Positions 1 through 64,000 are shown, numbered from the stretch's first letter. The stretch is 64,000 nucleotides of DNA from Squalus acanthias (GCA_030390025.1 CM059431.1:106332001-106396000); one strand, 5' to 3'. Numbers and translations: made by a program. Notes: generated by a model not told the origin, from the letters alone.

Positions 1-90
1 ATTTATATAGCGCCTTCCATGACCTCAGGACGTCCCAAAGTGCTTTACAGGTAATGAAGTACTTTTGAAGTGTGGTCACTGTTGTAATCA
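1..90 (-). mobile_element. Deu-type SINE 3' tail fragment (L2-like tail)
   Basis: ATTTATATAGCGCC...GACCTCAGGACGTCCCAAAG...GAAGTACTTTTGAAGTGTGGTCACTGTTGTAAT, the same tail as the full SINE at 61275-61728. Confidence 0.75.
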
Positions 91-251
91 AGGAGTCTCT
101 GATAACATCCTAAATGCTGGAACAAAGTTTAAATAATTTATTATCAAGCTAAGGGCCGTTTTAACTGGGGGGGGGTTAAGGCATGTTTCCTCTTTTGGAA
201 CCCAGTGCCAACATCAAGGCGAGTAAAGTTTCCCTACTGTGCCTTAACAAT

Positions 252-1021
252 GGCCCGGATTTTGCGGTCGGCGGCGTTACTGAGGATTACGACGCTGGCA
301 TCCGAACCGAATGCACTCTTCCCTGCTGGGAACCCTCCTCCGAGAAGTTGCTGTCAGACGCTGTGCAGTAGAGGGCAGCGCAGCGGTCCACGGATCCCAG
401 GGGCGCACCGTGTGCGTAAGCATACTTGGCAACACGTGGGCCAGTGCTCCAATCAGCAAACAGAAGGTCTCTCATTCACCCCCTGTCTCTCACTCACAAG
501 CCAAGAGGGTATATTACTTTTCATGGACAATAAATATAACTATAATAATCCTGTGGGTCATGTGTAAAATGCTTGCAACATTCAAGTAAAATGCAGAAAC
601 TTTCTCGTCGCATCCAAAAATAAAAATAGCGGATATATGCCAGGCAACAGTGGAATGGGCGAAAAAATCATATTCCACACTGTCTGTGCTTGTAGTTTAA
701 GCTTTTCAAATTAGATATAAACTTGGATTTCCAAAAGGTATCCCGTGACGCTGTGCAAACAGGCTCCTGCGCCTGTTTGCACCAGTCGTAAAAATTTTCA
801 TACGTAATTGCTGGGCAGTTGGTGGGCAATTAGCCCAATTTTGTGCCAGCAATTAGGATTATAATGTTGGAGCGGATGATCTGTCAAGTCAGAAATTGAC
901 AGGTCGCAAGTTCAGGATTTAGGGCATGCACAAGCGCATCCCGAAATCCCGAACTTGCTGTCCACTTCAAAGGCGTGAAAAGTTTGAATTTTCAAAAAAT
1001 TTCAACCGGAAATTCTGCCCC
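252..1021. mobile_element. Putative PIF/Harbinger-like non-autonomous DNA element
   Basis: Imperfect TIRs GGCCCGGATTTTGCGGT / ACCGGAAATTCTGCCCC, GC-rich subtermini and AT-rich core, like other elements in the window. Confidence 0.45.
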
Positions 1022-3092
1022 ATTGTGTCTTTTCTGTAACCTCAGAAAAACAAGCCCAGCTACAGTATCATCCTGGATGATTTCATTTCCCACACCAGCA
1101 ATTCTTTAGTCCTCTCTGAAAGGGATTGCTGATTTAATGCCAATTTATATCTGCAGATATATTTGTTGGAAGTAGACAAGGAATTAACAAAAACAAGGGG
1201 TTGTAACATTAGATGATTAAACAGGGACCAGGTGCTCAGTGGGCTGGAACACTGCCCTTTTACAACATGGAATCTGGCTTTGAGGTTGATGGGATGAAAT
1301 TCTCCTCTCTCCGACTGGTACAAGGATCCGCTGTAAATGAAGCTGTGCAGTCACACCCCAACTTGAGTCAAATTGGCACTGAATTTCCTCACATCAAGCC
1401 TATAAAGGTGTCTAGAAGAAGTGAAAAATTCACAGTGGTGTAATAATTGGTGCTCTTCTGAAATCAGAGCTACGAAAATAAAGAAAGCAAGAGAAAGCTG
1501 ATAGGTGCTCACCCTACGGTACACATCAAAACGCTTCAGAATTTATTTTTTTTGTACGTTGGAGTATATTAGGGCTCTTGAAACCAAAGTTGATTTGACT
1601 TCTGAAGGAAAGAAAATATTATGGACGACGTATGGAACCCAGAAATCATTTTCAGAGATTATTCTACTGGCTCAGCACTGTGGCAAACAAATAAATGGAC
1701 TTCTGCCGGGCAAGTCGTGTTTTTACGTGGGATGCTGGCGTAACCAGGTGGCAGTCTAATTGGCTGCAGTCTCCCGACTTGTCGGCAATCGAACGGTTGC
1801 TGTGTAAGTGAATTGACCATCAGTGCCAAATTCCTATTGTTACTTCCAGTTTGTAAGAGTCGGATGCCTTGACAGTTATGAAGACTGAACCGTGCAGAAT
1901 GCCCTTGCATCAAATTTAATGTCTTCGCAAAATAGATGCAACATTACTCAGCCAACCTATAACAACATAATCGCTGAAAAATCAGCATCAAACTTAATCC
2001 ATCAGCGCAGACAGCATTCTGTTTCACCGCTAAGACAAATTGTGACGATATTGCCATGAATTAAAAATATAAATTTAAGGGTCTTTAATCTACGTTTCAG
2101 AGAGAAAAAAAAAATCATTGTTACAAAATAAGCCTTTTATTAAACTACATTTTGATTTATGTCCCAACCTTTGCATGGGAATTAGATTTTTTTTCTCCCT
2201 GTGTTGAAGATGTAATATCTTGCCCTTGAATAAAATGTTTCAATCCACTTTATTGAGTACTTCAGCAACGAAAAAATTAATTATTAAACAGCCGCCTCAA
2301 GAAGTACTGGAAGAAATCAGTGGCCTTGTCACACAACTCGGAGATTGATGACACATCACGTTCTTGAAAGGGCCAATGGTTTCAGAATTCAAACCCTAGA
2401 AGGGCAATACTAAGCATGTCATAGCATAAGTCAATTTTTAATTCAATTTTTTATTAAATGCTAGATAGAATAAATTTATCCATGCCTTACAGAGCCTATA
2501 TGAATAAATGAGTTGGCACCAGTTCAAACACAAAAAAGAAAATGGGCAGGGTTCGTCAAGGGCAAGAGAGAAATACTTAAGCACAGGAAATTCTAAGGAG
2601 ACGGAGGGAATTTGCACTGTTTCGGTTGCGGGCTTGAAAAGGAGAGAAAAGAGTAGGGGACAAAAATGAATCTCTCTCTGTCTGTTACAAGCAAATTAGG
2701 CGAGCAATTATGCAAATTTCCATGAACGTTTCACCTAATGTAAATGATGATCTATCTTTCAACCCAAATTCTTTTCCAAGTCTGTCACCCTATTGTTTCT
2801 GAAGTTTCTGTTGCTCCAGACAGGTGTTTAAAGAATTTATTGTACTCTCGGGAGTACAGAACCATAATTACATACCAGTCGATTAGCCTATTTGGTGATT
2901 TTTTTTAAACGGGGGCTACATCACAAAAGCTGCAGTCTTTTGAGTTTTGTTTCTCCACTGTAATTACTTATTCCTGTCATTAACAATGATATTTTTTGCC
3001 ATGACATTACTCGGGAACATGTTGTTCAATGTTCTTTGGTTCTAAAATGCTAACTTTCCACTTAGACTGAGGTGATTGAATCATTATTAATG

Positions 3093-3212
3093 AAACCTAA
3101 TGGAGGCATTTAAAATTATGAGGGGATTTGATGGAGCAAGTAGGAAGAAACTGTTTCCTCTGGTAAGTGGGTTGGTGACCAGAGGTCACAGATTTAAAAT
3201 AATTGGCAAAAG
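3093..3212 (+). mobile_element. CR1 LINE ORF2 C-terminal fragment
   Basis: Encodes [10 protein letters not shown]...KLFPLV...TRGHRFKI, matching the other CR1 copies. Confidence 0.75.
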
Positions 3213-3359
3213 TACACTTCTCAGCAGCCTTTGCTCTTTGACACATTCGGGCCAGTTGCTGTTTACAGTGAAAGAAAAAGCTGCACAGGTTATAAAAACT
3301 TCTCCCAAAGTTTATCACTTTTGTTCCACAGCTTTTAGCTACGGCTGCAACAGTCATTC

Positions 3360-4070
3360 GTGCCTTCAGTGCTGAGGCCCTAAGCTCTGGAATTCCCTCC
3401 CTAACCCTCTCCACCTCTCTCTCTGCCTCTCCACCTCTCTCTCCACCTCTCTCTCTGCCTCTCCACCTCTCTCTCTGCCTCTCCACCTCTCTCTCTGCCT
3501 CTCCACCTCTCTCTCCACCTCTCCACCTCTCTCTGCCTCTCCACCTCTCTCTCTGCCTCTCCACCTCTCTCTCCACCTCTCTCTCTGCCTCTCCACCTCT
3601 CTCTCTGCCTCTCCACCTCTCTCTCCACCTCTCTCTCCACCTCTCTCTCTGCCTCTCCACCTGCCTCTCCACCTCTCTCTCTGCCTCTCCACCTCTCTCT
3701 CCGCCTCTCCACCTGCCTCTCCACCTCTCCACCTCTCTCTCTGCCTCTCCACCTCTCTCTCCGCCTCTCTCTCTGCCTCTCCACCTCTCTCTCCGCCTCT
3801 CCACCTCTCTCTCTGCCTCTCCACCTCTCTCTCCGCCTCTCCACCTGCCTCTCCACCTCTCTCTCCGCCTCTCTCTCCGCCTCTCCACCTCTCTCTCCTC
3901 CTTTAAGTCGCTCCGTAAAACCTACCTCTTTGACCAAGCTTTTGGTCACCTGCCCAAATATCTCTTTATGTGGCTCGGTGTCAAATTTTGTTTGATAATC
4001 GCTCCTGTGATGCATCTTGGGACGTTTTTACTACGTTAAAGGCGCTATATAAATACAAGTTGCTGTTGTT
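3360..4070 (+). mobile_element. L2 LINE 3' end with internal minisatellite expansion
   Basis: GGCCCTAAGCTCTGGAATTCCCTCCCT...AAAACCTACCTCTTTGACCAAGC...GGCGCTATATAAATACAAGTTGCTGTTG; copies elsewhere encode [10 protein letters not shown]...SFKTLLKTYLF. Confidence 0.8.
3407..3898. repeat. Pyrimidine-rich minisatellite of CTCTCCAC / CTCTCTCTCT(G/CG)C units
   Basis: Directly visible tandem array of about 490 bp. Confidence 0.95.
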
Positions 4071-4109
4071 CCTTCAAGGCCAAACTTCAACTGTCTATTG
4101 GGATATTTT

Positions 4110-5134
4110 GGGGTGAAATTGGTCCTCGCTCACACGGAAAATGGGCGTAAAAAGTACCAATTTCTGTGACAATTCCCCGGGTCTCAAGGATGGCTGAAAT
4201 ACGCCCTACCCCATACTGGGTTGGACAATCTTTCAAGTGTCCCTGGCTGTCGCCAAAAACAGGTGTTAGGCCCTTTGCATATATAAATGAGGGGCTCAAT
4301 GCTTCTTTTAGGACCCCTCTACTAAACAACAACAACTTGTATTTATACAGCACCTTTACCGTAGTAAAATGTCCCAAGGCGCTCCACAGGAGTATTAAAA
4401 GACAAAAAATTTGACACCGAGCCACACAATGAGAAATTAGGGCAAATGACCAAAAGCTTGGTCAAAGAGTTAGGTTTTAAGGAGCGTCTTAAAGGAGGAA
4501 AGAGAGGTAGCGAGGCGGAGAGGTTTAGGCAGGGAATCCCAGAGCTTAGGGCCCAGGCAACAGAAGGCACGGCCGTCAATGGTTGAGCGATTATAATCAG
4601 GGATGCTTAAGAGGGCAGAACTAGAGGAGCGCAGATATCTTGGGGGTTATGGAGCTGGAGGAGGTTACAGAGATAGGAAGGAGCGAAGCCATGGAGGGAT
4701 TTGAAAACAAGGATGAGAATTTTAAAATCGAGGTGTTGCTTAACCGGGAGCCAATTTAGGTCAGTGAGCACAGGGGGTGATGGGCCGGTTGTCAGTGGAG
4801 CAGTCCCCGGGCTTCTTCATCAATTGCCGCGGCTAAGCAGCGGCCAACAACACCCAAAGTCAGTTCACTCCTCCTGGCTCTACAGCAGTCCTGAGAGCAG
4901 CTTGCACTGTCCTCCCCTCTCCCCGGGACATACGTAAGGGCCGCTCCCGGTGAGGCAAGCAAACAGAAATTCATACTATTGAAATGGGCAAGCTGCCTCA
5001 GGGGGCGTGTCAGGCGGCTCACCCAAGTTACTGAAATGAGTCCCGTGGGCCATTTTTGGGTGAGCCTCGGGCCTCCCAGTTGAGGTGCGTGTTGGCTACG
5101 CGCTCAGAACCGGGCCGTCACCAATTTCTACCCC
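4110..5134. mobile_element. Harbinger-like MITE interrupted by an L2 fragment
   Basis: TIRs GGGGTGAAATTGGT / ACCAATTTCTACCCC; TTT on both flanks (3-bp TSD). Confidence 0.65.
4325..4784 (-). mobile_element. L2 LINE 3' end
   Basis: (AAC)n tail followed by the reverse complement of the L2 3' end; near-identical to 39007-39428 and 57418-57800. Confidence 0.85.
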
Positions 5135-5315
5135 TTTAAATCTAAATCAGTTGAGAGGAGAAGCTCTGCATTATGAGGTTAAGCTGCTACAACACACAGG
5201 CCAAACTCTAACATTATGCTGCACCTGGCACCTGTTTCTGGAAAATCAATTCACCCCATTTTGCTCGGCCAAGCATCCTTTTCCTACTTGAAGAGATTGT
5301 TTTTAATGTTCTTGC

Positions 5316-5629
5316 GTCTTTCGGATGAGACGATAATCCGAGGCCACGTCTGCTCTCTCAGGTGGATGTAAAAGATCCCGTGGCACTATTTCGAAGAAGA
5401 GCAGGGGTCTTGGCCAATATTTATCCCTCAACCAACATCACTAAAGCAGTTTATCCGGTCATTATCACATTGCTGTTTGTGGGAGCTTGCTGTGCGCAAA
5501 TTGGCTGCCGCGTTTCCTACATTACAACAGTGACTCCACTTTAAATAGTACTTCATTGGCTTTAAAGCGCTTTGAGACGTCTGGTGGTCGTGAAAGGCGC
5601 TATATAAATGCAAGTCTTTCTTTCTTTCT
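5316..5629 (+). mobile_element. Deu-domain SINE, 5'-truncated
   Basis: TTTCGGATGAGACG...AAAAGATCCCGTGGCACTATTTCGAAGAAGAGCAGGGG core and tail GGCGCTATATAAATGCAAGTC(TTTC)n. Confidence 0.8.
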
Positions 5630-6191
5630 TCTTACTAACACAATGTTGCCATTAACCTGGGGTGGAAGTTTCCTCTGCAGACTATGAATGCAATGGAACA
5701 TTCGCCCTTTTTTTTAATCGCTACTTGTGATCGGAGTTTCCTTGTTTGTTATTTCAAAGTTGCATTTGAATTACAAAGGCCTGCGATCTTCAAATATCCT
5801 CCTCGCGTCAATCACGCAGACGTGCAGCAACACTATTTCCTATATCTGGCTCAAAAACTCAGAAAGGAGACAACCTGCTGGTGCAAGTCATCGACACGTA
5901 AAACAACTTAATTCCAATGGGAGAAAAACGAATTAAATTGTGCGTATCGCTCAGTATGTGTCATCACCCTTTGATTGATTGCAGAAGGAATGGAGCCGCC
6001 CAATCATTTGAAGGCCAACTTGGCATCAGCTATTTGCTACCTCTTGATTTAGGGTCAAAAACACAGCGGAGTCCAGTGAATGGTCAATTCTGATGTCAAG
6101 GCCGGAAAACAAAATCAATCCCGACACATTTACTTAAAGAACGTGTCGCCTTCAATCATGTCCAATGTAAATACTATTGCTGTCAGATATC

Positions 6192-6712
6192 AGGATCTTC
6201 TGACCATAGAGGGAGTGCAGCGAAGGTTCACCAGACTGATTCCTGGGATGGCAGGGCTGTCCTATGAGGAGAGATTGGGTCAACTAGGCCTGTATTCACT
6301 AGAGTTTAGAAGAATGAGAGGGGATCTATCTCGTGGAAACATATAAAATTCTGACCGGGCTAGACAGACTGGATGCAGGGAGGATGTTTCCCCTGGCTGG
6401 GGGGGTCTATAACGAGGGGTCACAGTCTCAGGATACGGGGTAGGACATTTAGGACTGAGATGAGGAGAAATTTCTTCACTCAGAGGGTGGTGAACCTGTT
6501 GAATTCTCTACCACAGACAGCTGTGGAGGCCAAGTCACTGAATATATTTAAGAAGGAGATAGATAGATTTCTAGACACAAAAGGCATCAAGGGCTGTGGG
6601 GAGAGAGCGGGAATATGGTATTGAGATAGAGGATCAACCATTATCATATTGAATGGCGGAGCAAGCTCAAAGGACCAAATGGCCGACTCCTGCTCCTATT
6701 TTTCTATGTTTC
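6192..6712 (+). mobile_element. CR1 (HER1-like) LINE 3' fragment, frameshifted
   Basis: IEGVQRRFTRLIPGMAGLSYEERL...LYSLEFRR and TRGHSLRI...RNFFTQRVVNL.NSLP motifs plus CR1 3' UTR. Confidence 0.9.
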
Positions 6713-6827
6713 CACAAAATATGTGTGGGGGGGGGGAGGAAAAAGACTTAAATGTTGGGTCCTAAAAGTAAAGTGTATTCACACAAGTTAAAATAAAAGA
6801 CAATAAGTGGTTAAAATGTTCATGAGC

Positions 6828-7732
6828 TTAGTCAGTAGTGGTGCTACCGAGCCACTCTTGGTGATGGACATTGAAGTCCCCCACCCAGAGTACATTCTGT
6901 GTCCTTGCTACTCTCAGTGCTTCTTCCAAGTGGTGTGCAACATGGCGGAGTACTGATTCATCAGCTGAGGGAGGGCGGTAGGTGGTAATCAGCAGGGGGT
7001 TTCCTTGCCCATGCTTGACCTGAAGCCATGAGACTTCATGGGGTCCGGAGTAAATGTTGAGGACTCCCAGGGCCACTCCTTCCCGACTGTATACCACTGT
7101 GCCACCACCCCTGGTGGGTCTGTCCTGTCGGTGGGACAGGACATACCCAGGGATGGTGATAGAGGAGTAGGGGACATTGGCTGAAAGGTATGATTCTGTG
7201 AGTATGACTATGTCAGGCTGTTGCTTGACTAGTCTGTGGGACAGCTCTCCCAATTTTGGCACAAGTCCCCAGATGTTGGTGAGGAGGACTTTGCAAGGTT
7301 GACTGGGCTGGGTGTGCCGTTGCCGTGTCCGTAGCCGGTGCCAAGGTCGATGCCGGGTGGTCTGTCCGGTTTCATTCTTGTTATTTTGTTTCGTAGCGGT
7401 TAGTTACAACTGAGTGATTTGCTGGGCCATTTCAGAGGGCAGTTAAGAGTCAACCACATTGCTGTGGGTCTGGAGTCACATATAGGCCAGACCAGGTATG
7501 GACAGCAGATTTCCTTCCCGAAAGGACATTAGTGAACCAGATGGGTTTTTACGACAATCCGATAGTTTCATGGTTACCATTACTGATACTAGCTTTTTAT
7601 TCCAGATTTATTTAATTAACTGAATTTAAATTCCCCAGCTGCTGTGGTGGGATTTGAACTCACGTCACTGGATCATTAGTCCAGGCCTCTGGATTACTAG
7701 CCCAGTGACATTTCCACTAAACTACCATTCCC
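6828..7732 (-). mobile_element. 5' end of a CR1-group LINE: tRNA-derived head, UTR and APE endonuclease N-terminus (truncated)
   Basis: ORF LLTNIWGL...PDIVILTES...RQDR..RGGG...YRPPS...VGDFNVHH..W is an APE domain; upstream A-box-like TAGTTTAGTGG and B box GTTCAAATCC at ~7650-7725. Confidence 0.8.
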
Positions 7733-7744
7733 AGACATAGGAAT

Positions 7745-8075
7745 GTAGGAAACGCTGTAGCCTATTTGGGTACAGCAAGCTCCCATAAACAGCAAAGAGA
7801 TAATGACCAGATAATCTTGGAGAGGGGTTTAGGAGTTGGTTGAGGGACACTGAGGATAACTTCCCTGCTTTTCTTCAAAATTGTGCAGTGGGATCTTTTA
7901 TGTCCACCTGAGAGAGCAGACGGGTCCTGGGTTTAACGTCTCATCCGAAAAACGGCACCTCCGACAGTGCAGCACTCCCTCTGGATTATGTGCTCAAGTC
8001 TCCGGAGTGGGGTCCGAACCCACGACCTTCTGTCTCGGGGGGGTGTGATTGCTGCCCACTTGAGCCATGGCTGAC
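7745..8075 (-). mobile_element. Deu-domain tRNA SINE, 5' part
   Basis: Minus-strand head CAGCCATGGCTCAAGTGG...GGTTCGGACCCCACTCC followed by the Deu core. Confidence 0.75.
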
Positions 8076-9002
8076 TAACCTAGAATGGATCGTCAGCCCG
8101 TTGGAGAACACATCAGATCGTCATTCCATTGAAAGCTACAGAGTGAAAATTCGGGTGGATTTTCGAACAGGTGGACACTCCACTCTGCCAGAAAGGTGAA
8201 AATTCACCCCGGCGTCTGCAAGTTGGGTGGGTGTGGATTTGGGTGGGATGACGAGGTGGTAACTTTAATCTCATCCTCTTTCCAAATCTTTTCAATCTCG
8301 GCGTCCTGCGCCAAGATCTGTTGTTTTAACTTATTAAAAAGGAACGGCAAAATAGTCAATCGAGCCCAGGGGCATGCCTGTGGCTGGGGATGTGCAGCAA
8401 ACCTAACCTGAAGCATTATCGGCCTAATGCAGATTTACAGCACACTCTGGGTACAAGCTGGCAATTCACTCACGTCGGGTCCCATACGGCCCAAGCATGT
8501 CTCTGTCTCAGTTGATGCACCAATAGGTTCTAAGCTAGATATGTGGCTTGCCCACCATAGCGGTACCAATTGTACAAGTTGTACAAGGAGACAAAAGGGT
8601 TGCTATTAATTTGTCTCACAGCTGGTGTGTGGACTGAGGGAACCAGAAAGACTGGAAGAAACAGCGGGATTTCAGAGCTTAAAAACAACTGTCTGATGAC
8701 TGTACACGATATAGTTCTTGTGCTGATGGTGTATATCTAGGGTTTGACGTATTCCTGGAGAGTTGAGCATGTGACATTTGATCACATGGCATTCGACCGC
8801 GTGACACCACTTAATCGCATGAGATCTGATCACGTGACATTTTCCCACTGTTTGTAAATGTGCCTTAGTTTAGTATCTCAGTGTCACCAAGCCCCGAATA
8901 AAATATTCGACTTGATGTTTTGTAGTGAGATGAATAACGTAATTTTTAAATCACAGAAAGAACACAAAACAACAGAAAGATTTAAAGATAAGTAATGGCC
9001 CA

Positions 9003-9502
9003 NNNNNNNNNNNNNNNNNNNNNNNNNNNNNNNNNNNNNNNNNNNNNNNNNNNNNNNNNNNNNNNNNNNNNNNNNNNNNNNNNNNNNNNNNNNNNNNNNN
9101 NNNNNNNNNNNNNNNNNNNNNNNNNNNNNNNNNNNNNNNNNNNNNNNNNNNNNNNNNNNNNNNNNNNNNNNNNNNNNNNNNNNNNNNNNNNNNNNNNNNN
9201 NNNNNNNNNNNNNNNNNNNNNNNNNNNNNNNNNNNNNNNNNNNNNNNNNNNNNNNNNNNNNNNNNNNNNNNNNNNNNNNNNNNNNNNNNNNNNNNNNNNN
9301 NNNNNNNNNNNNNNNNNNNNNNNNNNNNNNNNNNNNNNNNNNNNNNNNNNNNNNNNNNNNNNNNNNNNNNNNNNNNNNNNNNNNNNNNNNNNNNNNNNNN
9401 NNNNNNNNNNNNNNNNNNNNNNNNNNNNNNNNNNNNNNNNNNNNNNNNNNNNNNNNNNNNNNNNNNNNNNNNNNNNNNNNNNNNNNNNNNNNNNNNNNNN
9501 NN
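9003..9502. other. Assembly gap (500 N)
   Basis: Run of exactly 500 N adjoining the satellite. Confidence 1.
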
Positions 9503-12500
9503 CCAGTTTGTGTTTCTCTCTCTCTCTCTCCCAGTTTGTGTTTCTCTCTCTCTCTCTCTCTCTCAGTTTGTGTTTCTCTCTCTCTCTCTCTCCCAGTTTG
9601 TGTTTCTCTCTCTCTCTCTCCCAGTTTGTGTTTCTCTCTCTCTCTCCCAGTTTGTGTTTCTCTCTCTCTCTCTCCCAGTTTGTGTTTCTCTCTCTCTCTC
9701 TCCCAGTTTGTGTTTCTCTCTCTCTCTCTCCCAGTTTGTGTTTCTCTCTCTCTCTCTCTCTCAGTTTGTGTCTCTCTCTCTCTCTCTCTCCCAGTTTGTG
9801 TTTCTCTCTCTCTCTCTCTCTCAGTTTGTGTTTCTCTCTCTCTCTCTCTCTCTCCCAGTTTGTGTTTCTCTCTCTCTCTCTCTCTCCCAGTTTGTGTTTC
9901 TCTCTCTCTCTCTCTCTCCCAGTTTGTGTTTCTCTCTCTCTCTCTCTCCCAGTTTGTGTTTCGCTCTCTCTCTCTCTCCCAGTTTGTTTCTCTCTCTCTC
10001 TCTCTCTCCCAGTTTGTGTTTCTCTCTCTCTCTCTCTCTCTCCCAGTTTGTGTTTCTCTCTCTCTCTCTCTCCCAGTTTGTGTTTCGCTCTCTCTCTCTC
10101 TCCCAGTTTGTTTCTCTCTCTCTCTCTCTCTCCCAGTTTGTGTTTCTCTCTCTCTCTCTCTCTCCCAGTTTGTGTTTCTCTCTCTCTCTCAGTTTGTGTT
10201 TCTCTCTCTCTCTCTCCCAGTCTGTGTTTCTCTCTCTCTCTCTCTCTCAGTTTGTGTTTCTCTCTCTCTCTCTCTCTCCCAGTTTGTGTTTCTCTCTCTC
10301 TCTCTCCCAGTTTGTGTTTCTCTCTCTCTCTCTCCCAGTTTGTGTTTCTCTCTCTCTCTCCTCCCAGTTTGTGTTTCTCTCTCTCTCTCTCTCCCAGTTT
10401 GTGTTTCTCTCTCTCTCTCTCCCAGTTTGTGTTTCTCTCTCTCTCTCTCCCAGTTTGTCTCTCTCTCTCTCTCTCTCTCTCTCCCAGTTTGTGTTTCTCT
10501 CTCTCTCTCTCTCTCTCAGTTTGTGTTTCTCTCTCTCTCTCTCTCTCCCAGTTTGTGTGTCTCTCTCTCTCTCTCTCCCAGTTTGTGTTTCTCTCTCTCT
10601 CTCCCAGTTTGTGTTTCTCTCTCTCTCTCCCAGTTTGTGTTTCTCTCTCTCTCTCTCTCTCCCAGTTTGTGTTTCTCTCTCTCTCTCTCTCCCAGTTTGT
10701 GTTTCTCTCTCTCTCTCTCTCTCTCTCCCAGTTTGTGTGTTTCTCTCTCTCTCTCTCCCAGTTTGTGTTTCTCTCTCTCTCTCTCTCCCAGTTTGTGTTT
10801 CTCTCTCTCTCTCTCTCCCAGTTTGTGTTTCTCTCTCTCTCTCTCTCCCAGTTTCTCTCTCTCTCTCTCTCTCTCTCTCCCAGTTTGTGTCTCTCTCTCT
10901 CTCTCTCTCCCAGTTTGTGTTTCTCTCTCTCTCCCAGTTTGTGTTTCTCTCTCTCTCTCTCTCTCTCCCAGTTTGTGTTTCTCTCTCTCTCTCTCTCCCA
11001 GTTTGTGTTTCTCTCTCTCTCTCTCTCTCCCAGTTTGTGTTTCTCTCTCTCTCCCAGTTTGTGTTTCTCTCTCTCTCTCTCTCTCTCCCAGTTTGTGTTT
11101 CTCTCTCTCTCTCTCTCCCAGTTTGTGTTTCTCTCTCTCTCTCTCCCAGTTTGTGTTTCTCTCTCTCTCTCTCTCCCAGTTTGTGTTTCTCTCTCTCTCT
11201 CTCCCAGTTTGTGTTTCTCTCTCTCTCTCTCTCTCTCCCAGTTTGTGTTTCTCTCTCTCTCTCTCTCCCAGTTTGTGTTTCTCTCTCTCTCTCTCTCCCA
11301 GTTTGTGTTTCTCTCTCTCTCTCTCCCAGTTTGTGTTTCTCTCTCTCTCTCTCCCAGTTTGTGTTTCTCTCTCTCTCTCTCTCTCCCAGTTTGTGTTTCT
11401 CTCTCTCCCTCTCCCAGTTTGTGTTTCTCTCTCTCCCTCCCTCTCCCAGTCTCTGTTGCTCTCTCTCTCTCCCAGTTTGTGTTTCTCTCTCTCTCTCTCT
11501 CTCCCAGTTTGTGTTTCTCTCTCTCTCTCTCTCTCCCAGTTTGTGTTTCTCTCTCTCTCTCTCTCTCCCAGTTTGTGTTTCTCTCTCTCTCTCTCCCAGT
11601 TTGTGTTTCTCTCTCTCTCTCTCTCCCAGTTTGTGTTTCTCTCTCTCTCTCTCTCAGTTTGTGTTTCTCTCTCTCTCTCTCTCTCCCAGTTTGTGTTTCT
11701 CTCTCTCTCTCCCAGTTTGTGTCTCTCTCTCTCTCCCAGTTTGTGTTTCTCTCTCTCTCTCCCAGTTTGTGTTTCTCTCTCTCTCTCTCTCTCTCTCAGT
11801 TTGTGTTTCTCTCTCTCTCTCTCTCTCCCAGTTTGTGTTTCTCTCTCTCTCTCTCACTCTCTCAGTTTGTGTTTCTCTCTCTCTCTCTCTCCCCCAGTTT
11901 GTGTTTCTCTCTCTCTCTCTCTCCCAGTTTGTGTTTCTCTCTCTCTCTCTCTCCCAGTTTGTGTTTCTCTCTCTCTCTCTCCCAGTTTGTGTTTCTCTCT
12001 CTCTCTCTCCCAGTTTGTGTTTCTCTCTCTCTCCCAGTTTGTGTTTCTCTCTCTCTCTCCCAGTTTGTGTTTCTCTCTCTCTCTCTCCCAGTTTGTGTTT
12101 CTCTCTCTCTCTCTCTCAGTTTGTGTTTCTCTCTCTCTCTCTCCCAGTTTGTGTTTCTCTCTCTCTCTCTCTCAGTTTGTGTTTCTCTCTCTCTCTCTCC
12201 CAGTTTGTGTTTCTCTCTCTCTCTCCCAGTTTGTGTTTCTCTCTCTCTCTCTCTCCCAGTTTGTGTTTCTCTCTCTCTCTCTCCCAGTTTGTGTTTCTCT
12301 CTCTCTCTCCCAGTTTCTGTTTCTCTCTCTCTCTCCCAGTTTGTGTTTCTCTCTCTCTCTCTCTCCCAGTTTGTGTTTCTCTCTCTCTCTCTCCCAGTTT
12401 CTCTCTCTCTCTCTCTCTCTCCCAGTTTGTGTTTCTCTCTCTCTCTCTCCCAGTTTGTGTTTCTCTCTCTCTCTCTCTCTCAGTTTGTGTTTCTCTCTCT

Positions 12501-15500
12501 CTCTCTCTCTCTCCCAGTTTGTGTTTCTCTCTCTCTCTCTCTCCCAGTTTGTGTTTCTCTCTCTCTCCCAGTTTGTGTTTCTCTCTCTCTCTCTCTCCCA
12601 GTTTGTGTTTCTCTCTCTCTCTCTCTCCCAGTTTGTGTTTCTCTCTCTCTCTCCCAGTTTGTGTTTCTCTCTCTCTCTCTCTCCCAGTTTGTGTTTCTCT
12701 CTCTCTCTCTCTCAGTTTGTGTTTCTCTCTCTCTCTCTCTCCCAGTTTGTGTTTCTCTCTCTCTCTCTCTCTCCCAGTTTGTGTTTCTCTCTCTCTCTCT
12801 CTCTCCCAGTTTGTGTTTCTCTCTCTCTCTCTCTCTCTCTCAGTTTGTGTTTCTCTCTCTCTCTCTCTCCCAGTTTGTGTTTCTCTCTCTCTCTCTCTCC
12901 CCCAGTTTGTGTTTCTCTCTCTCTCTCCCAGTTTGTGTTTCTCTCTCTCTCTCTCTCCCAGTTTGTGTTTCTCTCTCTCTCTCTCCCCCAGTTTGTGTTT
13001 CTCTCTCTCTCTCCCAGTTTGTGTTTCTCTCTCTCTCTCTCTCCCAGTTTGTGTTTCTCTCTCTCTCTCTCTCCCAGTTTGTGTTTCTCTCTCTCTCTCT
13101 CCCCCAGTTTGTGTTTCTCTCTCTCTCTCTCTCTCCCAGTTTGTGTTTCTCTCTCTCTCTCTCTCCCAGTTTGTGTTTCTCTCTCTCTCTCTCTCCCAGT
13201 TTGTGTTTCTCTCTCTCTCTCTCCCAGTTTGTGTTTCTCTCTCTCTCTCTCTCCCAGTTTGTGTTTCTCTCTCTCTCTCTCTCTCTCCCAGTTTGTGTTT
13301 CTCTCTCTCTCTCTCTCTCTCTCAGTTTGTGTTTCTCTCTCTCTCTCTCCCAGTTTGTGTTTCTCTCTCTTTCTCTCCCAGTTTGTGTTTCTCTCTCTCT
13401 CTCTCTCTCCCAGTTTGTGTTTCTCTCTCTCTCTCTCTCTCTCAGTTTGTGTTTCTCTCTCTCTCTCTCCCAGTTTGTGTTTCTCTCTCTCTCTCTCTCA
13501 GTTTGTGTTTCTCTCTCTCTCTCTCCCAGTCTGTGTTTCTCTCTCTCTCTCTCTCCCAGTTTGTGTTTCTCTCTCTCTCTCTCTCTCTCCCCCAGTTTGT
13601 GTTTCTCTCTCTCTCTCTCTCTCCCAGTTTGTGTTTCTCTCTCTCTCCCTCTCCCAGTTTGTGTTTCTCTCTCTCTCTCTCTCCCAGTTTGTGTTTCTCT
13701 CTCTCTCTCTCCCAGTTTGTGTTTCTCTCTCTCTCTCTCCCAGTTTGTGTTTCTCTCTCTCTCTCTCCCAGTTTGTGTTTCTCTCTCTCTCTCTCCCAGT
13801 TTGTGTTTCTCTCTCTCTCTCTCTCTCAGTTTGTGTTTCTCTCTCTCTCTCTCTCTCCCAGTTTGTGTTTCTCTCTCTCTCTCTCTCTCCCAGTTTGTGT
13901 TTCTCTCTCTCTCTCTCTCTCCCAGTTTGTGTTTCTCTCTCTCTCTCTCTCCCAGTTTGTGTTTCGCTCTCTCTCTCTCTCCCAGTTTGTTTCTCTCTCT
14001 CTCTCTCTCTCCCAGTTTGTGTTTCTCTCTCTCTCTCCCAGTTTGTGTTTCTCTCTCTCTCTCAGTTTGTGTTTCTCTCTCTCTCTCTCCCAGTCTGTGT
14101 TTCTCTCTCTCTCTCTCTCTGTTTGTGTTTCTCTCTCTCTCTCTCTCTCTCCCAGTTTGTGTTTCTCTCTCTCTCTCTCCCAGTTTGTGTTTCTCTCTCT
14201 CTCTCTCTCCCAGTTTGTGTTTCTCTCTCTCTCTCTCCCAGTTTGTGTTTCTCTCTCTCTCTCTCCCAGTTTGTCTCTCTCTCTCTCTCTCCCAGTTTGT
14301 GTTTCTCTCTCTCTCTCTCTCTCTCTCAGTTTGTGTTTCTCTCTCTCTCTCTCTCCCAGTTTGTGTGTGTCTCTCTCTCTCTCTCCCAGTTTGTGTTTCT
14401 CTCTCTCTCTCCCAGTTTGTGTTTCTCTCTCTCTCTCCCAGTTTGTGTTTCTCTCTCTCTCTCTCTCCCAGTTTGTGTTTCTCTCTCTCTCTCTCTCCCA
14501 GTTTGTGTTTCTCTCTCTCTCTCTCTCCCAGTTTGTGTTTCTCTCTCTCTCTCTCTCTCCAGTTTGTGTTTCTCTCTCTCTCTCTCTCCCAGTTTGTGTT
14601 TCTCTCTCTCTCTCTCCCAGTTTGTGTTTCTCTCTCTCTCTCTCCCAGTTTGTGTTTCTCTCTCTCTCTCTCTCTCTCTCCCAGTTTGTGTGTTTCTCTC
14701 TCTCTCTCCCAGTTTGTGTTTCTCTCTCTCTCTCTCTCCCAGTTTGTGTCTCTCTCTCTCTCTCTCTCCCAGTTTGTGTTTCTCTCTCTCTCTCTCTCCC
14801 AGTTTGTGTTTCTCTCTCTCTCTCTCTCTCTCCCAGTCTGTGTTTCTCTCTCTCTCTCTCTCCCAGTTTGTCTCTCTCTCTCTCTCTCTCTCTCCCAGTT
14901 TGTGTCTCTCTCTCTCTCTCCCAGTTTGTGTTTCTCTCTCTCTCCCAGTTTGTGTTTCTCTCTCTCTCTCTCTCTCTCCCAGTTTGTGTTTCTCTCTCTC
15001 TCTCTCTCCCAGTTTGTGTTTCTCTCTCTCTCTCTCTCCCAGTTTGTGTTTCTCTCTCTCTCCCAGTTTGTGTTTCTCTCTCTCTCTCTCTCTCTCCCAG
15101 TTTGTGTTTCTCTCTCTCTCTCTCTCCCAGTTTGTGTTTCTCTCTCTCTCTCTCCCAGTTTGTGTTTCTCTCTCTCTCTCCCAGTTTCTGTTTCTCTCTC
15201 TCTCTCCCAGTTTGTGTTTCTCTCTCTCTCTCTCTCCCAGTTTGTGTTTCTCTCTCTCTCTCTCCCAGTTTCTCTCTCTCTCTCTCTCTCTCCCAGTTTG
15301 TGTTTCTCTCTCTCTCTCTCCCAGTTTGTGTTTCTCTCTCTCTCTCTCTCTCAGTTTGTGTTTCTCTCTCTCTCTCTCTCTCTCCCAGTTTGTGTTTCTC
15401 TCTCTCTCTCTCTCCCAGTTTGTGTTTCTCTCTCTCTCCCAGTTTGTGTTTCTCTCTCTCTCTCTCTCCCAGTTTGTGTTTCTCTCTCTCTCTCTCTCCC

Positions 15501-18500
15501 AGTTTGTGTTTCTCTCTCTCTCTCCCAGTTTGTGTTTCTCTCTCTCTCTCTCTCCCAGTTTGTGTTTCTCTCTCTCTCTCTCTCAGTTTGTGTTTCTCTC
15601 TCTCTCTCTCTCCCAGTTTGTGTTTCTCTCTCTCTCTCTCTCTCCCAGTTTGTGTTTCTCTCTCTCTCTCTCTCTCCCAGTTTGTGTTTCTCTCTCTCTC
15701 TCTCTCTCTCTCAGTTTGTGTTTCTCTCTCTCTCTCTCTCCCAGTTTGTGTTTCTCTCTCTCTCTCTCTCCCCAGTTTGTGTTTCTCTCTCTCTCTCCCA
15801 GTTTGTGTTTCTCTCTCTCTCTCTCTCCCAGTTTGTGTTTCTCTCTCTCTCTCTCCCCCAGTTTGTGTTTCTCTCTCTCTCTCCCAGTTTGTGTTTCTCT
15901 CTCTCTCTCTCTCCCAGTTTGTGTTTCTCTCTCTCTCTCTCTCCCAGTTTGTGTTTCTCTCTCTCTCTCTCCCCCAGTTTGTGTTTCTCTCTCTCTCTCT
16001 CTCTCCCAGTTTGTGTTTCTCTCTCTCTCTCTCTCCCAGTTTGTGTTTCTCTCTCTCTCTCTCTCCCAGTTTGTGTTTCTCTCTCTCTCTCTCCCAGTTT
16101 GTGTTTCTCTCTCTCTCTCTCTCCCAGTTTGTGTTTCTCTCTCTCTCTCTCTCTCCCAGTTTGTGTTTCTCTCTCTCTCTCTCTCTCTCTCAGTTTGTGT
16201 TTCTCTCTCTCTCTCTCCCAGTTTGTGTTTCTCTCTCTTCTCTCCCAGTTTGTGTTTCTCTCTCTCTCTCTCTCTCCCAGTTTGTGTTTCTCTCTCTCTC
16301 TCTCTCTCTCAGTTTGTGTTTCTCTCTCTCTCTCTCCCAGTTTGTGTTTCTCTCTCTCTCTCTCTCAGTTTGTGTTTCTCTCTCTCTCTCTCCCAGTTTG
16401 TGTTTCTCTCTCTCTCCCCAGTTTGTGTTTCTCTCTCTCTCTCTCTCTCCCCAGTTTGTGTTTCTCTCTCTCTCTCTCTCTCCCAGTTTGTGTTTCTCTC
16501 TCTCTCCCTCTCCCAGTTTGTGTTTCTCTCTCTCTCTCTCTCCCAGTTTGTGTTTCTCTCTCTCTCTCTCCCAGTTTGTGTTTCTCTCTCTCTCTCTCCC
16601 AGTTTGTGTTTCTCTCTCTCTCTCTCCCAGTTTGTGTTTCTCTCTCTCTCTCTCCCAGTTTGTGTTTCTCTCTCTCTCTCTCTCTCAGTTTGTGTTTCTC
16701 TCTCTCTCTCTCTCTCCCAGTTTGTGTTTCTCTCTCTCTCTCTCTCTCCCAGTTTGTGTTTCTCTCTCTCTCTCTCTCCCAGTTTGTGTTTCTCTCTCTC
16801 TCTCTCTCCCAGTTTGTGTTTCGCTCTCTCTCTCTCTCCCAGTTTGTTTCTCTCTCTCTCTCTCTCTCCCAGTTTGTGTTTCTCTCTCTCTCTCTCTCTC
16901 CCAGTTTGTGTTTCTCTCTCTCTCTCCCAGTTTGTGTTTCTCTCTCTCTCTCAGTTTGTGTTTCTCTCTCTCTCTCTCCCAGTCTGTGTTTCTCTCTCTC
17001 TCTCTCTCTCAGTTTGTGTTTCTCTCTCTCTCTCTCTCTCTCCCAGTTTGTGTTTCTCTCTCTCTCTCTCCCCAGTTTGTGTTTCTCTCTCTCTCTCTCT
17101 CCCAGTTTGTGTTTCTCTCTCTCTCTCTCCCAGTTTGTGTTTCTCTCTCTCTCTCTCTCCCAGTTTGTCTCTCTCTCTCTCTCTCCCAGTTTGTGTTTCT
17201 CTCTCTCTCTCTCTCTCTCTCAGTTTGTGTTTCTCTCTCTCTCTCTCTCCCAGTTTGTGTGTCTCTCTCTCTCTCTCCCAGTTTGTGTTTCTCTCTCTCT
17301 CTCCCAGTTTGTGTTTCTCTCTCTCTCTCTCCCAGTTTGTGTTTCTCTCTCTCTCTCTCTCCCAGTTTGTGTTTCTCTCTCTCTCTCTCTCCCAGTTTGT
17401 GTTTCTCTCTCTCTCTCTCTCCCAGTTTGTGTTTCTCTCTCTCTCTCTCTCTCCCAGTTTGTGTTTCTCTCTCTCTCTCTCTCCCAGTTTGTGTTTCTCT
17501 CTCTCTCTCTCCCAGTTTGTGTTTCTCTCTCTCTCTCTCCCAGTTTGTGTTTCTCTCTCTCTCTCTCTCTCTCTCCCAGTTTGTGTGTTTCTCTCTCTCT
17601 CTCCCAGTTTGTGTTTCTCTCTCTCTCTCTCTCCCAGTTTGTGTCTCTCTCTCTCTCTCTCTCCCAGTTTGTGTTTCTCTCTCTCTCTCTCTCCCAGTTT
17701 GTGTTTCTCTCTCTCTCTCTCTCTCCCAGTCTGTGTTTCTCTCTCTCTCTCTCTCCCAGTTTGTCTCTCTCTCTCTCTCTCTCTCTCCCAGTTTGTGTCT
17801 CTCTCTCTCTCTCCCAGTTTGTGTTTCTCTCTCTCTCCCAGTTTGTGTTTCTCTCTCTCTCTCTCTCTCTCCCAGTTTGTGTTTCTCTCTCTCTCTCTCT
17901 CCCAGTTTGTGTTTCTCTCTCTCTCTCTCTCCCAGTTTGTGTTTCTCTCTCTCTCCCAGTTTGTGTTTCTCTCTCTCTCTCTCTCTCTCCCAGTTTGTGT
18001 TTCTCTCTCTCTCTCTCCCAGTTTGTGTTTCTCTCTCTCTCTCTCCCAGTTTGTGTTTCTCTCTCTCTCTCTCCCAGTTTGTGTTTCTCTCTCTCTCCCT
18101 CCCCAGTTTGTGTTTCTCTCTCTCTCTCTCTCTCCCAGTTTGTGTTTCTCTCTCTCTCCCTCCCCAGTTGGTGTTTCTCTCTCTCCCTCCCTCTCCCAGT
18201 TTCTGTTGCTCTCTCTCTCTCCCAGTTTCTGTTGCTCTCTCTCTCTCTCCCGCCCTCTCCCAGTTTCTGTTGCTCTCTCTCTCCCCCAGTTTCTGTTGCT
18301 CTCTCTCTCTCTCCCTCCCTCTCCCAGTTTCTGTTGCTCTCTCTCTCTCTCAGTTTCTGTTGCTCTCTCTCTCTCTCCCTCCCTCTCCCAGTTTCTGTTG
18401 CTCTCTCTCTCTCCCGCCCTCCCCCAGTTTCTGTTGCTCTCTCTCTCTCTTCCCTCCCTCCCCCAGTTTCTGTTGCTCTCTCTCTCTCTCCCTCCCTCTC

Positions 18501-18520
18501 CCAGTTTCTGTTGCTCTCTC
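9503..18520. repeat. ~9 kb satellite, unit CCCAGTTTGTGTTT(CT)n (~26-38 bp, roughly 300 units); terminal variant CCCAGTTTCTGTTG(CT)n
   Basis: Directly visible; + strand almost purely pyrimidine. Confidence 0.98.
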
Positions 18521-18924
18521 AAAGGACCCACGGAGTTTCCAGGTGATCTTCATTGGCCACAATGCCGCCATTCTCACAACAGTGCGTTCTGAATAGCGGG
18601 AGACCAGCTGGGCTGAGACAACGCAGTTTGGTTGCAAGCCATGACAGTGAGGGTACTGCTCATGAGCAAACAGAGCTTACAAGAACAGTTTGTGCCGGGT
18701 TCCCAGCAGCAATGCTCGGGATCTTAATTGTCCATTCTGGTAGACTCCCGCCCAAAGCGGGAGGGTTGGGTACCCTCTGTATATCTTCTGTACAAACCTC
18801 ATACATCTCCTGTATGATGTACTTCTGTGCAATGTAGGTCTCCCATCCAAAGCTCACACATCTCATCTGCTAACCTCATACTTCTCTTGTACAATAAAAA
18901 AAAGACTTGTACTCATAGTTACAC

Positions 18925-19232
18925 ATTAAACCGAGACACCATTTGCCCTTTCTGGAGGACATACAAGATCCCATGTCACTGTTTGAAGAAGAGCAGGGGA
19001 ATGCTCCCCCGTGTCCCGGCCAATATTTATCCCTCAACCAAAATCACTAAAATATACAGATTATCTGGTCGTTATCACATTGCTGTTTGTGGGATCTTGC
19101 TGTACGCAAATTGCCTGCCGCATTTCCTACATTGCAACGGTGACTCACTTCAAACGAAGTACCTCAGTGGCTGTACTTTGGGATATTCTGAAGTCACGAA
19201 AAGGACTACATAAATGCAAGTCCTTCATTCAT
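18925..19232 (+). mobile_element. Deu-domain SINE, 5'-truncated and diverged
   Basis: AAGATCCCATGTCACTGTTTGAAGAAGAGCAGGGG core; tail ATAAATGCAAGTCC(TTCA)n. Confidence 0.75.
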
Positions 19233-20488
19233 TCTTGGTCCTGACCCTGGGATTTGGGACAGGATCAAGGCTGTGACAGACTGACGGGTAGATGTCCCAC
19301 CCCGCCACAGTTCCAGAGAAGAGCAGGACTCCAGGAATGTCCATTTGTCTCCTACATACATCCCTCACAAAAGCTCGAAGTTATCTGTCGTGCACGATTT
19401 ATGTATGCTACATGTACAATGTCACCTGCGTGCATTGTATCTCACGCATGCAGAAGTGTGGCCCTTCCATTGAAAAAAGATAAAGACCCTAGTCACAAAT
19501 CAACGACATCTGAAACCTCTTACACAAGCAAGTATAACTTCTCCTATGTCATTTTAAATTGGTTGTAAAGAACAAAGAGTATAAACAAATATAGCCCAGA
19601 AATGACTGTTTAAAATAAAAGGGAGAAAAGTGCAGAAAGGATTCTGATGGGCGCGCTTTGAGTGTTTGCACAATAACATCGGTGCAATAAATTCAAAGCT
19701 TATGCTTTTTCTCTTGTTATTTTTCAGCATCGCTTTTTCTCCTCCCTCCCTTTGAAGATGAGGCAAGATTTTTGAAGAACTTCACAGCCAACGAATCCAC
19801 TTTGAATTGCGCCAAACAATCTTTGTTTCTTTCCAGTTATGAGCACTTGTCATGTAATAAAGTGGAAGACTTGTAAAATCTAGAAACGGTGCACCGGGCT
19901 GAGGACAAGTCGCCTTCAGCACTCGAGTCGCGGACAGGACAAAGGCAGGTACCCGAGTGATGCCTCGTCTTATTTACCTTCCCTTTTCTGTGGAGGGCGG
20001 GCAGGGGTAGGGGTAGCGGGGTCACAACAGTGCTCCTTTCAAGCACCTCTCGCAGAGCCCGACAACTTATCCGAGACCAGGAACTCAACATCCAGAGGAC
20101 TGCAACCGTGAGGGGGCCTCCTATCACTTTGAAAGGTGGTAGAAGGTATCAGCTGGTCATGAATTGGAATGTAGTGATGTGGATATTGAAAATGATCAAT
20201 TTTGGAGGGAGGGGATGGATGAATTGAAGTGATCTTTGAACTCATGGGGGACTATGTGGCCTCGATATTAACGGGAGGGCGGGGCAGCTGGTAGCAGACA
20301 GTACTTGCCCAATGATTTTTATTTCTTTCGGGTGTTGCTCACAGCATTGTCCTGCAGATTAATCTTTCATTCCTGGAGGCTCCGGGAGGGTTGGCAACCC
20401 TGGTGGGCAGGGGTTGGTTAAAAGCTGTGCCTATAATTATGAAGGGTCGATGCAGTGATATCCCTTGCCACTTCCATGTAATTTTAAC

Positions 20489-21035
20489 ACAACTGGAGTA
20501 TTGCGTCCAGTTCTGGTCACCACACTTTAGGAAGGATGTGAAGGCCCTTGAGAGGGTGCAGAGGAGATTTACCAGAATGGTTCCGGGGATGGGGGATCTT
20601 AGCTACAAGGACAGGTTGGAGAAGCTGGATTTGTTTCCATTAGAGCAAAGAAGGTTGAGGGCTGATTTGATCGAGGTGTGCAAGATTATGACGGGTTTGG
20701 ATAGGCTAGATGGGGAAAGGCTGTTCCCACTAGCTGATGGTACAAGGACTAGGGGACACAGATTTAAGGTTTTGGGCAAGAGATACAGGGGGGGATGTGA
20801 GGAAAATCTTTTTTACGCAGCGAGTGGTGATGATCTGGAATTCGCTGCCGACGGAAGTGGTGGAAGCGGAGACACTCAATGTTTTCAAGGGGAGACTGGA
20901 TAGGCACTTGAGGGAAATAAACTTGCAGGGCTACGGGGATAGAGCGGGGGAATGGAACTGACTGGATTTCTCTACAGAGAGCCGGCATGGACTTGATGGG
21001 CCGAATGGCCTCCTTCTGTGCTGTTATGACTCTAT
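20489..21035 (+). mobile_element. CR1 LINE 3' fragment
   Basis: QLEYCVQFWSPHFRKDVKALERVQRRFTRMVPGM...TRGHRFKV; 3' UTR with TATGACTC tail. Confidence 0.9.
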
Positions 21036-21929
21036 GGGGGAAAATATTGATTGGTTTGTGCCTCCCGTTAGCACCCTAAGAGGGCGTTAATGGGGCGCAA
21101 AGCAACTAGTGCTTGGGCGCGGTGATGTTTGCGCCGCTCGCGAAATTGAGCAGACATTTTGCGGCGGCGCTAAACACTACTGCCACAATCTCCAGCGCCC
21201 GCAGATCGTGATGTCAGTCGAGCGTGCAACGCCCCGGTAGCGCCCCGGACCGGATATTGAGTGGCGCCCCCTGCCTTACCACCTGCCGCTAGCAACAACA
21301 GGTTGAGGGGAGCGTTTTGCAGTTGGGAAGGGACTGGGGGAGCGCTATTTGAAGGCGACCGCTTCCTGCCTTTTTTTGTCGGCGACATTTTTGCACCACA
21401 CATTCTGAGAGAGAGAGAGAGAGAGATCTGGAGATATTCAACAATGTGTTGAGGAGTTTTGGGTACTGAGCAGCACTTTGCAGGTTCATTTTGATTTGCC
21501 CTTCCTTGTATCGATTTAGAAGAGACTTTGGGGGCTGCACTCTGAGCTCTTTCCCTGGGCCTCTCCATTGTTCTTTCCAGCAGATTTGATGTACAGGTCT
21601 CTCCAGGCAGAGATGCAAGGCTGCAATGAGCAGGGTTTGGATGGAGAGCAAGATCGACCCTCCCCTTTAAGAACTGGCTGGCGCCAGTGTGACTGTGTGC
21701 CATTGCTGACTGACATCACATGAGCTTTGCCAGTGCTCTGAGGTAGCGCCTCGCTCCTCGGCGTTAGCGCCTTAAGGGAGATGTGTAGCGCCTGATTTAG
21801 CGCTCCAATCACCTCCAGGGGCGATAGAAGCCAGGTATGCAGTCGGAGGCGATAATTAGCGCCAGGCGCTAAACTTTGCGCCCGGCCGATAATTGCGCCC
21901 CAAACGGAGCGATACCGAATTTCTACCCC
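21036..21929. mobile_element. Harbinger-like MITE inserted in the CR1 tail repeat
   Basis: Ends GGGGGAAAATATTG / CGAATTTCTACCCC; CR1 tail unit ATGACTCTATG present on both sides. Confidence 0.55.
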
Positions 21930-22680
21930 GATGACTCTATGAATTCATATCCTGATGTTCCATAGACCGTTGCTGGCCCCGAGAGTTGGGTAACAGAGAG
22001 CTAACTGCCATGATTACGACTGAGTAATCGGATAACCAGCTGCAAGACCTGATAGATCCACAAGAAGCAGTTTGATGGTTATGCATTGCAGAGCCAGTAT
22101 AATGTAAAAATGATGTTCTTCCACAGTCAGGTTTGGGAAACAGAGTCAGCTTATTTATATGTGAATCACTGTGTTCTACACAGATGTAACAGGCTTGTAA
22201 CCATCGACAGGAGTAAAATTCAATAGCTCCAGTCCTCAGACTCGCTGCATATTTCATGCATTAAGAACCAGCACAGAGAGTAGAAAGCAATGCTTCAGAC
22301 AATTAATTTTTGTCTGAAGAATATGTGCAGTACATCTTTATGAAATACCTATCATGAGTTCTGATCTACTGCCAGGGATAATGCGTGGCTAGAACTATAT
22401 TATTCCCTACTGTAATATGAGGAATAGATCTGATAAAATACAATGAATCTTTTTTACATGAAGGACTTTTTAGTTAAGCTATGCAAACATAAAATTAACA
22501 CGTCATCCTTATGAAAAATGCATATATTCTTGCCTTGACCAGGGCCCCTGTGTGATATAGAGACTTTTAAGGGAATAGATTTATTTCAAATTTCTTTCTG
22601 TTTCAGTTGGATATGAAACATTAAGTATTTCTTTTTTAAAATGGCAGTAGTTCTCAACACATTAACATAAGTTCTGACAC

Positions 22681-22790
22681 AACAACGACTTGTATTTATA
22701 TAGCGCCTTTAACATAGTAAAACGTCCCAAGGCGCTTCACAGTAGCGTTATCAAACAAAATTTGACACCGAGCCACATAAGGAGATATTA
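22681..22790 (-). mobile_element. L2 3' terminal fragment
   Basis: AACAACGACTTGTATTTATATAGCGCCTTTAAC...TTTGACACCGAGCCACATAAGG. Confidence 0.8.
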
Positions 22791-22908
22791 GAAAAGCAAA
22801 ATACTGCGGATGCTGGAAATCTGAAATAAAAACAGAAAATGCTGGAAATACTCAGCAGGTCAGGCAGCATCTGTGGAGAGAGAAACAGAGTTAACGTTTC
22901 AGGTCGAT
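22791..22908 (-). mobile_element. Penelope-like family A 3' terminus (truncated within the hammerhead)
   Basis: Reverse complement is highly similar to 28978-29091. Confidence 0.8.
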
Positions 22909-23261
22909 GTGTGTTATCATTTCTCGAAAGGCCATCAATTTCTTACATTGAAATATTAAAGGGGTACCGCCTGCAATGTTTTCTCTAAGCTGAGTGGCCG
23001 TACAGTTATGGGAAAGGTCCCGCGCAGGCCGCTCACCGGCTTTTCCATTGTAAATATCGCGCACATGCAGAAATTTAAAGGGACCGCGCATTAAAAGAAA
23101 CAGGCCGCGCAGAACAGAGCACAGCTCACAGGGAACGTTGACAGCCAGTCCATTGGGCTGGTGAGCGATTACATAATGACTTAGAAGATTCTAAACACAT
23201 TAACAGCAACACAATGTAATGCAGCAAGAGACCACAAGAGCCTCGTTACTTTTTGTTTTCT

Positions 23262-24390
23262 TCTGTGGCTCAGTGGGTAGCACTCTCATCTCTGAGTCAG
23301 ATGGTCATGGGTTTCAAGTCCCACTCCAGAGATTTGAGCCCATAATCCAGGATGACACTCCAGTGCAGTACTGAGGGGGTGCTGTGCTGACGGAGGTGCC
23401 GTGCTTTGGACGAGACATTAAACCGAGGCCCCCTCTGCCCTCAAAAGATCCCATCGTACTATTTTGAAGAAGAGCTGGGGAATTTTCCCCTGTGTCCTGA
23501 CCAATATTTATCCCTCAGCCAACACCTTAATAACAGATTATCTGGTCATTATCAAATTGCTGTTAGGGGGACCTTGCTAAGTACAAATTGGCTGCCACCT
23601 TTCCTACATAGAAACATAAGAACAAGAGTAGGCCATTCAGCCCCTCGAGCCTGTTCTGCCACTCAATGAGATCATGGCAGATCTGTGACCTAACTCCATA
23701 TACCCGCCTTTGGCCCATATCCCTTAATAACTTTGGTTAACAAAAAGCTATCAATCTCTGATTTAAAATTAACAATTGATCTAGCATCAATTGCCATTTG
23801 CGGAAGAGAGTTCCAAACTTCTACCACCCTTTGTGTGTAGAAGTGTTTCCTAATTTCACTCCTGAAAGGTCTGGCTCTAATTTTTAGATGATGCCCCCAT
23901 GGTCCTAGCCTTCTCAACCAGCGGAAATAGTTTCTCTCGATCGACCCTATCTGTTCCCCATAATATCCTGAAAACTTCGATCAAATCAGCCCTTAACCTT
24001 CTAAATTCTAGGGAATACAACCCTAGTTTGTGCAATCTCTCCTCGGAACTTAACCGTGGAAGTCTGGGTATCATTTTGGTAAACCTACGCTGCACTCCCT
24101 TCAAGGCCAATATATCCTTCCTAAGGTGTGGTGCCCAGAACTGCTCACAGTGCTCCAGGTGTGGTCTAACCAGGGTTTTGTACAGCTGCAGCATAACTTC
24201 TACCCCCTTGTATTCTAGTCCTTTAGATATAAAGGCCAGCATTCCATTAGCCTTTTTGATTATTTTCTGTACCTGTACCTGTACATTACACCAGTGACTG
24301 CACATCAAAAAAGTACTTAATTGATAGTAAAGCACTTTGGTACATATTGAGATTACGAAAGGCGTCATACAAATGTAAGTCCTTTCTTTC
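23262..24390 (+). mobile_element. Full-length Deu-domain tRNA SINE (SacSINE1-like) split by a CR1 insertion
   Basis: A box TGGCTCAGTGG, B-box-like GGTTTCAAGTCCC, Deu core to ~23609; tail resumes at ~24284; TACAT present at both junctions. Confidence 0.8.
23607..24283 (-). mobile_element. CR1 LINE 3' fragment
   Basis: KKANGMLAFISKGLEYK...LVRPHLEHCEQFWAPHLRKD...RKHFYTQRVVEVWNSLP. Confidence 0.9.
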
Positions 24391-24566
24391 CAATTTCCTG
24401 AAGGTGATTAATCATGCTGGATAACAGTTCCTCCAGTAAACCCATGGTTATTCTTCACATCTGAGCATAGGCGGAGTATTCAGCTGTGAAGGAAGCATCA
24501 CAGCCGATCCTACTGCATCCTCACCCAATGTCCGTGCACACGTGCAGTTCCCTTCCTAAAGATTAT

Positions 24567-25311
24567 GGCCCGAAAATTAGACCTAATACGCGAGAGTACG
24601 CACTGTGTACTCTCGCGTTTTAGGTCTCCAATTGCCGGTTTCTAGCATGCACTACGCATGCGCGGGAAACCGGCACTTCGTGAACTCAAAAGGGGGCAGT
24701 TCCTAAGTGAACCGCGTGCGCGCTACAGGCTGCGCGCACGCAGTGCACTTAGTGCTTTGAACGCGCAGGTAAGCATGGAAGATTTTGCACATAAAGAAAG
24801 GAGGCGTAAGACCCTCTTTTAACAAGGTAAGTAGTTAATTAAGTATTATTTAAAAAAAATTTCAACAGGTTTATCTTTTTTAGAGACTTTAAAGAAAGGT
24901 AAGTTTATTTTTATAACTTTTAAAAAGATTTTAAATGTTTTCAAAAATTTAATTTTTTGTTTAAAGTGGTTAATTTATTTAACTATACTTATTTTATTAA
25001 TGTGATGGCTTTTTAAAAAAAATTTAATTGAGGTTTAGCTGTTCTTTTGGGGGGGTATAGATTCATAGCTTTGACAGGTCTTCCTGTCAAAACTATGAAT
25101 GAAAGATGGTGTGCTGCCATTGGCTCTAACTGAATCACGTGATCCCAGAGCTCGCACGAACTAACTGCGTCTCTGGCTCACGCAAGCACTGCACAGCTGC
25201 AGCCTTGAAACTAAAGTTCGTGTGAGCCCGGAGGGAAAAGGTAGGCGCGCAGTGAGATATCGCGGGGAAGCCTGACCCCCGCAGGAACGCTCCGTGTTTA
25301 ATTTCTGGGCC
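24567..25311. mobile_element. Harbinger-like MITE with several internal hairpins
   Basis: TIRs GGCCCGAAAATTA / TAATTTCTGGGCC. Confidence 0.6.
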
Positions 25312-26620
25312 AGAACATCGAGACCAATTGTAGCACTCCTCCTGCCGTCCTGGGACACCTCACTCAGCGCAGAGTGAGATCGAGACTGGGACTTCCATGA
25401 TCTTGTGTGGTTCAGCTCCACACAAGATCATGGAACGTGTGCTTACTACTTCAGCCGTTGAGGAAGCACTTCAAAAAAGTTATTGAAAAGCTCTGCAATG
25501 GGAATCAGGAAATGTTGCTTTACAATGAACACAAAAATATTCCACACCGAGTGACCTGTAATTAGTTATCTGAATCCAAGCCAGCCTACGAAAGACCGTC
25601 TCACGAATCCCAAACAGCGAGATTGGTACGAAAGACTGGGCTGTGAAATCAATTAAAAAGTAATATCGTCTTGTTGAGAAGCCACCACTACTCCCTACAT
25701 CAAAGAAAGGAGGGCCTCAAAGCCTTAATTAATCGGCAAAGATACTGACTGTGAATCAGCTGCTCGAACGTAATTAGCTTGAGCAATTCGTCTGGCGAAT
25801 CAAGTACCACAGCTTCATTCCACAAAGAGCCAGTCATCCCGAACATGATAAGTGGAAGGAAGTTCAGTTGTAGGCCTGAGCCACAAGCTGCTGGAGGCGT
25901 CACCAGACATAACAATCAAAGAAAAGAACGACGTGTGTATTCGGGGAAGTGAGCTGCGGCATTGATACACCAACCGGCAAAACCAGCATTATCCTGGCAG
26001 GGACTTCAACCTCCATGAAGTTTGTCCTATTTGAGCTGGTGCGGCCGCACCATACGCTGGTGTGTCCACCAATACAATGTGCCAGCCAGCGGTTGCAAGT
26101 TCCTTACCTTGGGTATGATGTTGGGAGATGCACCCAGCAAAGTGACTTTACACCAAATCATTAAAATTAGTGCTACGAATGACAATGTTATCCTTGCTTT
26201 TTTCATCCAACACCAACATATATACTAGACCCAGTATCTTGGGTTGTATCCTGCAGTCATGAACCTCTCACCCATTTTGATCTACATTAAATTTCAAGGG
26301 ATAGAACTGGACTCAAAGCAGAGTCCTTTAATACGTTACACTGGTAACCACAGAATCTATAATCAGTAAGTCTTGTAACTTCGAAGTAGAATTTGGCTAA
26401 TAACATTATACTTTTCAAATATATATGCAAATCATATTATTGCCTTTGTAAACTCCTAATAAAATAAATGTTTCCCAGAAATAGATAACACTCTGCAGTT
26501 ATAGGGTAATCCCCTTCATCATGTGACTAACCAACTTTTAATGTTGACAGCTTTGTTGAATATTTGGGGCAAAACCATTCAGAATAATTTTGAAGCCTCG
26601 GATTGAATCCCTAAATAATG

Positions 26621-26796
26621 AGGTTATAGTCCAACAGTTTTATTTGAAATTACGAGCTTTCGGAGCGCTTCACCTGACGAAGGAGCAGCGCTCCGAAAGC
26701 TTGTGATTTCAAATAAAACTTTTGGACTATAACCTGGTGTTGTGCGACTTCTCACATTTGTCCACCCCAGTCCAACACCGGCATCTCCACATCATG
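26621..26796 (+). mobile_element. Penelope-like family B fold-back mini-insertion (copy 1)
   Basis: 49-bp inverted arms 26621-26669 / 26687-26735; tail ...CCAGTCCAACACCGGCATCTCCACATCATG; TSD CCTAAATAATGA at 26610-26621 and 26797-26808. Confidence 0.85.
26670..26706 (+). ncRNA. Minimal type I hammerhead ribozyme motif
   Basis: TCAC-CTGACGA-A-GGAGC/AGC/GCTCC-GAAAGCTT-GTGA: conserved core, stem II, palindromic stem III, stem I TCAC/GTGA. Confidence 0.8.
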
Positions 26797-27687
26797 CCTA
26801 AATAATGAAACCAACTACTAACATTTACCAGAGTGACAGCTTGTCAAAAAATTGAAACATTCATCGGTAGCGCAAAATGGGCGATGGTGAATTGGCAGCC
26901 TGGTTCACACCTCGCCCGATTTCCTTTTGCATTCCATCGCCCAGGTTACTTATCCGCTGGAAAGCTGCCAGGAACTCACTGTCCCGAAATTTTACGTGCT
27001 GGACTGAGCAGGAGTCAAGGAGGCCGGCTCAAAGCCTTCTTTGCGTGCGCATGTCAGGTCCCGATGACATAATCGGGCACCTGACTGCAATCTTAACTGG
27101 TGGCCTGAGCGGGGCAGCCAGTGTAGCTTTCCCACCAGGTCAAGACAGTGGGAAGTGGCGACTGAGCCAGAAGAGGCCCAAGCAGATGCAATTTTTTTTT
27201 TAATTTCCCCGTGGGTCAGAAGGAGCAGGATGGCTCTACAAGGAAATCCTAGGCCTCCTGTGCCACCAACTCCCCCCACCCGAATGCAATATCCCTACAA
27301 GATGTCCCACAAAGCCACCTAAGAAAGGGGCGGGCTTGTCGGCCTGGCGGTACTTAAATGAGGTTTGGGAGTTAAAAGAGCCCGGGCCGCATGTTGTAGG
27401 GTTCTCAAAATTCCCACATTCCCCAGAGTTATTAATAAGGGGTACCCTAGACAAAGTGGCTTCTAGACCTCGTGGCAGAAGCCTGCGACATTGAACAGAA
27501 ACCAGGGCCCTGCAAAAACAGCAGGCCAGGTGACATGCCTGGGTCTGTAAGAGAATTGCGAAATTCCCAGACCCCCAATAGACTCAGAGGAAAAGAGAGA
27601 GACCCTAAGAAAAAGGGGCTTTGGACATTTTAAAACCAATTGAGTGTATTGGACCAGGGACATTTTTAAACATGCCTGGGCAGATCT

Positions 27688-28680
27688 CACCCTTCCCTCA
27701 CCTTCACATGGTCCATCTCCGACTCTTCCCTTCCCTTCCTCGACTTCTCCATCTCCATCTCTGGGGATAGGTTATTGACTAACATTCACTACAAGCCCAC
27801 TGACTCCCACAGCTACCTGGACTACACTTCCTCCCACCCCGCCTCCTGTAAGGACTCTATTCCATTCTCCCAGTTTCTCCGTCTCCGCCGCATCTGCTCT
27901 GACGATGCCACCTTCCATACCAGTGCTTCCGACATGTCTTCCTTTTTCCTCAACCGAGGATTCCCCTCTACCGTGGTCGACACGGCCCTCGACCGTGTCC
28001 GTTCTATCTCCCGCACTTCTGCCCTCAACCCTGCCCCTCCCTCCCGGAACCACGATAGGGTTCCCCTTGTCCTCACCTTTCACCCCACCAGCCTCCACAT
28101 TCAACGGATCATCCTCCGCCATTTCCGCCACCTCCAGCGTGATCCCACCACCAAACACATCTTCCCCTCACCTCCCCTTTCAGCATTCCGTAGGGACCGC
28201 TCCCTCCGCGACACCCTAGTCCACTCCTCTACCACCCCCAGCACCCCTTCCCCTTCGCCCGGCACCTTCCCGTGCACGCGCAGGAGATGCAACACATGCC
28301 CTTATACCTCCCCTCTTCCCACTGTCCAGGGCCCCAAACACCCCTTCCAGGTGAAACAGCGATTTACTTGTACTTCCTGCAATTTAGTATACTGTATTCG
28401 CTGCTCACAATGTGGACTCCTCTACATTGGGGAGACCAAACGCAGATTGGGTGACCGCTTTGCGGAACACCTCCGTTCAGTCCGTAAGGGGGACCCCGAG
28501 CTCCCGGTGGCCTGTCACTTTAATTCACCGCTTCACTCCCACTCTGACCTCACCGTCCTCGGCCTATTACACTGTTCCACGGAAGCGCAGCGTAAGCTCG
28601 AGGAACAGCACCTCATCTTTCGTTTAGGCACGCTACAGCCCTCTGGACTCAATATCGAGTTCAACAATTTTAGATCATAA
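27688..28680 (+). CDS. 5'-truncated Penelope ORF: RT thumb region, Cys-rich linker, GIY-YIG endonuclease
   Basis: Uninterrupted frame from HPSLTFT...LPFLD...YKPTD..YL.Y.S.HP; CTRRRCNTC linker; LVYCIRCSQCGLLYIGETKRRLGDRFAEH; E..L...GLN motif; no start codon, so probably not expressed. Confidence 0.85.
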   Translation, partial: HPSLTFTWSISDSSLPFLDFSISISGDRLLTNIHYKPTDSHSYLDYTSSHPASCKDSIPFSQFLRLRRICSDDATFHTSASDMSSFFLNRGFPSTVVDTALDRVRSISRTSALNPAPPSRNHDRVPLVLTFHPTSLHIQRIILRHFRHLQRDPTTKHIFPSPPLSAFRRDRSLRDTLVHSSTTPSTPSPSPGTFPCTRRRCNTCPYTSPLPTVQGPKHPFQVKQRFTCTSCNLVYCIRCSQCGLLYIGETKRRLGDRFAEHLRSVRKGDPELPVACHFNSPLHSHSDLTVLGLLHCSTEAQRKLEEQHLIFRLGTLQPSGLNIEFNNFRS

Positions 28681-28960
28681 CCTCAGCTCCAATCACATTT
28701 ATATTTTATTTTTTCCACCCTTTTATTTGTCCCCCCCCCCACCTTTTTTTTTCCTCCTAGAAGCTGGCAGCTGTCCTTCATTCTGCCAGTGGATTTCACA
28801 CTTCATTCAGCCTTAATCTGTCACATTAACACCACCTCTAGCCTTGTATATCTCTTAATGTCTCTTAATGTCTCTTCATCTCCCCCTTTGTTCCTTTATC
28901 CCCTCCCCCTTTTCCCAGCTTTACCCTGGCCTTAAATCTATTTGATTTCCGGCTCTTCCC

Positions 28961-28997
28961 AGTTCTGATGAAAGGTCATCGACCTGAAACGTTAACT
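28961..28997 (+). ncRNA. Minimal hammerhead ribozyme motif (family A)
   Basis: AGTT-CTGATGA-A-AGGTC/ATC/GACCT-GAAACGTT-AACT. Confidence 0.75.
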
Positions 28998-31534
28998 CTC
29001 TTTCTCTCTCCACGGATGCTGCCTGGCCTGCTGAGTTTTTCCAGCGTTTTCTGTTGTTATTTCGGATTTCCAGCATCCGCAGTATTTTGCTATCGTACAA
29101 ATGAACAACCATCAGACCAGCAATCATCCTCCACTTAACAAATATTTAATATCGTTAAAGGCCATCTCCTGCCATTAAAGTTAACGACCTTAACGAGCCC
29201 ACCAGAATTAAACAAAGCACTGGGAAGATTTGGCGGGCAAATAAGGAACAATCGAAGAGTATAACTTGAGACCTGTGCTGGAACAAGGGGGAGTTCTACA
29301 GAGATGAGACTGGCAGTTTTGCAGCCTAGCAGTTTAAAACAAGCTGTTCAAGTCGCACAGACAGACCACAAGCAGGACAGCTGAAGCACAGGAGTTCTCC
29401 AGTACACAGTTCAACAGAAAACAAGACCGTTCAACAAAGAAGGCCAGCAGCTCCAGAAACCGACCGACACGCAAGAGGAAACCAGAGCCACGGTTCCAGT
29501 GACCATCAAACACCTCGAGGCACAAGGGCCTTATGAAACTTTTACTTAAAAGGACTTTAAACTATATCTCAACTGTCAAAGGATTCGTTTGGTGAGCATT
29601 ATCCCTGGTCCTCAAGAGTCTAACTTAGCTAGTAAAGTGGGGTTGGGAGGGGTGAGGTATTGTTCTACTGTTATTTCCCTCGTTTGTACCGAAGTTAAGA
29701 TTGACATGTTATGTTTCATCTCTGTTAAATAAACATTGGTTTTCCTTGCACCAATCCACAGGTCTGTTCGTTTGTCCTTATCGCCGCTCGATAAGTCCTG
29801 GGCTCAGAACTAGGAAGTGGATAGCGATTCGCAACCGCACAACGGGCAGGACAGTCCAGGAAAACATAACTGGCTGACCTACAAATAAGCCCGAGACAAA
29901 AAACCCTTACAATGTCTGAAGCAGCACATGAGTTTCCAACTCTCCTCGCTACCCACCCACCCGAAACCCGCTCGGAGTTAAAATCGGGGCCCGCTAGTTT
30001 TTGAAGTTTGATTCATTACTAAACAGATTTGAACTCGGTTAATTCGAGTTATCTGAGCAGGTAAATTGAACAGTTGAGCCTGATTAAATTCAAACATCGA
30101 CACAACAGAGCAGTCAGTCCTCGGAAAACAAATCCTGACGTTAATAATTTATGGAAAAGACTGCAGGAGCCTAGCTATCCCAATGGTTCAGTTGGTGAAG
30201 GAGGCAAATAGACCAGAAGGCCTTTCGTTTGAAAGTCTGCGGTGAGTTAGCAGCTCTGAGCGGGGTTGACAGCTGAGGGATCACAACTGACTTCACCTCC
30301 CCTGGATTGGGATTGGGAAAAATCAGTCAGGGCTCTTGCTGCTGATTGCTCATCCATGGCCACCCGCTGGGAAATGCATGAATGTGGGGACCAGAAGGAG
30401 CCTGTCAATCACAGAACTGTATCCCAGGAGCAGTCGGTGGTTGGAGGAATGGAGTAAAGGGAAATATTGGCATACACAAAAAAAACCTGCAGTATCTCAA
30501 GAGGGACTTCTAGCTTTTGCATCACATATATAAGACAATATCATATTAGAAGCATAACCTGCTGTGTAGAGGTGGGAACGAATAGATGTAACAGGTGTGC
30601 AGACTGAACGAGTGATGAAATACCTCCGTGATGGTTGCCAGGTTACTTTGAGCCACTTTCATTTGCTGGGGTGTTTTTTTTGGGGGGGGAAGAGAATATT
30701 GTAAAAATGTTACTTTTTTTTCTGGGACTGAACCAATTTCTTGCATTTATATAGCGCCTTTAACATAGTAAAACGTCCCCAAACGCTTCACAGGAACAAA
30801 ATGTATTACCAATGGGCAGCTTCATAATATAATCATGCCATTAATGAACCGAACGAGATCCTTTGTTTTCAGGTCTGATAAAGTATATTTGCAAGGCAAT
30901 GTTACCCGAAGACATTATGTCCTAGTAAGGCTTGGACCTTCACAAACCCCCTCCTCCCGAATTTCAGGAGAAGCTGTTACGTGCTTTAGGCAACAGACAC
31001 TGAAGTTCAAGGAAGATTCTGAAACCCAGCAATAATTCAGCTGATAGAAAGGCACAACAGGGGGTACTGCACAATGAGGATGATCGATTTTTAAATTTAC
31101 TCCGATTTAGAGACGTGTGTATTTCACGCTTAACAGCAAGATAAAACAATCATATAGGAAGGTGCCATGAAAAAAAAAACACACACCCGGTATTTCGGAA
31201 GCAAAATAAGACAAGGGGGTTATTCCAGTGTTTTAAGTGGGAACAACTCTGTGGACGATTACAATACTGGCGGTGTTTAAGTGCTTGACGCAGTGAACCT
31301 GACAGCAGATGCAGGTGTGCAGCAGCTTGACAAGGATTCAAACTGTTCCTGAAACTGGCAATTTATCGAGCGGCTAGTTCCTGTGGGGCACCGCAGAAGT
31401 AGCCAATCAGGACCTTGTCATTTATTTCACTTTAGTTATTACAAGGGTAAGTCTCTAAAAAAATTTTTAAAAAATGCACCAAAGCACGAGTGAAAATAGT
31501 GTGGGCAATTAATTAAAACAGGCAGAGTCCCAAC

Positions 31535-31650
31535 TTTTTCCAGTTCTGACGAAGGGTCATCGACCTGAAACGCTGACTCTGTTTCTCGCTCCACAGATGC
31601 TGCCAGACCCGCTGAGTGCTTCCAGCATTTTCTGTTTTTTTATTTCAGAG
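31535..31650 (+). mobile_element. Penelope-like family A 3' module with hammerhead
   Basis: CAGTTCTGACGAAGGGTCATCGACCTGAAACG...GATGCTGCCAGACCCGCTGAG..., homologous to 28955-29065. Confidence 0.8.
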
Positions 31651-33432
31651 TCCTGACGCTGACTGTTCCTCACAGGCACTTTTCTTTTTACAGATGTCAC
31701 TATTGTGATGAGTTCATCACGTTGTGGCTGAGAATCAAGCTGTGGCCTCTGAACCGATTCACTTTGTTCACTTGTATCTTTTCTTTATCTTTTGAAGTTT
31801 TCCTGCCCATTATCTTTTCCCCTTTGGTTCTCCTTTACTCCTTGTTTCTGTTTGAACTCTTTCTCCCATTTAATGTATTTGCCTGTTTCTATTCTTTCCT
31901 CCTCTGATTTGCTTTTTAATATTCCCACCTTCTGTCTTTATTTTTTGCTGAACACCGTTTCTCGCAGTTCTGCCCCTTGCCCTTGATGTCTTTCTTTTTC
32001 ACACTATCTCTGTTTCAGTTTGTATTACATGTTACTCCTGTCACTCAGTATCTGTCAGCGCTTTCCTCTGATTATGGTCCTTTTGAACATCACATCTTGC
32101 CCTTACTGCTCCTATATTCCAATTATCTGTCTCTCTGCTGCCTGCTCTACAGGGTTGAGGGAGAGTCAGTCTCGCAGTCTTTGCGGAGCTGCTACTGAAT
32201 CTCGGGTTTTATTGAAGCCAAGATAGAAATCAGTGGGCTGGCGACACGGCATCGAAATCCGTCAAGTTACTGAATAACTGATCTCCCCCCCGCCACCCAT
32301 GTTACTGAAGGGAAGCATCAAGTGAAAACCAGAGATAGTCTCATTCCTGGGATTTTCTGGGTTGTCCAAACCAAAATAGCTCTGACTGAGAGATGGGCGC
32401 TGGTCACCCACCTCTCGAGAAAAATTAACACTTAAGGCTTTTGAACCAGAAAATGGTTTTATTTACGTGAGACTAATGAATGAACAGTAAGCAGTATGGC
32501 ACAGTGAAATATATCTTTATCTATTCTTCAATTCATGCTTGTGTATCTGGCTGGATTTTGGGGAACCAGAGATATTTTGTTCTACCACGGCCAATATGAC
32601 CACTGAGTGATTTCTCAGGGACATCCGAGAGGAGAGATACAATGAGGTTCGCTCTTTTACCAGGGTGATAATTCAGCACACGATAGAGATTCTGGTATTA
32701 TACCCAGTCAAGAGGAGCCTTGCAGTCCTTCCCTTCAGGGCTCTCCAGGATAACTGTGGTGGGCTACATGCTCCACAACTTGACTCTGACCAAAGGAATA
32801 GACATTCAGGTGCCTCATTAAGAAATTCCAGATGGGCGAGCCCATGCAACGATAGTATTCATATTAGATAGTGTTTAGTCATGATGGTCCAGTCATCATG
32901 GTGTGGGGCAGGCTTGATGGACCAGCTGGTCTCTTCCTGTGTGTTATTTTTCTATGTTCATCTCTCGCCGATGGTCATGACAAATGGAGACCAGAATTAG
33001 GGACCGAACAAAGGGAATTTATCCTCATTTAAAAAAAGATAGGAATTAGAAGAATGAGAGGTGATCTCATTGAAACATGTAAAATTCTTACAGGGCTTGA
33101 CAGGCTAGATGCAGGGAGGATGTTTCCCCTGGCTGGGGAATCTAGACAAAATTGAGAGGTCGCACAACACCAGGTTATAGTCCAACAGTTTTATTTGAAA
33201 TCACAAGCTTTCGGAGCTATCGATTGCTCCTTCCTCAGGTGAAGTAAATTAGATACAGAATCGCCAAAGCATATATAGATAGAAAACAAAGCATGTGTAC
33301 CTTACAATTGCAGACCACTAAATTAAATCATCCTGACTATCTGCCGAGGTGTGATAAAGTTAATTAAGTCAGCCAGGAAGGTACCACATCAAAGACATAG
33401 CAAGATACAACTGAGACAATGAGGTGTAGTCG

Positions 33433-33939
33433 CAGCCGCCTAACCTCAGAAGTACCATCGTTCGCAGCAAATTACCCAGCTTTCAGGATAACAGCGACCA
33501 CGACACCACACAACCCTGCCATGGCAAACTCTGCAAGACATGCCAGATCATCAACACAGATACCACCATCACACGTGAGGACACTACCCACCAGGTACAT
33601 GGCACATACTCATGTGACTCGGCCAACGTTGTCTACCTCATACGTTGCAGGAAAGAATGCACCGCGGCATGGTACATCGGCGAGACCATGCAGACACTGA
33701 GACAACGTATGAACGAGCACCGCGCAACAATCGCCAGGTAGGATTGTTACCTCCCAGTCGCGGAACACTTCAGCAGTCAAGGACATTCAGCCTCGGATCT
33801 GCGGGTAAGCGTTCTCCAAGGCAACCTTAGAAACACACGACAACGCAAAATCATCGAGCAGAAACTGATAGCCAAGTTCCGCACTCATGAAGACGGTCTC
33901 AATCGGGATCTTGGGTTTATGTCACGATACATGACGTGA
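33433..33939 (+). pseudogene. Penelope GIY-YIG endonuclease C-terminal fragment with one in-frame TAG
   Basis: Manual translation: QPPNLRSTIVRSKL...PCHGKLCKTC...CDSANVVYLIRCRKECTAAWYIGETMQTLRQRMNEHRATIAR*DCYLPVAEHF...IEQKLIAKFRTHEDGLNRD; TAG at 33739-33741. Not shown in the ORF track. Confidence 0.9.
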
Positions 33940-34269
33940 TCCGGACTCGAGTCGTCGTTAGCTTGTTCACAGATGTGATTCCCAGTAAAAAAGTAAAAAT
34001 TTTCCCAGTAAAAAAGTAAAAATTTTAAAGCTTTTCGTTTTACATACAGACGGCAGCTTTTGACACGTTAGAACCCCTGCGACTACACCTCATTGTCTCA
34101 GTTGTATCTTGCTATGTCTTTGATGTGGTACCTTCCTGGCTGACTTAATTAACTTTATCACACCTCGGCAGATAGTCAGGATGATTTAATTTAGTGGTCT
34201 GCAATTGTAAGGTACACATGCTTTGTTTTCTATCTATATATGCTTTGGCGATTCTGTATCTAATTTACT

Positions 34270-34311
34270 TCACCTGAGGAAGGAGCAATCGATAGCTCCG
34301 AAAGCTTGTGA
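34270..34311 (+). ncRNA. Minimal hammerhead ribozyme motif (family B); mirror copy on the minus strand at 33201-33242
   Basis: TCAC-CTGAGGA-A-GGAGC/AATCGATA/GCTCC-GAAAGCTT-GTGA. Confidence 0.8.
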
Positions 34312-35384
34312 TTTCAAATAAAACTGTTGGACTATAACCTGGTGTTGTGCGACCTCTCAATTTTGTCCACCCCAGTCCAACACCGGCATCTCCGCATCAT
34401 GGGGAATCTAGAGCCAGGGCTCACAGTCTCAGAATAATGGGTCGGCCATTATGGACTGAAATGAGGAGAAATTTCTTCATTCAAAGGGCTGTGAATCTTT
34501 GGAATTCTCTACCCCAGAGGGCTGTGGATGCTCAGTCGTTGAGTATATTCAAGGCTGAGATCGATAGATTTTTGGATATTAAGGGAATCAAGGGATATGG
34601 AGATAATGCGGGAAAGTGGATTTGAGGTAGAAGATCAGCCATGATCCTATTTCTTATGTTCTTATGTCCATAAAAAGTGTTTGTGCCGCTATGGTACAAA
34701 CTTGCTATGCCCACCACCCATGGTGGCATGACAGCTTTGATGCCAGGTGCTCGAGAAACCAGGACTGCCCAAAAACGTGTCAATACCCCTTTAATTAACA
34801 GTCTGAGGTTCCCCACATTTCTCCAATTGTTCTTCTCTGCTTTAAAAACACAAAGAGAATTACACTTGCAGCTAAGATGAATTGTCAGCTGTACCACATC
34901 CAAGAGTGCTACCTCTTAGAGTTAGGTAGTTTTGCACTACGGGAGGCAAACTTTACACCTAAGGAAGTCCTTGCCCACTGCCAGCGTGCATCAGAAGACC
35001 ACCGGCAGAGTAGTGGCAATTTTCTGGTATGCACTGGTGACAGCTGGGGAGAGACGCAAAATCGGCAGTGCTTAGTAAGAGATAAACCACTCAACATAAG
35101 CATGAAGCATTCTTTATTGAGAGACCAACCTGAACAGGACAAGGCCATAGAGTGAACGGAGTAAAAGGGAGAGCAATGTAAATCAAGGAGTGGTGATTAG
35201 GCAGCGTCAAGCTTCATGATAAAAGTCTTCAGATTGTAATTAATGGAAAGAATGAAAGACATAAGAACTTGCACAATCTTTTAAGGGCCTGGGAAAGACT
35301 GAGCTTGAATAGAAGGCACTGCAATGAGTCTTAATTTCAGCATAATAAGGATACAACAACAATTTGCCTTTATATAGTGCCTTT

Positions 35385-37958
35385 AAGAACATAAGAACAT
35401 AAGAAATAGGAGCAGGAGTCGGCCATTTGATCCTTCGAGCCTGCTCCGCCATTCAATAAGATCATGGCTGATCTTCTACCTCATCTCCACTTTCCTGAAC
35501 TATCCCCATATCCCTTGATTCCCTTAATATTCAAAAATCTATCGATCTCTGTCTTGAATATACTCGACGACTGAGCCTCCACAGCCCTCTGGGGTAGAGA
35601 ATTCCAAAGATTCACCACCCTCTGAGTGAAGAAATTTCTCCTCATCTCAGTCCTAAATGGCTGACCCCTTATTCTGCGACTGTGCTCCCTGGTTCTAGAC
35701 TCCCCAGCCAGGGGAAACATCCTCCCTGCATCTACCTGTCAAGCCCTGTAAGAATTTTGTACGTTTCAATGAGATCACCACTCATTCTTCTAAACTCTAG
35801 GCCTAGTCTACTCAATCTGTCCTCATAGGACAATCCCCCCATCCCAGGAAACAGTCTGGTGAACCTTCGTTGCAATGTATGTTGCAATGCAACCTATGGC
35901 AAGTATATCCTTCCTTAGGTAAGGAGACCAAAACTGTACACAATACTCCAGGTGTGGTCTCACCAGGGCCCTATATAATTGCAGTAAGACGTCTTTACTC
36001 TTATACTCAAATCCTTTTGTAATAAAGGCCAACATACCATTTGTTTTCCTAATTGCTTGCTGTACCTGCATGTTAACTTTCAGTGATTCGTGTACAAGGA
36101 CACCCAGGTCCCTCTGAACACCAATATTTCCCAATCTCTCAATATTTAAAAAAATACTCTGCTTTTCTGTTTTTCCTACCAAAGTGGATAACTTCACATT
36201 TCTCCACATTATATTCAATTTGTCATGTTCTTGCCCACTTACTTAGCCTGTCTATATCCCCCTGAAGCCTCCTTGCATCCTCCTCGCAACTTACATTCCC
36301 ACCCAGCTTTGTATCATCAGCAAACTTGGATATATTACATTTGGTCCCCTCATCCAAATCATTGATGTTGATTGTGAATAGCTGAGGCCCAAGCACTGAT
36401 CATTGCGGTACTCCACTAGTTACAGCCTGCCAACTCGAAAATGACCCATTTATTCCTACTCTCTGTTTTCTGTCTGTTAACCAATCCTCAATCCATGCTA
36501 GTATATTACCCCCAATCCCATGAGCCCTAACTTTGTTTAATAACCTCTTGTGTGGCATCTGATCAAATGCCTTCTGAAAATCCAAATACACCACATCCAC
36601 TGGTTCCCCCTTATCTATTCTGCTAGTTACAACCTCAAAAAACTCAACAGATTTGTCAAACACGATTTCCCTTTCATAAATCCTATTATTATTTTCTAAG
36701 TGACCTGTTACCACATCCTTAATAATATTCTAGCATTTCCCCACTACTGATGTCAGTCTAACTGATCTGTAGTTCCCCGTTTTCACTCTCCCTCCTTTCT
36801 TAAATAGTGTGGTTACATTTGATCCCTTCCAATCCACGGGAACCGTTCTAGAATCTATGGAATTTTTGAAGATGACAACCAATGCATCCACTATCTCTAT
36901 AGCCAACTCTTTCAAAACCCTAGGATGTAGGCCATCAGGTCCAGGGGATTTATCGGCTTTCAGTCCCATTACTTTCTCCAGTAATACTTTTTTACTAATA
37001 CTAATATCTTTCAGTTCCTCATTCTCGCTAGACCCTTGGTTGTCCACTATTTCCGGGAAGTTTTTTGCATCTCCTTCCGTGAAGACAGACACAAAGGGTT
37101 GGATTTTACCAACCCTGAGGATGCGGGTTTGGATGCGGGACTGCTGGGAAATGGGAAAAATTGGGACCCGTCTCCTAGCAGCGGGAAGGGGATTAGAGCC
37201 AATTAACTGCCTGTTAACAGAAAATTAACAGGCAGTTAAGAGGCTTTTCCCCATTTTCAGCCTGCTGATGTGGCCTTCCCGATGGCGGGAAACCCTGCCA
37301 GGGTCAGCGAGGCGAGCTGTGGGTCTGCTGCAGTGTAAGTGTGCAAATGACAGCTGCAGAGGTAGTGTGATGGGTGCAATGGTGCACAGGTAAGTATGAC
37401 AGGTGAGAGAATGTAGTGAGAAATATTTTTATTCTGTTTATATGTATCTGCAGGTGACAAGATTTGATGTTTCTGTGAAGCCTCATCTGATCGGGAGAAT
37501 TGACAGATGGCTTCTGCAATCTCACATGCAGCTGCCACCTGTTTTCTCCTAAGGAGAGAGTCATTGGTGAGCCTGGGTGAAAGGGCTCACCTTTGGACAG
37601 TGATTGTCAGTGTTTGACAGCACCTCAATGCTGTCAAACACTGACAATTCATCTGTCAAAAATTTATGGGGCCTGTCCCTATAAGAAAACCGGCAGATGA
37701 AGTGTCGTCAACTGACGTCATCTGACACCAGCTTTCCCTTAATTGGCTGGCAAGCCCGCAGGGCGGGCTTAACAAGGCCAATCAGGGGAAAATAGTGTCT
37801 ATTCGTAAGACGTCGCTGGGGGCGGGACTCGAACCTGGAAACCAGCAGTCCCGCTCCCAACGTGCCTCCTCAGGTAAGATTGCGGCCAAAGTATTTGTTT
37901 AATTTCTCTGCCATTTCCTTATTCCCCATTATAATTTCTCCTGTCTCAGCCTGTAAGG
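35385..37958 (-). mobile_element. CR1 LINE, ~1.8 kb of degraded ORF2 (RT) plus 3' UTR, interrupted by a MITE
   Basis: KSPGPDGLHPRVLKEL, PVDVVYLDFQKAFD, VTSGVPQ, LVRPHLEYCVQFWSP motifs with frameshifts; (AAGAACAT)n tail. Confidence 0.92.
37096..37887. mobile_element. Harbinger-like non-autonomous element in CR1
   Basis: Ends GGGTTGGATTTTACC / GGTAAGATTGCGGCC; AAA duplicated (37093-37095, 37888-37890); CR1 sequence joins cleanly across it. Confidence 0.7.
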
Positions 37959-38135
37959 TAGTAAAATGTCCCATTCCAGTTCCAAACTACTCCAAATTGA
38001 TGCAAATTGGCAATCACTCCAGAAATAATGAAACATTTCCCATTGGGACCCATCTTCTGAGGTTGGACTTGTTGAGACAGTGGAGAGTGTTGTTCTCAGG
38101 TTTGTGGTTGAGTAGAGGCAGCATTAATCTGCATT

Positions 38136-38368
38136 CAACAACAGCAATGACTTGCATTTATATAGTGCCTTTAACATAGAAAAACATCCCGAGGCGCTTC
38201 ACAGGAGCGATTATCAGATAAAATTTGACACCGAGCCACACAAGGGGATATTAGAACAGGAAGAGGTAGGTTTTAAGGAGTGTCTTAAAGGAGGAGAGAG
38301 AGGTAGAGAGGAGGAGAGGTTTAGGGAGGGAATTCCAGAGCTTAGGGCCTAAGCAGATGAAGGCACAT
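38136..38368 (-). mobile_element. L2 3' end
   Basis: [31 protein letters not shown] plus tail. Confidence 0.85.
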
Positions 38369-39006
38369 AGGGAGGAGGGAGAGCGTGTAGGACAGAGCAC
38401 TGGAGAAACAAAAGAGAAATGTTCAGAAGGGCACTGAGCCAAGTAGCATCAATCGAATAAGGAGAGGCAAGAAAGGTTGAAAGAAAAAAAGAGAGATTTG
38501 CATTTATATAGCGCCTTTCATGACTCAGGACGTTTCAAAGCGCTTTACAGCCAATGAAATACTTTCCACCTGAGAGAGTAGATGGGGGCCCTGGTTTAAC
38601 GTCTCATCCGAAAGACAGATTGAGTGATAATTCCCTCAATCTGGAGAATAGAAGTACAGTGGATTCACACGTGATCTTCTCAAGCCTGTTCCAACCGACA
38701 ACGGCTTAAGTGGCCTGTTCTGATACACGAGCTTGGCTATCACTCTGGAAATAGGATTGCAATGGGGAAAGAGTTTGGAGGCTAGACTGGGATCGTCTAC
38801 GAGACAACGCGCTTTTGCTTTCAATCTAACTGAGCAATATAGGTAAACTCTGCTTTCATTAGTGTCAAAGTAGCTTTTACACAACCTGTATGAGAAAGAT
38901 AGATACACGATAGTGGAAACAGACAGCAGCTGACAGGAGCAGTTTGGCTGAAGTCTGGAACACAAAATAGGACTAATCTGGCAGATGCAACAGCTGAACC
39001 GCGATG

Positions 39007-39428
39007 AACAACAACAACTTGTATTTATATAGCGCCTTTAACATAGTAAAACATCCCAAGGCGCTGCCCAGGAGTATTTTAAGACAACAAATTTGACACC
39101 GAGCCACATAAGGAGAAATTAGGGCAGGTGACCAAAAGCTTGGTCAAAGAGGTAGGTTTTAAGGAGCGTCTTAAAGGAGGAAAGAGAGGTAGAGAGGCGA
39201 AGAGGTTTAGGCAGGGAATTCCAGAGCTTAGGGCCCAGGCAACAGAAGGCACGGCCACCAATGGTTGAGCGATTATAATCAGGGATGCTCAAGAGGGCAG
39301 AATTAGAGGAGCGCAGATATCTCGGGGGCGGGGGGGGGGGTTGCGGGGCTGGAGGAGATTACAGAGATAGGGAGAGGGCGAGGCCATGGAGGGATTTGAA
39401 AACAAGGATGAGAATTTTGAAATCGATG
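39007..39428 (-). mobile_element. L2 3' end
   Basis: Near-identical to 4325-4730. Confidence 0.85.
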
Positions 39429-41129
39429 AAGAATTAAGATTGGCCTGATAATCCAGAATTTTCCTAGTACTGCCGTTTGAGTTTGCCGATCAGTTTTTGA
39501 ACAGATGGAACCAGAATATTCCAATCAATTGGGGACACGGATGCTGTGCTTGCCACAGAGCTATAAGCAAATGGAAAGAAAGTGTCACTGAATTGTCTTG
39601 AAAGGAGGAATGAATGACACTGCCTACGATTCACATTCTCAAGCTGTTAATCCCTAAATCCAATTTATGTTACTACTATGTATAACATAAGTGCCTCTTT
39701 GACATGAATAGGTTGCAAATGACTTCCTTATATCAACAGTCTGCAGTCTATGTGTCAAAATGATTTCTACAAGAATTAATGCCCTATTTCAAAAAGCATT
39801 TAATTCACACTAACTGAACAGAGGCATTCCTACCTTAGACTGTAGCTTTTCCTTTTACCATCAAACTAGAAAGTTCCACAAATTAAATGCAAATCAATGT
39901 CGAACCTCTGCTGGAAAGGTGCGTTCGTTTACAGGAATTGAACCAGACATTCCTAAACTAATGGAATTTCATTGGCATTTACCATGAGCAAAGATCAGAT
40001 CCAGCCCAATTCCTTGTCAGTTCGTTGGTATAGGTACCTCGTTGATACACACACTGCAGCAATGATTTGTACACTTAGGATACAGAAATGCTAAAATAGG
40101 GGCGAGCGGTAATGTGAGAGTGATACACGTGTGTTACGAACATACAAAATTGACGGGCAGGTAAAGACTAGCTGGTCCATCAAGCCTGTCCCACACCATG
40201 ATGGCCGCAGCACCATGGCTGAACACTTCCTCCATCCCTTCCTTCAACCCTCCATGTTCTCTCCGCCCTCCCCCTGTCCGCCCACGTCCCGCCCCCTCCC
40301 CCCCCACCCCCCCCAACCGCAGCTATGTAATCTCCTGGGGGAGGCAAAAAAAACAGAGACAAGACCCAGGGCTGATAAGGGAAAAAATACTCCGGAAATG
40401 TGAATGAGACGATGAGCAATTGCACATTATTAATTTCCTGGCCAACTGACAAAGCTACACCCTTTAATCCCACAGAGCAAATGGCACTAGTCACACATTA
40501 AAAGTGTCTGCACTGCAATTTGACATGCACTTTAAGAGCCTAATATTAAGCACAAAATAACTTAATTTGCACTTTAGGGAACAAATGATTTAACGCTAAT
40601 GATTTCATTATTTGAAAGGAAAGATCAAATTAGATACTATAATAGGCTTAGACAGAAGACTATAGTTCTGCCGTCACCTCTAGAGATTTGAGATTATATT
40701 CAGTCCAGGGATGGATGACAGTAGATACTTGTGACTGATGGCTGTGATATGAATTGCAGCAAAGGATGGCAAGTGTGATTTCTAACTGAAACCATATTGT
40801 GGAATGATCAAATACCAGATCTTACTGCATCAAATGACTACATTCTAGACTGAAGTCTAGAGTAACAGATTCCTAGGAATGATTACATCTCTGTAATCAC
40901 AGAGAGTTTGGGATGGTGTCTTAATTGCAACAGAGCACAATGGCCAAGAAATTTAAAAAAAACAGTAAATACTGTAAGACAGAGCAGGTCTGTCAGAATA
41001 GGTCAAGTGAAAAGAATACGTTAATGCGTTGTGCATAGACCTTTCATGGCCATATTGAAGATACTGGCTACTTGGTGAAATGTGGTTCCAATGTGCTGTC
41101 ACCCTGTTCAGGTAGACATTTTCCATGGT

Positions 41130-41460
41130 AGCCTAGACAGTGAATGCTAGCAGGCCATTTGACCACTGGAGGGCACTGCAGCCAAGACCAAACCTGCCCT
41201 CAGTTAATGGACACACAGGGTCACTTCCAGCCCTGGGGGTCACTGGATATAATACACAGGTACAGAAACCCCGACTGCTTCTTCGCTCCTTAATTCGGGA
41301 AGGGGGACCTGACCATTGATGCCAATTACAGCATCCCAGCTCGTGTCCCTGCCGAGAACAGGTCACTCAGCACAGTACAGGGATCATACCTGGGGCAATC
41401 CTAGTGTCTTAAAGCTCAGCCAATTGTTGACTTAATCAGCTGGAACCATCGAGGGAGCCC
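41130..41460 (-). mobile_element. Old, diverged tRNA-like SINE; related fragments at ~24440-24550 and ~30170-30400
   Basis: Degenerate head GGGCTCCCTCGATGGTTCCAGCTG... and body similarity between the three regions, judged by eye. Confidence 0.35.
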
Positions 41461-41980
41461 AACTTGAACTTGTAAGTCTCTTTTTTGGATGGAAAGAAAT
41501 AGCATTGCACAACTCCCTTGTGAATGTCAAAGTTATCACCATCTGCACACCCTGAGATAAGGTCTCTCGCAGTGCTCCTCATGAATTTTAGTCAATGGTT
41601 TCTCAACGTTGTGATTGGGAGCCACCCTGAGGAATGTTGCAGCAAGCTGCATCACTGAGTAATGGAGCGTGGATACGCTCCTGGAATTCCCCACATAATG
41701 AGCTTGCGATTTGATCCTGCCACTGGTGGGATTTGCCAGAAAGAGAAAAGAAAAACTTGGATGACCAATAGTTCTATCAAATAGTTCTGTTTTAATAGAG
41801 CTCTTGCACTTACTGTACGGAAGGTGGGATAGCTTGCCTCCCAAAAATATACCTTTTTTTGTTGAACGGCAAGAAAATAAGAGGCATTTCCAGTTTAGTG
41901 AATGCCCCAGCCAGGCCATCCATGCCAGCCCAGAGGCACATGGACGACAATAGGCAAAGGACAGGTGGATTTCAAATGAT

Positions 41981-42513
41981 TCCTCAAGTAAGGAGTTTGA
42001 TGGAATACTCTCCACTTGCCTGGATGAGTGCAGCTCCAACAACACTCAAGAAGCTCGACAACATCCAGGACAAAGCAGCCCGCTTGATTGGCACCCCATC
42101 CACCACCTTAAACATTCACTCCCTCCACCACCGGTGCACTGTGGCTGCAGTGGGTACCATCTACAAGATGCACTGCAGCAACTCGCAAGGCTTCTTCGGC
42201 AGCACCTCCCAAACCCGTAACCTCTTCCACCTAGAAGGACAAGGGCAGCAGGCGCATGGGAACACCACCACCTCCACGTTCCCCTTCAAGTCACACACCA
42301 TCCTGACTGAGAAGTATATCGCCGATCCTTCATCATCGCTGGGTCAAAATCCTGGAACTCCCTCCCTAACAGCACTGTGGGAGTACCTTCACCACACGGA
42401 CTGCAGCAGTTCAAGAAGGCGGCTCACCACCACCTTCTCAAGGGCAACTAGGGATGGGCAATAAATGCTGGCCTTGCCAGTGATGCCCAGATCCCATAAG
42501 CAAATAAAAAAAA
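41981..42513 (+). mobile_element. CR1-group LINE 3' end (second family)
   Basis: QVRSLMEYSPLAWMSAAPTTLKKLDNIQDKAARLI...SLHHR; 3' UTR GGGATGGGCAATAAATGCTGGCC and A-rich end. Confidence 0.85.
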
Positions 42514-42639
42514 ATCATGCTGTGAGTACCACTAATCTACACAGCAAATATACCCACAGTATAATTACGACACTGTACTCCAGTCATATAAGGCACCCAG
42601 GACTGACAACTGCAGATTATATACCAATATCCTTTACAA

Positions 42640-43092
42640 AAGAACTTGCATTTCACAGCCAATGAAGTACTTATGAAGTGTAGTCACTGTTGCAATATAT
42701 ATATAAATGCGCCAGCCAATTTGCACACAGTAAAGTCCCACAAGCAGCAATGAGATAAATGACCAGATAATCTGGTTTTTTTGGTGACATTGGTTGAGGA
42801 ATAAATTTTGCCAAGGAACATAAAAATAGGAGGGGGCCATTCAGCCCCTCGAGTCGTTTCCGCCATTTAATTAGATCATACTGATCTGTATCTTAACTCC
42901 ATCTACCCGACTTGGTTCGATATCCCTTAATACCCTGGCCTAACAAAAATCTATCAATCTCAGTTTTAACATTTTCAACTGACCGCCCCCCCCCCCGCCC
43001 CACCCCCAGCCTCAACAGCTTTTCGGGGGAGAGAGTTTCAGATCTCCACTACCCTTTGTGTGAAGAAATGCTTCCAGATATCACCCCGGAAT
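42640..43092 (-). mobile_element. Deu-SINE 3' fragment followed by a CR1 3' UTR fragment
   Basis: SINE tail 42640-42815; CR1 end AACATAAAAATAGGAGG...CCCTTTGTGTGAAGAAATG 42817-43092. Confidence 0.7.
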
Positions 43093-44229
43093 GATACCGA
43101 GGGAACTCCGCTTGTGGTTTCGCTGCCACTCAGGAACATTCACTGTTTGCACAGTGCCAATACTTGTATCCGGTCCAACACCCGAAGCTGGATGAGGCTT
43201 GGGGAGAATTTTGTATCAGTTTCACTGTAGGGTGCACACTGGAACAAACACCCAGATACCCAATGAATCATTTCTTTCTGACCTCGTGATTGGGTGTTGT
43301 GCTTTGTTTAAGCATCACTCCTTCAGAAACCACACCACAAGTCCATTGCCACTGCAATACATTGACCCAGTGTGTGTCAAGACAGACTTCCATTTGAATC
43401 CTGATTTTGTCATTTCGGTGCCAGACACAATAAAAGCCACAACTATAAATTACAGTGCGCCTGTTCGATGTGCAAGCGGGTCTTGCAGTAGTTTGGAAAA
43501 TGCTCTCCAATAGTAGCAGGGACTTCAAAGAATAAGAGGAGCGACACTATTAAATGCCATATAAGTATTATATTGGCATCTGAAAAGTAGATGGCCTTAA
43601 TGGACTAGTTCTGCCCGTCTGTATTTCAGTATCTCAGCAGGTACAGTAATCTGTCCAAGTCGACCCAAGCTGCAGCCGAGAGGGAATCAGAGACTGAAGC
43701 AGCAGATTTACTTCTTTCTAAATCTATTAGTAGAGAAGATCTTGCTCAGCACAATGTTACAAATGGCAATGTCAATCCAATTACACTTTTCTAGTTACAA
43801 CATTGTTTTTGAAAATTATACAGATACATTAAACAGAATGAGTCATCTGAATGGCTGAGGCAGCACAAATTAATATGTGGTAAAAGCCCAGATGCTTGAA
43901 ATAGTCTTTCTCCACTGACAGTAATGAACATTCCAGCAGATTGTCACCCAAATAGGGGACACCAAACTCATAAAAGTACTCTCGCAAAATCTGCTCTTGG
44001 CTCTTTAATTGGCTCCCTCAGCCCAGTATAAAACACATTGGGATGTTCATTATTAACCTATTAATACATGGTTGAGTGAAATGTTATTTTCTGATTGCAT
44101 AACCAATAGGTCATTAATTCCTGATGAAGGCTATTGGATTCATAAATAAATGATCAAATTCCTGGATTGGTCACTGAACGACCCCAATAAAAAGCAAACA
44201 AAATCATTTGTGCTGAGTTGACTAAGTAA

Positions 44230-44962
44230 GGTTGGGTTTGTACAGGACCTTAGTAATGTCGTACTTCGAGTATTGTGTGTAGTTTTGGGCAGCCCATTAT
44301 AGAAAGAATATAAACGATGGTTACGGTACAGCATAGATTCACTACAATGTTACCAGGGATGAGGGGTTACAGTTATGAAGCAAGACTTGAAAAATTAAGG
44401 TGTTTTCAATTCAGAAGGGTAAGGTCGAAGTCTTCAAAATGATGACGGGTTATGATAAGGTCAGTAGTGCCAGATTTCCACTGGTCAGTGAGATGGTAAC
44501 AAGAGTTGCAATTTCCACCAATTGGTTGACCATTGCTTTCGATCCCCGCCATGAACTCTGTTCCCTCACGACCGATTCCATCCCCCCCCCCTGGCCACTG
44601 GCTCAGGCTGAACTAGACTGCTTTCAGCCTCGGCATCCTATTGGACCCTGAGGTAAGCTTCTGATCACATATTCTCTCCATCACAAAGACCGCCTACTTC
44701 CAACTCTGTAAGATCTAACCCTGCCTCAGTCCACCTGCTGCTGAAGCCCTCATCCATGCTTTTAATACCTCCAGACTCGACTATTCCAATGCTTTCCTGG
44801 CCGGCCTCCCATCTCCAACCCTCTATAAACTTGAGTACATCTGCACGGATCCTAACCTTCACCAAGTCCTGCTCACCCATCACCCATGTGCTCGCTGACC
44901 AACATTGGCTCCTGGACCGGCTATGCCTTGAACTTAAAGTTCTCATCCTCATGTTCAAATCT
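44230..44962 (+). mobile_element. Old CR1 fragment (~44230-44510) fused to an internal L2 ORF2 fragment (~44515-44962)
   Basis: Degenerate LEYCV.FW motif; L2-type CTCATCCATGCTTT...TCCAGACTCGACTATTCCAATGC and ITHVLADQHWL...LKVLILMFKS. Confidence 0.65.
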
Positions 44963-45795
44963 CATGGGATAAGGAAGGCAGCCCCACAGCAAATGGCAGG
45001 AAGGTTAAAGGTAAACTTGCTTGCAGGATCAAAAAAGAAACAGATTTCAAAATCAGCAGAGAAATAAGGATTCTGCGAAGCTTCAAAAAGTATCCTCTGC
45101 TTTCTGCCCCCAGTGCCTAGCAACCCTGCACGCTTGTAGTATACAGGTGTGATAACCACCCAGCTTAAATAAGGGGAATATTGCACATCACTACATAGTT
45201 ACAGCGTCATTTAAGTATGCCTCAACACTTTCAAGCAGACCCTTCCACCATCTGCCGAAATGACGAGAAAAAATTGGGTGGGTGCGAAAGGCAAGACAGA
45301 TTCCTGCCACCCACCCCAAATTTCAGCCAAATATTTGGTGGCAAAATCCAGGTTTAGAAGACTGGCGGGTTATGGCCCGAATGGTTAAAACGTAAAAGGT
45401 GTGACATGAGCAGCTGAAAAGCTGAAGGAGATTCCTATAGGCCATTGGTAAATCAGCCAGTTACCCGGCACTTCTAACTGTACAGTCTCTGTCACATCAC
45501 ACATCTTCTATCAGTATGGGGGTCGTTGTAAGGTCATGAAAACGAATCATCAGGGAGAAAAGAAATATTAAGTAAGAAAGCCACATAATGCAAAGAACGC
45601 TATTAATACACTGGGGTTACCTTAGCAACGAGGAAATGCAACATGTTCTCTGTCAGAAGAATCCATTCTCTAGGGAGGAGATTTTGGAGACCAATAGGTT
45701 TTACTGTACGAAATGAAAACTCAAACTACAACCTGTTGGCTTTTGGGAAGCTGATTCTCCCTCCCTCCCTCAAGCAGGAATATGGTCTACGATAC

Positions 45796-46033
45796 GTGCC
45801 TTCAGTTGCCTAGGCCCTAAGCTCTGGAATTCCCTGCCTAAACCTCTCCGCCTCTCTTTCCTCCTTTAAGACGCTCCTTAAAACCTACCTCTTTGACCAA
45901 GCTTTTGGTCGCCTGCCCTAATTTATCCTTATGTGGTTCGGTGTCATTTTTTTGTCTTAAAATACTCCTGTGCAACGCCTTGGGATGTTTTACTATGTTA
46001 ACGGCGCTATATAAATACAAGCTGTTGTTGTTG
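45796..46033 (+). mobile_element. L2 3' end
   Basis: GGCCCTAAGCTCTGGAATTCCC...GGCGCTATATAAATACAAGCTG(TTG)n. Confidence 0.85.
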
Positions 46034-46835
46034 TTTTAAAGCTAGTTAGAGATGTTTGCGTCAATTTGCGCTTTGTAATTTTACTGGTTCACGCTACCGG
46101 CAGAAAGCCTCACCCACTCACTGTGAATGGGAAATTCAGACGCAGACTGCATGCAATCTTCTGAGGAAAATCATAGGCAGTGTGCACCTGAGCTGCCGAT
46201 TTTTGTGTTCACCCAAGGGTGGAGTCGGAATAAATTACAACCACTCCTCCACTCCCACCCCTGTAGTGTCTTCTCAAGATTTTCTCCAACCCTGTAGGAT
46301 TATCAGGCAGGACTGAGTCACTCTTAAGGCCACACTTTGCGAGTGAAATTCGGCGCTTGTTATACCTTCTATGCTTTATGTCACCCTGCAATACCAGCAG
46401 GTGGAAGAGAGTCATGAAAAGGAACTAGAGACACAGAGATAATATCCACAACTGTTATTTCTATGAGCACTGTAAAAGGCATCCTCTCTTCTCTTCTTCA
46501 GGCAGGAGGTCTGTGAAACGTTTTCAAGGGCAATTTCCCAGTGGGCAGCAGCAAAGCAGTATCCAACCAGCTGGAGAGATGAAAAGAGAAATAAAGGCTG
46601 CCAAATGCTGGCATCTGAAAACATGCTGGAAATACACAGAGGGCCTGTGAGCATCTGTACAGAGAACAATTAGGATAACGCTTTGGGCAAAGTGTTCTGA
46701 CAAAGGTGGGGTGGGGCAGGACAGGGATGAATTTCTATGGGAGTTCTCCTGCTTGTCTTTTGTCATTTTGGTGGAAGAGTTGCGAAAACCCTGGAAAAAT
46801 GGGGCTCTCCTGCCAAAGTTACAGTGGAAGAGAGA

Positions 46836-47240
46836 AAACATAGAAACATAGAACATAGAAAAATAGGAGCAGGAGTAGGCCATTCGGCCCTTCGAACCTG
46901 CTCCACCATTCAATATGATCATGGCTGATCCTCTATCTCAATACCAGAAAGGAGGGAAGGGAAGGAGGGAAGGAAAGAAAGTGGGGAAGGAGGGAAGGAA
47001 AGAAGAGAAGGAAGGAAAGAAGAGAGAGAGAGAGAGAAAGAAAGAAAGAAAGGTGTTGCATTTATATAGCGCCTTTCAAAACCTCAGGACCTCCCAAAGT
47101 ACTTTACAGCCAATGAAGTACTTTTTGAAGTGTAGTCACTGCTGTAGTGTAGGAAACGCAGCAGCCAATTTGCACACAGCAAGCTCCCACAAACAGCAAT
47201 GTGATCATGACCAGATGATCTGTTTTTAGTGATGTTGGTT
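46836..47240 (-). mobile_element. CR1 tail, purine-rich microsatellite (46946-47050) and Deu-SINE 3' part
   Basis: (AACATAG)n CR1 tail; (GGAA/GA/GAAA)n; SINE tail TTGCATTTATATAGCGCC. Confidence 0.75.
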
Positions 47241-47648
47241 GAGCCCTGGTGTAACTTCATCCCAACGATCGTCATCTGAAACATTGGCCTGCCTTTTCTC
47301 TTTCCAGATGCCAACAGACCCACCATTCTATTTTCATACCAAGCGAAAGGAATTAGCCAGAGCCGGTACACAAGCTATTTCCTGTTGGTCAGGTGGGGCA
47401 ATATATTTAAATTCACTGCCAGCGGGGAATTAGTTATTTTACATCAAAGCCTAGATTTTCTGATTAGCCGCAAGCTCAACGGAAATTTGGGAGGTGTGTT
47501 TGCACCCACCCACCCAGCATGCTAAGCACCAACTCCACCATTGTTTCAGGGGGCAGGCTGATCGAAATATTTTGGATAAGCGGACCTCCAACCTGAAGAA
47601 AAGAAGCAAGGATGCATTTTGCAGGACTCATAATAATAGTTGTGGATA

Positions 47649-48184
47649 CAGGTTGAGCGTCCAAAATACGGAGTTCCGGAGGGTCGTCCGGAATCGTGAA
47701 AATGTTCCGGAATCCAGAACTCCGGATTTTGGACGCTCAACCTGCACAACAAAAAGCCATTAACTTTTGATGTCTTTTTTTGAAAAATCCTATGAAAAAT
47801 GCGAGTGATGCAATAAAACTTTAGTGTTGTGTGTTATCCTCCTTAATCTGCACAGCTCCACTAAGTGTTTCCGCCAGGCTGCGGCCACGGCACCACGCCG
47901 CCCTGGTGGCCTAGTGTGGGCCATCAGATGCTCTGCAGAGCTCGCAGCCTCCCTCCCCTTTAACAGAAGGGGAGGGGCGGAGAAACGCGTCAGCGCTACG
48001 TGGAGCGGCCCAGGCATTTCCTGACTCGGAACGTGTTTCTGATGTCCGAAGTCCGGAAACACCTGAGCCCAGGTTGCGATATTTCCGGACTTCGGACATC
48101 AGAAACACGTTCCGAAGTCCGGAAAAACACGAAAACCAGCTCGGCCTCGGTCCCGAGGTTGCCGGATTCAGGACGCTCAACCTG
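47649..48184. mobile_element. Tc1/mariner (Tigger/pogo-like) MITE
   Basis: TIRs CAGGTTGAGCGTCC / GGACGCTCAACCTG flanked by TA on both sides; extra internal TIR ending at 47744. Confidence 0.85.
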
Positions 48185-48423
48185 TATTATCTTTGTGTCT
48201 ATAATTTCCTTTCAAGACTCTCTTCCATCTTCAGGAATTGCAAGGTGCCATCCATAATAGACCACACCAGATAAAGATACTGCCCAACCCCATCTTTCAC
48301 TGTGCTGGACACCAGCTTTGGCTCCCAGTGCTGTACTCAGGTCACAAGGAACAAGTTAGGCTGCAGCTCATTCAGTCTCAGTATTACAACTCACCAAAAG
48401 CACCACAATTAATATGAACTAAT

Positions 48424-48890
48424 TGTAACAGTGAGAGAGGGATGATCTGTAAGTCATAGGATGTTGAGAGCTCTGTATCCAAGATAGGGATACAACTTTA
48501 ATAAAAGGCAGGATAGCTTTAAGAAATCATTGACCTTAAGTTACCTTCAATCAGGAACAACTCCCAGCCTGCAAGAATGAAAGGCAGGGAAATGGTTCAG
48601 TTGGGAGAGAAAGGAACCGAGAGGGATAAGAGGTAGCTGGAAAGTAATACCTGTCTTGTTCATTGCCAGAAGTAAAGACACCACATCGGTGAATAAACCT
48701 CACCTTGTTTAAGCTCCAATCTGCAAGTCTAATTAACCATCGGGTTCCAGGCCTGCTTCAGCTTGTTACATATGGTGTCAGGAGTGGGATTTTGGCACTC
48801 TGAGAAAGGCCAAGACCCACCATCATGGAGGAAATGCTGAGAGCATTCATGCAGGCTACATTGGCACAACAAGTCCAGACTAAATCTTAA
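48424..48890 (+). mobile_element. Gypsy-type LTR retrotransposon 5' end: LTR, PBS, start of gag, then truncated
   Basis: LTR TGTAACA...TGTTACA (48424-48770) with AATAAA; PBS TGGTGTCAGGAGTGGGAT (48773-48790) complementary to the tRNA-Leu 3' end; short ORF MEEMLRAFMQATLAQQ at 48825. Confidence 0.8.
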
Positions 48891-49386
48891 AACAAGTGAC
48901 ATTTATTCACCCACGGAGTGCCTTTACTTGCAGCAATGAACACAACAGTGATCGGTATTACTTTCCATCCTACCTCTTATCCCTCTCAATTCCTTCCTCT
49001 CCCAACTGAGCCAGTTCCCTGCCTTTTATTCTTACAGGTTATTAATTATTATTCCTGATTACAGGCAATTAAGGGCAATGATTTCTTCAAGCTATACCGC
49101 CTTTTATAACTTCTTAAAGTTGCATCCCTATCTCGGATACAGAGCTCTCAACATCCTATGGTTCACATATCTTCCCTCTCTCGCTCTGTTACATAATTCT
49201 AAATCCAAATCAAATCAAGCAAAAAAAGAAACAAGGGAAAACAAAATATACCAATGTACGAAAGCAAAAGGTTCAAGAAAAACTGAATAAAACCAAGGAA
49301 GAAGAAAATAGAAAGTTAAAAAAGGCACAAAACTCAATAAAGGGTGAAAAAGGAAAGGCTGTCACAAGGTAAAAGAAGAAACAACA

Positions 49387-49670
49387 CATAAGAACATAAG
49401 AATTAGGAGCAGGAGTTGGCCATACGACCCCTCGAGCCTGCTCCGCCATTCAATAAGATCATACATGGCTGATCTTCGACCTCAACTCCACTTTCCCGTA
49501 CTATCCCCATATCCCTTGCTTCCCTTAGTATCCAAAAATCTATCGAACACTGTCTTGAATTTACTCAACGATTGAGCATCCAGAGCTCTCTGGGGTAGAG
49601 AATTCCAAAGATTCACCACCCCCTGAGTGAAGAAATTTCTCCTCATCTCAGTCCTAAATGGCCGACCCCA
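49387..49670 (-). mobile_element. CR1 3' fragment
   Basis: GRPFRTEMRRNFFTQGVVNLWNSLPQ plus (AAGAACAT)n tail. Confidence 0.88.
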
Positions 49671-50780
49671 TTTGACACAAGAACAAAAGTAAAACATTTT
49701 CAATGACAAGTCGGTTTTTTTTAACGTCCTTTCCCCTGAGCAACACCATGAGAAATCCACTAGTGTTTCACATCAGAGCAAATAGCTTTTGGACAGTTTT
49801 GAATTCTAATGTCATGTTGATCAAGTTTAAGAGTTCTCCACAGGATCTCAATGTACTCAGTTCCTAAGGAAGGTTTAAAAAATTACACCATGTTGACACA
49901 GATGGGTAGAAGTCAGAAGGTCAACACGAGAACTAATGGAAAAGTCCTACTTGAACACGTTGTTATCTGCATCTGAATGTAATGGAAGCAGTTACTGTGT
50001 AAGAGCGTAGAATACTAAATGAAATCACATACATTTTACAGACACGCTATATATATGTAAATGAGGTTGATACAATTTTCTGTTCGAGTATCTGTGCAAA
50101 GTGATTTTTTTTATTGAGAAACTTAAGTGAAGGGCCAGAGACTGTAGGGTGGGACACAAGCATGAAAAGAGTAGGAATGCAGCATTACATTCAATAAAGG
50201 TTCTCATTTACTTCTTAGGCCTTTACTAGAACTCTGCCCAATTACTGAGATTAAAAACTTTCACTCTCGCTCTCTCTTTCTCTCAATAGTAAGGTTCCTT
50301 TGTGAAATGAGAAACTGCCATCTCTAAACTGTACAAATTCAGCACAAATTGGAGCAGAATTGATAAGTCTTAAAGGGATGGAAAAAGTGGGTGCTGCAAA
50401 AAGAAAATCCTACTTGTAAGGTAGGATGTGGTCTTCTGAGGTTTGGGGATTAAGACAGAGTAAAGAGAATTTCACTTTGCATCTGGCCCAGATATTCCCA
50501 ACCCAAGATGTTGACACTGGAATGAAAGGGCAGTCCACCTCCAAACTCTAAAGTCGCTCACCTTGAGAGCTTTTGCTACATTAAAGGTGCTGTATAAATG
50601 CAAGTTGTTGTTGTTGTAAAAAATACCCTGCAACCCCCCCTCCCCCACCAAAAAAAGAATTAAGCATCAATAGAAAAATTTGCCCACATGACAACAGTAA
50701 CTGCATTTCAACTTCATGTGAGGCACTTTTGAGACATTTCCGAGATGCGATGAGGTGCGATAGAAATGCAAATCTAACTG

Positions 50781-51014
50781 AAGTGAGAAGTCGCACAACA
50801 CCAGGTTATAGTCCAACAGCTTTATTTGAAATCAGAGGCATTGTTCTCTGTCTATATATGCTGTGCCGATTTGTATTCCTTCACTTCACCTGACGAAGGA
50901 GCAGCAGCTCCGAAAGCTTGTGATTTCAAATAAAGCTGTTGGACTATAACCTGGTGTTGTGCGACTTCTCACTTTTGTCCACCCCAGTCCAACACCGGCA
51001 TCTCCGCATCATGG
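50781..51014 (+). mobile_element. Penelope-like family B fold-back mini-insertion (copy 3)
   Basis: 54-bp arms 50781-50834 / 50921-50974; loop homologous to 34220-34310 containing a hammerhead at 50886-50923; same tail; no clean TSD. Confidence 0.85.
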
Positions 51015-52224
51015 CCTATATTAATTGAGGGAAGGGATACTGAATTATAACTAAAAGCACATCAGGTTTCCCCACAGGCATCCAGTAAATTACTTGTATT
51101 TTCCTAGCCTGTGCTTAACCCTCAGATGTTTTAAAGATGTAAAGAAGAAGAGGGAATGGAGGGGCGGGGGCGGTGGGGTGAGGGGAAAAGATGCTTTGAA
51201 GAAGTTGCTAGTGTAAGAAACCAAAAATAGAAAAAACAAATCACGCACAATTACTGGTATCTGACCTTAATTTTATTTTTACAGCCCTGTGAGGAGGCTG
51301 CATTCCAATTAGTTCCCACTCGGTTGTATTTTAAGGATTTGGATTTCAGCACAATAAACATCTGTGAGGTACTTATAAAAGTAAAATAATTATACGTTAC
51401 AACCAAACCCACGGAAAGTTTAGGGAACCAGCACTTCATTAATTATGTTAAATAGAAATCTTCTGGCTCAGACATTTGAAATAAGCTTATTATTCAAATA
51501 ATTCAAATAGATAGAAATTGTGACATTTAATTAGTGCGGAGAAGGATGTTAGGAGTAACAATTTTAAGCAACACAGCGCAACTTATTTAAGTCCAAGCTG
51601 GAACTGTACCTATAAAATAGGTCAGTAGCACTTTATTTTCAAACAGTTAGCAAAGTGCAGTATTAAATTAAATACCAAGCAATTATGGCAACAAAAAAAT
51701 CTCTTAATCGCACACTGCCATTTCAATCTCAGACGTATTAAAACAACTAAACTGAATCCCTTCTAATCCTAATGTTCCAACATTAAATATCTGTTTCTTT
51801 TGGATTTAATTCTACCGAAGATCTAAATCAATTCACAGCCAAATTAAATTTCACCTCCAGCACTGTACAATAATCCTGACCAACTAAGGACCCTCACAGT
51901 AATAAATGCTGTTTCTTTTTTGTATTTTTCCCCTCAAAGCCCAGATTATATTAAATATGACCAGACGTAGTTTTTTCTTAAATTATCTCCATTAAATTAC
52001 TAAGGACCAGCTCACACAGCCCTATAGAGGATTTCTGATCACCACCACATGAATAGAAATATCAAAGAATAGATATAGCGTGGCAGTAGCACACTCAAGA
52101 GGATCGGATAACCTAAGAAACCATGATTGGGAGGCTTGGCTCATTTATGGAGTCTATTTGAACCCCAGAAATTGTGGTACGGCAGTGTAATGCCTGATCT
52201 GAACCAAATGCTATTATTTATAGA

Positions 52225-52757
52225 ATCCTAGAAACATAGAATGGTTACAGCACAGAAGGAGGCCATTCGGCCCGTCAAGCCCGTGCCAGCTCTCTGCAAG
52301 AGCACCTCTGCTAGTCCCACTCCCCCACCCTTTCCCCATAGCCTTGCAAATTTTTTTCCTTCATTTAGTACTTCATTGGCTGTAAAGCACTTTGGGACGT
52401 CCGGTGGTTGTGAAAGGCGTTATATAAATGCAAGTCTTTCTTTTCTTTCTTCAGGTACTTATCCAATTCCCTTTTGAAACCCACGATTCAATCTGCCTCC
52501 ACCGCCCTTTCAGGCAGTGCATTCCAGATCATAACCACTCGCTGCATAAAAAAGTTTTTCCTCATGTCGCCTTTGGTTCTTCTGCCAATCACCTTAAATC
52601 TGTGTCCTCTGGTTCTCGACCCTTCCACCAATGGGAACAGTTTCTCTCTGTCTACACCCCTCATGATTTTGAACACCTCTATCAAATCTCCTCTCAACCT
52701 TCTCTGGTCTAAGGAGAACAACCCCAGCTTCTCTAGTCTATCCACGTAACTGAAGTA
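52225..52757 (-). mobile_element. CR1 3' fragment containing a plus-strand SINE tail (52362-52450)
   Basis: DRLEKLGLFSLDQRRLRGDLIEVFKIMRG...[16 protein letters not shown]. Confidence 0.85.
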
Positions 52758-54109
52758 ATATTTATATATATGTTTTTGCTTCTGTCCAGAAATTAAAATA
52801 TAAATCTAAGTGAAATTGTGACTTGTGGCAGAAATAACAATGGTTAACTGCATGATGACGACAGCATATCTTTATATGAGATGAGGTAAATCGAGTGGGA
52901 GGAGGCTCATACAGAGCATAAACACTGGCATAGGCTGAATGGCCTGTTTCCGTGCTGTAAATTCTATGTAATTCTACGTCCCGTGTGTAACAGGAAGAAT
53001 AATGGGTAGCGCGCAAGTCATAAGAACATAAGGAAGCTTGGAACACAAACAAGTTGTCCCATCAAGTCCACTTCTACAGACCATTCACTATCATGGACTC
53101 GCTTAATAAGTCGAGTGAAAATAATCCCTAGACCCCAAAGGTTATCATGAGAAACTTCAGAATATTGATCTTTCTTCACACCTCCATGATTCAAAATGTC
53201 CTTTGAACTCACTTCACGTTATTTAAATATACCATCATTTGTAGTTTGGTGGGTGACTTCTTCATTCAGTTTTGGGGTCGATCTTTTTTCCCCAATACTG
53301 ACTGTTGCATTAAGATGTTTAAATCCGGTGAACTCCATGTCCTTGATGCACAGTGATATCCAAAATGAAAGATTAATAATTGTAATTTAATCACTGCAAG
53401 TTTATCAAGTCACAAACAACCGCTGATTAACAAGAGTCAATATGTGCAGTATGTACATTCTATGGAAGGTACTTAATGACAGCAGTCTGGTACAAGACAA
53501 ATCTCGTCAGCTGGTGGTTGTTTGTTTGGCTTGACACTGGGTGAAATTTGAGATTTATACCCATAGGTTACTGAATGAAATTTGAGATTGCATTACTACC
53601 CAGAGACGTCTGACAGACTTAAAACAGGTTGGCATAACAAGCGAAAGGAATTTCTTATGAAAGTGCGAACATCCCTACACTAGTATTCAGAGAGTGGAAC
53701 TTCAAGGCTTTGGTCTTGTTTATATTTTGATAATGGCTCCTTATTTTTGATGGGTTATGACTTAGACCTCCCAGGATACTGGCCTGTGACTTGGACCTCA
53801 GAGGATACTGGAATGCGATGTAAGATCTCACAGGATATTGGGAAGTGATGTCGGATATCTCAGGATTTTGGGACGTGACAGACAACAATTATTTTTCATT
53901 AGTTTGCCTTGATGTGATTACTGGTTTATCCGGAAAAAACCTTACATGAAAACTCTTGCTTCCATCCTCACTCTCTCTGTCCTGGGTTCTCAAAGTATCC
54001 TCTACCTTGTTCCCTCTGTCCAACACTCTCCAGCTCTTGCTCTTGCTCTCTTGGTACTCTATCCACTCCATGTCACGCCCCCATCTCTCACTCTTCCTCT
54101 CTCACAAAC

Positions 54110-54400
54110 ATTGTCAGCTCTGGTTGGACGTGTTCCTGGAGGTTTCATCACATGATCTCCTACCTTCAACTGCCCTGCTCAGGCAAACAATCTTTTTTTC
54201 CCCCATCTCCAATATTTTTATGACTAATAACCAAAAGTCTTCAAAAAAAATGAGGAAAAAAAATACACTTTTTTTTTAATGCCCCCCCCCCCCACCTATG
54301 GTTTTGTTTTTCTCCTGGGTTTTGCTCGCGGCAGTGTCCAGCAGATCAATCTTTCATTCCTGGAAACTCCAGGGCAATCCTGGAGAGGGTCGGCAACTCT
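54110..54400. mobile_element. hAT-like MITE (GGTTGGCAACCCT-type end); related 3' end at ~20340-20401
   Basis: 5' TTGTCAGCTCTGGTTGGACGTGTTCCTGGAGG; 3' TCCTGGAAACTCCAGGGCAATCCTGGAGAGGGTCGGCAACTCT. Confidence 0.5.
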
Positions 54401-55914
54401 GTCTCTAATGCTCGACCTCAAACCCAGCAGCTCTAGCCCCAGAAAGACCAGAAAGCATTAAAAAGAATAAAAGCCGACCTGATTTGTCTGGTTACGATGG
54501 ACATTTTGCAAGCCGGACAAATCCGTTCTCCGCTGATCAGTCCGTTATGAGCGGATTACACGGGATAGGGAATAATTGCATTTGTTTGTAAACTGGGACT
54601 TTACTTCTCCTTTTATTGTTGCAAGGATCCTAATTTTCAACAAGCAGTCAATTCCACTGCTTAATCGGCCTACAAAAGGATTACTCGACCGAAGAATCAA
54701 AAAAAATTGCTTATGACAAGAGAGTATGGTTTCTTGGCATGCTGACGAGACAAGACAACAATTTTGTTACTCTGCCGTGCCTGGGTAATTTTGCAGACCC
54801 TTTTTTTATGTGCAAAGCAATGCCAGGCTTTTTTTTATACCTGCATTTCCACAAGTTCCAGGAACCTGCTAAGACTTCTGCCCAGCATTCCTTTTCCTCG
54901 GCTTCCCAGGAGATCACATGCTTTTCGGGTGCGGTGGGACGTGTACATATCGTGATGCGCGAGGTATCACAAATTGCGTGGGACAGGCTGGATGGACCAG
55001 AAGGTCTTTTCCTCTCCATCATTGTTGGTGTGTTTCCTTTCTCCCCAGGTACCCACTTTTCTGCCCCAGCTTCCGCCCCGTCAGGGCTATGCTGAGAGCA
55101 GCTATGGAGTACAAGGGTAAATGTTGTGAGGCTGCCGTGTAGCAGAGGGCCCTAAACCATGCCATACACAAATTGCTTAGGACACGGTAGGGTGAATTTT
55201 GCAAGGCTGAGCGCTCGATGTGGAGCCATTGCTTGATGGGAGTGATGGGATCAACTGGTTTTCCCATCCTGTCCATTTCCATAGCAAGGCTCCTGTGTTA
55301 ATATCATGTCAGCCTTTTAATCATCTCCTGCTTTCTATTTAAGTACTCATTGTCTGTGCGTTTTCGTCCCTCCTTAAATACTGATCATCTGCTATTTCTT
55401 CCAGTTCCGACTAAACGTCCAGGCCTACATCATTAACTTATCTGTCTTCTCCTCAGGTGCTGAGTGGCAGCTGGCTAAAAATTGGATTCAGTAGTCCTGT
55501 CTGGAAAAGATTAGGGGGGGGGGGGGATCCAATTAATTTGCTTCCTAGCAGCTCGACAAACAGAGTGTTGATAGAAATCTGGAAGCAGGCCACCTTGTCT
55601 TGACAATGTAGATGCAAGTCCAGGTGAACTGAAGAATGGCAAAGAATCGGAAATAAAATTGTGATTAAAATTTTTCTTTTGCAAAATCATGAAGAACCAT
55701 CTGCAATAGCAACAACAGCAATAAAAGAGCACAAATGTGCTAACTGGTGGAAGGGTTAATGCACTAACAAAAAACTCAATCTAGTTCAATGTGTATGCAG
55801 ACTGGTCCTCTTTATTGCAGGATTATGAGGCTATAGCCCTGCCCTAAATTTTATGCAGCTTCCATTACAAGTGATTCAATGAATAAATAAGGAGAGCTCA
55901 TTCAACAATAACAA

Positions 55915-56530
55915 TAAGAACATGCATTAATATCGAGAAATGTCTCGTGGCGTTTTACAGAGCCATAGGGAAAACAAATGCATCAACCAAAGAAAGAAAG
56001 ATTAGGAGGGCTGACCGAAAAGCTTGGTCAAAGAGGTAGGCTTTAAGGAGGGTCTTACATGAGGGGAGGGAGGTGGAAGGACTGAGGAAGGGAATTCCAA
56101 TGCACGGAGCCGAGGCAGCTTGAGATATGGCCATCAACGGTGGGGCGAAGGGAGGGGGAGATGCAGAAGAGCCCCGAGTCAGAGAACAAGGGAGCTCGTG
56201 AAGGGCTTGTGGGGCTGGAGGAGGTTGCAGAGATAGGGAGGGGGGGCGAGGGGGGGGGGGACGGACAACAACACACGGGATTTAAGCACATTAATGGCAA
56301 TGTTCAGTTTGAGCCGTTCAGGGATTAGAAACCGGGGAGAGGATATAGACCACAGATAAGCTGAAGTTTACAGAAGTGGAGGCTAGGAGGCCAGGCAAGA
56401 GAGCGTTGGAATAGTCGAGTCTGAAAGTTAAAAAGAAAGTAAGAATTTGCATTTATGTCACGCCTTTTACATCCTCTAGACATTCCAAAAAGCTTTGCAG
56501 CCGTGAAGTATTTTTGAAGTGTAGACATGG
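55915..56530 (-). mobile_element. Diverged L2 3' region plus SINE tail fragment
   Basis: AAAGCTTGGTCAAAGAGGTAGG...GGAATAGTCGAGTCTG; KTLLKAYLFDQAF. Confidence 0.7.
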
Positions 56531-57417
56531 TTTTTGTTAATCCTGTGAAGATATATACCAATAATATAAAACACTTTTTTTTTATATTAATTGACCCCTC
56601 CCCAGAAAAAAAATAATGCTTTTTTTTCCCCTGGGCTGTGGATGTTTTTCACTGAAAAAAATTTGAACTTAATAGTTTCTATTGAAAACCAAGTGCCCTT
56701 CCAATTTTTAAATCTCTGTTAAGTACTGATTTAATATCGCTACAGATGGTTTTTAAACATTGAGGTAATTCAGACCTTTGAAACTCCACTATGTGATGTC
56801 TCCATTAATATTTTACATAAATATATAAAAATTCCCTCAATCAATTTCAAAGGAGCTTGTTAGGCTGGCAGTGTTCGCCGCAGCACATCATGCTGTTCAA
56901 TGGTTTTGATATGCGCTCCAGTCTGCGGGCTGTTCAAGCACCGCAGTGCAAACACCCTTACGCATGAACAAACCGACAGCATTCTACGAGCATCTGACAA
57001 TGGTTTGATAATTGGGCTATTAAATACACATGCCCCAGTGGGTAAGATACAGTAAGCCCCTTCCCAGTCAATGAACTGACAGGGCCTGAATGTATCAACC
57101 CTCCAAGAGAATTGCTAACCATAGACTGACAGTCCCATTGGGACATTCACGTTCCTGTGAAATTCTCCTCTTTGCTACCCTTTTTGTCTTCTGAATTTAA
57201 ACTCTCCCTTATTCACTTTCAATGTTGATTCTCGTCAAGAATCAGCAAATTATTTATTAGATCTGTCACTTTTCAAGCAGTCAAGATAGATTACCCATGG
57301 CTCCAGCAATCATAAAATCTTGCAGACTGAATTATAAGTTGCTGACCCGCTTGTAGTTTTTGTCTGAGGCAGCACTGGGGAGATGGCAATGAGGATTGGA
57401 GCAGTAACTTATTGAAG

Positions 57418-57800
57418 AACTACAACAACTTGTATTTATATATCGTCTTTAATGTAGTAAAAAGTCCCAAGGCGCTTCACAGGAGCGATTATCAAACAAA
57501 ATTTGACACCGAGCCGCATAAAAAGATATTAGGACCAAAAGCTTAGTCAAAGAGGTAGGTTTTAAGGAGCATCCTAAAGGAGGAAAGAGAGGTAGAGAGG
57601 TGGAGAGGTTTATGGAGGGAATTCCAGAGCTTAGGGCCCAGGCACCTGAAGGCACGGCCGCCAATGGTGGAACGATGAAAATTGGGATGCGCAAGCGGGC
57701 AGAATTGGAGGAACACAGAGATCTCGGAGGGTTGTGGGGCTGGAGGAAGTTACAGAGATAAGGAGGGGCGAGGCCATGGAGGGATTTGAAAACTAGGATG
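57418..57800 (-). mobile_element. L2 3' end
   Basis: Same family as 4325 and 39007. Confidence 0.85.
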
Positions 57801-58559
57801 TTTCAATTACTGCACAGGCACTACATCATACTATAACCAGGAGAATTATTATTTTCTAATTTATAACCCTCAAGTCAATTTTCCTTTGGTTCAAACTCTC
57901 CCTTAATCACTTGCAGTGTCGCTTCCCATCAAGAATCAGCAACTTATCTTAATGCTCTTCCTCCACTCACCATCCCAAGGACCATTCCCAACTAAAAGCT
58001 TGGGCCAACAACCTGCTCCCAGATATCACATCGTGGGTAAATTGGGATAATGGTACTTTCCTGTATGACTGAAAGCAGGAGCATGCAAACAGTTACAAAG
58101 GATGGTCAGACAGACCAGGAACTAGAGAGCGGGGAGGCAGACTGTACATGAAGGGTGAAAAGGGCACGGAGGACGATCAGAGGGGCAAACGACAGGTCGG
58201 CAAATCAGGTGAGAAAATTTTGTGGAATGAGGATCCTCACTTAGATATGAAAAGCATTTTAATTTGCCATATAAGACAAACAAGACACAGTCTAGTCACC
58301 ACAGCCAGTCCCAGGACACAACAGGAAGGATTTGTTGGGCACTACACTTGAAGAACATTCTAGTACAGAGGCCTGACACAGGAATGCTCTCAAGACAGAC
58401 GATAAGCATATCCTTCATTTCCTGACATCTCCAGCACAGGAGGGAGAAATTGTTTTCCTTAATTTGAAACAACTGGGCACCAGAGTAGCTCTGTTAAAAA
58501 AATCTTCCACTAAATATAAGCAGCAAAACAGGCATTGCCAGTGATTCCATTCACTGAAG

Positions 58560-59010
58560 AGAAGGGGCTAAATTATGAGGAAAGTTTGCATAGACTGGGC
58601 TTGTGTTCCCTCGAGTATGGATGAATAAGAGGTGATCTAATTGAGGTGTTGAAGATGATTCAAGGATTAGATAGGGTAAATAGAGAGAAACTATTTCCTC
58701 TGGTGGGAGAGTCCAGAACAAGGGGGCATAACCTTAAAATTAGAGTTAGGCTGTACAGGGGTGATGTCAGGAAGCACTTCTTCACACAAAGGGCAGTGGG
58801 AATCTGAAACTCTCGTCCCCAAAAATCTGTTGAGGCTCGGTCAATGGAAAATTTCAAAACTGAGATTGCTAGATTTTTGTTAGTAAAAAGGGTATTAAGG
58901 GATATGGAACCAAGGCGGGTAGATGGAGTTAAGATACAGACCAGTCATTGACTGGTGGAACAGGCTCAAGGGGCTGAGTGGCCTACTCCAGTTCCGATGT
59001 TCCGATGTTG
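58560..59010 (+). mobile_element. CR1 3' fragment
   Basis: GGTGATCTAATTGAGGTG...AGAACAAGGGGGCATAACC...TTCTTCACACAAAGGGCAG and 3' UTR. Confidence 0.85.
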
Positions 59011-61274
59011 CTATACTGCCAACTTAAACTCTATATCCACGGTCTATATAGGCCTGTTTGATCTCAAGCCATCATAACGTAATCTATCATTACACAGTAA
59101 AGCTTTGGTCCTATTGAACAGGGAGGTCCTGGACAAGGTTATGTCATCACCCTCTAAGTGGAAGAAAATCCCGTGGGTACACCCAGTCTGGGTGATACCT
59201 TACTCCCAACCACCCAAAGTGGGTCTGGCCAGATGTCTGGTAGAAGGACACCCACTTGCTCTCTTGGGGGCAGATTGCATGAGTTCAGACAGATTGATGA
59301 AATATAAAATAACTAACTCGGGGCGGGGGGGGAATGCATTATATTTAAATGTAAGATTGAAATGGTAACCTCTAACCTAGAGGATTAGAACAAGAATATT
59401 TCCAGAAATAAAGGAACCCAACTTTGACAGTTGGGACCTGAGCACACCAAAGAACTGTAGCTAGCAGATAATCCCAGAAATGTTCTCATATATATTCTCA
59501 CACTATATTGTTTGCTTTTTTTCTCACTTATTAAAAATCTTATTCAAAAACATAAAAGGAAAACCATCTTTGATTCTCAGTGTCAGTAAGGGAAACATCA
59601 AATCACAGCGAACATGAGGAAGCCTGTTGCTGGCAGTATGAGGAGCCTCTTCAAAAACAATGCCCAAAACAGATAGTTCTTCTTTGTTAAATTTGAAAAC
59701 AAAGCCTATTACAATTACGACTAACTTTGACTCAATGTCAGACGAGCTCCTAATAATGTTGGTAAATCATGCTCCTTTAAGGCTTATGCTAGTAAAGCAT
59801 ACACAGCCGTTGGCAATGTGACCCTTATCACCAAAACTGTCCTCCCTACTCCTCTGGCACCTTCTGCTCCTTTGAGTACCTCACCTTGTTCCACCCCTCT
59901 CAGCTGCCCTTCAAAATCGTCATTCTCTCTACCCCACCCCCTCCCCACTCAAGCTCCACACCAAGTTTCTCACCAAGGTATCCTCACTCCTTTCCTCCCT
60001 CAGTTTCTGCACTGTGTAAAGGTACGAGATAAATGCAAGTTGTTGTTATTGTTGTTGCAACATAAAAGGCACTCTGTCAGCCTCTGTTTGCAGAAAATGA
60101 CATCCTTGCAATTTGTACATTCTTGTAAAAAGGAAACTTGTGTATATATAAATAAGTGTGTCACAGTAGATGGATCGTTCAACATTACAAGGTAGTAATT
60201 CAGTTGAGTGCTTCTGATATTCCATAAACCATGGAAATGAGGACTGAAATTCTTATGAATACGTACTCAATAGTTTACTTTAAAAAAAATCCTTTTTGAT
60301 AGTCCTTACATTCTTGTGCTCAGCTGACCACAGTGGAGCCAGCATAGCAGAGGTCAAAGGCTAGTTCAGATGAGAGTAACACAAGACCTGAAGGTACACA
60401 GCATCCCCTGACTGTTACTGTACTATTAAGCATTTTTCTTTCCCCCCACCATTGGATTAACTACTGCAAGTGAAACTATCCAGTTTATTGGGAAATGATG
60501 AATAGTCACAGCAATAATTACAGACATGCATCATGCCACTCACTAGTTCTGGACTGGTAAGTACATTTGCGACCAGCTCCAAACCAACTCAGGTCCTGAC
60601 GGTAATTGATCCCTGGCCACCATTATTCTTTATGCTGTGATTCAAGATCAGGGCCAGGGCTATTAAAAGTGGGGCAGAACACAAGCTTTGAAGCCAGACT
60701 TTTCAACTCCAAAACCTAGTGGAATAACTGAAATACCTTAAGGCTTCAAGAATTCCAGGACTAAGATGAGAAAGGACACCTGGAATAAAACATCTCTACC
60801 AAGTCTCTCTCTCAGAAATAAAATCTTGCCTGGAGGGAAGACCTTATAACAAGAAACATTTCAAGAAGGCCCTTGTCTGTCTGTAGGTTTCTGCTGTAGT
60901 ATCTATTATGTTAGTTACTGGAAATCCACTACTCAAATCTGGTGCTTATCAAACACTGGGATGATTGCTTACAAGTTAACCAGTCTCCACACTTGTGTAT
61001 ATTTGCTGTAATGAACATAATACAGCGCAATATATTTTATTTGCAAATGTGGCTTTTCAAATCTGATCAAATCCCTTCACAACATCATCGTTAATCAGCT
61101 CTTCTATCTAACCGGCTAATTTGCTCGGTCAGCCTGTGGCATGATTTCCATAATATAAGAAACTAAACAATATCAAAAAATCAGACTGAAATTAAAAGGG
61201 AAAATAGCACATTTGGAAAAACTGTAACATTCTCATATTCTGGGTTGAAATAGGACCATTCAATATTAATAGAA

Positions 61275-61728
61275 AAAAAGAAAGACTTGTATTTATGTAG
61301 CGCCTTTCACAACCTCAGGACGCCCAAAGCGCTTCACAGCCAATTAAGTACTTTTATTTGAAGTGGAGTCACTGTTGTAATGCATGAAACACGGCAGCCA
61401 ATTTGCACACAGCAAGCTCCCACAAACAGCAATGTGATAATTACCAGATATTTTGTTTTAGTGATGTTAGTTGATGGATAAATATTGGCCAGGACACTGG
61501 GGAGAACTCCCCTGCTCTTCTTCGAAGTAGTGTCATGGGATCTTTTACACCCACCTAAGAGGGCTGACCGGGCCTCAGTTTAACGTCTCGACTGAAAAAC
61601 AGCAACTCTGACAACTCACTGGGGAATAGCAGCCTAGATTTTCTGCTCAAGTCTCTGGAGTGGGACTGGAACCCACAACCAGTCTAACTCATAGGCGAGA
61701 GTGCGACCCACTAAGCCATGGCTGACAC
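61275..61728 (-). mobile_element. Full-length Deu-domain tRNA SINE (SacSINE1-like)
   Basis: Head GTGTCAGCCATGGCTTAGTGG...GGGTTCCAGTCCCACTCC, Deu core, L2-like tail. Confidence 0.85.
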
Positions 61729-61738
61729 TTATGAATAT

Positions 61739-61937
61739 AAATGAGAAGTCGCACAACACCAGGTTATAGTCCAACAGTTTTATTTAAAATTACGAGCTTT
61801 CGGAGCTCCGCTCACCTTTACCTGAAGAAGGAGCGGAGCTTAGAAAGCTCGTAATTTTAAATAAAACTGTTGGACTATAACCTGGTGTTGTGCGACTTCT
61901 CATTTTTGTCCACCCCAGTCTAACACCGGCATCTCCG
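61739..61937 (+). mobile_element. Penelope-like family B fold-back mini-insertion (copy 4)
   Basis: 75-bp arms 61739-61813 / 61831-61905; hammerhead 61818-61854; TSD CACTTATGAATAT at 61726-61738 and 61938-61950. Confidence 0.88.
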
Positions 61938-62635
61938 CACTTATGAATATGTTTGACAGAGAAATGTTACACAAAGGCGTTAACACAATTTAACACCCCT
62001 GTTAACAGTGGAGGATTTTCACACCAACGTGTTCATTATTGTGATTAAAACCTAAATTCTTTCTGGATATTGCATGGTATCTGATTGGTAGCAGGGCTAC
62101 CGCCATCGCAAGCAGAGGTCCCTAATCATAACAGCGCTACTGTGCTGGAAACGCCTTGGTGCTATCTTTAGTCTGTAGCTGGATTTGAATCTGGTGTGGG
62201 CTTAGTGTTTGCAACCCAAACTGTTTCATTAAAAAAAAAGAGGCAATTAGTTTGAGATTTCACATCTTTTTACCTATAATTCATTTTTCTATTTTAAATA
62301 TTTCTACTTATTACTTTCGCCGCTGTTGGGACTACTGAGCGTAAGGCTGTTATTTTTACAGGATAATACAAGCCTTTTGAATGTTGGCGTTGAGGGGAAA
62401 GAGTACTTAGATGCTTGTAGTGAAGCAGGAATTTGTGTAGAAGTAGGAATAAAGCACTTTAACTTATTTATGCTGCTGTGCTCTTTTATTATTCAGTGCA
62501 GTACTTAAGGCTCCCAGGTCCTGGTTGGCCTTTTACCAAAATACCCCTATATGTTTTTGTGTAGCTCTAAGTTATCTTCCTGTTTGCTGCCAATAAAGGA
62601 GCACAGCTTAAATAAGTATGGGCTTGTTAACTTTT

Positions 62636-63140
62636 ACCACCTAGAAGGACAAAGGCAGCAGGCGCATGGGAACACCACCACCTCCAAGTTCCCCTCCAAG
62701 TCACACACCATCCTGACTTTTTTTCATTCATTCACAGGATGTGGATGTCGCTGGCAAGGCCGGCATTTATTGCCCATCCCTAATTGCTCTTGAGAAAGTG
62801 ATGGTGAGCCGCCTTCTTGAACCGCTGCAGTCCGTGTGGTGAGGGTGTGCTTCCACAGTGCTGTTAAGGAGGGAGTTCCAGGATTTTGACCCAGCGGCGA
62901 TGAAGGAACGGCGATATACTTCCAACGTCGATATATTTCCAACTACCGTTGCTTTATCGTCGCTGGGTCAAAATCCTGAAACTCCCTCCCTAACAGCACT
63001 GTGGGAGCACCTTCACCACACGGACTGCAGCGGTTCAAGAAGGCGGCTCACCACCACCTTCTCAAGAGCAACTAGGGATAGGCAATAAATGCCGGCCTTG
63101 CCAGCGACGCCCACATCCCAGGAATGAATATATATAAAAA
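62636..63140. mobile_element. CR1-group LINE 3' end with an inverted copy of its own 3' end inside it
   Basis: Plus 62636-62718, minus 62719-62923, plus ~62944-63140; all homologous to 42227-42513. Confidence 0.8.
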
Positions 63141-63957
63141 AGCACAGCCTATTTCATTGTTGCATGTAATCCACAATTATAATTTGTACTGAAAAACACC
63201 ATTGTTCCAGACCAGGCAGGACTGATGCACAGATGAAGTTGGTGCATCGGAGAGAGGACAGAGTGACAGGGATTGTGAGGGGAGGGGAAGGCGGTGGGGG
63301 TTCTCACTGCTTGTGTGCAGACTAAATTTTAAGCAGGGGTTTCCTGTGCACATAGGAACCCCCGAGAAGTCTAGGAGTGGCGAATACATTTCAGGTTCCT
63401 CCTTAAAAAAACCCCCAAAGAAGACAGGGGAGAGTAGTAGGAGCTGCGACCTTTCTGGGCCGACTATGGGAGTGAGTTCTGCTCTGCTCTGTTTGCTGTT
63501 GCTAGAAACCATGGGGGTGAGTTTCACCTTCGCCACCCAGGAGGTAGCCTGATGGAGCGAACCAATGGAATGGAATGGAATAGGTCCTACAATAGGTGGA
63601 TGATCCACTCCGCCTGTTGAAAATGACCTCCCATCCCGTCCCGTATTACTGGCTTCAGAAGCTCCAAAACCTGTAGTGCAAAGCTGCAATATTGGACCTC
63701 TGTAGCAAGCAGCAAAAACATCTTCAATTCTGTACAATGTGAATGGGGGCAGAGGCAACCACCTGGCATTATTTCTTTGTAAATCCTGTTACTGTGCCCA
63801 CCTACAGTACATAAGATTGCATGCGATGCGATGTTCTGGATTCCCAGTAACTTCAGTCGATTCCTTATTGCTCGTTGCATCTGTATTTCTGCCAAAATCT
63901 TCCAAAAAACCTAGTGACCCAGGATTAGGTCCGGTCCAAACCAGTTTGGGCACTTAG

Positions 63958-64000
63958 GAAAGAAAGACTTGCATTTATATAGCACCTTTCATGACCACCG
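63958..64000 (-). mobile_element. Deu-SINE tail running off the window
   Basis: GAAAGAAAGACTTGCATTTATATAGCACCTTTCATGACC. Confidence 0.7.

Follow-up and report, generated by a model that had tools for sequence, protein, structure and literature searches.

Penelope-like elements (PLEs) typically carry an inverted, 5'-truncated copy adjacent at their 5' end and a 30-40 bp tail at one end, and Naiads, which are without canonical hammerheads, often carry an inverted copy and a tail as well, according to the available text of Craig et al. (2021, PMC8557442), where the formation of tandem and inverted PLE structures is an open mechanistic question. In Penelope of D. virilis the commonest structure described carries terminal repeats that are inverted and vary in size, with a 34-bp repeat mentioned as well (PMC2377424), while the rotifer elements Pen2 and Pen2a show inverted pLTRs, a tail and TSDs of 8-10 bp (PMC3846280). 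A curation guide lists such structures among the known peculiarities of PLEs (PMC8969392), and pairs of hammerhead motifs on opposite strands, 100-700 bp apart, have already been reported (Cervera and de la Pena 2014, PMC4209133); sharks do not occur in the main text of that paper.

Biochemical work is available for PAc, a Poseidon-clade PLE of Anolis carolinensis (Frangieh et al. 2024, PMC11167929). As far as the available portion of that study goes, purified PAc cleaves and extends both target strands in vitro and initiates at two internal positions that lie on either side of the tail, the start site showing no difference between the two strands. A dimeric protein is predicted, insertion in vitro proceeds normally with hammerhead mutants, and inverted arms are not analysed in that text (PMC11167929).

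The window, a 64,000-nucleotide stretch of Squalus acanthias (GCA_030390025.1 CM059431.1:106332001-106396000), was searched with the main unit at 33140-34405 (blastn, word size 7, E<=0.01), which returned four copies of the family and no others. All four contain an inverted arm and follow the same order, namely an inverted 3' copy, a 5'-truncated direct copy and an unpaired tail. The fold-back architecture given for all four in the preliminary description is thereby confirmed, and alignment of the arms reproduces the lengths it had reported (49, 291, 54 and 75 bp). Four fold-backs out of four bound the true fraction at only at least 47% (one-sided 95%). The units span about 175-1260 bp, arm lengths, loops and inner junctions are different in each, and the tailed direct copy is longer than the inverted arm in every case; no full-length copy of the family was found in the window. 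The features are as follows.

33134..33146, plus strand: left TSD of the main copy, 13 bp, its final 2 nt common to the arm
33145..33435, minus strand: inverted arm of the main copy, an exact duplicate of 34077-34367, with a second hammerhead motif at about 33201-33242
33433..33939, plus strand: end of the 5'-truncated ORF, with CX4CxxC linker and GIY-YIG endonuclease; stop at 33739-33741
33940..34234, plus strand: 3' untranslated part, family sequence and not captured host DNA, covered by contigs in all four sequencing runs mapped
34235..34271, plus strand: predicted pLTR promoter, with TATA-like box and initiator-like A at 34267; putative function
34270..34311, plus strand: minimal type I hammerhead of predicted activity, predicted cut 34307/34308
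34325..34382, plus strand: conserved 9-bp stem, 34325-34333 paired with 34374-34382
34368..34401, plus strand: unpaired tail, 34 nt, to the family's common 3' end
34400..34412, plus strand: right TSD, its first 2 nt common to the tail
26610..26808, plus strand: second copy, with TSD 26610-26621, arm 26621-26669, direct part 26668-26796 and TSD 26797-26808
50781..51013, plus strand: third copy, with arm 50781-50834 and direct copy about 50835-51013, without TSD
61726..61950, plus strand: fourth copy, with TSD 61726-61738, arm 61739-61813, direct part about 61814-61939 and TSD 61938-61950
26621-26669 and 26687-26735: arm pair of copy 26621, 49 bp, 3 mismatches
33145-33435 and 34077-34367: arm pair of the main copy (33145), 291 bp, 0 mismatches
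50781-50834 and 50921-50974: arm pair of copy 50781, 54 bp, 0 mismatches
61739-61813 and 61831-61905: arm pair of copy 61739, 75 bp, 2 mismatches

The 3' untranslated part of the main copy also contains a tandem duplication of roughly 23 nt at about 33978-34025.

The family is almost certainly a PLE with an already known architecture, and the membership proposed earlier is supported by the endonuclease, the linker, the hammerhead and the structure of the units. Inside the main copy lie the final 168 codons of an ORF, interrupted by a single stop (33739-33741) that is private to this copy when compared with the sequencing-run contigs. Against PF01541 (GIY-YIG) the ORF piece yields an E value of 1.7e-4 and 22.3 bits, slightly below the cut-off of 22.6, and 43 of 179 candidates proved to be relatives. 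The best of these, P0002, is a shark protein that includes an RT domain; its C-terminal residues 477-643 align with 99% of the piece at 85% identity. The RT domain (PF00078) and a DKG motif are present in the nearest relatives (P0002, P0008 and P0023) and lie outside the truncated copies of the window. A C-X4-C-xx-C linker occurs at residue 29 of P0001 and in all four relatives checked. According to the available text of PMC8557442, a CX2-5CxxC linker between RT and endonuclease marks Neptune and Nematis, and Penelope and Poseidon are without it. Judged from its sequence, the linker of this family is of the Neptune/Nematis type, and its presence rules out the Penelope/Poseidon clade. Neptune and Poseidon are recorded from vertebrates in a preprint (10.64898/2026.07.22.740005, in part), on which basis Neptune would be more fitting than Nematis. 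As a separate observation, the endonuclease piece of this family, at 66-83% identity, lies within annotated isoforms of shark host genes (P0009, P0013, P0018, P0025, P0028 and P0038: cytochrome P450, NOXP20, septin 5a, XRCC5, PPP1R12A and IQ-domain K), which are either exonised insertions or annotation artefacts.

Compared with canonical EN+ PLE units, as far as these are described in the available portions of PMC8557442, PMC3846280 and PMC2377424, the family shares the 5'-adjacent inverted 5'-truncated copy, the one-sided 30-40 bp tail, a TSD around the unit, a hammerhead in the terminal repeat and a GIY-YIG domain at the C-terminus. An inverted copy is present in 4/4, a tail of 34-39 nt in 3/4 (61 nt in the remaining one) and a TSD in 3/4. 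The family differs in that its units are mostly very short and without a tandem second ORF, its TSDs measure 12-13 bp as against 8-10 bp in the rotifer examples, and its three TSD-bearing sites are not microsatellites. Two other classes were considered and rejected: a MITE, in view of an unpaired tail of 34-61 nt, sizes of about 175-1260 bp and four different loops, and a non-LTR retrozyme (head-to-tail hammerhead tandem arrays), as all four copies are single and dispersed. A single master MITE with identical loops, named in the preliminary description among the observations that would overturn its claim, is not what the window contains, since the four loops differ.

TSDs enclose the whole unit in three of the four copies (12 bp at 26610/26797, 13 bp at 33134/34400 and 13 bp at 61726/61938), in agreement with the 12-13 bp claimed for three copies, and arm and direct copy therefore arrived together; the chance expectation for a 12-mer in the search box is about 6e-5. 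The 13 bp at 33134 represent a real duplication, because the sequence of the empty site can be aligned across the junction to two further copies of the host repeat that the insertion interrupts, in which it is continuous. For copy 50781 a TSD was searched for with mismatches allowed and none was found, and no target motif was visible by eye at the three TSD sites.

The unpaired tails measure 61 nt (copy 26621), 34 nt (33145), 39 nt (50781) and 34 nt (61739); the last copy stops 5 nt early, so that its tail amounts to 39 nt from the common end. In family coordinates the arms start at 34340 (26621), 34365-34367 (33145), 34362 (50781) and 34362 (61739). The stereotyped start ascribed to three copies is thus borne out (34362-34367 in 3/4), the chance of three of four starts falling within 6 nt being 0.004-0.08 according to which span is assumed; copy 26621 is off the cluster, its arm beginning 61 nt from the 3' end. 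Microhomology at the outer junctions is 0-2 nt, possibly 3 at one of them, against the 1-3 nt proposed earlier, and it is not clearly above the null, given few junctions and a probability of about 0.16 for 2 nt or more. The inner junctions of copies 26621 and 33145 overlap by 2-3 nt, and in the main copy the final 3 nt of the arm also belong to the first ORF codon, which would correspond to a microhomology of 2-3 nt. Two inverted arms terminate within hammerhead stem II, and in copies 26621 and 61739 the direct part starts 6 and about 8 nt, respectively, ahead of the hammerhead core.

All four direct copies contain a minimal type I hammerhead, comprising stem I, the core, a bulged A, stem II and a palindromic stem III, with a predicted cleavage site between 34307 and 34308; Rfam at gathering scores gave no matches. 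In a covariation set of nine sequences (the four window copies, three related loci and, from the other PLE family of the window, two copies), 97.7% of cells are paired and 7/10 pairs have changed on both sides, against 0-1/500 shuffles as high and 26-41% pairing in slid controls, for a structure drawn from the same nine sequences. Folding energies of the hammerhead and tail pieces were not exceptional relative to shuffles (z -0.7 to -1.7). The positions of the family's motif (10.1, 11.1, 15.2, 16.2) are numbered by the hammerhead scheme. As far as the metazoan PLE minimal hammerheads are described in the available text of PMC4209133, the family's motif shares with them a short stem I, a bulged base before stem II, a G10.1-C11.1 pair and a palindromic 15.2-16.2, whereas its stem II has 5 bp compared with 7-8 bp. 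Downstream of the hammerhead, the 9-bp stem is retained in three related elements, and the outer ends of all four inverted arms fall inside its loop.

Counted from the hammerhead core of the main copy, a TATA-like box is placed 39 nt upstream and the initiator-like A (34267) 7 nt upstream; a similar box lies 37-40 nt before the core in copy 50781 and in the related loci L003 and L006, while none was found before the core in L005. The short copies 26621 and 61739 may accordingly be run-offs to the 5' end of a transcript and not random truncations. However, stalling at the hammerhead accounts for their starts equally well, and the internal promoter described for D. virilis Penelope is without a TATA box (PMC2377424, in part), so that the transcript-start reading is treated as a lead only. 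Run-off on hammerhead-cut RNA was also considered: the predicted cut lies 1 nt from the end of the arm in copy 50781, while the other arms extend 16, 20 and 231 nt past it, and the idea was rejected because one of four is not distinguishable from chance. The predicted cut site is traversed by 3/4 inverted arms and 4/4 direct copies. The family's 3' end (34399-34401) finishes on ATG, as do the aligned ends of L005 (a contig end) and L006, and this terminal ATG may be the start codon of the ORF.

PAc and the family are alike, on the available portion of PMC11167929, in having two internal starts that bracket the tail, a stem-loop start region, a minimal hammerhead and, about 40 nt ahead of its core, a TATA-like box (for PAc, from the printed template). 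They differ in that the family carries a CX2-5CxxC linker, which Penelope and Poseidon lack, and in that its 3' end lies about 95 nt past the hammerhead cut, on ATG, whereas the PAc ORF starts inside the hammerhead.

Beyond the window, the family stretch is present in 20 of the 24 listed sequencing runs, from nine studies; the best-matching runs may be the source sample. With 235 to 24,467 contigs per run on the stretch (four runs mapped), the family is evidently high-copy. Among the loose ends listed for run X3, 69 contigs leave the stretch behind 34400 and 87 behind 34401, with mixed flanks beyond, and the common 3' end is therefore fixed. Nine joints were listed, two of them with a strand change (34267/34302 and 33635/33756, one contig each); five of the nine touch a GATC site, which suggests a proximity-ligation library, and the joints are for this reason not taken as evidence. 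Summed depth in the bin 34327-34359 exceeds that of the tail bin 4.3, 1.4, 2.9 and 2.6 times in the four runs, which matches two arms per tail but is not evidence, as contig depth cannot rank parts. Exact-pattern scans gave no matches in metagenome contigs or viral contigs and one in prokaryote genomes, rejected as a 24-nt chance match with flanks unlike the family; a protein scan of viral contigs confirmed 0/54 candidates.

Five related loci from marine metagenomes (L002-L006) were compared, and in four of them an inverted element piece is joined at the start of the direct copy, the exception being L006. The piece duplicates sequence within the direct copy in L002 and L005, and in L003 and L004 the visible inverted part lies further 5', where the contig ends. 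In L003 the direct copy starts at residue 467 and is apparently tailed, and the inverted piece reaches residue 111. In L1 twin priming, the second target nick primes cDNA, producing a 5' inversion with junction microhomology inside TSDs, and the inverted part derives from further 5' on the same RNA. L003 and L004, ending before any overlap is visible, also fit twin priming of this type on one RNA. The inverted part of the shark family, unlike that of L1, duplicates the 3' region up to the tail, a contrast drawn in the preliminary description and supported by the arm alignments.

The window holds a second hammerhead-bearing PLE family (27676-29091, 31531-31645 and 22795-22909; about 32% protein identity to P0002), consisting of one long truncated copy and two short pieces. 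None of its three copies has an adjacent inverted arm, against 4/4 in the main family (Fisher p 0.03), and the share of fold-backs may differ between PLE families. Copy 31531, which is flanked by an 8-bp TSD of its own, stops 25 nt before the point that the other two reach; an end without the tail can thus arise in the primary insertion.

These data are probably best explained by two-nick priming of a high-copy EN+ PLE in all four insertions. The element's enzyme would nick both target strands 12-13 nt apart; one nick would prime RNA copying from the tail end, yielding the direct copy, and the other would prime at a second start about 35-40 nt upstream, in the loop of the conserved 3' stem, yielding the tail-less inverted arm. 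The two cDNA ends would then be joined over 0-3 nt of microhomology, and fill-in would make the TSD. Both primings would usually read the same source element, as one tandem transcript or two transcripts of one locus, and sometimes two different source elements, with the hammerhead riding along and not needed for inversion. Priming at both target nicks, as put forward in the preliminary description, is retained as the best model, PAc having been reported to prime both strands in vitro (PMC11167929, in part); priming of both nicks, one at each start site, would give exactly this unit, a step that is putative for the family. The clustering of arm ends, all four in the conserved stem loop, counts for this model, as do the tail-less end of copy 31531 and the arrangement in L003. 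Against it stand the off-cluster arm of copy 26621, the missing TSD of copy 50781 and the absence of arms in the second PLE family (0/3), and since PAc shows no strand difference in its start site in the text available, the model leaves the tail on one side unexplained.

Whether the two primings read different templates depends on copy 26621. Its arm shows 3/41 differences from its own direct copy and 1/41 from copy 61739, and each of its two arms corresponds to another subfamily variant. Of the two variants shared, one accounts for about a fifth of the depth at 34310 (runs X3 and X1), and the variant pair goes with a compensated stem I in copy 61739. Independent mutation as the source of this mosaic has a probability of 2e-4 to 4e-3 over four copies. 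The pattern suggests two templates, as read from these variants, and ectopic gene conversion could be the source in this one copy. In the other three the arms share their own copy's variants, with 291/291 identity in the main copy, so that the claim of two RNA templates finds support in copy 26621 only. The main copy shows about three near-private changes in 641 nt against none between its arms (P about 0.07), which hints at an already dead source or at homogenisation of the arms.

The principal competitor to two-nick priming, though a rather doubtful one, is fold-back self-priming, in which the 3' end of the tail-primed cDNA folds back at a match of 2-3 nt, uses its own strand as template until close to the tail and joins the other target end. 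In a published variant, antisense RNA self-primes, and palindromes at inverted junctions were read as self-priming by authors who preferred a form of this model (Arkhipova et al. 2013, PMC3846280, in part). A single folded molecule fits just as well with the longer tailed copy in 4/4 and with arms that are identical or share private variants in 3/4, and it is also favoured by the 2-3 nt overlap at the inner junctions of copies 26621 and 33145 and by the two arms that end within stem II. However, it fits poorly with copy 26621, whose two subfamily variants would demand the improbable independent mutation given above, and a fold-back on tail-primed cDNA cannot give L003, where the inverted piece extends further 5' than the apparently tailed direct copy; it also offers no reason for the arms to stop at the tail boundary, which the two start sites known from PAc supply.

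The remaining explanations fare less well. A hammerhead dimer, with two RNAs joined via the palindromic stem III as templates in a route special to hammerhead-bearing families, draws on the minimal type of the motif with its palindromic 4-nt stem III, on reports that such motifs need a dimer for cleavage (PMC4209133, in part) and on the two templates suggested by copy 26621. It is nevertheless improbable, and the corresponding earlier suggestion is not supported: Naiads invert without canonical hammerheads (PMC8557442), PAc hammerhead mutants insert normally (PMC11167929), both as far as the available texts go, most arms and all direct copies pass through the predicted cut, and the window's other hammerhead-bearing family has no arms. 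The perfect arms of two copies and the presence of other, unrelated hairpins in the window could point away from retrotransposition altogether, to copies of one MITE, later inverted duplications or assembly fold-back artefacts. Such an origin is very improbable and largely refuted by the TSDs and the differing junctions; arm lengths and loops also differ in all four, the repeat stops short of the right end, the 12-13 bp TSDs surround the unit with a continuous empty site, the arms of the other two copies are imperfect, and inverted pieces recur in related loci from other assemblies.

Other inverted structures of the window are recorded here in their own right. At 62628-63129 a SINE/LINE-type repeat, not a PLE, is broken up by an inverted duplicate of its 3' part (400-bp fold-back, 86% identity), with an uninterrupted relative at 42218-42496. 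A 770-bp imperfect inverted-repeat element at 48424-49193 (74% self-match), for which a TSD of 7 bp or more was sought and not found, may be an old DNA transposon. Several short hairpins without relation to the family, 40-110 bp in size, lie at 47649-47744, 48017-48125, 24579-24752, 25061-25100, 25393-25435 and 37592-37661, and a 500-N gap at 9003-9502 adjoins a long degenerate short-period repeat array.

The fold-back architecture is ordinary for PLEs and leaves the picture of the class unchanged. The new integration route special to this family, as originally claimed, is therefore not upheld, since the structure is the published PLE norm (PMC8557442 and PMC2377424, in the portions available) and inverted pieces occur in 4/5 related loci. 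In the PLE literature surveyed, mainly open-access, no statement of the two-template or transcription-start points was found. Short PLE hairpins of this kind can be misfiled as MITEs by annotators, and a young vertebrate family present in many copies, whose arm contains subfamily variants, provides a computational test of two-nick priming against fold-back. A joint reading, offered only tentatively, is that this family mainly yields fold-backs, built on two RNA templates that were primed separately, with the short copies running from the tail start to the 5' end of the transcript. If this holds, both start sites, the point where transcription begins and the way in which templates pair would be readable from thousands of hairpins across the genome, and how the inverted repeats of PLEs form would be decided by the subfamily variants in paired arms.
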